DNA from: an uncultured Lentimicrobiaceae bacterium
Lineage (GTDB): Bacteria; Bacteroidota; Bacteroidia; Bacteroidales; DASVHX01
Direction of reading: 5' to 3'
DNA: 64,000 nt
NCBI GenBank assembly: GCA_964511085.1
Contig: CAZEDO010000004.1
Span: 1,642 to 65,641, forward strand
The translations under genes and the position numbers were made by a program. Under the pieces are notes generated by a model. It saw nothing but the letters and a program-made list of their open reading frames with translations, did not search any database and was not told where the DNA came from. Shown here piece by piece: positions 1 to 64,000 of the stretch (positions within the stretch are counted from its first letter, which is position 1; every line of letters begins with the position of its first letter).

Positions 1-1689
1 GATGAACTTAAGCATGGGGATAAAATAAAAGTGGTTGTCCAGAGCCAGCTAGGTGAGCAATTTCGGATCCCTGCATACATTCGCCGCGTTGAGCAGGATG
101 AAGACACTAAAAATTTCTCAGCCCAGGTATGGTCGCCTGAACCTTTTGACTGGAAAGGAGACAATTTTACAATACCCGGATCTAGCGGGTTATTTATTTA
201 TGAATGCCACGTTGGAATGGCCCAGGAAACCGAAGGTCTCGGATCGTATTCGGAATTTACAAATAATATCTTACCGCGTATACAAAAAGCCGGCTATAAT
301 GCAATTCAGCTTATGGCTATACAGGAACATCCTTACTATGGTTCGTTTGGATATCATGTGGCCAACTTCTTCGCACCGTCATCGCGTTTCGGAACTCCTG
401 AAGAATTAAAAACGCTGGTAAAAACAGCTCATAAAATGGGTATTGCCGTTATTTTGGATATTGTCCATTCGCATACCGTAAAAAACATCAATGAAGGTCT
501 GAATAAATTTGACGGAACCGATCATCAATACTTTCATTCAGGTCCAAGAGGCGAGCATCAATTATGGGATTCAATGCTCTTCGATTATGGCAAGATGGAA
601 GTACTTCAATTTCTACTTTCAAATGTTTCATACTGGTTGAAGGAATTCCGCTTCGACGGTTTCAGGTTTGATGGCGTTGGGTCTATGATGTATTTCCATC
701 ATGGAGATGAAACTATCGACAACCAGAAAAAGTACTTTTCCGATGGGGTAGAATATGATGCAATAACTTACCTTCAGTTAGCTAATTACCTGGCTCACGA
801 AATAAAAAAGAAAATTATTACAATTGCAGAAGATGTTACAGGAATGCCAGGACTTACAGTGCCAATAAATGACGGGGGAATGGGATTCGATTACAGGCTG
901 GGAATGGGTATTCCTGATTTTTGGATCAAGTTATTGAAAGAGGTGCCCGACGAAGACTGGAATGTATCCGAAATGTGGAGAGTGCTTAACGACAGGCTTC
1001 CATATGTTAATACTGTTAGTTACTGCGAATCCCATGATCAGGCACTTGTTGGCGACAAAACTATAGCATTCAGGCTAATGGATAAGGAGATGTATTACAA
1101 TATGCGTACAACGGATTCCAATCCGGTTGTCGATCGCGGTATTGCTCTGCATAAAATGATCAGGATATTTACACTTGCTTTAGGTGGTCAAGCATATTTG
1201 AATTTTATGGGCAATGAATTCGGCCATCCGGAATGGATTGATTTCCCTCGTGAAGGGAATGACTGGAGTTTCAAACATGCACGCCGGCAATGGTCATTGG
1301 TAGATAATTCCCATCTTTATTTCAGTAAACTTGCTAGTTTTGATATAGAGATGATAAGGATTGCAAAATCTGAGAAGCTTCTTTCATATGGGTTTGCAAA
1401 ACAGCTCAATGTTGATGAAGCAAATAAAACATTGATTTTCGAAAGAGGACCGTTGATTTTTATTTTCAACTTTCATATCAGCGAATCCATTCCCGGATAC
1501 GAATTTTTCGTTCCTGAAGGAGGTTCTTACCAGATTATCCTAAATACTGATAATGTAGCATTTGGGGGATTAGGACGTATAAATGAGAACATGTATTATC
1601 CAACAAACTTTCATTCTTCTACCGGGACCAACCATATGAGAATTTATCTTACAAGCCGCACAGCCATTGTAATGCGGAAAATCGTATAG
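1..1689 (+). CDS. glgB: 1,4-alpha-glucan branching enzyme, GH13 family (5' end cut by window edge)
   Basis: The frame is open from base 1, with no stop before the listed start at 31. The four GH13 conserved regions are visible (DIVHSH, GFRFDGVGSMMY, IAEDVTG, CESHDQ). Confidence 0.85.
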   Translation, partial: DELKHGDKIKVVVQSQLGEQFRIPAYIRRVEQDEDTKNFSAQVWSPEPFDWKGDNFTIPGSSGLFIYECHVGMAQETEGLGSYSEFTNNILPRIQKAGYNAIQLMAIQEHPYYGSFGYHVANFFAPSSRFGTPEELKTLVKTAHKMGIAVILDIVHSHTVKNINEGLNKFDGTDHQYFHSGPRGEHQLWDSMLFDYGKMEVLQFLLSNVSYWLKEFRFDGFRFDGVGSMMYFHHGDETIDNQKKYFSDGVEYDAITYLQLANYLAHEIKKKIITIAEDVTGMPGLTVPINDGGMGFDYRLGMGIPDFWIKLLKEVPDEDWNVSEMWRVLNDRLPYVNTVSYCESHDQALVGDKTIAFRLMDKEMYYNMRTTDSNPVVDRGIALHKMIRIFTLALGGQAYLNFMGNEFGHPEWIDFPREGNDWSFKHARRQWSLVDNSHLYFSKLASFDIEMIRIAKSEKLLSYGFAKQLNVDEANKTLIFERGPLIFIFNFHISESIPGYEFFVPEGGSYQIILNTDNVAFGGLGRINENMYYPTNFHSSTGTNHMRIYLTSRTAIVMRKIV

Positions 1690-1790
1690 ATATTGCTGTT
1701 CTTAAAATTAGTTAAATTTTTGAGCAGTCCTTTTGTATTTTATATTTGTTCCGTATTATTGTACGCCATTATATGAAACCTGATTAATTT

Positions 1791-2093
1791 ATGGATAAAA
1801 AACGTATTATCATTAGTTACAGTAATTTACCTTCTGAAGTACTTGAAGCCTTACGTATTAAATATCCTCTGGGCTATAGCAACTTTGTAATGAAAGTTCA
1901 AACCAGCAAAGATAATTTCTTCTATGCAGTTACGGTAGATACTGATGACACTAGTTATCTTGTGAAAGTCCCAGTTAAAATTGACACGAAAAGTGATAAA
2001 GATGATGAAGATATTTTTGATGATACCAGCAACGTCAAAGATCAGGAGGAAAATGCTGAAGAAGAAGAACCAGAAGCTGAAAAAGAAGACTAA
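1791..2093 (+). CDS. hypothetical protein with strongly acidic C-terminal tail
   Basis: 100-aa ORF with an ATG start, followed by a hairpin terminator at 2244-2280. No recognisable motif. Confidence 0.5.
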   Translation: MDKKRIIISYSNLPSEVLEALRIKYPLGYSNFVMKVQTSKDNFFYAVTVDTDDTSYLVKVPVKIDTKSDKDDEDIFDDTSNVKDQEENAEEEEPEAEKED

Positions 2094-2243
2094 TTCATGC
2101 TGATTTACAAGTTAAACCAACTTTTCGTTGTCTTCTTAACATTTTTTAACTAATTAAACTGTACTACTTTCATACTAACGTGTAATTTAGCAGCACGATA
2201 GAAATACAACATACGGCCTGACTAAGCGAATTAATTGAAAAAC

Positions 2244-2280
2244 AAAAAAAAAGGGAGCTTCTGAAGTTCCCTTTTTTGTT
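2244..2280. terminator. bidirectional Rho-independent terminator-like hairpin
   Basis: An A9 run, then stem GGGAGCT / AGTTCCC (one G-U pair) with a 5-nt loop, then a T6 run. Confidence 0.5.
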
Positions 2281-2361
2281 TTACGACCTACATATATTAT
2301 TTTCACCCGGAAACTTTCTTGCAAACACTCTTTCTATAATATTTAAAAAGGTATGCACTTC

Positions 2362-2406
2362 CAAAAAAACAAATGGGAGCTCTTCCTTGTCGAAAGATCT
2401 CCCATT
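2362..2406 (-). terminator. Rho-independent terminator-like hairpin (minus strand)
   Basis: Stem AATGGGAG / CTCCCATT. On the minus strand it is followed by TTTGTTTTTTT. It lies about 430 nt downstream of the stop of the 2835-3137 gene. Confidence 0.45.
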
Positions 2407-2834
2407 CACCGCCGGCCTGCCTTAGCTGCCAGACAGCGCCAAGTTACTGTTATTATGATCTCGATCTGTATTGGTTATCGCTAACCTAACTTTTATCTGG
2501 TTTTGCCGTTAACCTTTTGACGGGTTTTGGACTCTGCCTTGCTTTCAGTTTCGCCTTTCTAATAATTCCCTTGCGGGATTTCTTTTTGGGCTATGCGGTT
2601 GTTACTTGGTTTCTTTTCTTTCGAATTTCCGCTTTTTACTTCCACCCTGATTGCAGATCTTTTATCGCTCTCTTGGTGAAGTAAATTTACAACAAATTGC
2701 ACCCCTGATTCAAGTGTTTTACCTTCCTATTGCTAACAAAATATTCACATGTGTTATCAACAATTGTTAATATCATAAAAATAAATTGATAAATCTGCAA
2801 AAAGGTTTCTGGTAATTCAAGGGTATTTCAGCCA

Positions 2835-3137
2835 TTATTTTCTATTCCCTGGAAGAATTAAAACCGGTATGCCTTCTGAATTATGTGGATGGTTTGGATT
2901 GAGATAAACACGCCCGGTACAGTTAATTTTATCCACTTTACAAGCGATCGATTGACCATTCTCTACTCCATAGTCTTTATAATTCTTGCAAAGTAGAAAA
3001 TGTCTGATTTTAAATGGATCTTCCAGAATATAATATGCCTGTCCGTCCTGAAGCGTAGCAATGCTTATAACTTGAAATAGATAATGCTTTCCTACTTCCA
3101 GTCGCTTTCCAGTGTTATAATAACCGGGTGTTGTCAT
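2835..3137 (-). CDS. hypothetical protein, last gene of the relA transcription unit
   Basis: 100-aa ORF, 30 nt downstream of the RSH gene on the same strand. No motif recognised. Confidence 0.5.
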   Translation of the reverse strand: MTTPGYYNTGKRLEVGKHYLFQVISIATLQDGQAYYILEDPFKIRHFLLCKNYKDYGVENGQSIACKVDKINCTGRVYLNPNHPHNSEGIPVLILPGNRK

Positions 3138-3167
3138 TTTATTCAGAATATGTAAATGATGCCGCTA

Positions 3168-5372
3168 TTAGTTTATTCTTGATGCTTTAGAAATACCTTT
3201 AATTTTAATGAGCTTTTGCAATAGTTTATCAAGATGCTTTTTGTCAGGCACAACAACTGTGATCCTTCCTTCAAATTTGCCATTTGCCGAATCGAAACGA
3301 ATATTACGCATATTCACCCGGAGGTCATCAGAAATCATTTGAGATATAGAACTCACAATACCTAGTTGGTCATTGCCCTGAATTTGAATTTCGGCCAGGT
3401 ATGAAGAATCGGAAATGGAGGAATTCCATCGTGCATTTACAAGCCTGTAATTGTAAAAAGTACGCATCTGCCTTGCGTTCGGACAATCAACCCTGTGAAT
3501 TTTAATACCTTCACCTACGGTAATGAAACCGAAAATTTGATCACCCTGAACAGGATGGCAACATTTGGCGATTTTAAAATCTGAGAGTTCCTGATTGTCA
3601 TTTACAATTACCATCCCTCTTGCATTACTTATTTTCTCTTTCGGTAATAATGCATATCTGGTAAGCTGTTTTTCAGCAATTATTATCTCTTCCGGCTTGG
3701 GAGGTGGAAATAGTATTTCTCTGATACGAGAAATATCGGCTTTTTCTGTAGCAATGTTTTGAAAGAGCTCGAGAGGACTTTCCAATTTCAAATACGTTAG
3801 AATCTTATTCACAATCTCGTCACTATAATTAAGTTTAAGCTGTGACAGTTTGCGCTTAAGTATCTCTTTTCCAAGTTCAGCTTGCCCGAATTCTACTTCC
3901 TTAAGGTATCGCCTGATTTTGCTAATAGCCTTCGATGAACTAACAAAATTTAGCCAGTCGCCACTGGGATGCTGATTCTTAGAAGTGGTTACTTCAACCT
4001 GGTCACCTGTTTTAAGGACATGCTTTAATGGCACATAGGAATTGTTAACTTTGGCTCCAGAGCATTTTGAGCCCACATCGGAATGTATATCAAATGCAAA
4101 ATCGAGAACTGTAGATCCTGATTTTAGTTTTCTTAAGTCTCCATCAGGTGTAAAAACAAAAATAGAATCAGAATACAATTCCATTTTTGTTGAAACATTC
4201 AACTCCGTTTCACCAGGAAGTGGATTCTCAAGGATTTTTCGGACTTGTTTCAACCAGGTGTCCATTTCTTGCTCGTTTTTCATTTCTTTATACTTCCAAT
4301 GGGCCGCATGCCCCCCTTCGGCATTCTCATCCATGCGCATGGTCCTGATCTGCACTTCAACCCATTTATTTTCAGGCCCTTTTACTGTGGTATGCAATGA
4401 TTCGTAACCATTAACTTTAGGTACAGATATCCAGTCGCGAAGACGCAATGGATTTGGCTGGTAAATATTTGTAACAATACTGTATATTTTCCAGCAATCT
4501 TCCTTTTCGCGTTCGAGAAGGCTGTTAGAAATAATCCTGATAGCAAACAAGTCAAATACCTGCCTGAATTCAACATTCTGCTTTCTCATTTTTGTCCAGA
4601 TAGACGATATCGACTTTGTACGGGCTTTTATTTCTACATCAAAACCTTGTAACTGCAATTCTAAGCGAATAGGCGCTTCGAATTTCCTGATATATTGTTC
4701 CAGGCTTTCCCTGCTTTGTTCAATACCTTTTGCTATGGAATTGTATATTTCCGGCTGGGAATACTGCATTGCCAATTCTTCCAACTCAGTTTTTATTTTG
4801 TATAATCCAAGCCTGTGAGCGATAGGGGCATATAAGTTGGATGTTTCCGAAGCTATCTGCACCTGGTTTTCCGGGGAAAGACTTCCCAATATCCGCATAA
4901 AATGAAGCCTGTCCGCCAGTCGTATAAGGATAACCCTAACATCATCGGATAGTGATAGAAGTAACTGAATAAAATTCCCTGCATTCATCGAAACCTTGTC
5001 CATCCGCAATGATGAGATGCGCTCCAGGCTAATGAGAATCAATGTAATTTCCTTACCAAACCTGTTCTCCAGATCAGTCTTTGTAATTGAACTTTCCCGA
5101 AGGACATCCTGAAGCAACGCAGTAACAATGCTAATTGTCGTGAGGCCCATTTCATCAGCAACAATTTTAGCAACAGCAATGGAATGATAAAAATAAGGCT
5201 CCCCGGTTTCGCGGCGCATATCCTTATGCGCTTCAAGCACAAGTTCAAATGCTGACCGGATAAGTAATAAATCATGTGCACGGTTGATATGCCTGCACGA
5301 ATGCATCAGAAGCCTGTAACATCTGGTAATCTCTTTTAGCTCAATCTTTGATATTTTCCGCGAAGTATTCAT
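3168..5372 (-). CDS. relA: RelA/SpoT homologue (RSH), (p)ppGpp synthetase with apparently degenerate hydrolase domain
   Basis: Synthetase signatures are present (ARTKSISSIWTKM, EVQIRTMRMDENAEGGHAAHWKYKE), along with TGS-like and C-terminal ACT-like regions. The HD-domain motif reads LLQDVLRES where LLHDVxED is expected. Confidence 0.85.
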   Translation of the reverse strand: MNTSRKISKIELKEITRCYRLLMHSCRHINRAHDLLLIRSAFELVLEAHKDMRRETGEPYFYHSIAVAKIVADEMGLTTISIVTALLQDVLRESSITKTDLENRFGKEITLILISLERISSLRMDKVSMNAGNFIQLLLSLSDDVRVILIRLADRLHFMRILGSLSPENQVQIASETSNLYAPIAHRLGLYKIKTELEELAMQYSQPEIYNSIAKGIEQSRESLEQYIRKFEAPIRLELQLQGFDVEIKARTKSISSIWTKMRKQNVEFRQVFDLFAIRIISNSLLEREKEDCWKIYSIVTNIYQPNPLRLRDWISVPKVNGYESLHTTVKGPENKWVEVQIRTMRMDENAEGGHAAHWKYKEMKNEQEMDTWLKQVRKILENPLPGETELNVSTKMELYSDSIFVFTPDGDLRKLKSGSTVLDFAFDIHSDVGSKCSGAKVNNSYVPLKHVLKTGDQVEVTTSKNQHPSGDWLNFVSSSKAISKIRRYLKEVEFGQAELGKEILKRKLSQLKLNYSDEIVNKILTYLKLESPLELFQNIATEKADISRIREILFPPPKPEEIIIAEKQLTRYALLPKEKISNARGMVIVNDNQELSDFKIAKCCHPVQGDQIFGFITVGEGIKIHRVDCPNARQMRTFYNYRLVNARWNSSISDSSYLAEIQIQGNDQLGIVSSISQMISDDLRVNMRNIRFDSANGKFEGRITVVVPDKKHLDKLLQKLIKIKGISKASRIN

Positions 5373-5481
5373 AATATCAAATGCAAAAATATGCTATGTA
5401 TAAATATCCCTATAAGGTAGCAGGCAGAAGAACTAGCTGCCAGGAGAAAACCTGTATCTTGCTGTTATTGAATTAAATGAA

Positions 5482-6348
5482 TTACTCTTTCTTAGTTTTA
5501 AACTTAATTGTCCCGGAAGGTTTAACTGTGTTGTTTTTTCCTGAAGCTGGCTGAGCTGGCTCAAAATACTTCTGTGCTTCGGGCAGTAGTTTCCTGACTT
5601 CGGCTATACGGTGTTCATCACTGGGATGAGTGCTTAAGAATTCCGGTGGTTTTGCCCCACCTACTTTCGACATTTCCTGCCAAAAAAGTAATGCCCTTTG
5701 AGGGTCATATCCAGCCATTGCCATAAATATGAGTCCAAGCCTGTCAGCTTCAAGCTCATGCTGGCGTGAATAAGCCAAAACGCCTAACTGTGACCCAACT
5801 CCAAAGGCAGATAAAAAAAGATCTCTGGTTTGTTGCGGTTTTTGCTGCATATATATATCTAATCCAACACCAGCAGCTTCAATCGCAAGTTGTTGACTCA
5901 GACGCTCATTGCCATGACCGGCTATTGCGTGTGCTATTTCATGGCCTAAAACTACAGCTAACCCGGCATCATCCTTTGTAAGGGGCAAAATACCAGTATA
6001 AACAACAACTTTGCCGCCTGGCATACACCATGCATTAACATCCTGACTATTAACTGTGTTAAACTCCCATTTATAGCCTTTAATCCTGTCGGATAGTCCG
6101 TGACTATTCATGTATCTTTCAACAGCATTACTAACTCTTTGTCCCACCGCTGTTACTTCAGCCGAATTTTGAGTAGGAGGATTAACCGGTGGGTTAGCTT
6201 TTAGGAATGAGGCATAGTTAGCATTACTCATTTCATTAATCTGGCTATCAGTAAGCAATTTGAGCTGCCGGCGCCCTGTTATCGGTACTTTGGAACAGGA
6301 AAAAATAATTAGTGAAAATGTTAAAATATAAATCAGTTTGATTCTCAT
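5482..6348 (-). CDS. M48 family zinc metallopeptidase, lipoprotein
   Basis: HEIAH zinc motif (LGHEIAHAIAGH). The start was chosen at MRIKLIYILTFSLIIFSCSK (lipobox). The longer start at 6387 would overlap clpS. Confidence 0.8.
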   Translation of the reverse strand: MRIKLIYILTFSLIIFSCSKVPITGRRQLKLLTDSQINEMSNANYASFLKANPPVNPPTQNSAEVTAVGQRVSNAVERYMNSHGLSDRIKGYKWEFNTVNSQDVNAWCMPGGKVVVYTGILPLTKDDAGLAVVLGHEIAHAIAGHGNERLSQQLAIEAAGVGLDIYMQQKPQQTRDLFLSAFGVGSQLGVLAYSRQHELEADRLGLIFMAMAGYDPQRALLFWQEMSKVGGAKPPEFLSTHPSDEHRIAEVRKLLPEAQKYFEPAQPASGKNNTVKPSGTIKFKTKKE

Positions 6349-6370
6349 ATAAATTTGTTTATAAAAAGTT

Positions 6371-6643
6371 CTATTCAATTGCAACAATCAGACCCAAACT
6401 ATCCAATCCATTTCTAAAAGGAATCAGATAATCGTGGCTTCCCGATTTAACATCGCAGCGACCCTTATAATGGACAATCATAGTGCATTGTTCAGCAGTT
6501 ACCGGATCATGACCACAAACTTCAATTAATGATTCGATCACAAAATCAAAAGTATGTTCATCATCATTAAACAGGATCAACTTTTTAGAATATGAATCCA
6601 ACGTTTTTTCCTGCTGTGTAATACTCTCTTTTTCTTTAATCAC
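6371..6643 (-). CDS. clpS: ATP-dependent Clp protease adaptor ClpS
   Basis: 90 aa. The core LILFNDDEHTFDFVIESL matches the ClpS signature (VILxNDDxxxxxFV). Confidence 0.8.
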   Translation of the reverse strand: MIKEKESITQQEKTLDSYSKKLILFNDDEHTFDFVIESLIEVCGHDPVTAEQCTMIVHYKGRCDVKSGSHDYLIPFRNGLDSLGLIVAIE

Positions 6644-6742
6644 AACAGGAATTTATAAAATGAATAATTATTAAACACATTTCAACAGTTTTTGTTATCT
6701 CTGCTGTAAATTTACTCAATTTTGATAAGATAGCTAATAATC

Positions 6743-7399
6743 ATGGATCATTTGAAGAAATGGGAAAAGTTCACCGGACTACTTGCAGAACGTATAAACC
6801 TTGGATTACCTGGCATTGATGCGCAATTACTGATGGCCCCGGTACATAGAATAAATGATATCAGGTCTGGGTTGTTGAGTAACGATTCGGTTAAAAGCAG
6901 TGTACTTATACTTCTATATCCTGAAGGAGAATTAATTAAGACTGTTGTAATTCTAAGACCGTCTTATAGCGGAGTTCATAGCGGACAGATCAGCTTGCCG
7001 GGCGGAAAGTGGGAAACCGCTGACTTTGATATAGCAACAACAGCATTACGCGAGACTTATGAGGAAATTGGTGTTCATCCATCCGAAATACGGTTGCTGG
7101 GTCAAATTTCTCCACTTTACATTCCTCCCAGTAATTATATCGTATTTCCATTCATAGGTATAGCAGACAAAAAGCCTGAATTCATTAAGGATCCTATAGA
7201 AGTCGCGGAAATTATTGAAATAGATATCGCTGAATTATTGAACAAGGACACATGCACAAGCCATATACTAACCTTCAAAGACGGGACTTCTCTGGATGTG
7301 CCTTGTTACAAGTTTGGAGATACCGTGATATGGGGTGCTACGGCAATGATTCTGAGTGAATTCACAGCTCTTTTTGAAAACAACTTTCTTCCCGAATAA
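6743..7399 (+). CDS. NUDIX hydrolase, CoA pyrophosphatase-like
   Basis: Nudix box GGKWETADFDIATTALRETYEEIGV. Confidence 0.75.
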   Translation: MDHLKKWEKFTGLLAERINLGLPGIDAQLLMAPVHRINDIRSGLLSNDSVKSSVLILLYPEGELIKTVVILRPSYSGVHSGQISLPGGKWETADFDIATTALRETYEEIGVHPSEIRLLGQISPLYIPPSNYIVFPFIGIADKKPEFIKDPIEVAEIIEIDIAELLNKDTCTSHILTFKDGTSLDVPCYKFGDTVIWGATAMILSEFTALFENNFLPE

Positions 7400-7428
7400 T
7401 AGTGCTAACTCAGGATTAGATCATACGG

Positions 7429-7854
7429 TTATTCTTCAACTTCTATCCTTGCAATAATCTTTGCAGATTTTCCGAGCATTGCACTCACGCCACAATAGCG
7501 TTCCTGTGATAAATTTACAGCTTTCTCCAGTTTATCCAAGGGTAAATCTTTGCCCTTGAAATGATAAATTATTGTGATCGTGTTGTAAACTTTAGGATGT
7601 TCTTCGCTGAGATCACCTGTTATTGTCATCCTGAATTTTTCAGGTACAACACGCATCTTAGCGAGAATCGATATAACATCCATGCCAGAACAGCCGCCAA
7701 GTGATGCAAGGGTTAATGCTTTCGGACGAGGTCCCCGGTCATTTCCTCCGACAGCCTCACTGGCATCAAGAATAATTTTATGATTGGAAACTTCTGCTTC
7801 AAAGGCCATACTATCAATCCATTTTACTTCAACGTTATCACTCATGATTTTCAA
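7429..7854 (-). CDS. OsmC family peroxiredoxin-like protein
   Basis: 141 aa with the OsmC-type pattern GPRPKALTLASLGGCSGMDV and a second conserved Cys (RYCGVS). Confidence 0.75.
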   Translation of the reverse strand: MKIMSDNVEVKWIDSMAFEAEVSNHKIILDASEAVGGNDRGPRPKALTLASLGGCSGMDVISILAKMRVVPEKFRMTITGDLSEEHPKVYNTITIIYHFKGKDLPLDKLEKAVNLSQERYCGVSAMLGKSAKIIARIEVEE

Positions 7855-7902
7855 TTATTAGTTGTATTATATTCACTTAATAGAAGTTCAATTTTGGCAT
7901 CA

Positions 7903-9543
7903 TTATGGAAATACCCTTTCGCCTCCCAGATAGGTATTCTCAACCTTAGTTTTAAGTATATCAATGGCAGATCCGTTTATAAGATCTGTATCCAGAATTA
8001 CAAAATCGGCATATTTACCCGGTTCTATACTTCCTTTTTTATTCTCCTCGAAAGCTGCCATGGCAGGCCAAATTGTAATACTACGCAGTGCATCCTCGCG
8101 GGAAAGAGCATTTTCGGATTGGAATCCACCAACAGGAAAACCATCTTTATCCATGCGAAAAACCGCTGAATAGAAAGTTAATAAAGGATTGATATGCTCT
8201 ATCGGAAAATCAGTACCATTAGGAATCCAGCCATTTTGCTGCATAAGTGTATGATATGCATAGGCATTTTTGACACGAACCTTCCCTAACCTATCTGCAG
8301 CCCAATACATATCGGAAGTTGCATGTGCGGCTTGCACGGATGGAATGATGGAATTATCCCCGAATAGATGTATGTCTGAAGGGTCAACTACCTGTGCATG
8401 TTCTATCCTCCATCTTTTATCGTTTTTTCCATTCAGTACAGATGCATACATCTTTAGAACTATTCTTACAGCTGAATCGCCAATGGCATGAGTATTCACC
8501 TGGTAACCATTTTCGAGTGCCAACCTGCATATACTTTGCATTGTTTCGATAGAACTAACAATCATTCCGCTATTGGAAGGTTCATCAGAATATGGATTAA
8601 GAAGGCATGCACCACGGGATCCCAGTGCACCATCAGCATAAAGTTTAATGGAACGGATACTCAGATGATCGGTAATCTTTGGTCCGTGATTAACAAAATG
8701 CAGTATGTTTTCGCTGCTTGGGTTCAGCATTGCATAAATCCTGATCCGAAGTTTGCCTGATTGCTGAAGCGTATCAATTAGTATGATCGTATTTTTATCC
8801 AGGCCGGCATCAGTAACTGAAGTTAATCCGGCTTCGAAACAGTTTTTTTCTGCCTGGGCTAATAAATTGTACAAATCTATGCCTTGCGGGCTTGGGATTG
8901 CCTGCCTAAGTTTATCAGCTGTGTTTTCGAGAAACACACCTGAGAATTTCCCGTTAACTAAAATCCCTTCTCCCTTTTTAACATCATCGATATTTTTAAT
9001 ACCGGCTAGCTTTATCGCTGAAGAATTAGCAAGCACTGCATGACCATCAATTCTGGTGAGGACAACCGGAGTATCAGGAAATAACTCATCCAGTTTCTGA
9101 TTGTCAGGGAAGTGTTTGTCCTGCCATTTGTTCTGATCCCATCCCCTGCCAACCAACCAGGCTGTGGGATGATTTGATGCATGTTTTTTGAGTAGTTCAA
9201 TCATTTCTGCCTCGGAAGCTGATGACGTAAGATCAGCGTATTCTAAATTAAGGGCATAACCATAGAAGTGTGCATGAGCGTCAATAAATCCGGGATAAAC
9301 AAATTTTTTGCCAGCATCAATTATTTCATGCGCTTCATAGCGGCTAACAATTTCAGATTCTCTGCCCACAGCAACAAACTTTCCACCGGAAACAGCAAAA
9401 CAATCACATTTGGAAAATTTAGCGTCAAGTGTATAAATCGTTGCATTACGGACTATGAGATCAACCATTACTTTCATCCCGGAGCTATTTAGATACATAG
9501 AAGAGAGAATCATCAAAACTATAATACTTATTTTTTTACGCAT
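7903..9543 (-). CDS. amidohydrolase family protein (YtcJ-like), secreted
   Basis: N-terminal signal peptide, metal-binding PGFIDAHAHF motif, and a 546-aa length typical of the family. Confidence 0.8.
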   Translation of the reverse strand: MRKKISIIVLMILSSMYLNSSGMKVMVDLIVRNATIYTLDAKFSKCDCFAVSGGKFVAVGRESEIVSRYEAHEIIDAGKKFVYPGFIDAHAHFYGYALNLEYADLTSSASEAEMIELLKKHASNHPTAWLVGRGWDQNKWQDKHFPDNQKLDELFPDTPVVLTRIDGHAVLANSSAIKLAGIKNIDDVKKGEGILVNGKFSGVFLENTADKLRQAIPSPQGIDLYNLLAQAEKNCFEAGLTSVTDAGLDKNTIILIDTLQQSGKLRIRIYAMLNPSSENILHFVNHGPKITDHLSIRSIKLYADGALGSRGACLLNPYSDEPSNSGMIVSSIETMQSICRLALENGYQVNTHAIGDSAVRIVLKMYASVLNGKNDKRWRIEHAQVVDPSDIHLFGDNSIIPSVQAAHATSDMYWAADRLGKVRVKNAYAYHTLMQQNGWIPNGTDFPIEHINPLLTFYSAVFRMDKDGFPVGGFQSENALSREDALRSITIWPAMAAFEENKKGSIEPGKYADFVILDTDLINGSAIDILKTKVENTYLGGERVFP

Positions 9544-9773
9544 AGAAATTCAGATAATCATTGGATATTTTCGCAAATTTAAGATTAATAACTACCTGAA
9601 GAAGTTACGTCCGAACATTATTCATCCAGGTTGGTTTAATTCTATTCATTCAATAAAATACAAAATGCACTTTGTTTCATTTGACAGTAATCACATTCTT
9701 ATCAAATAATAACAACGTGTACGCTATTTTTATACTTTTGTCATTTAGTCTCAATTTCATAATTCGCATTGTC

Positions 9774-10301
9774 ATGAACAAATCATTAATTACACCCAGG
9801 TTTCTTGTCATCATATCAGTTATTGCAGGAGCCGCATTTTTGAGGCTTATTCCACATTGGCCTAATTTTACGCCAATTGCCGGTATTGCTCTATTCGGAG
9901 GAACCTATTTGGTACGTAAACAACTGGCATTTATTATTCCTTTTGCAGCTATGCTACTTAGTGATCTCTTACTTGGTTTTCACCAAACTATGCTGGCTGT
10001 ATATACCAGTTTTGCACTTATTGTTGGCATAGGTCTTATATTGCGCGAGCGGGTTGGTATTTTCACAGTTGTCTCTGCTTCAGTTGTTTCTTCACTCGTT
10101 TTTTTTCTTGTCACTAATTTTGCTTCCTGGCAATCAGGTATGATGCCATATCCGATGAATTTCAACGGTCTGATTCAAGCCTATGCTGCCGGCCTCCCTT
10201 TCCTTAATAATGGCATACTTGGAGATCTTTTTTACAATTCAGTGTTTTTTGGTGGCTTTTACCTTGTGTCCCTGAAATTTCCTCAACTTGCTCGTTCATA
10301 A
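9774..10301 (+). CDS. small polytopic membrane protein (DUF6580-like, family call tentative)
   Basis: The ATG at 9774 (MNKSLITPRFLV...) begins the hydrophobic protein. The upstream extension to 9672 is AT-rich low-complexity sequence. Confidence 0.55.
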   Translation: MNKSLITPRFLVIISVIAGAAFLRLIPHWPNFTPIAGIALFGGTYLVRKQLAFIIPFAAMLLSDLLLGFHQTMLAVYTSFALIVGIGLILRERVGIFTVVSASVVSSLVFFLVTNFASWQSGMMPYPMNFNGLIQAYAAGLPFLNNGILGDLFYNSVFFGGFYLVSLKFPQLARS

Positions 10302-10474
10302 CCTTTATTTTATACTGAATCTTTGCGGTTTAAATTCGGCGAGCCTTTTAGTGTTGTAAAAGTAAAAGCTGCATAGATAAAATTATACCTGACGGTTATA
10401 GGCAATAAATATAATATGTTTTAGAACCATTGCACTTCTAAAATAATTTGTAAATCTAATCATACTCATCAACT

Positions 10475-12328
10475 ATGCCAGATGTAATCAGGCTTTTGCC
10501 CGATTCGGTAGCTAATCAGATAGCCGCAGGCGAAGTAATACAACGCCCAGCTTCAGCGGTTAAAGAACTTCTTGAAAATGGAGTTGATTCCGGAGCAACA
10601 GCAATACGGCTCAGTGTAAAAGAATCAGGGAAAAGCCTGATACAAGTTACAGATAATGGTAGTGGAATGTCAGAAACTGATGCCAGAATGAGTTTTGAGC
10701 GTCATGCTACTTCTAAAATAAAAGAAGCAAGCGATCTTTTCTCCATTCGCACACTAGGTTTTCGCGGTGAGGCTCTTGCTTCCATCGCAGCAATTGCACA
10801 GGTAGAACTTAAATCGCGTAAAGCCAATTCTGAATTAGGTACACGGCTGGAAATCGAAGGGTCCCAGGTAAAGAGCCAATCACCTTGCTCCTGCCCTGTC
10901 GGAACAACCGTTTCAGTGAAAAATTTATTCTTTAATGTCCCCGCCCGTCGTTACTTTCTCAAAACTGACACTGTCGAGTTGCGCCATATCATTGAGGAAT
11001 TTCAGAGGGTAGCATTGGTCAACCCTGAAATAGAATTTTCGTTCTATCAGAATGATAAATTAGTTTTTCAACTCGACCGCTCCACCCTAAGGCAGCGAAT
11101 CTCAGCAATCTTTGGGGCCCATCTTAACGAAAAGTTAGTTCCAGTGGAATTGTTGACGGATCTGGTTAATATTTCAGGATTTATTACTAAACCTGAATTT
11201 GTAAGAAAAACCCGTGGGGAGCAGTATTTTTTTGCAAATAATCGCTTTATTCGCCATCCATACCTTCATCATTCTGTGGAAAATGCCTATCAGGAGTTGA
11301 TCCCAGACGGTTCATTCCCTGTGTACTTCCTTTATATTGATGTTGATCCTCAAACAATTGACATCAATATCCATCCCACAAAAACGGAAGTTAATTTCCA
11401 GAATGGTCAGGTGATTTATGCTTCCTTACGTGCAGCAATAAAGCAATCGCTCGGAAAATTCAACCTTTCTTCAAGCATCGATTTTGAAAAAGAAACTTCT
11501 ATAGAAGTTAACTTCCCGGCAAACAGGCCAATAGTGCCTCCTACAATAAAAGTTGATCCTGATTTCAACCCATTTAAACGAGGGCAAGAGTCTATTCAAA
11601 GTGATAATCCAAGACCCGGAAACACACCAGAAAATTGGGAAAAGCTCTTCCCTCCTACCGGTGCAAGATCTCCAATGCATCCAAGCAGGCAATTTGAGGA
11701 TACTACTCCTGAACCTCGTCAATTAATCGAAGCGAATTTTGAAAAAACAGCTTTCAGTGATCCTTCACGCTCAATTATCCAGGTTCAAAACAAATTCATT
11801 GTTTCTAACGTTAAATCAGGGTTAGTTATCATTGATCAGCAACGTGCTCATGAACGCATTCTATTTGAAAAGTTTATGGATCGTATGGAGAAAACACATG
11901 TAGGGGCTCAACAGAGCCTTTTTCCACAAACAGTTCATTTGTCGGCAATTGATGCAGGAATTATTAACGATCTGCGTGAGGATATTAAGCACCTTGGTTT
12001 TGACTTAACAGAGTTTGGGCAAAATTCCTATGTTGTAAATGGCATTCCTGCTGATTTTCCTGATGAGGATGCTGGTACATTGCTGGAGAAAGTTATTGAA
12101 AACTTCAAAACAAACCGTTCAGCCTTAAACATTGATAAAAAGGTTAACTTAGCTCGTTCTTTAGCTCATAATCTATCGATAAGAAGTGGTAAATCCTTAC
12201 AGCCAGAAGAGATGCAAGTACTTGTAGGAGAACTTTTTGCATGCCGGATACCTGACTCCGCACCCGATGGAAGCCCGGCACTTAGAACAGTTTCCCTGGA
12301 CGAAATCGAGCGTCGGTTCAAATCATAA
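10475..12328 (+). CDS. mutL: DNA mismatch repair protein MutL
   Basis: GHKL ATPase N-terminus (IAAGEVIQRPASAVKELLENGVDSGAT, DNGSGM) and a C-terminal dimerisation region. Confidence 0.95.
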   Translation: MPDVIRLLPDSVANQIAAGEVIQRPASAVKELLENGVDSGATAIRLSVKESGKSLIQVTDNGSGMSETDARMSFERHATSKIKEASDLFSIRTLGFRGEALASIAAIAQVELKSRKANSELGTRLEIEGSQVKSQSPCSCPVGTTVSVKNLFFNVPARRYFLKTDTVELRHIIEEFQRVALVNPEIEFSFYQNDKLVFQLDRSTLRQRISAIFGAHLNEKLVPVELLTDLVNISGFITKPEFVRKTRGEQYFFANNRFIRHPYLHHSVENAYQELIPDGSFPVYFLYIDVDPQTIDINIHPTKTEVNFQNGQVIYASLRAAIKQSLGKFNLSSSIDFEKETSIEVNFPANRPIVPPTIKVDPDFNPFKRGQESIQSDNPRPGNTPENWEKLFPPTGARSPMHPSRQFEDTTPEPRQLIEANFEKTAFSDPSRSIIQVQNKFIVSNVKSGLVIIDQQRAHERILFEKFMDRMEKTHVGAQQSLFPQTVHLSAIDAGIINDLREDIKHLGFDLTEFGQNSYVVNGIPADFPDEDAGTLLEKVIENFKTNRSALNIDKKVNLARSLAHNLSIRSGKSLQPEEMQVLVGELFACRIPDSAPDGSPALRTVSLDEIERRFKS

Positions 12329-12348
12329 TATTGTATAAAAGATAAAAA

Positions 12349-13095
12349 ATGAGTTACGAACAATACAGACCCACAGGTTTCAGGGTGCTTCCGCCGGTAG
12401 TAAAGAACCTCCTTATTATTAACGGACTGTTTTTTCTGGCTACTATCTCTTTTGGAAGTGTCCTTAAAATCGATCTTACTGAAGTATTTGGACTGCATTA
12501 TTTTCAATCAGTCGCTTTCCGTCCGCACCAATTGGTCACATATATGTTTATGCATGGGAATTTTTCTCATATCCTTTTCAATATGTTCGCTTTATGGATG
12601 TTTGGGAATGTACTTGAAAACTTCTGGGGACCGAAAAGATTTCTGATCTATTACATGATTACGGGAATTGGTGCCGGACTTATCCAGTTATTAGTTATTT
12701 ATTTTCAGGTTTATTATGCTGAATTAAATTTAACAGCTGACCAGATTGCGCAGGTTCGTGAAACTGGATCCCAGATTATGCAGAACAACCAGAACTTTGT
12801 TGACCCTTTTATGGGAAAGCTTAATGCATTGTATAATATGACTACAGTAGGGGCATCCGGAGCTGTATTTGGATTGTTACTTGCTTTCGGAATGCTTTTC
12901 CCTAACACACTTATCTATATCTACTTTTTCATACCCATGAAGGCAAAATGGTTCGTTGTCATTTATGGTGTAATCGAGCTTTTTTCCGGCGTTTATAATA
13001 CAGGTAGTAACGTGGCTCACTTTGCCCATTTGGGAGGAATGTTATTCGGGTATTTTCTTATTGTTTATTGGAAGAAATACCCACATCAAAATTAA
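12349..13095 (+). CDS. rhomboid family intramembrane serine protease
   Basis: Polytopic membrane protein with the catalytic motifs GASGAVFG and HLGG. Confidence 0.85.
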   Translation: MSYEQYRPTGFRVLPPVVKNLLIINGLFFLATISFGSVLKIDLTEVFGLHYFQSVAFRPHQLVTYMFMHGNFSHILFNMFALWMFGNVLENFWGPKRFLIYYMITGIGAGLIQLLVIYFQVYYAELNLTADQIAQVRETGSQIMQNNQNFVDPFMGKLNALYNMTTVGASGAVFGLLLAFGMLFPNTLIYIYFFIPMKAKWFVVIYGVIELFSGVYNTGSNVAHFAHLGGMLFGYFLIVYWKKYPHQN

Positions 13096-13108
13096 TAGAT
13101 ACAATCAA

Positions 13109-14047
13109 ATGTTTCAAAACTCTGCAACAGTTAACCCTTTTACAAAATTTCTACAGAGCAGGTCAGCATTAGTATATCTGATTGGAATCAATGTTGTTAT
13201 CTGGATTGTTATCTTTCTTATCCGTTTGGTTGAATTCCTTTTTAGTAACGGCAATATTCAGGTGGCAGGTGCGGAGCTTACTCCCTGGGTTAACATTATA
13301 CTAAGTTGGTTGGCTGTTCCCGCGAGCTTACCGGTCCTTGCAGGAAAACCATACACTGTGGTTACTTATATGTTCCTTCATGAGAAATTCATGCATATCC
13401 TTTTTAATATGCTTTGGTTGTATTTGTTTGGCCAGATATTCCTTCAATTTTTATCTGGGAAACAACTTTTAGCAACATACATTTATGGTGGGCTTTCCGG
13501 TGCATTGATCTTTATTGCGGCTTTCAACTTTTTCCCGGTTTTTGAACCTGGCCTTTCAGCTTCAATGGCTTTAGGTGCTTCAGCTTCAGTAATGGCAATC
13601 GTTGTTTGTATCTCTTTTTTTATGCCTGATTATACTGTTCATCTGATCCTGATTGGTCCTGTGAAAATTAAATATATTGCCATTTTTTTCTTGGTAATGG
13701 ATATTGCAATGATTCCTTCTGGCAATGCAGGTGGGCATTTTGCACATTTAGGAGGTGCTATATGGGGTTTTTCCTATGTACGGCTTTTGAAGAGCGGCTT
13801 TGATCCTTCTGTTGTTTTTTCATCAAAATGGCTCTCATCATTAACCTTTAGCAATAAATCGCGGAAAACGAAATTTAAGAAGGTGCATGTTGCATCAAAA
13901 CCAGTTAATGATGATGAGTATAACCGTATGCGGGCAGAAAATCAGAAACGTATTGATGTTATTCTGGAAAAGATTTCGCGTTCTGGTTATTCCAGCTTAA
14001 CGAAAGAAGAAAAAGAATTTCTATTCAAATCAAGTAAAAAGTCGTAA
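13109..14047 (+). CDS. rhomboid family protein (second tandem copy) with basic C-terminal extension
   Basis: The ATG at 13109 (MFQNSATV) avoids overlap with the previous gene. Motifs GASASVMA and HLGG are present. Confidence 0.8.
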   Translation: MFQNSATVNPFTKFLQSRSALVYLIGINVVIWIVIFLIRLVEFLFSNGNIQVAGAELTPWVNIILSWLAVPASLPVLAGKPYTVVTYMFLHEKFMHILFNMLWLYLFGQIFLQFLSGKQLLATYIYGGLSGALIFIAAFNFFPVFEPGLSASMALGASASVMAIVVCISFFMPDYTVHLILIGPVKIKYIAIFFLVMDIAMIPSGNAGGHFAHLGGAIWGFSYVRLLKSGFDPSVVFSSKWLSSLTFSNKSRKTKFKKVHVASKPVNDDEYNRMRAENQKRIDVILEKISRSGYSSLTKEEKEFLFKSSKKS

Positions 14048-14083
14048 GGATAAGCGTGCTGAATATTCAAATTCCTGTAATGT

Positions 14084-15247
14084 ATGGCAAAACAGCGTCC
14101 AAAGAAAAAGGTTTCCGGTACCGGAAAAAAAAGGAAAGTTTCTATTTCATCGAAATTCTTTCTTTTTCTTAACACACTGGCAGTAATCCCTTTACTTGGT
14201 TCGTACCTTGCTGCATATATACCTCCTGAGCGTTTTTGGCCTGTTGCATTCCTTGGCCTGGCCTTCCCTGTACTTATATTTATTAACCTTCTATTCGTGA
14301 TTTTCTGGTTATTTCTGTGGCGCAAATACGTCCTGATTTCGCTGGCAGCAATATTGCTAGGTTGGTCTCATATCGGGTCTCATATCCGTTTCAATTCCCA
14401 GATTAATGCAGATGAGCTCAAAGGAAAAATTAAAATAATGTCGTACAATGTCCGCCTTTTTGATCTGTACAACTGGAAGGACAGCAAGTCAAGGGTTACC
14501 CGTGATAAGATATTTGATCTTATCTATGCCGAATCTCCTGACATCCTTTGTATTCAAGAATTTTACGGAGGCGATAAAAGCCATTTCAACGTATTGGATA
14601 CTTTAAAAAGCTTCAAATCAGCAAAATATGTCCATATCTCATATATAAGGAGCAAGCGTTCTAAACTCCCTGTTGGCATTGCCATTTTCAGCCGGCATCC
14701 GATTATCCGCAATCATGAAGTAACTTACACTGATAGTGAAGACAATTTTTGCATTTATTCCGATCTGCTCATTGGGCGGGATACCGTAAGGGTTATTAAT
14801 ACTCATCTTGAATCTATCAGACTGGGAAAGGAAGATTACCTTTTTGTATCTGATATGGCTTCAAACCGTACCGAAAACCATAATATCAGCCTTGGATCGA
14901 AAAAGATATTCGGAAAAATGCGTTCAGCTTACTTAGAACGAGCGGAACAAGTAAAAAGCGTTAGGGCCGAAATTGACAGTTCTCCTTATCCGGTAATACT
15001 CTGCGGTGATTTTAATGACACCCCTTCATCATATGTGTATCATAAAGTAGCTCAGAAACTTGATGACTCATTTGTGGAATCTGGCTATGGAATGGGCAAA
15101 TCTTACGCAGGAATACTTCCTTCATTCAGGATCGACTATATTTTTCATGATACGGCTTTTAAAGCTTATAATTATCAAACACTTGATGCCGAATATTCAG
15201 ATCATTACCCTATTACTACGCTCCTGGTTCGAAAACGATCCCGGTAG
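14084..15247 (+). CDS. endonuclease/exonuclease/phosphatase (EEP) family membrane protein
   Basis: N-terminal TM helices followed by EEP motifs (MSYNV, CIQE, CGDFNDTP, SDHYP). Confidence 0.8.
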   Translation: MAKQRPKKKVSGTGKKRKVSISSKFFLFLNTLAVIPLLGSYLAAYIPPERFWPVAFLGLAFPVLIFINLLFVIFWLFLWRKYVLISLAAILLGWSHIGSHIRFNSQINADELKGKIKIMSYNVRLFDLYNWKDSKSRVTRDKIFDLIYAESPDILCIQEFYGGDKSHFNVLDTLKSFKSAKYVHISYIRSKRSKLPVGIAIFSRHPIIRNHEVTYTDSEDNFCIYSDLLIGRDTVRVINTHLESIRLGKEDYLFVSDMASNRTENHNISLGSKKIFGKMRSAYLERAEQVKSVRAEIDSSPYPVILCGDFNDTPSSYVYHKVAQKLDDSFVESGYGMGKSYAGILPSFRIDYIFHDTAFKAYNYQTLDAEYSDHYPITTLLVRKRSR

Positions 15248-15267
15248 TTGCTTCAAAAACTCAATTT

Positions 15268-16401
15268 ATGATTCCTCGTTTGAGTAAACCCTTCATAAAG
15301 CGCATTCTTTTGTGGATCAACTTATTCTCAATTATAAGTTTAATCTGTGCTTATCTTGCACCCTATATAAGTCCGGTTGTTTTTTGGCCAATAGCTTTCT
15401 TCGGGCTTGCATTCCCGGTTATAGTATTAATAAATGCTGTAATATCGCTGATCTGGTTGTTTATATCCCCTCGGTTTGCGCTATTATCATTGATTCTTAT
15501 ACTTGCCGGAATCAGGCCGATAAAAAATGAATATCAATGGAAATCTAACAAAACTGATAATATTAAAACAGGTATTTCAATTGTTTCATATAATGTCCAT
15601 GATTTTAGTGGGATAAATGATGGAGTCCGACATCATTCGGTTCAGCAAGAAATTTTCACCTTTATCCGTAGTCACAAACCTCAGATCATTTGTTTGCAGG
15701 ATTTGCCAGTTTATTGGAAAGAGCGCTGTACAACACTCGATGGATTCGCCAGGGAACTTAATATGAAAAGCATCTATATTAATTCATTTGCCGGAGATAC
15801 GGTACGTTCATTTAACTCCACCGCTTTGCTTACTAGTTATACAAAGATAGGTTTCGGCGAGCTTTCCGATCCGAATAATCTTTCATTTGCTGTTTATAAT
15901 GACTTACAAATCGGCACAGATACCTTAAGGGTTTATTCAGTTCATCTGTCATCTATTATGCTATTTGGGGAGAAATCGATGCTTACAGCTAGTGGCCTTG
16001 TTACCGGTGATAAATCCGGAATGCCGCGGCAAATGTTTCGGATTATACGCAAATTGAGGGCGGCATTCATACGCAGGGCAACGCAGGCAGATATTTTGAA
16101 AGCCAATATTCTAAGAAGCCCTTTTCCTGTTATAGTTTGCGGCGATTTTAATGACACGCCGCTTTCATATGCCATACACACGATCAGAAAAGGCTTGAAA
16201 GATAGTTTTATCGAAAAAGGATATGGGTTTGGGCGAACCTATATTGGCAGTAATGTTCCTTTGCGGATTGATAATGTGTTTGCCGATCCATCATTTTACG
16301 TCAGCAAGCATGAGGTTGTTAATATTCGTCTTTCTGATCATCTTCCGGTATTAACTCATCTTTGGTTAGAAAAAAAGCCTGTATCCTTAAATGGAAAATA
16401 A
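15268..16401 (+). CDS. endonuclease/exonuclease/phosphatase (EEP) family membrane protein (tandem paralogue)
   Basis: Same architecture as the preceding gene (VSYNV, CLQD, CGDFNDTP, SDHLP). Confidence 0.8.
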   Translation: MIPRLSKPFIKRILLWINLFSIISLICAYLAPYISPVVFWPIAFFGLAFPVIVLINAVISLIWLFISPRFALLSLILILAGIRPIKNEYQWKSNKTDNIKTGISIVSYNVHDFSGINDGVRHHSVQQEIFTFIRSHKPQIICLQDLPVYWKERCTTLDGFARELNMKSIYINSFAGDTVRSFNSTALLTSYTKIGFGELSDPNNLSFAVYNDLQIGTDTLRVYSVHLSSIMLFGEKSMLTASGLVTGDKSGMPRQMFRIIRKLRAAFIRRATQADILKANILRSPFPVIVCGDFNDTPLSYAIHTIRKGLKDSFIEKGYGFGRTYIGSNVPLRIDNVFADPSFYVSKHEVVNIRLSDHLPVLTHLWLEKKPVSLNGK

Positions 16402-16440
16402 TTTACGAATAGCTTACTTTTGTTTTCTATAAGTGCTGAC

Positions 16441-18465
16441 ATGCTGTTTCAACTTATTTCTGATTTTACTCCAACCGGCGATCAACCTGATGCCATACAA
16501 CAGTTGGTCGAAGGCCTCCGGCGAGGTGAATCTGCTCAAACTCTGCTGGGTGTTACAGGATCAGGAAAAACCTTTACTATTGCTAACGTGATTGCTCAGG
16601 TTCAGCGGCCTACACTTATCCTAAGCCATAACAAGACACTTGCAGCCCAACTATATGGTGAATTCAAGCAGTTTTTTCCTCAAAATGCAGTTGAGTACTT
16701 TGTATCTTATTATGATTACTATCAACCTGAAGCATACATTCCTGTCACCAACACCTACATTGAAAAAGACTTATCGATAAACGAAGAAATTGAAAAATTG
16801 CGTCTTAGCGCATCATCATCACTATTATCAGGGCGGCGTGATGTAATTGTGGTTTCTTCTGTTTCATGCATCTACGGTATCGGTAACCCTGAAGACTTTT
16901 CTAACAGTGTAATTCGCATCAGGCAAGGCGAGACGATCAGCCGCAATAAATTCCTGTATTCACTTGTAGAAAGTCTTTATGCCCGTAATGATATTGAATT
17001 TTCGCGAGGCACTTTTCGTGTAAAGGGCGACTCGGTGGACATTTTCCCGGCTTATGCCGATATTGCCTACAGGGTAATCTTTTTTGGCGATGATATTGAA
17101 GCTATTGAATCCTTTGACCCTGTTGGAGGAAGCCTTATTCAAATGCACGATAATCTCTCAATATATCCGGCTAATATTTTCATAACATCAAAAGACAAAA
17201 TGAAAGATGCCATTTATGGTATTCAGGATGATTTGATGAAACAGGTGGATTATTTCAGGGAAACCGGTAAAGGGTTGGAAGCTAAAAGGCTTGAAGACCG
17301 CGTTACTTATGATATGGAGATGATGCGCGAATTGGGCTACTGTTCGGGGATAGAAAACTATTCGCGTTACTTTGATGGTCGCGCACCCGGATCCAGGCCA
17401 TTTTGCCTGATCGATTACTTCCCAAAGGATTTTCTGGTAGTGATAGATGAAAGCCATGTTACAATTCCCCAAATTCGGGCTATGTATGGTGGCGACCGGT
17501 CGCGAAAAATCACACTTGTTGATTATGGCTTCAGGTTGCCTTCCGCCATTGATAACCGCCCTTTGAAATTTGAAGAATTTGAGTCGATGGTTGATCAGGT
17601 GATTTACGTAAGCGCCACCCCTGCCGATTATGAACTACAGCAATCTGAAGGAGTTGTTGTTGAGCAACTGATAAGGCCAACAGGCCTGCTTGATCCGATT
17701 ATTGAAATCAGGCCAAGCCTGAACCAGGTTGATGATCTTCTCGACGAAATAGATAAACGAATACAACTTAGTGAACGCACTCTGGTAACTACTCTCACAA
17801 AGCGCATGGCCGAGGAACTGACCAAATATATGTCCAAACTGAATATTCGTTGCCGTTACATCCATTCCGATGTTGATACTCTGGAACGGGTTGAAATACT
17901 CCGCGATTTACGAATGGGGGTGTTTGATGTCCTTGTTGGTGTAAACCTGCTCAGGGAAGGGCTTGATTTGCCCGAAGTATCACTGGTAGCTATCCTGGAT
18001 GCTGATAAAGAAGGATTTCTGAGATCGGAACGATCTCTTACCCAAACTGCAGGCCGCGCAGCCCGAAATTTAAATAGCCGGGTGATTATGTATGCTGATA
18101 AAATAACCGCTTCCATGCAACGTACAATTGATGAGACCAATCGCAAACGCGATAAACAGAGTGCGTACAACCTTGCAAATAACATTACTCCGACTCAGAT
18201 AATAAAAAGTATTGAATCGATAATGGGGCAGACAGCAGTTGCAAATTCGCCTGGCAAAACTTCAAAACCATATATCGAAAACATGAATATTGACGTTGCT
18301 GCAGATCCAATTGTTAAATATATGTCAGCAGATCAATTGCAAAAGTTGATTTCCGAAACCCGCCGCTCAATGGAAAAAGCTGCTAAAGAGCTTGACTTTT
18401 ATGAAGCTGCCCGTTTACGTGATGAAATGAATGCATACAAAGAACTACTCGAACATCACAAATAG
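16441..18465 (+). CDS. uvrB: excinuclease ABC subunit B
   Basis: The ATG at 16441 gives MLFQLISDFTPTGDQPDAI, matching the UvrB N-terminus. Walker A GVTGSGKTFT and the C-terminal UVR motif (YEAARLRDEM) are present. Confidence 0.95.
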   Translation: MLFQLISDFTPTGDQPDAIQQLVEGLRRGESAQTLLGVTGSGKTFTIANVIAQVQRPTLILSHNKTLAAQLYGEFKQFFPQNAVEYFVSYYDYYQPEAYIPVTNTYIEKDLSINEEIEKLRLSASSSLLSGRRDVIVVSSVSCIYGIGNPEDFSNSVIRIRQGETISRNKFLYSLVESLYARNDIEFSRGTFRVKGDSVDIFPAYADIAYRVIFFGDDIEAIESFDPVGGSLIQMHDNLSIYPANIFITSKDKMKDAIYGIQDDLMKQVDYFRETGKGLEAKRLEDRVTYDMEMMRELGYCSGIENYSRYFDGRAPGSRPFCLIDYFPKDFLVVIDESHVTIPQIRAMYGGDRSRKITLVDYGFRLPSAIDNRPLKFEEFESMVDQVIYVSATPADYELQQSEGVVVEQLIRPTGLLDPIIEIRPSLNQVDDLLDEIDKRIQLSERTLVTTLTKRMAEELTKYMSKLNIRCRYIHSDVDTLERVEILRDLRMGVFDVLVGVNLLREGLDLPEVSLVAILDADKEGFLRSERSLTQTAGRAARNLNSRVIMYADKITASMQRTIDETNRKRDKQSAYNLANNITPTQIIKSIESIMGQTAVANSPGKTSKPYIENMNIDVAADPIVKYMSADQLQKLISETRRSMEKAAKELDFYEAARLRDEMNAYKELLEHHK

Positions 18466-18765
18466 TATTTCTCCTTACTTTCCAACCTGCATTTTTTCGA
18501 TCATCCTCCGACTACATCTTCTCTGCATTATCGGTGTTATTTTTCAAAATGCTTCTTTTTCTATACTTCTTACTTCATTATTAACCACAGGTCTCTGGTA
18601 GCGGGATCATAAATCCCAAGTCATTTAATAATTATCAATATTACCTATTTATACTGCGACAATTAATTAATGAATGGTTTAACTCATTTTACATTTATAG
18701 CGGCTTTTTAGAATACTAATATTTGAACTCAACCAACTCGGAATCACTCTTATATACTCATTGCC

Positions 18766-21033
18766 ATGCGGATTAAAAAAATAGATAAACCAAATAAAAA
18801 TTCAGCTATTCCCGACAATCAAAACTTATTTTATCAACTTTCTGAAGAACCTTTTCCCGCAATTAGCAGAGAAGATCAAATTCCAGATCAAGTTGATTAC
18901 ATGCTTATCAGGCACAATTTCGAATTACATACTATATCTGAATGTATAGATTGTCTGATAAACGGAGCAGATATTGGAAGGGCTCTAAAAATGTCATTTC
19001 AAAAGCTTGAAACAGCCTTTGAAATCGCTCATCTATCTTTGTTCAAATATCAGAACATTGGCGAAAATCTATCCGAAAATTTTAACGTATTTACGAATTT
19101 TGAATCTTCAGAAAATCCTATTCAGGGCAATCATATCAACGAATTCTACGAAGATTTGAATCTTGTCCGTTTTGTCGAAAAATTATCATCAGGCCATTCT
19201 GTTAAAGAGATCGCTGGCAGCTTGCTTACTACAATGAAACCTTTAAATCACCCGCTTAACCAAATGCAGACATTAATATTGCCTGTGTTTTCATCGAATA
19301 TATTTTGGGGCATACTTGTTTTGATCAAGGATAGCAGAGTGCTGGAATGGAGTATTGAGTCTGAAAAAAATCTTAAGTTATTTACTTCAATACTAGGAGG
19401 CGTTCTACATCAAAATAAGACCCGTCAGATCCTTGTTGATGCTATGCAGCTAGCAATGGATGCTAACCATGCTAAGTCAGAGTTTTTAGCAACTATGAGT
19501 CATGAAATACGTACACCGATGAATGGCGTTCTTGGAATGACAGGGCTTCTGATGCAAACAGAACTTACCAAAGTCCAAAAGGAATATGTTCGGATTATAG
19601 AAACTAGTGGCGACAACTTAATGACTATAATAAATGGAATCCTTGACTTTTCGAAAATTGAATCGGGAAAAATGGATCTCGAAAAAAATCCATTTGACTT
19701 AAGGCTTTTAGTGGAAGAAGTAATTGATCTTATGGCTAACCGGGTTTACGAGAAGCACCTTAGTTTCAATTATTACATGGATCCATTAATACAAACAGAA
19801 CTGATTGGAGACGAAAGCCGCGTTAAGCAAGTTCTGATAAACCTGATTGGTAATGCAATAAAGTTCACTGATAAGGGCGAGATAAGTGTAACAGTGGAGA
19901 AAACCAATCAGATGGGCAATAATCACGAAATAACAATAAGCGTAAAAGACACTGGAATTGGAATAGCAAAAGATAAAATTGATACTTTATTTGGCCGCTT
20001 TACGCAAGCTGATCCTTCTATCTCAAGGAAATATGGAGGTTCTGGGCTTGGATTAGCTATTTCGGCCCGCTTAGCAGGATTGATGAAAGGTTGTATCAAA
20101 ACTGAAAGTGAACCAGGTAAAGGTTCAACCTTCCACTTCTCTTTTATAGCAAAGGTGTCACAGGAAATTATTGGCCTGAAAAACCAAACATTGCTTAAAG
20201 ATAAAAAAAGTGATAAAAGAATATTAATAGCCATAGATGACCCGACATCTGCATCTTTTCTGGTTAATCATTTCACTTATTGGGGTATGCAGGCTGAATG
20301 TGTAAATGACGCTACCCAAACATCGGCTGCATTAACAAATAATTCAATTGATTTGCTAGTGATCAGTAAAGAAATACTTGATAAAACTGATCCTAAACTA
20401 ATTGAAGCTTTGCGTAATAAACAACAAGGTGACCTGCTGCCGGTGATAATGATCACGCCAATGGGCTACTCGCATATTTCAAAAAAGAATGAAAAACAAA
20501 TCATTTGCTACATAAGTAATCCGATAAAATATTCGCAGCTTGCAGCAGCTGTAGCACAATTTGTTGAGAGCAATATAACACCTGCTAAAGTAACCGTCAA
20601 AGCTAAAGAACCACAGCAGGATAAGAATCTGGCGAATCTCTTCCCGTTAAAAATTTTAGTAGCAGAGGATAATGACATAAATCAACGTATTGTTCGTATG
20701 ATCTTCGAAAAGATAGGTTATCTTATCACAATGGTATCAGATGGAAAAGAAGTGATTGATATTCTCAGGAAAGAGTCCTTCGACCTGATATTCATGGATA
20801 TTCAAATGCCAAATATAGATGGCTTCGAAGCAACTTCCGCTATACGTTTTAACACAAACATACTTCAACCGATAATTATTGCAATGACCGCCAGTGCGAT
20901 GGCTGGTGATAAACAAAACTGCCTGAGCGCTGGAATGGACGATTATGTTAGCAAACCAATAAGATTGGAAGACATCCGTAATATAATTACAAAATGGGGT
21001 AAATACACAACCTTAGCTTCTAAGAAAAACTAG
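18766..21033 (+). CDS. hybrid sensor histidine kinase with one degenerate and one canonical receiver domain
   Basis: H-box ATMSHEIRTPMNGVLG and HATPase motifs (NAIKFT, DTGIGI, GGSGLGLAI). One REC-like region lacks the acceptor Asp (DLLVISKE). The canonical REC reads DLIFMDIQMPNIDG. Confidence 0.85.
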   Translation: MRIKKIDKPNKNSAIPDNQNLFYQLSEEPFPAISREDQIPDQVDYMLIRHNFELHTISECIDCLINGADIGRALKMSFQKLETAFEIAHLSLFKYQNIGENLSENFNVFTNFESSENPIQGNHINEFYEDLNLVRFVEKLSSGHSVKEIAGSLLTTMKPLNHPLNQMQTLILPVFSSNIFWGILVLIKDSRVLEWSIESEKNLKLFTSILGGVLHQNKTRQILVDAMQLAMDANHAKSEFLATMSHEIRTPMNGVLGMTGLLMQTELTKVQKEYVRIIETSGDNLMTIINGILDFSKIESGKMDLEKNPFDLRLLVEEVIDLMANRVYEKHLSFNYYMDPLIQTELIGDESRVKQVLINLIGNAIKFTDKGEISVTVEKTNQMGNNHEITISVKDTGIGIAKDKIDTLFGRFTQADPSISRKYGGSGLGLAISARLAGLMKGCIKTESEPGKGSTFHFSFIAKVSQEIIGLKNQTLLKDKKSDKRILIAIDDPTSASFLVNHFTYWGMQAECVNDATQTSAALTNNSIDLLVISKEILDKTDPKLIEALRNKQQGDLLPVIMITPMGYSHISKKNEKQIICYISNPIKYSQLAAAVAQFVESNITPAKVTVKAKEPQQDKNLANLFPLKILVAEDNDINQRIVRMIFEKIGYLITMVSDGKEVIDILRKESFDLIFMDIQMPNIDGFEATSAIRFNTNILQPIIIAMTASAMAGDKQNCLSAGMDDYVSKPIRLEDIRNIITKWGKYTTLASKKN

Positions 21034-21189
21034 TGCCAATGAATACTTCCAATGACAGGATTTATTGACGCAAAAATATTGATGATTACAATTTGTTTGC
21101 CCCTAATCTGAGTGAGATTGCTGCTTGCGGAGCTAATCATTAAAATAGCTGAAACTTCAACTGCTCTTACCACAAAGTCCATAAAATTC

Positions 21190-21228
21190 AAAAAAAAACG
21201 CCGTCCAGAATGGGCGACGTTTTTTTTG
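21190..21228. terminator. bidirectional Rho-independent terminator
   Basis: A8 run, hairpin ACGCCGTC / GGCGACGT (one mismatch), T8 run. It lies between the convergent kinase and FKBP genes. Confidence 0.6.
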
Positions 21229-21240
21229 AAATTAGAATCT

Positions 21241-22584
21241 TTATTTAACACCAAGTAGTTCAACATCAAAAACCAATGTTGAATACGCAGGTATATTATC
21301 TCCCATAGCCTGAGAACCATAGCCAAGTTTCGAAGGCACTATTAGTTTAGCTTTCCCTCCAACTTGCATTAAAGCAACACCTTCGTCCCAACCTGGGATA
21401 ACCTGCCCTTGCCCTAATACAAAGTCTAAAGGCTTTTTCTTATCAACTGATGAGTCAAAAACTGTTCCGTTAAGCAACCTTCCTGTGTAATGAACACTAA
21501 CACTTTTTCCTTTCACTGCTTTTGCTCCACTTCCTTTTTTAACTTCTATATAATAGAGTCCACTGGCCAATGGTTTTGCTGTTATATTATTATCCTTAAG
21601 ATATTTTTGCAACATCCCAGTTTCCTCTGTTTTAGCCTTTGCTGCATCCTGTTCCACTTTTTTCTGTGCTACTGCCTTTTCTTTGTCGTATTGAGCTTTG
21701 GTAGTAACATCAACAACTTCTACATCATACAATAGAGTTGAATAAGGGGCTACCATTTGACCTCTGCCCTGCTCTCCAAATGCGAGGCTTGAAGGAACGA
21801 TGACTTTTGCTTTACCTCCTTTTTTCATCAAACCAACAGCTTCCTCTAATCCTTTGTTTTCAAATGGTTTACCAAATTCAACTGGCATAGGCCCGCCATT
21901 TTGAATAGTCGAAAACAACTCCTTGCCTTCAATTAATGAAACGCTGAAGTTTAACTTTACCATGTCACCCTTAGCAATACTCTTCCCGGTTCCAGCTTTT
22001 GTCTCGGTAAAGTATAATCCTGAAGGCAATGGCTTTGTTGTAATATTATTCGCAGCAAGATATTTGTTCAGTTTTTCAGGTTCAGCCTTTTGCAGTATAG
22101 CTGCTTCTGCTTTTCTTGCTTTCTCAATTTGTTCAGTTGATTCGATATTCACGACTTTAATGTCGAAATACAACATTGTTGTACTATCAATAATTTTGGG
22201 AACTTCAGGATAACGTGCTGTTTTGATATAAAAGGAGTCTGCTTTAATAACAAAAGTAACACTATCGCCTTTATGAACCATTGCCAAAGCTTCATAAAGA
22301 TCACCTTTATAACCAGGTTTTGTAAGAGGAACAATGAAATCCTTCTTATTATCTTTACTGTCATACAACACCGAATCTTTTTCATTGACTTTAGTTCTCC
22401 AGCGAATCTTAAGAGTCATAAGGTTTCCTTCAACTGGTTTCAAAGAGTCCTTGTTTTCAGTATAAAACTTATAATAAATGCCTGAATCCGTTTTGGTAAA
22501 ACCCGGATACTTGGAATTACAGGCAATAAAAAATAGCGAAACCGCTACTATTGCCGAAAAAGAAATCAAAATCCTTTTTTTCAT
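21241..22584 (-). CDS. multi-domain FKBP-type peptidyl-prolyl cis-trans isomerase, lipoprotein
   Basis: Lipobox (FFIACN) and repeated FKBP modules, including GQGQVIPGWDEGVALM. Confidence 0.85.
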   Translation of the reverse strand: MKKRILISFSAIVAVSLFFIACNSKYPGFTKTDSGIYYKFYTENKDSLKPVEGNLMTLKIRWRTKVNEKDSVLYDSKDNKKDFIVPLTKPGYKGDLYEALAMVHKGDSVTFVIKADSFYIKTARYPEVPKIIDSTTMLYFDIKVVNIESTEQIEKARKAEAAILQKAEPEKLNKYLAANNITTKPLPSGLYFTETKAGTGKSIAKGDMVKLNFSVSLIEGKELFSTIQNGGPMPVEFGKPFENKGLEEAVGLMKKGGKAKVIVPSSLAFGEQGRGQMVAPYSTLLYDVEVVDVTTKAQYDKEKAVAQKKVEQDAAKAKTEETGMLQKYLKDNNITAKPLASGLYYIEVKKGSGAKAVKGKSVSVHYTGRLLNGTVFDSSVDKKKPLDFVLGQGQVIPGWDEGVALMQVGGKAKLIVPSKLGYGSQAMGDNIPAYSTLVFDVELLGVK

Positions 22585-22614
22585 GATTAAATTTACGTTT
22601 GGTTTAGTTATGAA

Positions 22615-23166
22615 TTAATTTAATCCGAGCAAATGAACATCGTAAACTAATGTTGATTTTCCCGGAATTTTGTCCTGATCGCCAATGAGCCCAAAAGCGA
22701 GGTGCGAAGGTAGTATAAATTTTGCTTTATCTCCTACGTGCAACAGCAAAATTCCTTCTTCAAGACCGCTTTCCACGCCTCCACTTCCGATTTTAAATTC
22801 CTTAGGGCCAGTCCTTTGAGATGAATAACAAATTTCACCTGAGATAAGCCGGCATTCAAATTCAATTTTTGCAATCTTTCCATTGATGGCTTGTTCGCCA
22901 TTACCTTCCAGAAAAATAGAGTATCTCAAGCCAGTACCAGTCTGTTTCATCTGCCATCCCATTCGTTTAATATAGTCCCGTATATGTTCATCCTCAGCAT
23001 GAACAGCTTTTTTATTAGCATTAATAAGAGGTTCACTCGTGTAGGATGTATTTTTCTGCATCTGTTCTGGTGCAGGCCTTTCCCCGCATCCTGATATCAG
23101 ACTGCAACAAGTTGTTGACACAAAGAAAAGTGATATATATCCGAATCGGAAAAATATTTTGGCCAT
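22615..23166 (-). CDS. FKBP-type peptidyl-prolyl cis-trans isomerase, lipoprotein
   Basis: Lipobox (LISGC) and an FKBP C-terminal domain (IGSGGVESGLEEGILLL ... LVYDVHLL). Confidence 0.8.
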   Translation of the reverse strand: MAKIFFRFGYISLFFVSTTCCSLISGCGERPAPEQMQKNTSYTSEPLINANKKAVHAEDEHIRDYIKRMGWQMKQTGTGLRYSIFLEGNGEQAINGKIAKIEFECRLISGEICYSSQRTGPKEFKIGSGGVESGLEEGILLLHVGDKAKFILPSHLAFGLIGDQDKIPGKSTLVYDVHLLGLN

Positions 23167-23180
23167 TTATTCCTTTCTAT

Positions 23181-24191
23181 TTAGCACTTTATTCCAAAAT
23201 AATCAGGAAGTAATTCCTCAAACTTCCGCAAGGTTTCTTTCATATTTATAAAGGAATCGCCTCCTGCAGCATTCCTGTGACCGCCTCCTGCATAATGCTT
23301 ACGGGCAAATTCGTTTACCGAGAATTCTCCTTTTGACCTGAAAGAAATCCTTATCCTATCGTTGCGCTCTGTAAACAAAGCAGCCAGGGTTATTCCTTCT
23401 ATTGAAAGCGCATAGTTTACAACACCCTCAGTATCTCCAATTTGGTGATCAAACCGATCTAAGTCACTTTGCATAAGCCAGATATATGCTGTTTTATAGT
23501 TGTGAAGAACTACAAGCCGGTCGCAGAGGCAAAATCCCAGTAATCGCATCCTGTTCTCTGAATAAGTATCATATACAAGCCTGTGAATATGCTCTGCATC
23601 AATACCTTTATTAATTAAGCTGGCAGTAATTTCATACGTTTGACTGAAATTGCAGGCATAACTAAACGATCCAGTATCTGTCATAATGCCAACATACAGG
23701 CACTCTGCTACATTTTTATTAATCTGCTTCTCATAACCCAAACCAATAATAAACTCGTAAAGGAGTTCGCACGTAGATGAAATATTGATGCGGGAATGGA
23801 CGAAATCAAATTCGTCAGCTGGATCTATATGATGATCAATCAATACTTTAGTAGCTTTAGCATCTTGCAGTTGTTTTGTAAAATGCTTAACCCGCGACAT
23901 TGAATTATAATCAAGGCAAAATATCATTTGCGCTTTACTAATCAAGGAATCGCATTGTTCACTATTGTTCTCATAGATTATCATTTTTTCATTAGCAGGC
24001 AGCCATTTAAGAAAAGAAGGGTAATCATTTGGAATAATAACTTTCACGTCACAGCCTAAAAGTGTAAGTAAATGATACAGAGCCAATGACGATCCGATAG
24101 CATCGCCGTCAGGGTTATAATGGGTTGTGATTACAATCTCTTTAGAATCGCGTACCTGATCACTTATTTGATTAAATTGTATTGGATCCAA
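23181..24191 (-). CDS. nrnA: DHH/DHHA1 family phosphoesterase (NrnA-like oligoribonuclease/pAp phosphatase)
   Basis: Motifs DGDAIGS, LIDHHI (DHH) and GGGHRNAAG (DHHA1). Confidence 0.75.
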   Translation of the reverse strand: MDPIQFNQISDQVRDSKEIVITTHYNPDGDAIGSSLALYHLLTLLGCDVKVIIPNDYPSFLKWLPANEKMIIYENNSEQCDSLISKAQMIFCLDYNSMSRVKHFTKQLQDAKATKVLIDHHIDPADEFDFVHSRINISSTCELLYEFIIGLGYEKQINKNVAECLYVGIMTDTGSFSYACNFSQTYEITASLINKGIDAEHIHRLVYDTYSENRMRLLGFCLCDRLVVLHNYKTAYIWLMQSDLDRFDHQIGDTEGVVNYALSIEGITLAALFTERNDRIRISFRSKGEFSVNEFARKHYAGGGHRNAAGGDSFINMKETLRKFEELLPDYFGIKC

Positions 24192-24310
24192 AATCAGACA
24201 TTTTTAGGTTCATATTATTTCTTTAGCTTTGCCGCTTCAAAGGTATCAACTTTATTTATATTAACATTCAGCAAGCAATAACACAAATTATTAAACATCA
24301 ATTACATACA

Positions 24311-24730
24311 ATGGCAAACAATATTACTTTTACTATGATTAAGCCAGATGCTGTTAAAAAAGGCAACATTGGCAATATATTAGCCCTTTTCAATAAAAGT
24401 GGATTCAAAATCTTAGGATTAAAGTATCTGCAAATTACTGAAAATCAAGCTAAACAATTTTACATTGTTCACAAAGAGCGACCTTTTTACAATGAACTTG
24501 TAGCTTTTATGTCGGAAGGGCCGATTGTTGCAGCCATTCTCGAAAAAGACAATGCTGTTGAAGATTTTCGCAAAGTAATTGGTTCTACCAATCCGGCTGA
24601 TGCAGCTGATGGAACTGTCCGCAAATTATATGGAGCCAGCATTCAAAATAATGCTGTTCACGGATCTGATAGTGATGAAAATGCCCAAATTGAAAGCGAT
24701 TTTTTCTTTTCAAAATTAGAAAGATTCTAA
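24311..24730 (+). CDS. ndk: nucleoside-diphosphate kinase
   Basis: 139 aa, [10 protein letters not shown]-terminus and active-site NAVHGSDS. Confidence 0.95.
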
Positions 24731-25299
24731 TTGCCAGGCGAATAGGCCACAAATGTATGATCATCGTATAACACTATGATCTGAGCAATACTGCCTTCTT
24801 TATTACTCTTCCTGCTAACAGTATCTTTTCGTGATTCATCTTTGAATGCTACCCTGGGCTGAGTTTTATCCTGCATAGGCTGATTTTCATCAATAGCGAG
24901 ATTAGCTTGCGTTTGCACACGGCTGTTTCCATTTTCAAGTGGATATTCCTGCTGTATTTCATAGATATTGGCTTCCGCCACAACTGAAGGAGCTTGATTA
25001 AGTATTTCATCCTTAGGCAAAGTTTCATAGTCAGGCTTCAGTTTATCCGTATTTTCCAATGATCGTGTCTGAGAATCAAAAAGATTAAGTTCCCTTACCA
25101 TTTCTCCTTTTCCGAATAATAACCATTCAGAACTCACTTCGGGAAACCTTTGAAGGGTTTTCTGTATCAGATCGAGGCTTGGTTTATTTCTACCCGACAT
25201 CAGGTGTGAGATACTTGAACGTTGCACACCAATTTCATCGGCAAATTGTGCAGCCGATAAATTTTTGGCTTTTATAAGCAATGAGATGCGATCAGTCAT
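24727..25299 (-). CDS. XRE-family helix-turn-helix transcriptional regulator
   Basis: N-terminal HTH ([30 protein letters not shown]). The C-terminal ~120 aa are unassigned. Its stop overlaps the ndk stop by 4 nt (convergent genes). Confidence 0.75.
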
Positions 25300-25357
25300 A
25301 GGGTTGAAGTATTACATTCTTATACAACAAAAGTAACACATATTGTAACAAGTCATA

Positions 25358-25365
25358 CAAATGTA
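25358..25365 (-). promoter_or_regulatory. Bacteroidota -7 promoter box TACATTTG (TAnnTTTG) upstream of the XRE gene
   Basis: The reverse complement of CAAATGTA is TACATTTG, about 60 nt upstream of the ATG at 25299. Confidence 0.35.
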
Positions 25366-25658
25366 GTAATCATAAATTCTTTTACTAGCTGGTGTGTTAA
25401 TATTGTTAATTACATTAAGTAAAGGCTTATGTAAAGTTATCTAAATGATTGAATATATTATATATACATATATTTATATTATATATTTTTCATTTATATC
25501 AGTTTATATACTATAATTGAAGTAATAATATATATAAGTTATATAAACTACTGAATATAAGATAATAAACTCTTTTTGATAGGTCTAATTTCATTTGGTT
25601 TACATATGTGATTTATTGACGCCAGTCTTACTGAAACAAATAGACAAAAATTTTTCGT

Positions 25659-25746
25659 TACATTTGTATGTTGTAAATGATAAGTTATATATTATGAGCT
25701 ATATAACTATATTGCCTGTGTAACAGTCATCCATTTGTTACATTTG
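25659..25746 (+). promoter_or_regulatory. two TACATTTG boxes flanking the inverted repeat AGTTATATA-N8-TATATAACT
   Basis: The boxes are at 25659-25666 and 25739-25746, each embedded in GTTACATTTGTA (inverted half-sites TTACA/TGTAA). The inverted repeat spans 25683-25708. Confidence 0.3.
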
Positions 25747-26057
25747 TAAATTACAATTGTTATTTCGTTACTTTTCTGTAATAATATGTCATATCACAAT
25801 TGATGTTTACTTTCTCACTGCAGTATATATTTTATTGTTGAACTTCATTTTTATGACTGTCCATAAGTGCCCATAGCTAAGATATATGAGACTTTTTTCA
25901 GGCGGAGTCATAAAACCTCTACAATTTATGATCAATCTCTAATTATTTATCTTTTTAGTGTTATAGATTCTTTTGTTCCGAGTAAGTATGACAAATCAAC
26001 AAAATCAATGCTTCTGTATTCTTTTCAGTATCTCTGGCATGTAGGAGCGTTATTTAT

Positions 26058-26089
26058 TTTGGACTTTGCTGTATAAAATTGTACATTTG
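26058..26089 (+). promoter_or_regulatory. candidate promoter of the plus-strand zinc-ribbon genes
   Basis: TTTG at 26058-26061 and TACATTTG at 26082-26089 have the spacing expected for the Bacteroidota -33/-7 consensus. The site is about 95 nt upstream of the ATG at 26183. Confidence 0.4.
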
Positions 26090-26182
26090 CTACACTCTCC
26101 CATTATATCCTTTTGCTTTTGTTGGAATTACTAAATAGAAAAATAACTATTAATTAATCATTAACCACAAAACAAAACGCTT

Positions 26183-26986
26183 ATGAAATTCTGTCCGAAT
26201 TGCGGTGCAGAGCTGAAACCGGAAGCCAAATTCTGTGCAGCCTGCGGAACACCAATTGCAATAACAACACCTCCGCCTGTGCAGCCAATGGCTCAGCCCC
26301 AAGCCTATTATCAGCAGCAGGATCTTGGGTATGAACAAGCTAAAGATGCTACAAGTGCCTTTAGAGATGCTGTTACAGGTAATACAAACCTGATGCAGCG
26401 TGTTATCGGTATTATAATCAAACCTAAGCAGGAATGGAATGTAATAGCGGGAGAACAGCCAAACGTAATGAAACTGATCGGCGGATATGCATTGATTCTC
26501 GCATTAATACCTGCAGTTTCTGCTTTTATTAAATATGGAATTATCGGTTTTTCTTTCATGGGATATACATCCCGGAGCATTTCATCAGGAATTCAAACAG
26601 GGCTTATACAATTACTCTCAGCAGTTATAGGAGTTTATTTGCTGGCATGGGTAATTGATCTGCTGGCTCCTTCATTTGATTCAGAAAAAAACTTCGGACG
26701 GTCTCTACAGTTGGCAGTGTATTCATCTACACCGCAATGGGTTGCCGGAATTCTATTGCTTTTGTCCACCAGCATGAGTATGCTTATTATGCTATTCGGG
26801 CTTTATGCTATTTACCTGCTAGCTGTTGGAATGCCTGTATTGAAAAGAACACCGAGGGAGAAAGTTGTTGGATATGTGATAGTAACGATTATTGCAATGG
26901 TGGTTATTGCACTCGTGATGGCACTAATTATGGCTGCAATTGTGGGACTTTTCATTGCAGGCAGTTATGGCGGTTCGGGATTATAA
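26183..26986 (+). CDS. zinc-ribbon protein fused to a Yip1-like polytopic membrane domain
   Basis: N-terminal MKFCPNCGAELKPEAKFCAACG, a P/Q-rich linker, then about five hydrophobic helices resembling Yip1/DUF1282-type domains (call from memory). Confidence 0.7.
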   Translation: MKFCPNCGAELKPEAKFCAACGTPIAITTPPPVQPMAQPQAYYQQQDLGYEQAKDATSAFRDAVTGNTNLMQRVIGIIIKPKQEWNVIAGEQPNVMKLIGGYALILALIPAVSAFIKYGIIGFSFMGYTSRSISSGIQTGLIQLLSAVIGVYLLAWVIDLLAPSFDSEKNFGRSLQLAVYSSTPQWVAGILLLLSTSMSMLIMLFGLYAIYLLAVGMPVLKRTPREKVVGYVIVTIIAMVVIALVMALIMAAIVGLFIAGSYGGSGL

Positions 26987-27095
26987 ACCAATCTGCAAGT
27001 TGCCTGCATAGTTACATACCTTTTCTTTTAATACTATTTCTTCAGAAAATCTTCTGAAAGGCTTTTGTTCCTAGACTATTTAAAACTTTTTTGCC

Positions 27096-28490
27096 ATGAA
27101 ATTTTGCCCTCAATGCGGAACGACATTTGACACTGGGGTTCGTTTCTGCCAGGAATGTGGTTTCGACAGATCAACCGTTGAAACTGCTGAAGAAACGATG
27201 ACCAATACATCAGGAAATAATAGTGCTGAAACACTGCCTACCGCTTCTGTTACAGCGCAAGTTACAGCAGTCCATCCGGAAGTTAAACCTGGTTGTCCTA
27301 AATGCGGCAGTAACCTGGTTTCGGGCGATCGTTTTTGCCAGGAATGCGGCTTCGATACAACCGGTATCATTGCGCCCGGGCATGAAGTTTTTGAACCGCC
27401 CCAACCGAATGTGGATGATAAAGTCATCGCTACTGCATCTCTGGAGAAGGAACCTGTTTCATTATTAGAAAAAAAGCAATTTTGTCCGCAATGTGGAACA
27501 ACCATTACTTCCGGCGACCGTTTCTGCCCTGACTGTGGTTTTGATACAGTGACAGATCAATCTACCGGCGAAATAAAATCCAGTTCTGCTGATCAGCAGA
27601 AGGTAGTTCCCAAACCTGAACCTACAGCAGCTCCAACTCAAAAACATAAAAAGGTAATTCCCCCTGCTGCAACTGCTTATGCACCACCAGCGAGTCCGGC
27701 TAAACCTGTAGCTCAACAGAAAAGCAAGAAGCTGTGGTTATGGATTGCACTTATTGTTATTGGGGTAGGCGCTCTTGGGACCGCAGGGTGGTTTGGATAT
27801 AACAGGTATATCGCTGCGCCAAAAGAGAGTTCTGTTGATACTGTTGCAAAAGCTGTTGTCCAGGAAATTGCTGTCCCTGATACAAGTTCAATAAAGACCG
27901 AAGTTTCAGAACCTGCTGTAGAAGCTTTACCAGAGCAGACTGTAGCAAGTATTAAACCTCCTGAAAGAATTAATAAGGAAATTGCAAAGCCAAAAAGTAA
28001 ACAGCAAACAAAAGCGGCACAGCCAAACAAACCAACACAAGAACCTGCAACTCCAACACAGCAATCAAAGCCCGATTTAGGAATAAAAGCGATCTCTTTC
28101 AATACAGGCAACAATCACATTTCTAAGGTAATTATGGAAGTAGGCCGGAAAGATGATTCAAAAAATAAGAGCCCTAAAAATCCAACACGGATAACAATCA
28201 GTGAATCTACGATGGTTGTCCGGATTACCACTGATCACTATAATGGAGGATCGGGAACAGCTACAGCAGGAAGTATCTCGATAAAAGGTGAAAATGGAAA
28301 CGTGATAGGGACCTATAAAGCAATTGGAAACGGGGGCAAAAATGGAGTTCCAAATTCAAAATGGGTAGCTGAACCAAAAATTTTACTTGCGAAAGGAACT
28401 TACTTTATCTGGGACTCCGATATGGGAACATGGTCGAAAAATATACTTGGTGTTGGCTTTGTTATGGTGGAAGGATATGAGATTCCTTAG
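27096..28490 (+). CDS. triple zinc-ribbon, single-pass membrane protein with a small beta-rich C-terminal domain
   Basis: Three CPxCG-x8-RFCxxCGFD modules (aa 4-24, 67-88, 129-150), a TM helix LWLWIALIVIGVGALGTAGWFGY, a long P/Q/K-rich linker, and a ~130-aa C-terminal domain of unknown type. Confidence 0.7.
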   Translation: MKFCPQCGTTFDTGVRFCQECGFDRSTVETAEETMTNTSGNNSAETLPTASVTAQVTAVHPEVKPGCPKCGSNLVSGDRFCQECGFDTTGIIAPGHEVFEPPQPNVDDKVIATASLEKEPVSLLEKKQFCPQCGTTITSGDRFCPDCGFDTVTDQSTGEIKSSSADQQKVVPKPEPTAAPTQKHKKVIPPAATAYAPPASPAKPVAQQKSKKLWLWIALIVIGVGALGTAGWFGYNRYIAAPKESSVDTVAKAVVQEIAVPDTSSIKTEVSEPAVEALPEQTVASIKPPERINKEIAKPKSKQQTKAAQPNKPTQEPATPTQQSKPDLGIKAISFNTGNNHISKVIMEVGRKDDSKNKSPKNPTRITISESTMVVRITTDHYNGGSGTATAGSISIKGENGNVIGTYKAIGNGGKNGVPNSKWVAEPKILLAKGTYFIWDSDMGTWSKNILGVGFVMVEGYEIP

Positions 28491-28611
28491 AATTCAGGGA
28501 TTCGGACTTTATTATTGACTCAGATAACGAAATAAAAAATATCATCACTAAATAAGAAATCTATTCAACTTCTTTAACCATCTGGTATTAACAAATTTTA
28601 AAATATAAACA

Positions 28612-29487
28612 ATGGCATTTTGTAGCAATTGCGGAGCCCGGCTAATAGAGGGTGCAGTATTCTGTCCTGAATGTGGGACAAAAAATTCTTTCAATACTAC
28701 TCCTGTGCAACAAACACAGACACAACCTCATGTCCCACCTCCTGTTCCGCAACAACCGGCATATCAACCTCCGCCACAGCCGGAGAGAGTTGCGATACAG
28801 TTTGGAGCATTAAAATTTGAGGTGGTTGAAAAAGAAACTTTAAAATTCCTGAAAGTTGAATTTGATAATAATGCTGTCCGTTACGAATCGGGTGGCATGT
28901 ATTATATGCAGGGCAACCTTGAACTGGAGGCTAATCTTCCATCAGCAGGTGGTTTTCTGAAATCGATGGTCACACGTGAAAGCGTGGTTAAGCCAGTGAT
29001 AAAGGGAAGCGGAACTGTTTGGTTCGAACCTACATTTGGCAATTATACAATAATGGACCTCAAAGGAGAAGAATGGATACTTGACAAAGGTGCTTACTTT
29101 GCTTCGGAAATGGGCATCGAAATAGGTTCGTTTACCAACAAATCAATTTCAGGACTTTTCTCCGGTGAAGGTTTTTTTCAAACAAAAGTTTCAGGTGCAG
29201 GCAAAATTGTGATATTATCAAACGGACCACTGGAAACGATAGAGCTAAATAACGGCAAACTTGTTGTTGATGGTTCCTTTGCAGTAGCAAGGCAGGCAAG
29301 TGTTCAACTTACTGTTGCAAGAGCCAGCAAAGGCATGTTTGGGTCTATGATTTCGGGCGAAGGCATTGTAAATACCTTCACGGGAACCGGAAAAGTACTT
29401 ATTGCACCGGCTGCTAACAAGTATATTACTATGATCAACTATTTATCGAGCATCCATCAGAGGGTGATGCAGATTAAGAATTCCTGA
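28612..29487 (+). CDS. zinc-ribbon protein fused to an AIM24/DUF124-like domain (no TM predicted)
   Basis: N-terminal MAFCSNCGARLIEGAVFCPECG, a P/Q-rich linker, then ~220 aa with AIM24-like patterns (GGMYYMQGNLELEA, GEGFFQTKVSGAGKIVILSNG, LVVDGSFAVA). Confidence 0.7.
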   Translation: MAFCSNCGARLIEGAVFCPECGTKNSFNTTPVQQTQTQPHVPPPVPQQPAYQPPPQPERVAIQFGALKFEVVEKETLKFLKVEFDNNAVRYESGGMYYMQGNLELEANLPSAGGFLKSMVTRESVVKPVIKGSGTVWFEPTFGNYTIMDLKGEEWILDKGAYFASEMGIEIGSFTNKSISGLFSGEGFFQTKVSGAGKIVILSNGPLETIELNNGKLVVDGSFAVARQASVQLTVARASKGMFGSMISGEGIVNTFTGTGKVLIAPAANKYITMINYLSSIHQRVMQIKNS

Positions 29488-29515
29488 CACACCAATTCAA
29501 CCTCCTTTAAACGTA

Positions 29516-29560
29516 AAACCGCTTGTCCGATTTGAATCAGACAGGCGGTTTCACTTTTTG
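29516..29560. terminator. hairpin terminator shared by the convergent zinc-ribbon gene blocks
   Basis: 12-bp stem AAACCGCTTGTC / GACAGGCGGTTT (one G-U pair), followed by a T-rich tract. Confidence 0.55.
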
Positions 29561-29608
29561 CTTAAGCATATAAAACACATATTTCTGAAACACATTTGCT
29601 GTAAAAAA

Positions 29609-37793: not shown

Positions 37794-40700
37794 TTAAGTT
37801 TTATACCCGCATTTACCACAGAACTTAGCACCCGGTTTAAAAGGAACGCCACACTGGGGGCAAAATTTCGGGGATGGTGGAATTTCAGGAGCGTTCTGAC
37901 CATCGCGGCTAACCGGAGTAAACTGAGGTTGGGAAACAGGTGAAGGTTGAACAAAGGGGTCCTGAGTTTGAAGGACATGCGGTGTAGGTGTCTTTGCACT
38001 TTTCCGCCTGCGCCGGACTATAATAATTACAACAATAACGATCAAGATACCTCCAAGCCCCGAACCGATGTAAACAAGCATATTATTATCCATTATATTC
38101 AGAACCATTTTTTCTGCCGGTATGATGTTGACCTGCGGATTCACCGGCAATTCATTCATTGCTTTTGTGGCAAGTCCAGTGGCTTCTTTTAGCGATTTTC
38201 CGTTATCAGCTGCTTGGGATGCAGTTTTATTAAACTCTGCAGCAAGTTTTGGATTCCGGGGATCTGCAGCCACAGCAATACTCAATACAGCAAGCTGCTC
38301 AGAATATTCCCTGCATTTCGAAACATTTTCGAAAAGAGCGGCAGCTTCTTCGGGTTTGGTAAACGCCAGTCGGTTGATAGCCGACATATTTTCCTCCATC
38401 CAGTTTTCGAGCTGGGCTGAATTGGCAAACACTGCATTCAATCCATTAACTGGCAACCCTTTTCCCGAATATTTCAGCTGATCATCATTGGGAACTGAAA
38501 GGTTTACCGGGGCAATCCTGCCCGGCGCAGCTGCATAAGCGGATGCGAAAAGCGAAGATTCATGCACATCCACTGAAGTGGTATTCATATTTCCCTGGGC
38601 AATGCACTTGTTAGAATATACGAACGACGATAATACTTCAGCCCACAAATTATTGAGGCGGTACAATTCCAATGCAAAACCTCCTGCTGTGAAAGCAGTT
38701 CCAATGGCACTTTTACCTTCATCCAGTTTTTTAAAATGATTGGGTATAGAAGTCCAGTTACCGCTATATGCATCCACAATTAGCACAATAGATTTTACGA
38801 CCAGGTCGATGCCCAGATCGATATAGGCTTTCAGCATTTCGGCACCGTAACGCCAGGCAGCCACACTGCTGTAGTATGCCCGTAATTCAGTTGAGCGGTC
38901 GCGTAGCGCAGGTCGCAAGTTCGTGTAAACCAGATGGACATTTTCGGGCGATTGGTTAAAAAAATTGATAATTTCATTTTTCATCGAACTGTAATACGCC
39001 GCCTGTATAGCTTCTTTAATTTTATCCGGAATATAATCGGTAACGGCTTTCTTGGTTTCCTCCACATATTTTGACCCTTTTTCGTAAGTGCCCTTAACAC
39101 TTGTTGGGACCACATAGGTTGCAAGGGTTTCGGAAATGGCTTCGGATAATTGTTCCCATACCTTTCCTGCTACTTCACCACCCAAATCGCCAAGCAGTTT
39201 GTAATAAGTAGCTGATGCTTTGGCTTTGTCCGCATTTTTGGCTCCTTCGGGCAGAACCGTTTCAGCAAAGAAATACTGGATAATTTTTTTGGTTCCATAC
39301 TTATAGTCATCCTTGCCCAAAGCGGATTTCCAGAACGAATTCTCGTAATGCAGACCCAACTTTCCGAGCGAATCGCAAATTTTGTCAATATTATCAAGCC
39401 CGGTTTTTTCCTTTACCTTTTTTCCATACTCACCAAGTTTTTCCGATACTTTGTCAAGCTTCATCTTCTTATACAGTTTGTCCGTTATTTTCCATTTGTT
39501 ATTTGCAAATTCGGCTGTCGTTTTCATCAGTTCCCAACCCTGGCTGATCAGTTCATCCTCAGTGTCTTTCATAAGTTTGTCGCCGGTATTGGCATTTACC
39601 ATGAGCATGCCGATCAGGTGCAGTTTTTCCTCGGTCATTACTGCTTTTTCATGGTTTTGAATACACAGGTCCTTATCAATATGAAATAATCTGTTTATAA
39701 TCTGAAATGTGAATTCCTCATCATTAAACTGGCTGAGTGTCTTGCCCAGTTCTCCCTTTCTTCTACCTGTAAGGTCAGATAGCTTTGCTTCCAATGGTTC
39801 CACTTTTATCTTACGACCACCGGGTCTGCCGACATCAAGTTTAAATTTGCCGGCAGCATCAGTAAAAGCCATGAAAGCGCCTCCTTTGATATTCATATTA
39901 GTAATAAAATTTTTCCTCTCTTTTTTGTAATAAAAATCATACTTCTTGTTAAAATTATCTTCATCAAAATCTTTTCTTTCAACCATTATAACTGCATCAT
40001 TTACATCTATTTTCTCAGGAATTGAAGGAGAACTTATCATTTGCACCAAGGCAAAAATAGTGCTCTCGAAAGTGTAATCTTCAAGCTGAGGAAGCAGGAC
40101 TTTTATCGGTTTAGTCTCGAAACCGGGTTTCAGAATCCGGATATTTTTTTCAATGGTTTTATAAACTGCAAAATCGGTATAAACCGATTCATTTTGCCGT
40201 TTTGGCGTACTGAAGTTCACCGAAATCCGAAAAAGGCTGCTATTATCAATAATCTGTCCCCATTTATCCCCGCGTTCCTCTCTGGTGGCTTTAAGCACAG
40301 GCATCTGGATAACAGCTATTGCATTTCCCAAAGCATTGGTGGTATTTTGAGCCGAGATTACTTTGAATTCTGTGGGAATTTGCCATCTGATCTTTATCCC
40401 TGACACCGGAACTTTATTTGCATCTGCATAATGAAAAATGGCTTTTGTCTGGGAGCGCCCGTCACCGATAAGTTCATTCTGTTCAATTGTTACATATACT
40501 TCCTCCTTGATTTGTGATTCCGGAGTAGTTGAGGATGTAGTTCCTCCGGAGGAGATTTCTTTTGGTCTTCCCTGGTATTCGAATAAAATGGGAGGTATAT
40601 AGGTAAAAATGCCATTGTTGGGCATGGGCAGGTAGATGGATGGAAGCCCGTCTTTACGAACATCGTAGCCTTCCATATATTTCATATCGCGTTCCGAAGC

Positions 40701-41462
40701 TCCCATGTATAAATTCATCCATTCGCCACCGCCCATCATTTTTTGCATAGCTGAATTGATTTCCGCTGATTTTTCGTTTGTAAACAGCACCGTCATAGGA
40801 TCGTTACCGCTTTGAGTCATTTGTCCTTTGCCGCCACTTTCGAGGATAAGTTCGAAAGGCGCCTGTCCTGTAATATCGTAACCTGAATAATACCCCGGCA
40901 CAATGGAGCTGTTTCCGCCTTCAGTAGCTTTAACGATCTGTATTTTCGTTTTTCCCTTTACACCGTTCATTTCGCAAACGAAGTAGGCAAAGTTGTCATT
41001 GTCTTTTTTGGGAATAAGGGTAAGCGGATTGATGCCTTCCTTAAAAGTTTCGAGGGCTATTTTTCCGGCCAGTTTCTGGTTCGACTCCATGTCAGTAGAT
41101 CCATTAGAGCGGGAAAGGAATTTCCGAATGAATTTCACTATAAAATACACCATTCGCTGGGCAGCTTTTATGGGTTGCCCGAAAATAGGAGCTGTATATT
41201 TTGTATAGGCTATCCCGTTTACCATTTTCAGTTCCGATTCGTCGAGAAATCCTGCGCTCGTGCGCAACACCACTGTTCCATTCATGGTGGGAATAATCTC
41301 GCCCTCGGCATCACGTGCTGTTACAACAATTGTCGTATAATCGTCGCCATCGCCAATAAGTTCGGCTTTGCTCCCCTGTACATGCAGCCTGAATGCAGGC
41401 TGCTGTGCTGATGCCACTACCGTCATCAGCAATACCAAACAAGTATATATGAATGTCTTCAT
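37794..41462 (-). CDS. 1222-aa signal-peptide protein with Ig-like repeats, a large unassigned region, TM helix and C-terminal zinc ribbon
   Basis: Signal peptide MKTFIYTCLVLLMTVVASAQ. Two Big_1-like segments (ELIGDGDDYTTIVVTARDAEG, ELIGDGRSQTKAIFHYADAN). CarboxypepD_reg-like FTDAAGKFKL. TM GILIVIVVIIIV followed by RRRRK, a P/Q linker, and FCPQCGVPFKPGAKFCGKCG. Confidence 0.7.
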   Translation of the reverse strand: MKTFIYTCLVLLMTVVASAQQPAFRLHVQGSKAELIGDGDDYTTIVVTARDAEGEIIPTMNGTVVLRTSAGFLDESELKMVNGIAYTKYTAPIFGQPIKAAQRMVYFIVKFIRKFLSRSNGSTDMESNQKLAGKIALETFKEGINPLTLIPKKDNDNFAYFVCEMNGVKGKTKIQIVKATEGGNSSIVPGYYSGYDITGQAPFELILESGGKGQMTQSGNDPMTVLFTNEKSAEINSAMQKMMGGGEWMNLYMGASERDMKYMEGYDVRKDGLPSIYLPMPNNGIFTYIPPILFEYQGRPKEISSGGTTSSTTPESQIKEEVYVTIEQNELIGDGRSQTKAIFHYADANKVPVSGIKIRWQIPTEFKVISAQNTTNALGNAIAVIQMPVLKATREERGDKWGQIIDNSSLFRISVNFSTPKRQNESVYTDFAVYKTIEKNIRILKPGFETKPIKVLLPQLEDYTFESTIFALVQMISSPSIPEKIDVNDAVIMVERKDFDEDNFNKKYDFYYKKERKNFITNMNIKGGAFMAFTDAAGKFKLDVGRPGGRKIKVEPLEAKLSDLTGRRKGELGKTLSQFNDEEFTFQIINRLFHIDKDLCIQNHEKAVMTEEKLHLIGMLMVNANTGDKLMKDTEDELISQGWELMKTTAEFANNKWKITDKLYKKMKLDKVSEKLGEYGKKVKEKTGLDNIDKICDSLGKLGLHYENSFWKSALGKDDYKYGTKKIIQYFFAETVLPEGAKNADKAKASATYYKLLGDLGGEVAGKVWEQLSEAISETLATYVVPTSVKGTYEKGSKYVEETKKAVTDYIPDKIKEAIQAAYYSSMKNEIINFFNQSPENVHLVYTNLRPALRDRSTELRAYYSSVAAWRYGAEMLKAYIDLGIDLVVKSIVLIVDAYSGNWTSIPNHFKKLDEGKSAIGTAFTAGGFALELYRLNNLWAEVLSSFVYSNKCIAQGNMNTTSVDVHESSLFASAYAAAPGRIAPVNLSVPNDDQLKYSGKGLPVNGLNAVFANSAQLENWMEENMSAINRLAFTKPEEAAALFENVSKCREYSEQLAVLSIAVAADPRNPKLAAEFNKTASQAADNGKSLKEATGLATKAMNELPVNPQVNIIPAEKMVLNIMDNNMLVYIGSGLGGILIVIVVIIIVRRRRKSAKTPTPHVLQTQDPFVQPSPVSQPQFTPVSRDGQNAPEIPPSPKFCPQCGVPFKPGAKFCGKCGYKT

Positions 41463-41464
41463 GG

Positions 41465-41680
41465 CTATTTTTTTTCGAAATAATCTGGAATGTCGTTATA
41501 CTCCTTTTCAACAGCTGACTTTTTAGGCCAGCTTTGATACACGTAATATCCTATTGTTCCAAGCACCAGGCCAAGAAGCAATAACAGGATCATGCTGCAC
41601 CCAAAGCAGCATCCGCGTTTTTTCTTTTTCTTAGGGGGAATGGTATCCAGAACAGGATCAGTGGGTTGTTGCTGCATCAT
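41465..41680 (-). CDS. small Cys-rich single-pass membrane protein, first gene of the minus-strand block
   Basis: 71 aa: KKKKKRGCCFGC followed by a TM helix. Its stop is 2 nt before the start of the 1222-aa gene. Confidence 0.45.
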   Translation of the reverse strand: MMQQQPTDPVLDTIPPKKKKKRGCCFGCSMILLLLLGLVLGTIGYYVYQSWPKKSAVEKEYNDIPDYFEKK

Positions 41681-41998
41681 TGTGAAATTTAGAAACCCCT
41701 GTATTTACAGGCTCTTTGATTAGAATAGGCAGTAGATATTCAACAGCACTAAGGTACGGCGGTATCAGGCTAATATCACGTTATCAGGAAATAAAATACT
41801 GCTTACTAAAAAAAGGAAGTTATTGAATCAATCCACAATTAAAATAGAAATGGAAATCAGGTTTCGGGAACCGATTCTTTCAATATAATTCGGAGAAGCA
41901 ATGGACGCATTTCCAGCAAATATAGACTTTTGCCGATTGTGTTCTCTTTTTTAAACTCTCAGACAACAATGAAATAAAAAACAATAAGTACTTTACTG

Positions 41999-43690
41999 TT
42001 AATATTTTATCACTTTTTTAACCCACTTATTACTTCCTGTCTGGACAGAAAGGATATAAACCCCGGAAGTAAGATTTGCAAGGCCATCAATAACAATTTT
42101 GCCATTTCTATTGGAAAAATAAGATTTCTCAAAAACCTTTTTTCCATTAATAGATTCTAAAGCAACCATTGTAGTCTTGTTTAATACCGATGCTGACTGA
42201 AGTTCAATAGAAAAGCCTGATTTAAAAGGATTTGGCGATATCAGGATGTCGTTTCCAAAATTCTTATCATTATTTTCATTAACCGATAGTAGAATATTTG
42301 CTGCTGCATAGTCAGGAATACCATAGCCTAACAATGAATCAGGATTTGAAGACTGGCTGCCACTTTGTTGGAGTGCGTTAATTATCTCCATATTAGAATA
42401 GTTGCTATGTGCCTGCCACAAACAAGCAGACATTCCTGCAATTATGGGCGACGAGAAAGATGTTCCACTGCCAAATGAAACACCGTCACTCAAATCGGCA
42501 ACGGCAGCAGGAGAACCTTGCGATACAATATTTGGCTTTATCCTTCCATCATAAGTTGGACCTGTAGAACTGAAAAATGCGTAGAATCCCTGCGGATCAA
42601 CAGCTCCAATAGAAAAAACACTATCCCCATCTGCAGGAGCTCCAATGTAATGCCATGCATCTGAACCAGAATTGCCGGCACTATTTACAACAAGAATCCC
42701 CTTTTGGGCAGCCATATCAGCTCCAATTGTGACTGGTGTTGTATTGCCATCCATATCAGCATATGTATGATTCTCAGCAGGATTATCAAATTCAGTATAT
42801 CCAAGTGAAGAATTAATAACGTCGGCTCCAACGCTGTCAGCAAATTCAGCGGCGTTCACCCAATAATACTCCTCCATGAGCGACTCTGAAGTTGCATCTT
42901 CTGAGCGAAGCAGCCAGAACGAGGCTTTAGGGGCCGTTCCAATAATTTGCCCTGGCATGTTTCCTCCAATCGTAGAAAGCACCATCATGCCGTGTGAACT
43001 GATCCCTGTGTTAAAAACATTATTATTAGCTTCAACAAAATCATGGGTTCCCAATATCTGATTGTTAGCCCATAGGCTGTCGAAAGCATGTAAAACATCA
43101 GCGCTATTGAACCCTGCATCAATTACGGCTATCGTCATCCCCTCACCTCTGTAGCCCATATCGTGCAACTGAATCCCCGATAACATATTTATCTGGTTAT
43201 ATGCCGCGCCATAGTCATAAGAAGCCCCTCTCTTGACACTCCCTGGCGATAGTAACTGATTATAGGATTTGTAAGTTTCGTTGTTGAAAAACGACTTCCC
43301 TGAATTTTTTTCGGTTGATGTTGCTGCATTAACTTTAAATTCCTGAATATCAGAGACAAAAGGCAATGACGAAGCCTTGTTAAAAAAATCCGGATTGCCT
43401 GATTCAACAATGATCGTATTCAACCATTTGGATTGATAAACTACTTTCGCACCTGTGCCGCTTATTGCTGTAAGATAATCTGCTGACACAGGCATATCAG
43501 TGTAATTGATTGCAATGCCATGTTTTGCTCTTCGCTCAATTGCTTTTGCAGAAAGGAAGCTCTCAGGCTGAGAAAGGCTTTTCGCAGATGCCTTTTTATC
43601 TTTAAATTTCAGGATGTACTTATTAGGTGATGTTTGTGCTGATAGCTGCATGGAGATCACGAGCAACGAGATAGTAAGTATTCTGGACAT
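41999..43690 (-). CDS. S8 family serine peptidase (subtilase) with T9SS C-terminal sorting domain
   Basis: Signal peptide. Catalytic triad contexts AVIDAGF, SHGMMVLS and GTSFSSP. The ~80-aa C-terminus has a Por/T9SS type A pattern (SPNPFKSGFSIEL ... GVYILSVQT). Confidence 0.85.
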   Translation of the reverse strand: MSRILTISLLVISMQLSAQTSPNKYILKFKDKKASAKSLSQPESFLSAKAIERRAKHGIAINYTDMPVSADYLTAISGTGAKVVYQSKWLNTIIVESGNPDFFNKASSLPFVSDIQEFKVNAATSTEKNSGKSFFNNETYKSYNQLLSPGSVKRGASYDYGAAYNQINMLSGIQLHDMGYRGEGMTIAVIDAGFNSADVLHAFDSLWANNQILGTHDFVEANNNVFNTGISSHGMMVLSTIGGNMPGQIIGTAPKASFWLLRSEDATSESLMEEYYWVNAAEFADSVGADVINSSLGYTEFDNPAENHTYADMDGNTTPVTIGADMAAQKGILVVNSAGNSGSDAWHYIGAPADGDSVFSIGAVDPQGFYAFFSSTGPTYDGRIKPNIVSQGSPAAVADLSDGVSFGSGTSFSSPIIAGMSACLWQAHSNYSNMEIINALQQSGSQSSNPDSLLGYGIPDYAAANILLSVNENNDKNFGNDILISPNPFKSGFSIELQSASVLNKTTMVALESINGKKVFEKSYFSNRNGKIVIDGLANLTSGVYILSVQTGSNKWVKKVIKY

Positions 43691-43795
43691 GGCTGATTAT
43701 TTAGAATACAAAGGTACTGCAAAAAGTACTGCTCGTGTATATTGTGGACGCACTTAATATTGATTTAGCCTGTATTATTCATAAAAATTTCTCGC

Positions 43796-43849
43796 AACTT
43801 AGCGAAGCGTTCTCGTGAGCGCAGCGAACTTAGCGAAGCATTCTCACGA
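43796..43849. repeat. tandem 23-nt direct repeat AACTTAGCGAAGCRTTCTCRYGA (2 copies, 31-nt period)
   Basis: The copies are at 43796-43818 and 43827-43849 and differ at 3 positions. Confidence 0.7.
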
Positions 43850-44052
43850 ACAAAGTGAGTAATAAAGCCTCAAAGTCACTAACTACAAGTAATTGATTGA
43901 TTTTTTTTTGATAAATCAAAAAGTATTTACAGAATGTATTCTTTAAATTAAACTGTTCCAATTCAAAACTTTGCGTCTTTGCGAGATGAATTACTCAGGT
44001 TAGATGTTTCATATTTTATTTCAGTCTATTTTTGCCTGATAGAATCCAGAAT

Positions 44053-44736
44053 ATGCGTATAGATATCCTCACACTCTTTCCTGAAATGTTTGAAGGTCCT
44101 TTCAGTCATTCAATTATTAAACGTGCCGGAATGAAAGGCATCGTTGACATTCAACTTCACAATATCAGGGATTTTGCCGCCGGGAAACACAAAAATGTGG
44201 ATGATTACGCCTTTGGTGGTGAACCAGGCATGGTGATGATGATCCAGCCAATTCACGACTGCATAAAGGCCCTGCAACAGGAACGCACGTATGATGAAAT
44301 CATCTATTTAAGTCCTGACGGAGATTTGCTTGATCAGCCTTTGGCAAATAAGCTATCCTCCTGTGTGAATATTATTCTGCTTTGCGGGCATTACAAAGGA
44401 ATTGATCAACGCATACGGCAGCACCTTATTACGCGCGAAATATCCATTGGGAATTACGTTCTTTCCGGTGGAGAACTTGCAGCAGCCGTGCTTACTGATG
44501 CTTTAGTACGGCTCATCCCTGGCGTATTGAATGATGAAACATCAGCTTTATCCGACTCTTTTCAGGATGGATTAGTCTCGCCTCCGGTTTATACGCGGCC
44601 TTCAGACTATAAGGGATGGAAAGTGCCGGATATTCTATTATCCGGGAATGAAAAAGAAATCCGTAAATGGCAAATGGATCAGGCTATTCTTATAACAAGA
44701 GAAAAGCGGCCTGAATTGCTTCCTGATGACAAATGA
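44053..44736 (+). CDS. trmD: tRNA (guanine37-N1)-methyltransferase
   Basis: The ATG at 44053 gives [17 protein letters not shown], the canonical TrmD N-terminus. The listed ORF begins at an upstream TTG. Confidence 0.9.
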
Positions 44737-44786
44737 ACATTGAGTCTTCTCCGAAAACCATATAATAAAGAAATGCCAGGATGACA

Positions 44787-45061
44787 CTAAGTGTCTGTTT
44801 AAAATTTATTAATTTCGATTGTTATGATGTTACACCCTTTCAGGGCTATATTCGTACTTGTTTCATTTTCCGTGGGCTGCACCCATGGTTATTAAAATTA
44901 AACCCTTTCAGGGTTTTTGAGATAGAATAGTCCGAAGGACTTTAATTTCAATAACCTCCGGTGCAACCGGAGGTGAAAAATAATAATCAATCAAGAGCCC
45001 CAAAGGGGTTCAACTGTCTTTTGAAAGAAATTTAAACAGTCTCTAAGTGTTTGTTTAAAAT
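44787..45061. repeat. hairpin-module mosaic element bounded by 19-nt direct repeats
   Basis: CTAAGTGTYTGTTTAAAAT occurs at 44787-44805 and 45043-45061. The interior holds short palindromes (CCCTTTCAGGG, CCGTGGG..CCCATGG, GTCCGAAGGAC, CCTCCGG..CCGGAGG, CCCCAAAGGGG). A related copy lies at 63221-63353. Confidence 0.6.
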
Positions 45062-45100
45062 TGATGATAATAATCTCCAATTGGCAAAACTTGTATTACT

Positions 45101-45245
45101 GTCACATTGAGCGGAGTCGAAATGCACTTGTTTAGCTCTATAACAAACATTATTAGACTATTTTAATGAGCTTCGACTTCCCCTTCGACTCTAATTCGGC
45201 TTCGCTCAGTACAGGCTTCCCAGGGTGACATTGCGAAGCCTGACA
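45101..45245. repeat. imperfect inverted-repeat (MITE-like) element
   Basis: The left arm is GTCACATTGAGCGGAGTCGAA. The right side carries the complementary blocks TTCGACTC (45184), CGCTCA (45203) and GTGAC (45225), interrupted by insertions. Confidence 0.3.
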
Positions 45246-45313
45246 GAATATTGAGCAATTAGCTCAAATAAACATTCTATTTTTATATTTAAACTGGCTC
45301 TAAGACAAACCAC

Positions 45314-46471
45314 TTACAATTCCTTTAGCGCATTCTCAATATCGGCCAGCAATACTTCTGTTTCCTCCAGCCCGATCGAGAACCTGATCATATTATCCGG
45401 TAGGAAACCAGGTTGCCGTACATCAGAAAAAATTAATGCCGGAATAACAAGTGATTCATGGCCACCCCAGGAAACAGCAAGAGAGAAGTATTTCAGTTTA
45501 TTACAAAAAGCTTCAATTGCTGTAGTATCCTTTGATACTGTTTCAACCGAAAATAATCCCGAACCTTTAAGCATCTGCTTTTCGGCAAGAACTCTTTGCG
45601 GATTACCTACGGCAAATGGATAATATACTTTGCTGATTTTCGGGTGCTTTTCCAGAAAATTTACGATGCTCAAGGTGCTGCTGCTTATATGATTCATCCT
45701 TATGTGCAGCGTTCGCAAACTTCGGAGGAACAGCCATGCTGAAAATGGCGACATTATTCCACCAAACGTCATAAATTCGTTGCGGAAAATTTTGTCAATC
45801 ATTTGTTTGGATCCGCAACAAACCCCGCCGACCAGGTCACTGTGACCACCAAGGTACTTTGAAGCCGAATGAACCACAAGGTCAATGCCCATTTTAACCG
45901 GCTGCTGAAAGAGTGGTGATGAAAAGCTATTATCCAGAATTGTGATGATTCCTCTCTCTTTAGCTATCATTGCAATTGCTTCGATATCCTGTAATTCAAA
46001 AGTCCATGAATTCGGGCTTTCGAGATAAATTACCCTGGTTTCAGGTTTGATAGCATTAAGAATGTTTTCAAGTTCTGTGCAATCCACCATGGACACTGAT
46101 ACTCTAAAACGGGGAAGAATATTGGAATTCAGCATGGTATTCGTCCATGAGTAAGGGTGTTGCTGACAAATGATATGATCACCACTTGAAACCTGCGACA
46201 GTATTGCTGCAGAAATTGCCGCCATGCCGCTTCCGAATACGAGGCAATCCTCTGCTCCTTCCAACGCAGCCAGTTTCCGGCATAGCAGATTTATGGTTTG
46301 GTTATTCCCACGTGAATAGATAAGCGACTCTCTTTCATCAGCAATAGCTTTGCGAAAGGAATCAACCGAAGCATACCGGTAATTGCTTGTCATATAAAGT
46401 GGTGGGGACACAGCGCTTACATCGCCTTCTATTTCCTCTCCCAGCAGATTGATAATATAGGACAAATCCAT
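45314..46471 (-). CDS. PLP-dependent Cys/Met metabolism enzyme (cystathionine lyase/synthase or methionine gamma-lyase family)
   Basis: 385 aa with the PLP-lysine context HSASKYLGGHSD and a family-typical N-terminal region. Confidence 0.8.
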   Translation of the reverse strand: MDLSYIINLLGEEIEGDVSAVSPPLYMTSNYRYASVDSFRKAIADERESLIYSRGNNQTINLLCRKLAALEGAEDCLVFGSGMAAISAAILSQVSSGDHIICQQHPYSWTNTMLNSNILPRFRVSVSMVDCTELENILNAIKPETRVIYLESPNSWTFELQDIEAIAMIAKERGIITILDNSFSSPLFQQPVKMGIDLVVHSASKYLGGHSDLVGGVCCGSKQMIDKIFRNEFMTFGGIMSPFSAWLFLRSLRTLHIRMNHISSSTLSIVNFLEKHPKISKVYYPFAVGNPQRVLAEKQMLKGSGLFSVETVSKDTTAIEAFCNKLKYFSLAVSWGGHESLVIPALIFSDVRQPGFLPDNMIRFSIGLEETEVLLADIENALKEL

Positions 46472-47096
46472 AGTTCAGAATTTTGGTTGAACAAAAATAG
46501 GGATTATCAGTATATCGGGGATTGCAATGACAATTAAAGCAAGGCATTCCTCTATTCTGTAAAAATATTTATGTCAGAATGTACTAATTAGCCTAATCTT
46601 TAGTATATTGCATCTATATATATCATAATGATTATTCCTATTATTTCATTAAAAGCATCGGGGTATGGATTCCTAAATGATGATTTCAGTTTGTTCTATC
46701 AACAGTACATAACGTCTCGACTATACTTTTATTGACAAATCCGATACCCAAAATCTTGAAGAGACTGTTACTTATTTTGCTTATTCCAGTTATTTAGATA
46801 ACCAGCTTTGGGCAAACCAGTATTTCAAACCCTGGCAGAAACCATGAAGGTTCGGAAATCAAGGTATTCAAAGTTCCTGTAACATTTTCGAATACCAATG
46901 GAAATAACCTGAATGAAAATCTTGTCATTTTATAAAAATGCAGGAATGACTGAACAATATGCGAACCTTGTTGTTCTACTACATAATTATGTGGTATCTA
47001 GGAAGATAATACGTCAAATTCTTTGCATTTTTTCCAGGGAAGTTCGATTCGACAACTAATAATATTATCAATAAAATAGCGGATTAAAAGCAAACA

Positions 47097-48806
47097 ATGA
47101 AAAATTGTACAAACATTTTGGTGAGTTTCAAGAACAGAATGCTCCTTACGATTTCGATATTGATTTTATCAACATTTATATCACAAGAAGTATTATCGCA
47201 AACCTGGTCTCCTTTGGGTAGCGGCATGAATGACTGGGTATATGCATCAATCATTTACAATGGGGAATTAATTGTTGGAGGCAAATTTACTTCAGCCGGA
47301 GGGTTAAGCGCAAATCATATTGCTAAATGGGATGGCACAAGTTGGGCGCCTCTTGGATTGGGAGTTGACGGCAAAGTGAATGCTCTTGCTGTTTACAATG
47401 GTAACCTTATTGCAGCCGGAGAATTTATGAGTGCTGGTGGTATTGGTGTAAATTTTATAGCACAATGGGATGGTACTTCCTGGAATGATGAGTTAGGGGG
47501 TGTAGGTAATACTGTGACTTCACTGGCAGTGTATGGAAATCAGCTTTATGCGGGCGGTTATTTTGTTGAAGCTGACAATACTCCGGTGAACTACATTGCT
47601 AAAAGGGTAAACGGCGGATGGGAGGCATTGGGAAGTGGAATGGGTGGCAGCCAGGGACAAGTAATGACATTGACAGTTTATAATGGTGAACTATACGCTG
47701 GTGGATTTTTTACTACAGCAGGCGGAATGAGTGCAAACCATATAGCAAAATGGAATGGGACATCATGGTCATCCTTGGATACAGGGATAGGTGGAATTGT
47801 ATATACACTGGGCGAATACAATGGAAATTTGATTGCAGGTGGACTATTCCTTTCTGCTGGTTCTTCACCTGCAAATCATATTGCTTCCTGGAATGGAATT
47901 GCCTGGTCCACTCTTGGCAGCGGAATGGCAGGTACATTTTATCAGTATGTATTTGCCCTGTCAGTTTACAACGGTAAGCTTATTGCAGGTGGCTATTTTA
48001 CTTCGTCTGGAGGTGTGTCAACCAATGGCATCGCTCAATGGGATGGTTCATCCTGGAGTGGAATGAATGGTGGTTTCTTTTATCCGGCTAATGTATATGG
48101 CGCTCATACTTTTTGCATTTATGGTTCTGACCTGATTGTGGGTGGTTTATTCACTGCTGCAGGTGGCACTGGGACATCGCATATAGCAGCCTGGAATGAA
48201 TCCTTGCTTACAACACAAACGCTTACTATTACAGCATTCCTGGAGGGCTTTTATAACTCTTTTACCGGTTGGATGAACCAGGCACAAAATACGGATATCA
48301 ATGGTTTTATTGTTAATAATTTCCCTGGAACTATTGTTGATACATTGAGGATACAGCTAGTAGAGGCAACTGCTCCATTTAGCGTTGCCTATGAGTCAGC
48401 AGGAGTTGATCTTAATACGGATGGCAGTATTACGTTAATACTACCTGCTACACTTACCGGATCATATTATATTGTTATTAAGCACCGAAATAGTATTGAG
48501 ACATGGAGTGCCATTCCGATTTCTATAAATGCTGATATTGTTTATTATGATTTTACTGATGCAGCATCTAAGGCTTATGGCAATAACTTAAAACTTATCA
48601 ATGGCATATATTGCATTTTTGGTGGAGACATAAACCAGGATGGTATAATTGACGGTGGCGACATGGCACCTATCGAAAACTCATCGACTGTGGCTGCAAT
48701 TGGCTATTTAGCTGAAGATGCCAACGGTGATGGCCTTGTTGACGGAGGCGACATGGCCATTGTGGATAACAACGCTGCTGCTGCCGTATCCTTAATCACT
48801 CCCTAA
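47097..48806 (+). CDS. secreted beta-propeller-like repeat protein with C-terminal dockerin-like module
   Basis: Signal peptide. About 7 repeats of the pattern YNGxLIAGGxFTSAGGxSANHIAKWDGTSW. The C-terminus has paired Ca-binding loops DINQDGIIDGGDM and DANGDGLVDGGDM. Confidence 0.7.
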   Translation: MKNCTNILVSFKNRMLLTISILILSTFISQEVLSQTWSPLGSGMNDWVYASIIYNGELIVGGKFTSAGGLSANHIAKWDGTSWAPLGLGVDGKVNALAVYNGNLIAAGEFMSAGGIGVNFIAQWDGTSWNDELGGVGNTVTSLAVYGNQLYAGGYFVEADNTPVNYIAKRVNGGWEALGSGMGGSQGQVMTLTVYNGELYAGGFFTTAGGMSANHIAKWNGTSWSSLDTGIGGIVYTLGEYNGNLIAGGLFLSAGSSPANHIASWNGIAWSTLGSGMAGTFYQYVFALSVYNGKLIAGGYFTSSGGVSTNGIAQWDGSSWSGMNGGFFYPANVYGAHTFCIYGSDLIVGGLFTAAGGTGTSHIAAWNESLLTTQTLTITAFLEGFYNSFTGWMNQAQNTDINGFIVNNFPGTIVDTLRIQLVEATAPFSVAYESAGVDLNTDGSITLILPATLTGSYYIVIKHRNSIETWSAIPISINADIVYYDFTDAASKAYGNNLKLINGIYCIFGGDINQDGIIDGGDMAPIENSSTVAAIGYLAEDANGDGLVDGGDMAIVDNNAAAAVSLITP

Positions 48807-48971
48807 GAAATTAACGGAAGAAATTAAACCATAGTTTATTTTTTTCTTGGAATTTGGAATATTTTTTGAGAAAAATGCACGGTTTTATCCCCCATTCCCG
48901 GCATATCAACTGGTTTGCCCCCCGGTTTGCATTATTTTCAAGGATCTTTGGATGTTATTAAAATATAACCG

Positions 48972-48979
48972 TATATTTG
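48972..48979 (+). promoter_or_regulatory. candidate -7 box TATATTTG upstream of rplS
   Basis: It matches TAnnTTTG and lies about 40 nt upstream of the rplS ATG. Confidence 0.35.
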
Positions 48980-49020
48980 CACTCGTTTTTGAAAACCCGC
49001 TACATTAAATACTTAAAGCA

Positions 49021-49377
49021 ATGAGTAAGAAGGAATTAATTGAATACGTGGAAGATCAGTTCATTGAAAAGAAGGATTTCCCGAAGTTTAAAGCAGGTGA
49101 TACCGTTACAGTTCACTACAAAATTAAGGAAGGTGAGAAGGAACGTATCCAGCAATTTCAGGGAGTTGTTCTGCAGCGCTCGGGTCATGGAGCTGTTGAA
49201 ACATTTACAGTTCGCAAAGTTTCCGGAACTACCGGGGTTGAGCGTATTTTCCCCATAGCATCACCCTTTATTGATAAAATTGAACTTAATAAAAGAGGAG
49301 CCGTTCGCCGTGCCCGTATCTTTTATCTTCGTGGTCTTAAAGGCAAGAAAGCCAGGATCAAAGAAAAAAGAGTCTGA
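49021..49377 (+). CDS. rplS: 50S ribosomal protein L19
   Basis: 118 aa with the canonical L19 sequence ([28 protein letters not shown] ... RRARIFYLR). Confidence 0.95.
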
Positions 49378-49404
49378 TTACCGACTTTCCCAAAAATTCA
49401 AAAA

Positions 49405-49433
49405 TGAGCCCTTTTCAAAGAGGGCTTTTTTTA
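49405..49433 (+). terminator. Rho-independent terminator after rplS
   Basis: Stem AGCCCT / AGGGCT followed by T7. Confidence 0.6.
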
Positions 49434-49503
49434 TGAACGTATCCTAACAATACTTGGTAAATGGTAGGATTTGTGATAATATTGACGCTAAAACGATCTG
49501 ATC

Positions 49504-49683
49504 ATGGAAATTAGACCAATCAAAACAGAAAAAGATTACAATGAAGCTATTCAACGAATTGAGAAGTTATGGGGATCTAAAAAAAACAGTCCAAATGGTG
49601 ATGAGTTAGATATCCTTTGTACGATAGTTGAATCATACGAAATGAAACTTTGCCCAATCCTGCCTCCTAACCCAAAGGGTTAA
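49504..49683 (+). pseudogene. truncated HigA/COG5499-like antitoxin N-terminal fragment (59 codons)
   Basis: MEIRPIKTEKDYNEAIQRIEKLWGSKKNSPNGDELDILCTIVESYE resembles the N-terminal extension of HTH antitoxins. No HTH domain follows, and the reading frame ends in repeat-like sequence. Confidence 0.4.
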
Positions 49684-49849
49684 AAATTCCGGCAGAAATA
49701 TTATTGGCATAGCAGAAATAACACGAATAATTATATTTTTATAATATCTCTGTGCTTCTCAGTGTTCTCCGTGTCTCCGTGGTGTTTCTTTTATTTCATT
49801 TACGAAAGCCTCGATACAATAATACGTATTATCCTAAATCCCATCTACA

Positions 49850-50302
49850 TCAGCAAATGTCAAGAATCTCCATTTTCTTTCCCCTGAAATCAAAGCTATC
49901 CCCCTTCTTTAATCCGTTCATTGCTTTGCAGAGTGGTACGTTCAGCGAAACTGCATAACAGGTGCTTCCTTCAAATTCGACCTTGCCTAAACCTACTGAA
50001 ACAAAAACAATCTGATCATCCAAAAACACCAGCGCCCCAAATCCAACTATGTCAACAAACCTTGTTCCGTCAATCCTCTGCAATAGTAACAATTCCGATT
50101 TCACAGTTTGAAGCTGCTGAGCAAACATATCGTGTTTGGCTAACATTTGGGCACGAAACGAGTCATAACGGTCCTTTGGCGAACCATATTCATTAGCGCT
50201 CTGCTGGGCTTCGTCCATTGCTGCTGAAATATTTTCAGCATTTGCCAGCTTCAACTGAATACACTGCTCCAGCAATTTCTTCTTAAATGCAAGATTATCC
50301 AT
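49850..50302 (-). CDS. GreA/GreB C-terminal-domain-like protein (tentative)
   Basis: 150 aa with an N-terminal coiled-coil-like half and a C-terminal beta-rich half (KGDSFDFRGKKMEI). The family call is from memory of similar Bacteroidota proteins. Confidence 0.45.
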   Translation of the reverse strand: MDNLAFKKKLLEQCIQLKLANAENISAAMDEAQQSANEYGSPKDRYDSFRAQMLAKHDMFAQQLQTVKSELLLLQRIDGTRFVDIVGFGALVFLDDQIVFVSVGLGKVEFEGSTCYAVSLNVPLCKAMNGLKKGDSFDFRGKKMEILDIC

Positions 50303-50386
50303 GAAACTCTAAATAAGATTATAAAATCAAATCAATCCAAATATACGCAGATTTAGATAAATTTGCACAAATCTTACTTAACTTTA

Positions 50387-50929
50387 ATGGAGAATACTAT
50401 TCCTTCTGAACCTGCATATAGCAGGAATGTCCTCGAAATGCTGGCTGTAGCAAACGAGTATTGCCTGTTTGTCGAAAAAGCCGATGAATATACAAAAGAG
50501 GATTTGCTTGGCTTCTTTCAAAAGATTTGCCCGCTGTTGTATATTAAAGGCGCACTTCTTCCTATTATTGATCCGGCGAATCCTGAAGCCAACGAAAGAT
50601 TTGTGCTTGAAGAAAAATGGGAGATCATTTTTAATTCGTTAAGAATGAAATTTCAGCCAACTGACGAATTCTGGTTTGCAGATGACACCTTTGATAAAAG
50701 CCCTGAAATGATTAAAGGAAGCCTGGCAGAACATTTTGCAGATATTTACCAGGATCTGAAGGATTTCGTTATCCTTTACCAAAGGAACTCCCTTGCAGCC
50801 AAAGAGAATGCAGTGGCCGAATGCCGTCGGTTATTCACGAATCATTGGGGGATTCGTATTGTTAATATGCTGAATGCTTTGCATTTCCTTAATTATCCTA
50901 CTATTAAGGAGAACGATAACGTTTTCTGA
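50387..50929 (+). CDS. DUF5063-like hypothetical protein
   Basis: The ATG at 50387 gives MENTIPSEP. About 180 aa, helical. The family call is tentative. Confidence 0.5.
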   Translation: MENTIPSEPAYSRNVLEMLAVANEYCLFVEKADEYTKEDLLGFFQKICPLLYIKGALLPIIDPANPEANERFVLEEKWEIIFNSLRMKFQPTDEFWFADDTFDKSPEMIKGSLAEHFADIYQDLKDFVILYQRNSLAAKENAVAECRRLFTNHWGIRIVNMLNALHFLNYPTIKENDNVF

Positions 50930-51019
50930 TCAACTCAATATATTTTCTTTCTAACATCGCATTCTCCTGAAAAAGGGTACATTTGCAATTATTCATAACG
51001 ATTCTAAATAGTTGACCCA

Positions 51020-53530
51020 TTGAACCTGTTTGATCTCAATCTTGGTGAAAAGGCAGTAATAACGAAGGTTAAAGGGCGTGGCGCTTTCCGCAAGCGAATC
51101 ATTGAAATGGGGTTTGTTATAGGCAAAGAAGTTACTGTCGTTAAAAAAGCTCCGTTAAGAGATCCTGTCGAATACAATATCCTGGGCTATAATGTTTCGC
51201 TGCGAAATAGTGAAGCCAGGCTTATAGAGGTGGGTACTGACCTTGAAAATACATTAGCCCGCAATGTAAACTACAGTGGTACATTTACTTCTGACGAAGT
51301 TTATACTGAAGCTATACACAAAACAAAAATTATTTCAGTTGCGCTGGTTGGCAATCCAAACTCCGGCAAAACAACAATTTTCAATCACGCATCCGGTTCG
51401 CAGGAGCGTGTTGGTAATTACAGCGGGGTAACAATCGACGCCAAAGAAGCCCATTTCAGACTGGACGATTATCTCTTTAATGTAACAGATCTCCCCGGTA
51501 CCTATTCCATTACTGCCTACACACCAGAGGAACTTTTTGTGCGTGGCTTTATTTTCGATAACTATCCTGATGTAGTAGTGAATGTTATTGACGCCAGCAA
51601 CCTTGAACGCAATCTCTACCTTACTACCCAGCTAATTGATATGGATATTAAAGTTGTGGTGGCATTGAACATGTACGATGAATTGCAAAAAAGCGGCGAT
51701 ACGTTGGATCATCAACACCTTGGGCAAATGCTGGGAACTCCATTTGTTCCTACAGTCGGTTCAAAAGGAAAAGGTATTCCTGAGTTGCTCCGCAAAATTA
51801 TAGAAGTGCATGAGGACCGAGAAACTACATCACGCCATGTTCATATAAATTACGGTTTAAGCATTGAAAAGGGGATTAAAGCCATTCAGGAAAAACTTCG
51901 CATAGAAGCTAATCTACCTCTGCTTGATGTGGTATCGTCCAGATATCTCTCCATCAAACTTTTAGAGAAAGACAAGGTTGCTTTTAATCAAATATCACAA
52001 TGTGCGAACAGCATTGAAGTAAGAAGTGTGTGTGCACGCGAAACCCAGCGGATAGAAGCCGAAGGAAATGACGATTGCGAAACATTAATCACGGACGCAA
52101 AATATGGCTACATTTCCGGTGCTCTTGCCGAAACCATGACTCCAAACGAGCATATCCGCAGGAAGAAAAGTGAAATCATAGATATATTTATCACCCATAA
52201 AGTATGGGGCATTCCCATCTTTATCTTCCTGATGTGGCTAACTTTTTATGGCACATTCAAAATTGGCCAATACCCGATGAACTGGATTTCCCTCTTAGTT
52301 GGCTGGAGCTCTGATTATCTGCAAACCTATATGGCCGAAGGCATGCTGAAGGATTTGCTTATCCAGGGGATAATAGCAGGCGTAGGCGGTGTACTAACAT
52401 TTCTTCCGAATATAGTACTGCTCTATCTTTTCATTTCACTGATGGAGGATACCGGATACCTTGCCAGGGCTGTGTTTATTATGGATAAAGCAATGCATAA
52501 AATCGGGCTGCATGGCAAATCATTTATTCCATTACTCATGGGATTTGGTTGTAATGTGCCGGCAATTTTATCAACCAGGATAATTGAAAGCCGGCGGGAC
52601 AGGCTTATTACAATGCTTATTAACCCATTCATGTCCTGCAGTGCCCGTCTGCCGGTATATATCTTATTTATTACTGCTTTCTTCAGTAGCTACCAGGGGA
52701 CAATTTTGTTTTCCATGTATGCTATCGGGGTTTTACTGGCTATTTTATCTTCATTATTATTTCAAAAAACCTTATTCAAAGCCGCTGAAGTTCCTTTTGT
52801 AATGGAACTCCCACCCTATCGTGTACCCACAGCCAGAAGCGTTCTGAAACATATGTGGTACAGGGCACAGCAGTATCTTCGCAAGATTGCCGGCATCATC
52901 CTCATCGCTTCTATCGTGATTTGGGCACTTGGCTATTTTCCACATACTTCTGATAAAACAGCTGCTATAGATGCTAAAATTGCCAGCTTGCAAAGCCAAG
53001 CTGCAAAGGAAGTTCATATCACAAAGAATAACCGGCAACTAATTCAATCACTTGATGCAACGAATAAACAAGCCATTGACGATCTATATCAACAGCAGCA
53101 TGCCATTCAGCAGCAAAATTCATACATTGGGATGATCGGCTCTTTTATAGAACCTGCAATGCGCCCTCTTGGTTTTGATTGGAAAATGAGCGTTGCATTA
53201 CTCTCCGGTGTTGCTGCAAAAGAAGTTGTTGTGGGCACACTTGGAGTGCTCTACCATGCTGATGGAAAAGCATCCGGTTCCTTGATCAGTAAATTGCAGC
53301 AACAAACGATTTCCAGTGGCCGGCAGCAAGGCAAAAAAGTTTTTAACCCATTGGTAGCATTCAGTTTTATGCTGTTCATCCTGATTTACTTTCCCTGCAT
53401 CGGAGTGGTAGCCGCCATCCGAAAGGAATCTGGCCATACTAAATGGGCGGTATTTGTAGTTGTTTATACTACCGGATTGGCATATCTTGCTTCGCTATTA
53501 GTTTTCCAGACAGGAAGTTTATTTTTCTGA
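51020..53530 (+). CDS. feoB: ferrous iron transporter, FeoA-FeoB fusion
   Basis: N-terminal FeoA-like SH3 region (KAVITKVKG...), G-domain GNPNSGKTT / DLPGTYS, and a polytopic C-terminal permease. Apparent TTG start. Confidence 0.9.
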   Translation: MNLFDLNLGEKAVITKVKGRGAFRKRIIEMGFVIGKEVTVVKKAPLRDPVEYNILGYNVSLRNSEARLIEVGTDLENTLARNVNYSGTFTSDEVYTEAIHKTKIISVALVGNPNSGKTTIFNHASGSQERVGNYSGVTIDAKEAHFRLDDYLFNVTDLPGTYSITAYTPEELFVRGFIFDNYPDVVVNVIDASNLERNLYLTTQLIDMDIKVVVALNMYDELQKSGDTLDHQHLGQMLGTPFVPTVGSKGKGIPELLRKIIEVHEDRETTSRHVHINYGLSIEKGIKAIQEKLRIEANLPLLDVVSSRYLSIKLLEKDKVAFNQISQCANSIEVRSVCARETQRIEAEGNDDCETLITDAKYGYISGALAETMTPNEHIRRKKSEIIDIFITHKVWGIPIFIFLMWLTFYGTFKIGQYPMNWISLLVGWSSDYLQTYMAEGMLKDLLIQGIIAGVGGVLTFLPNIVLLYLFISLMEDTGYLARAVFIMDKAMHKIGLHGKSFIPLLMGFGCNVPAILSTRIIESRRDRLITMLINPFMSCSARLPVYILFITAFFSSYQGTILFSMYAIGVLLAILSSLLFQKTLFKAAEVPFVMELPPYRVPTARSVLKHMWYRAQQYLRKIAGIILIASIVIWALGYFPHTSDKTAAIDAKIASLQSQAAKEVHITKNNRQLIQSLDATNKQAIDDLYQQQHAIQQQNSYIGMIGSFIEPAMRPLGFDWKMSVALLSGVAAKEVVVGTLGVLYHADGKASGSLISKLQQQTISSGRQQGKKVFNPLVAFSFMLFILIYFPCIGVVAAIRKESGHTKWAVFVVVYTTGLAYLASLLVFQTGSLFF

Positions 53531-53541
53531 AAAATTTTACA

Positions 53542-54243
53542 ATGATACAATTTGAAAACCTGCTGCAAAAACCCCCGAATCTGTTTTACCTGATTCTGTT
53601 ATTTACATTGATTGTTACGAGGATCCCTGTTATTGGAATATATTTCAGGGTAGTGGATACAATGATCCACGAAACAGCTCATGCCTTGATGGCTGTATTT
53701 ACAAGTGGGAAAGTTATTTCAATAAATCTGTTTGCCGATACTTCGGGGAGTACGCTCACAAAATCGCCGAATAGATTCAGCCAGATTCTGGTTGCCTTAG
53801 CCGGCTATCCTGTTTCTTCTGCCACTGCATTACTTATGATTTATCTGGTTAACTCCGGAAATAACCTTCTCGTAATTTTCATACTGGTTTCTATTGCTAT
53901 TTCCGGAATGATTTTGTTCATCCGGAATGGTTATGGATTGGTATGGGCAGGCTCTTTTTGTGTTCTTAATTTCATGGTAATTTACTTTGATAATCAATTA
54001 GTTATTAAATCGTTAAGCATTTTTTACGCGCTGATCATTCTTTCCGATTCTTTAATTGCCCCTTTATACTTACTGGTTTTGAGTGTAACACAATCAGCAA
54101 AAGCCGGTGATGCAGCAAATTTGCAGAAATCCACTTATTTACCGGCAGTAATATGGGCACTTCTATTTTTAGGATTTGCTGTTTACTGCGGATACCTTGC
54201 TGTTTTAATTGGTTTTCCACCGTTTGACATTCACTTTACATAA
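53542..54243 (+). CDS. M50B-like membrane metallopeptidase family protein (tentative)
   Basis: The ATG at 53542 avoids overlap with feoB. HETAHALMA (HExxH) lies in the first TM region, and the protein is polytopic. Confidence 0.5.
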   Translation: MIQFENLLQKPPNLFYLILLFTLIVTRIPVIGIYFRVVDTMIHETAHALMAVFTSGKVISINLFADTSGSTLTKSPNRFSQILVALAGYPVSSATALLMIYLVNSGNNLLVIFILVSIAISGMILFIRNGYGLVWAGSFCVLNFMVIYFDNQLVIKSLSIFYALIILSDSLIAPLYLLVLSVTQSAKAGDAANLQKSTYLPAVIWALLFLGFAVYCGYLAVLIGFPPFDIHFT

Positions 54244-54262
54244 GCAAAATAATCTTTTCAGC

Positions 54263-54451
54263 ATGATACAAGAAATCATCACATATATAATCCTGGCAGG
54301 AACTTTGGGCTATATCGCTTATAAAATATTTTTCAATAAATTGGAAAAATCAAAGAGTTGCGGAGGTTGCGAATCTAGTTGTTCAGGTTGTGAGCTGACC
54401 AAATTAAAAGGCAGATTGAAGTCGCACGAAAAAACAAACTTTAGATATTAA
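54263..54451 (+). CDS. FeoB-associated Cys-rich small membrane protein
   Basis: 62 aa from the ATG at 54263, with one TM helix followed by CGGCESSCSGC. Confidence 0.55.
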   Translation: MIQEIITYIILAGTLGYIAYKIFFNKLEKSKSCGGCESSCSGCELTKLKGRLKSHEKTNFRY

Positions 54452-54521
54452 CGGATTTCACTATCAATCAAAACTTTCGAGTTTTATAACTAGGGAAAGC
54501 CAATCTCAGATAGGAACAGAT

Positions 54522-55556
54522 CTATTTCGATAATTTATCCAACCTGTTCAACCCTTCAATCGCATTAGGATAATTGGGGGTTATTTTAAGAGCCTTTTCA
54601 TAATCAAGGTGTGCTTTGGCAGCATCTCCAGCCAGTTCATAACAGTATCCCCTGTTGAAGTATGCTTCTAAATATTTTGGGTCAATTTTTATTGCTTTGG
54701 TAAAAAACTCAGCACCTTCTTTGAACTTATTAAGGTACACCAGGTTAACATATCCGGAATTGTAATAAGGGAGCTTATTTGCAGAATCCAGGTTGATCAT
54801 CCGTTTATAAATTGCCAGTGACTGATCAGGTTGATTGTTTTCCTGGTAAAACATTCCAAGCATATATAGCGTCTCTTTATTCGTTGGCTTAATATTTAAA
54901 GCACTATTGAAATATCCTGCTGCCAGTGAGCTTTTCTTCAAAGCATACAGCGAGCCAAGTTCAATATATGCTTCAAAGTATTGTGGGTCAAGTGCTACTG
55001 CTTTCTGGAAACTCTCAACAGCTTTAATCGTATCGCCATTTTCTTCCAGGGCAAATCCTCTCAGGAAATAGGCTTTTGCATTGTTTGGGTCAAGATTAAG
55101 GACCTTATTAATATTCTCACCGGTCTTTTCATAATCTTTCATTACCAGGTACAATTTTGCCAATCTCACATAAGCTTCGGTGTATTTATTGTCAATAGAA
55201 ATAGATTTGTGAATAGCTTCCAAAGCTTTGCCAGGCTTACCCTGCAAAAGATAGATATCCGATAATGTTAAATAGTTTATCGGTAATCTGGCATCAAGTG
55301 TAATTGCTTTATTTACATCGGAAAGTGCATTGTTGAGCTTTTCAGATTTGATATATAATTCTGCCCGCTGGTTGTATAAAGCAGCATTCTTACTATCGTC
55401 TGCTATTTTTTTATTGATTTCAGTTAATTGCTTTGCCAGATCATTTTCCAGATCGGAAGTAATTATTTTTTCTGAATGGTTTTTGCATCCGGTTATAGAA
55501 ATTGAAACAACTACAAGCGATATAATAATAGAAACGGAGGAAATAACCTTTTTCAT
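54522..55556 (-). CDS. tetratricopeptide repeat lipoprotein
   Basis: Lipobox ITGC and repeated TPR consensus (A..Y..RG......G....A...F.KA..L.P). Confidence 0.8.
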   Translation of the reverse strand: MKKVISSVSIIISLVVVSISITGCKNHSEKIITSDLENDLAKQLTEINKKIADDSKNAALYNQRAELYIKSEKLNNALSDVNKAITLDARLPINYLTLSDIYLLQGKPGKALEAIHKSISIDNKYTEAYVRLAKLYLVMKDYEKTGENINKVLNLDPNNAKAYFLRGFALEENGDTIKAVESFQKAVALDPQYFEAYIELGSLYALKKSSLAAGYFNSALNIKPTNKETLYMLGMFYQENNQPDQSLAIYKRMINLDSANKLPYYNSGYVNLVYLNKFKEGAEFFTKAIKIDPKYLEAYFNRGYCYELAGDAAKAHLDYEKALKITPNYPNAIEGLNRLDKLSK

Positions 55557-55580
55557 CTGACGTGACCTTAACTTATAATT

Positions 55581-55620
55581 TTATAATAAAACTCCCCTCT
55601 TTATTAATAAAAGAGAGGAG
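55581..55620 (-). terminator. Rho-independent terminator after recA
   Basis: Stem CTCCTCTCTT / AAGAGGGGAG on the minus strand (one mismatch), followed by TTTTATT. Confidence 0.5.
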
Positions 55621-55647
55621 TATATTTATTTTCAGATTATTATAATT

Positions 55648-56661
55648 TTAGCTTTTTGCTATTAGTGCTTCGCGGACTTTACCTTCAAGTTCTTCGCATA
55701 AATCAGGATTATCAGCAAGTAGTTTTTTGAGTGAATCGCGCCCCTGTCCAAGTTTTGTTTCGCCATAGCTAAACCATGAACCACTCTTTTTGATAATGTT
55801 ATTGTCCACTCCAATATCAATTATTTCCCCCAGTTTGGAGATTCCTTCACCAAACATCAGGTCAAACTCGGCCATACGGAACGGTGGTGCCACTTTGTTC
55901 TTCACTACTTTAACCCTTACACGGTTACCCACCGCATTGTCTCCATCCTTAATCTGGCTTGTCCTGCGAATATCCAAACGAATAGAAGCATAGAATTTAA
56001 GCGCATGACCACCCGTTGTAGTTTCGGGGTTACCGAACATTACACCGATTTTTTCGCGAAGCTGATTAATAAAAATACAACAACAACCCGTTCTGCTGAT
56101 ATTTGCAGTTAATTTACGCAATGCCTGCGACATCAGCCGGGCCTGCAAACCAACTTTCGAATCACCCATTTCACCTTCAATTTCGCTTTTGGGAGTAAGC
56201 GCGGCTACGGAGTCGATCACAATAATATCGATGGCTCCCGAGCGGATGAGGTTATCCGCTATTTCCAAAGCCTGTTCGCCGTTATCCGGTTGTGATACAA
56301 GTAAATCATCAATATTAACACCAAGTTTCTGGGCATAAAAACGATCAAAGGCATGCTCTGCATCAATAAAAGCAGCTATACCACCATTTTTCTGAGACTC
56401 GGCAATGGCATGTATTGCAAGTGTTGTCTTACCTGAGGATTCCGGCCCGAAAATTTCAACGACTCTTCCTTTTGGAAGTCCACCAACTCCAAGAGCAACA
56501 TCAAGCCCAATTGATCCGGTAGAAATAGTTGCCATATCTTCTATCGGAGAATCGCCCAATTTCATTACGGTACCTTTACCATAGGTCTTTTCTAACTTAT
56601 CCAATGTAAGTTGTAAGGCTTTTAACTTTTCAACGTTGGGATTCTGTGCTTCTTTGCTCAT
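55648..56661 (-). CDS. recA: recombinase RecA
   Basis: Walker [10 protein letters not shown] and canonical RecA sequence throughout. Confidence 0.97.
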
Positions 56662-56826
56662 ATGCTTTTTACTATATTTTAGAAGTGGATACGGTTAGTT
56701 TCTAACTTTAGCAAAGTTAGGTAAATAAAAAACCGGAAAGGTAATTCCCGGAAATTTATTACTGTGAAAAATTATTAATACAGCATTTCATTAATTTCTC
56801 CTTAGAAAGCTACTCTGTAAAAATAC

Positions 56827-64000: not shown

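Follow-up and report, generated by a model that had tools for sequence, protein, structure and literature searches.

The locus at 26183-41680 of the window (the whole stretch of 64,000 nt analyzed here) raises the question of why seven of ten neighboring genes, whose products are otherwise unrelated, should carry the same small zinc ribbon. We count ten ORFs, A to I and the 71-aa J, rather than the 11 proteins of an earlier, sequence-only reading of this DNA (Table 1). The intergenic spacers that it gave for the minus strand (2, 29, 21, 1 and 63 nt) are correct, and the E-D interval adds a further 103 nt. The shared hairpin on which it had the C and D genes converge is real (-27.1 kcal/mol and z = -4.24 when folded as RNA; none of 200 shuffled versions folded as stably) and is probably a bidirectional terminator. 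An Xre/CapH-like HTH gene lies upstream of the cluster in the window and is not conserved as a neighbor elsewhere.

Table 1 Features of the cluster, in positions of the window.
Feature	Position	Strand	Content
A, ZnR-Yip1, 267 aa	26183..26986	+	ribbon 26192-26248, P/Q linker, multi-pass Yip1 domain
B, 464 aa	27096..28490	+	3 acidic ribbons (27105-27161, 27294-27350, 27483-27539), 1 TM helix (213-231), periplasmic linker, C-terminal domain
C, ZnR-AIM24, 291 aa	28612..29487	+	ribbon 28621-28677, P/Q linker, AIM24 domain
Hairpin, G+C-rich	29513..29554	none	between convergent C and D genes
D, FecR-like, 432 aa	29609..30907	-	signal-like N-terminus, periplasmic FecR region, TM helix (331-349), C-terminal basic ribbon 29624-29680
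E, four-TM protein, 250 aa (TTG start) or 239 aa (ATG start)	31011..31763	-	cytoplasmic C-terminal beta-sandwich plus helix
F, 702 aa	31827..33935	-	N-terminal anchor/signal, helical domain ~30-330, beta domains
G, 236 aa	33937..34647	-	2 ribbons (34582-34638, 34468-34524), TM helix, 118-aa periplasmic domain
H, PGAP1-like, 1031 aa	34669..37764	-	2 ribbons (37699-37755, 37585-37641), TM helix, large periplasmic alpha/beta serine hydrolase
I, 1222 aa	37794..41462	-	signal peptide, Ig-like domains, TM helix (1130-1148), R/K patch, strongly basic C-terminal ribbon 37806-37862
J, single-pass membrane protein, 71 aa	41465..41680	-	first gene of minus-strand operon, partner of I

A six-frame scan of the window found exactly 11 CxxCG-x10-CxxCG modules, all within 26192-37862 and in the same seven ORFs named before: one each in A, C, D and I (C-terminal in the last two), two each in G and H, and three in B. 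The stricter motif first described, with F before the first cysteine and K/R-F before the third, holds for eight of the 11 modules and fails for the other three, the second ribbon in each of B, G and H, where F gives way to G, L or I. Pfam Zn_Ribbon_1/DZR matched all seven proteins, with three such stretches in B. Ribbons occur in 7 of the 9 cluster ORFs of at least 80 aa vs 0 of 44 ORFs outside the cluster in the window (Fisher p = 2e-7), and in 183 of 303 cluster ORFs vs 5 of 402 flanking ORFs among 50 Bacteroidota loci, mostly from Bacteroidales MAGs (odds ratio 121); of the flanking ORFs with a ribbon, four are cluster-linked. The ribbon is thus confined to the cluster and is no general trait of nearby membrane proteins.

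That these genes belong together is borne out by their co-location elsewhere, the cluster being kept as a unit in ~50 species-level Bacteroidota genomes in which the flanking genes differ from one to the next. The triad of ZnR-Yip1 (A), (ZnR)1-7-TM-binding domain (B) and ZnR-AIM24 (C) is collinear in all 28 loci that are complete, and orthologs of A, its first gene, were found in 30 of the 50 loci, in each of them upstream of both B and C. Part of this synteny may be inherited, as nearly all loci come from one order. The cluster is a constant core (A, B, C and usually E) with interchangeable clients (J-I, H, G-F and D): H occurs in 5, F in 12 and I in 21 of the 50 loci, and D has no homolog in any other sampled locus, so that the sensor which the sequence-only reading made a feature of the system is a client of this genome only. 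A second cluster variant (L048-L057) keeps C, E and tagged clients, and gave no match when searched with the Yip1 protein A. The G-F pair also stands alone in one genome (L091), between polysaccharide-utilization loci, and H-E pairs occur without the triad in distant genomes (E is paired with the lipase H even in L009); clients therefore have no strict need of a nearby core.

Pfam confirmed the earlier domain calls of Yip1 in A (73 bits, cut-off 28.6; Zn_Ribbon_1 37.6 bits), AIM24 in C (156 bits), FecR in D (50.5 bits; Zn_Ribbon_1 28.5 bits), a PGAP1-like serine hydrolase in H (29.3 bits, cut-off 24.3) and Big_1 in I (44.5 bits). C, with PDB relatives 1PG6 and 1YOX, is the most conserved member (60-90% identity across Bacteroidales loci), and the ZnR-AIM24 fusion is also found alone, without the cluster, in Firmicutes and Acidobacteria; we know of no function for any bacterial AIM24. 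The TM helix of B leads through a low-complexity linker to a beta-rich domain of 123 aa, which had no match in a Pfam search; its 1657 representative relatives are often found as repeats within large extracytoplasmic proteins. E, modeled by AF2 with a pLDDT of 86.7, gave no significant Foldseek match against the PDB; weak DUF2207_C matches were seen in 31 of 34 homologs. Most of its 170 homologs are ~295 aa long with PF13240, and the ribbon, lacking in this genome, is N-terminal in most orthologs, C-terminal or absent in others, indicating that it was gained or lost while E stayed.

Among the clients, residues H504-S505-x-G507-G508, H728 and D701/D725 of H are invariant or nearly so in 20 homologs, down to 27% identity. 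F bears no ribbon and had no Pfam match itself; weak Zn_dep_PLPC matches in 24 of 40 homologs, the invariant predicted metal motif H239-x3-D243-x5-H249 and an AF2 model (pLDDT 83.5) whose only high-probability Foldseek match was Clostridium perfringens alpha-toxin (1CA1, probability 0.98) identify it as a divergent zinc-phospholipase-C-like protein. With catalytic residues and metal motif conserved in sequence, both enzymes look active. Since G lies directly upstream of the ribbonless F in 13 of 14 cases, it may be the membrane adaptor of F. In I, a largely helical stretch of ~700 aa without assigned domain follows the Big_1/invasin-D3 Ig-like domains (Invasin_D3 and ribbon matches in 12 of 12 orthologs). 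The J ORF ends 2 nt upstream of I, and in 19 of 25 cases a J ortholog immediately precedes I (73% identity in L004).

Lipases and phospholipases are typical toxins, and such a set of genes could be a conflict system (anti-phage, abortive infection or interbacterial antagonism) in which lytic H and F stay silent until the ribbons detect a trigger, with E or G providing immunity or control. Its effector-like modules come and go among genomes about a constant core, as in conflict systems, and the HTH gene upstream would fit as well. We nonetheless consider this quite improbable. PADLOC had no match for any member, no relatives of C were found in viral contigs, the core is highly conserved and the HTH neighbor is not, and a nuclease, NTPase or protease sensor is absent from the cluster. 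Moreover, both enzymes are anchored in the membrane and point into the periplasm of the producing cell itself, and the cluster encodes neither a secretion apparatus nor a T9SS sorting domain. Profile searches likewise found no ATPase, kinase, secretion or known defense component there, in line with the sequence-only reading.

Topology was assigned by the positive-inside rule. A patch of 4 to 7 K/R precedes the TM helix in B, G and H, and one of 6 K/R follows it in D and I, both of which start with a signal-like helix; all ribbons are accordingly predicted to be cytoplasmic, as had been proposed, each on a P/Q-rich tether of 40 to 75 residues. No TM helix was predicted in C, making it soluble and cytoplasmic, and since it too carries a ribbon, the module is more than a determinant of topology. 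Outside the cysteines, ribbons are 68% identical among orthologs and ~40% across families; those of E, G, H, I and D have a basic flavor in common (xFCxKCGNxLKPxA[KR]FCGKCG), and the B repeats are acidic. Judged by these residues, the ribbon is under family-specific constraint, the client flavor being distinct from the core flavors.

The ribbons could also act without a common partner, as autonomous, stable zinc-bound caps that stabilize the cytoplasmic end or fix the orientation of co-regulated envelope proteins, the module having spread by duplication and gene conversion. Local copying is evident in G, whose first 140 nt match the 5' end of H at 86% identity (first ribbons 96% identical within the genome, 54% across genomes); E occurs with or without a ribbon, other phyla commonly have N-terminal ZnR-TM proteins (L074-L089), and for the very stable Cys-Zn complex in Lactococcus lactis a protein-stability role was suggested by its authors (PMC4628341). 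We regard caps as unlikely: they do not explain the up to seven ribbons of B orthologs (range 1 to 7) or the ribbon on soluble C, family-wise flavors are kept over 50 genomes, and 397 of 402 neighboring ORFs, many of them membrane proteins, have no ribbon. Cys4 zinc sites can be redox switches (Hsp33, RsrA), and most hosts come from anoxic habitats according to record titles; ribbons might accordingly sense cytoplasmic zinc or redox state, with zinc loss under oxidative stress switching periplasmic domains on or off. This we hold to be the least probable reading, with only a slight chance of being right, given that the L. lactis motif is stable towards oxidants (PMC4628341), that one TM helix and a disordered linker of 40-75 residues make a poor conduit for a conformational signal, and that the ribbon is dispensable on E.

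A single client flavor, a Yip1-family membrane protein constant in the main variant, and clients still tagged when located elsewhere in the genome (L091) would also suit a sorting tag, by which the Yip1-like protein and AIM24 might select ribbon-bearing inner-membrane proteins for a membrane subdomain or for forming vesicles, on the analogy of eukaryotic Yip1 in vesicle biogenesis. We think this very improbable, as the analogy is its one support, no GTPase, coat or dynamin-like gene was found in the cluster by Pfam, and the second variant, which gave no match to A, still has C, E and tagged clients.

We tentatively favor, at somewhat below even probability, an AIM24/Yip1-centered inner-membrane platform on which lipolytic and adhesive proteins facing the periplasm are gathered by way of tethered ribbons in the cytoplasm. 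We infer docking, its partners and its physiological role as follows. The CX2C-X10-CX2C ribbons on their flexible tethers would be protein-protein docking modules, bringing clients of one basic flavor (lipase/esterase H, PLC-like F on its adaptor G, giant I with J, and here D) together with the core of A, acidic-ribbon B with its periplasmic binding domain, C and usually E, and recruiting AIM24 to the membrane. The likely output, going by the enzyme activities predicted for two variable members and by the yeast Aim24 analogy, would be maintenance or remodeling of envelope lipids and membrane architecture. Counting against the platform, B repeat number does not follow client ribbon number (rho = 0.04), and basic ribbons beside the membrane could be a simple effect of the positive-inside rule. 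The earlier term trans-envelope was overstated, since the anchoring is to the inner membrane throughout, and we found no component of the outer membrane. A literature search gave no published description of the cluster, which looks like a so far undescribed membrane-organizing system.

Its logic of a shared adaptor domain would resemble that of dockerin-cohesin pairs and the effector-associated domains of conflict systems, with one small domain on many unrelated proteins of a locus and B as a multi-copy scaffold; unlike those, the ribbon has a different fold and is located at the inner membrane, on its cytoplasmic face; a receptor domain was not identified here. Eukaryotic AIM24 proteins are similarly tied to multi-protein membrane complexes: yeast Aim24 stabilizes MICOS and is linked to cardiolipin remodeling (PMC3975624), and plant PAWH1/2 stabilize the Hrd1 ERAD complex (PMC10203443). 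In this locus, too, AIM24 belongs to a set of membrane proteins, lipolytic enzymes among them, and is its most conserved member. The eukaryotic proteins have no zinc ribbon, and their partners are unrelated. The closest analogs are L. lactis llmg_0524-0526 and Bacillus subtilis pspA-ydjGHI. In the former, linked to envelope integrity, two membrane proteins from one operon have the identical motif (CX2CX10CX2C) at their cytoplasmic N-terminus, and it binds zinc by experiment (PMC4628341); that Gram-positive set, however, has three genes and no AIM24, Yip1, lipase or PLC-like domain, and a shared partner was not proposed for it. The B. subtilis operon, which acts on membrane and envelope integrity (PMC8581546), likewise encodes several CX2C...CX2C ribbon products: YdjG combines two ribbons with a TM helix, and the SPFH protein YdjI/YdjL has one at its C-terminus (PMC11237479). 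Recruitment of soluble YdjI to the membrane requires its ribbon-bearing membrane proteins (PMC8581546), a step only proposed for the present cluster. No Psp component was found here, nor a PspA, SPFH or TPM domain by Pfam; the soluble member is instead AIM24, the clients are periplasmic enzymes, and tagging, at seven of ten genes, is far wider than in B. subtilis.

Ten open reading frames, designated A to J, occupy 26183-41680 as judged from the ORF listing and a six-frame motif scan, one fewer than the 11 proteins counted in an earlier sequence-only reading of this region. The six-frame scan placed 11 CxxCG-x10-CxxCG modules in the cluster and none in the rest of the 64 kb, with the spacing CX2C-X10-CX2C in 11 of 11; the ORF listing agrees, and the motif as described in that reading holds, save that the leading Phe of its strict form, present in most modules, is missing in 3 of 11. 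When non-overlapping ORFs of at least 80 aa were counted, 7 of 9 in the cluster bore the motif vs 0 of 44 elsewhere in the window (Fisher p = 2e-7). The five spacers originally listed for the minus-strand genes (2, 29, 21, 1, and 63 nt) were reproduced and are joined by one of 103 nt, and the plus- and minus-strand gene sets, two putative operons running A-C and J-D, do converge on a shared hairpin, a strong fold at 29513-29554 (-27 kcal/mol, z = -4.2). Of the ribbons scored against the Pfam profiles in the table, only that of I lies slightly under the cut-off, and 12 of 12 orthologs of I match. Zinc binding by the cluster ribbons is predicted from the motif that they share with L. lactis proteins.

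Open reading frames of the cluster, with scores against Zn_Ribbon_1/DZR (PF13240/PF12773; Pfam cut-off 25 bits)
ORF	Description	Position	Strand	Ribbons	Ribbon score (bits)
A	Zinc ribbon-Yip1 protein	26183-26986	+	1	37.6
B	Multi-ribbon single-TM protein	27096-28490	+	3	57.1
C	Zinc ribbon-AIM24 protein	28612-29487	+	1	31.6
D	FecR-like protein	29609-30907	-	1, C-terminal	28.5
E	Four-TM protein	31011-31763	-	0	
F	Candidate PLC-like protein	31827-33935	-	0	
G	Ribbon-TM protein beside F	33937-34647	-	2	44.0
H	PGAP1-like lipase	34669-37764	-	2	42.9
I	Big_1 giant protein	37794-41462	-	1, C-terminal	22.6 (slightly under cut-off)
J	71-aa membrane protein	41465-41680	-	0	

Upstream of A, the intergenic region (25300-26182) stands out for its length (880 nt) and its high AT content (GC 0.25), and contains three copies of TACATTTG (at 25659, 25739, and 26082) that fit the Bacteroidota -7 consensus TAnnTTTG. 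Motifs of this type occur only upstream of A and J, which is weak evidence for promoters there, and a scan for sigma-70-type promoters and terminators gave nothing above shuffled expectation. Beyond this region lies a minus-strand gene (24727-25299) for an Xre-type HTH protein with an HTH_3 domain, a weak CapH-like PADLOC match, and an uncharacterized C-terminal region of 120 aa; the gene and a convergent ndk-like gene overlap by 4 nt at their 3' ends, and the HTH gene is not kept beside the cluster in other genomes.

Topology was assigned heuristically from Lys/Arg counts under the positive-inside rule. The residues flanking the single TM helix number 4 vs 2 in B, 6 vs 0 in G, 7 vs 2 in H, and 1 vs 6 in both D and I, such that the ribbon is on the K/R-rich side in 5 of 5 single-TM proteins and is predicted by this heuristic to be cytoplasmic, as had been proposed. 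D and I start with signal-like helices, and a P/Q-rich stretch of 40-75 residues lies between the ribbons and the membrane or globular domain.

The window comes from a Bacteroidales genome assembled from metagenomic data, and all related loci found likewise belong to metagenome-assembled genomes; complete genomes with the cluster include OY782677.1, OY782766.1, and CAXXIY010000001.1. Homologs of the lipase H with 42-79% identity occupy the same neighborhood in three other assemblies. Scanning GTDB species representatives with an alignment of the ribbon-AIM24 fusion yielded 79 loci, and 50 distinct Bacteroidota loci were tabulated, mostly from Bacteroidales (Lentimicrobiaceae, Prolixibacteraceae, Draconibacterium, Mariniphaga, and others) with one from Lutibacter. 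The A-B-C triad is collinear in 28 of the 28 loci that have all three genes, and the remaining members are present in the 50 loci at graded frequencies: E in 29, I in 21, J in 18, F in 12, G in 11, H in 5, and D in none. The gene immediately upstream of I is J in 19 of 25 cases, that upstream of F is G in 13 of 14, and the flanks of the cluster vary from genome to genome. The earlier view of these genes as one modular system is strengthened by this co-location of homologs and preserved triad order. A second variant (L048-L057) has no match to A or B and keeps C, E, and G-F or similar pairs, in which a ribbon-TM adaptor with periplasmic Sel1 repeats adjoins a secreted protein. The H-E pair is kept in a distant genome (L009), and the G-F pair stands alone in another (L091). 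Outside Bacteroidota the ribbon-AIM24 fusion occurs without the cluster, and no conserved partner was seen around AIM24 or ribbon-AIM24 genes in Firmicutes, Acidobacteria, or Verrucomicrobia.

Several of these loci have features of their own. Neighboring genes of the second variant (L048 4417-9994; L056 2637-8507) start with near-identical double ribbons, and NCPKCGNKLNEGALFCGSCGEKIIQQ appears twice in L048. The solitary G-F pair (GCA_013390605.1, L091 9267-12106) sits between two ECF-sigma/FecR/SusC/SusD loci, and the triad is not within 10 kb of it. Additional genes that are absent from the window recur at L016 10959-13374, L073 10954-14067, L055 3952-6346, and about 20 other loci. A lipoprotein of 217 aa and a membrane protein of 150 aa are each encoded in 23 loci, a Tll0287-like lipoprotein of 196 aa that bears a CxxCH motif in 16, and a radical-SAM/SPASM enzyme in 5; these genes may be accessory to the cluster or form an unrelated module embedded in it.

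Each domain previously named from the sequence was confirmed by Pfam: Yip1 (PF04893) in A at 73 bits (cut-off 28.6), in a match that spans residues 75-245 and takes in 4 to 5 hydrophobic segments; AIM24 (PF01987) in C at 156 bits over profile positions 1-204 of 205; FecR in D at 50.5 bits; the α/β-hydrolase family PGAP1 (PF07819) for the lipase-like H at 29.3 bits (cut-off 24.3); and Big_1/invasin-D3 for the Ig domains of I at 44.5 bits. C scores 72 bits against TIGR00266, under the equivalog cut-off of 96.6, and has structural relatives in PDB 1PG6 (E = 4e-15) and 1YOX (E = 1.5e-14). The AF2 model of E (pLDDT 86.7) has four TM helices plus a β-sandwich, built of 6 or 7 strands, and a helix at the C-terminus; in the model the sandwich and this last helix are cytoplasmic. 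Foldseek found nothing significant for this model in the PDB, with no match below E = 0.5; a PH-like layout resembling YdbS/YdbT was considered, for which PH-domain matches appeared only at E > 1 and no bPH match was found in Pfam, and some homologs of E are named 'YdbS with pleckstrin-like domain' by JGI. The ribbon of E is N-terminal in most genomes, C-terminal in L004, and absent in the window. Neither B nor G had a Pfam match at E up to 1 in its periplasmic domain. The 123-aa C-terminal domain of B (28119-28487) has 1657 representative relatives or clusters, often in 2 or 3 copies in extracytoplasmic proteins of up to 3921 aa and alongside PPC, PAN, He_PIG, or LCCL domains; being so widespread and so often repeated in large extracytoplasmic proteins, this unnamed domain looks like a mobile binding module.

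Among the more variable members, H is probably an active serine hydrolase, since its nucleophile elbow (H504-S505-M-G507-G508) and H728 are invariant, with D701/D725 conserved, in 20 homologs down to 27% identity. In one genome (GCA_964268525.1, L004 9377-12466) its ortholog is split into at least four consecutive ORFs, reflecting either a pseudogene or assembly errors. F of the window has no Pfam match and 402 'hypothetical' homologs. Zn_dep_PLPC (PF00882) is matched weakly and below threshold by 24 of 40 homologs (best E = 0.0036), and the H239-x3-D243-x5-H249 motif of F is invariant. The sole high-probability Foldseek match to the AF2 model of F (pLDDT 83.5) is C. perfringens alpha-toxin (PDB 1CA1, probability 0.98), with a global TM-score that is low (0.20 query, 0.33 target) because the model is multidomain. 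We call F a divergent zinc-phospholipase-C-like protein, as a candidate member of that family. β-Galactosidase alignments that dominated the search with the whole F model were spurious, and PDB sequence searches with F, H, and I gave nothing useful apart from ribosomal eL40, eS31, and similar ribbon look-alikes. Of the parts of a FecR-type transducer, D has the FecR domain alone, and a signal peptide stands at its N-terminus in place of a cytoplasmic anti-sigma domain; its ribbon is at the cytoplasmic C-terminus. FecR-type anti-sigma or trans-envelope signaling was rejected because D is confined to this genome among the loci compared and the cluster has no ECF sigma factor, nor does it have a TonB receptor.

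Across 51 related loci, ribbons are borne by 183 of 303 ORFs within cluster spans vs 5 of 402 in 466 kb of flanks (odds ratio 121; the enrichment p-value is illustrative only, because the loci share phylogeny), and 4 of these 5 flanking ORFs are cluster-linked members of the second variant. On these counts the ribbon is not general on nearby proteins. Non-Cys identity between ribbons is 68% among orthologs and about 40% between families, in the same or different genomes, which gives each family a sequence type, or flavor. E, G, H, I, and D have a flavor in common, xFCxKCGNxLKPxA[KR]FCGKCG, with a net charge of +1.6 to +4.3; the charge is -1.4 for the B repeats, -0.7 for C, and +1.2 for A. The ribbon could serve as an address code, in which the basic client flavor marks inner-membrane proteins for capture by an AIM24-Yip1-multi-ribbon platform of acidic or neutral flavors, a reading that we regard as unlikely on present evidence. 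A scaffold stoichiometry in which B would have one repeat per client ribbon was rejected: B has 1 to 7 repeats, and their number is uncorrelated with that of the client ribbons (Spearman 0.04). The 5' ends of G (34508-34647) and H (37625-37764) form a 140-nt direct repeat of 86% identity that encodes the first ribbon and is followed by abrupt divergence. Within a genome the first ribbons of G and H share 96% identity, compared with 54% across genomes (n = 3), which suggests that the module is copied locally by gene conversion or recent duplication. A ribbon resembling the client flavor also ends a 386-aa 'putative regulatory protein' (PDB 9sfa chain A, residues 343-375; CPACSVEVQAGAKFCHECG), which may serve as a structural template or point to a partner.

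Profile searches (Pfam, NCBIfam) and PADLOC agree with the initial impression that the cluster contains no ATPase, kinase, secretion, or known defense component. No NCBIfam family exceeded its cut-off for any cluster protein, PADLOC-DB 2.0 gave these proteins only two marginal low-complexity matches (E = 0.003-0.008), the CapH-like match being confined to the neighboring HTH protein, and Rfam at gathering thresholds had no match in the whole window. A rival reading, that the cluster is a conflict system, would have to accommodate these results together with a search of viral contigs in which no relative of C was found. Another takes the ribbon for a sorting tag. As for type IX secretion, no cluster protein has a T9SS type A/B sorting domain. 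TIGR04183 was matched only by the adjoining S8 serine peptidase (41999-43690, minus strand), which has a type A domain, lies directly upstream of the cluster, lacks a ribbon, and is outside the conserved set.

The tethered cytoplasmic ribbon recurs across a constant core (A, B, C, and usually E) and exchangeable periplasm-facing clients (J-I, H, G-F, and D), the soluble C included, and for that reason it would be best explained as an assembly handle; an autonomous stabilizing cap, the rival reading that asks for no partner, would have to account for the same distribution. We hold this handle-and-platform model tentatively, at somewhat less than even odds. Given that the clients include a serine lipase and a PLC-like enzyme, the most economical role would be maintenance of the membrane or of envelope lipids, and the specific lipid role is held with less confidence than the handle itself.

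To our knowledge, no function in bacteria is known for three widespread elements: AIM24, bacterial Yip1, and the PF13240 ribbon, which is very common on membrane proteins. Here the three are linked in one conserved genetic unit, which gives the ribbon a testable docking role with distinguishable flavors. Natural experiments are available in members with and without a ribbon, in the varying repeat number of B, and in clients entering or leaving the locus. If the handle model is true, it would explain how Bacteroidales organize periplasmic lipolytic enzymes on the inner membrane and might explain why many bacterial single-pass proteins start with a zinc ribbon. Should the model fail, several new families (F, G, E, I, and the B C-terminal domain) are nonetheless defined by the cluster. 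Were the address code true, bacteria would have a new means of assembling periplasm-facing enzymes on a scaffold in the cytoplasm and of exchanging them there. AIM24 and Yip1 proteins of bacteria would then have their first function, in parallel with the scaffold role of AIM24 at mitochondrial and ER membranes.

Published analogs lend plausibility, not proof. The CX2CX10CX2C motif on two L. lactis membrane proteins, encoded in one operon tied to envelope integrity, is zinc-binding and oxidant-stable (PMC4628341), and this stability counts against the rival reading of the ribbon as a redox or zinc sensor. In B. subtilis, soluble YdjI reaches the membrane only with the membrane proteins YdjG and YdjH (PMC8581546), and YdjG and an SPFH protein have ribbons (PMC11237479); eukaryotic AIM24 proteins stabilize membrane complexes and affect cardiolipin remodeling (PMC3975624, PMC10203443). 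The cluster differs from a phage-shock/YdjGHI-type system in that the PspA/Snf7, SPFH (band-7), and TPM components of the latter are missing from the 10 proteins, and full-text literature searches turned up no account of an AIM24-Yip1-zinc-ribbon cluster. A common cytoplasmic ribbon on several members of one membrane operon is precedented; what is new lies in the partner domains, in how extensively members are tagged, in the ribbon flavors, and in the core-and-client organization.
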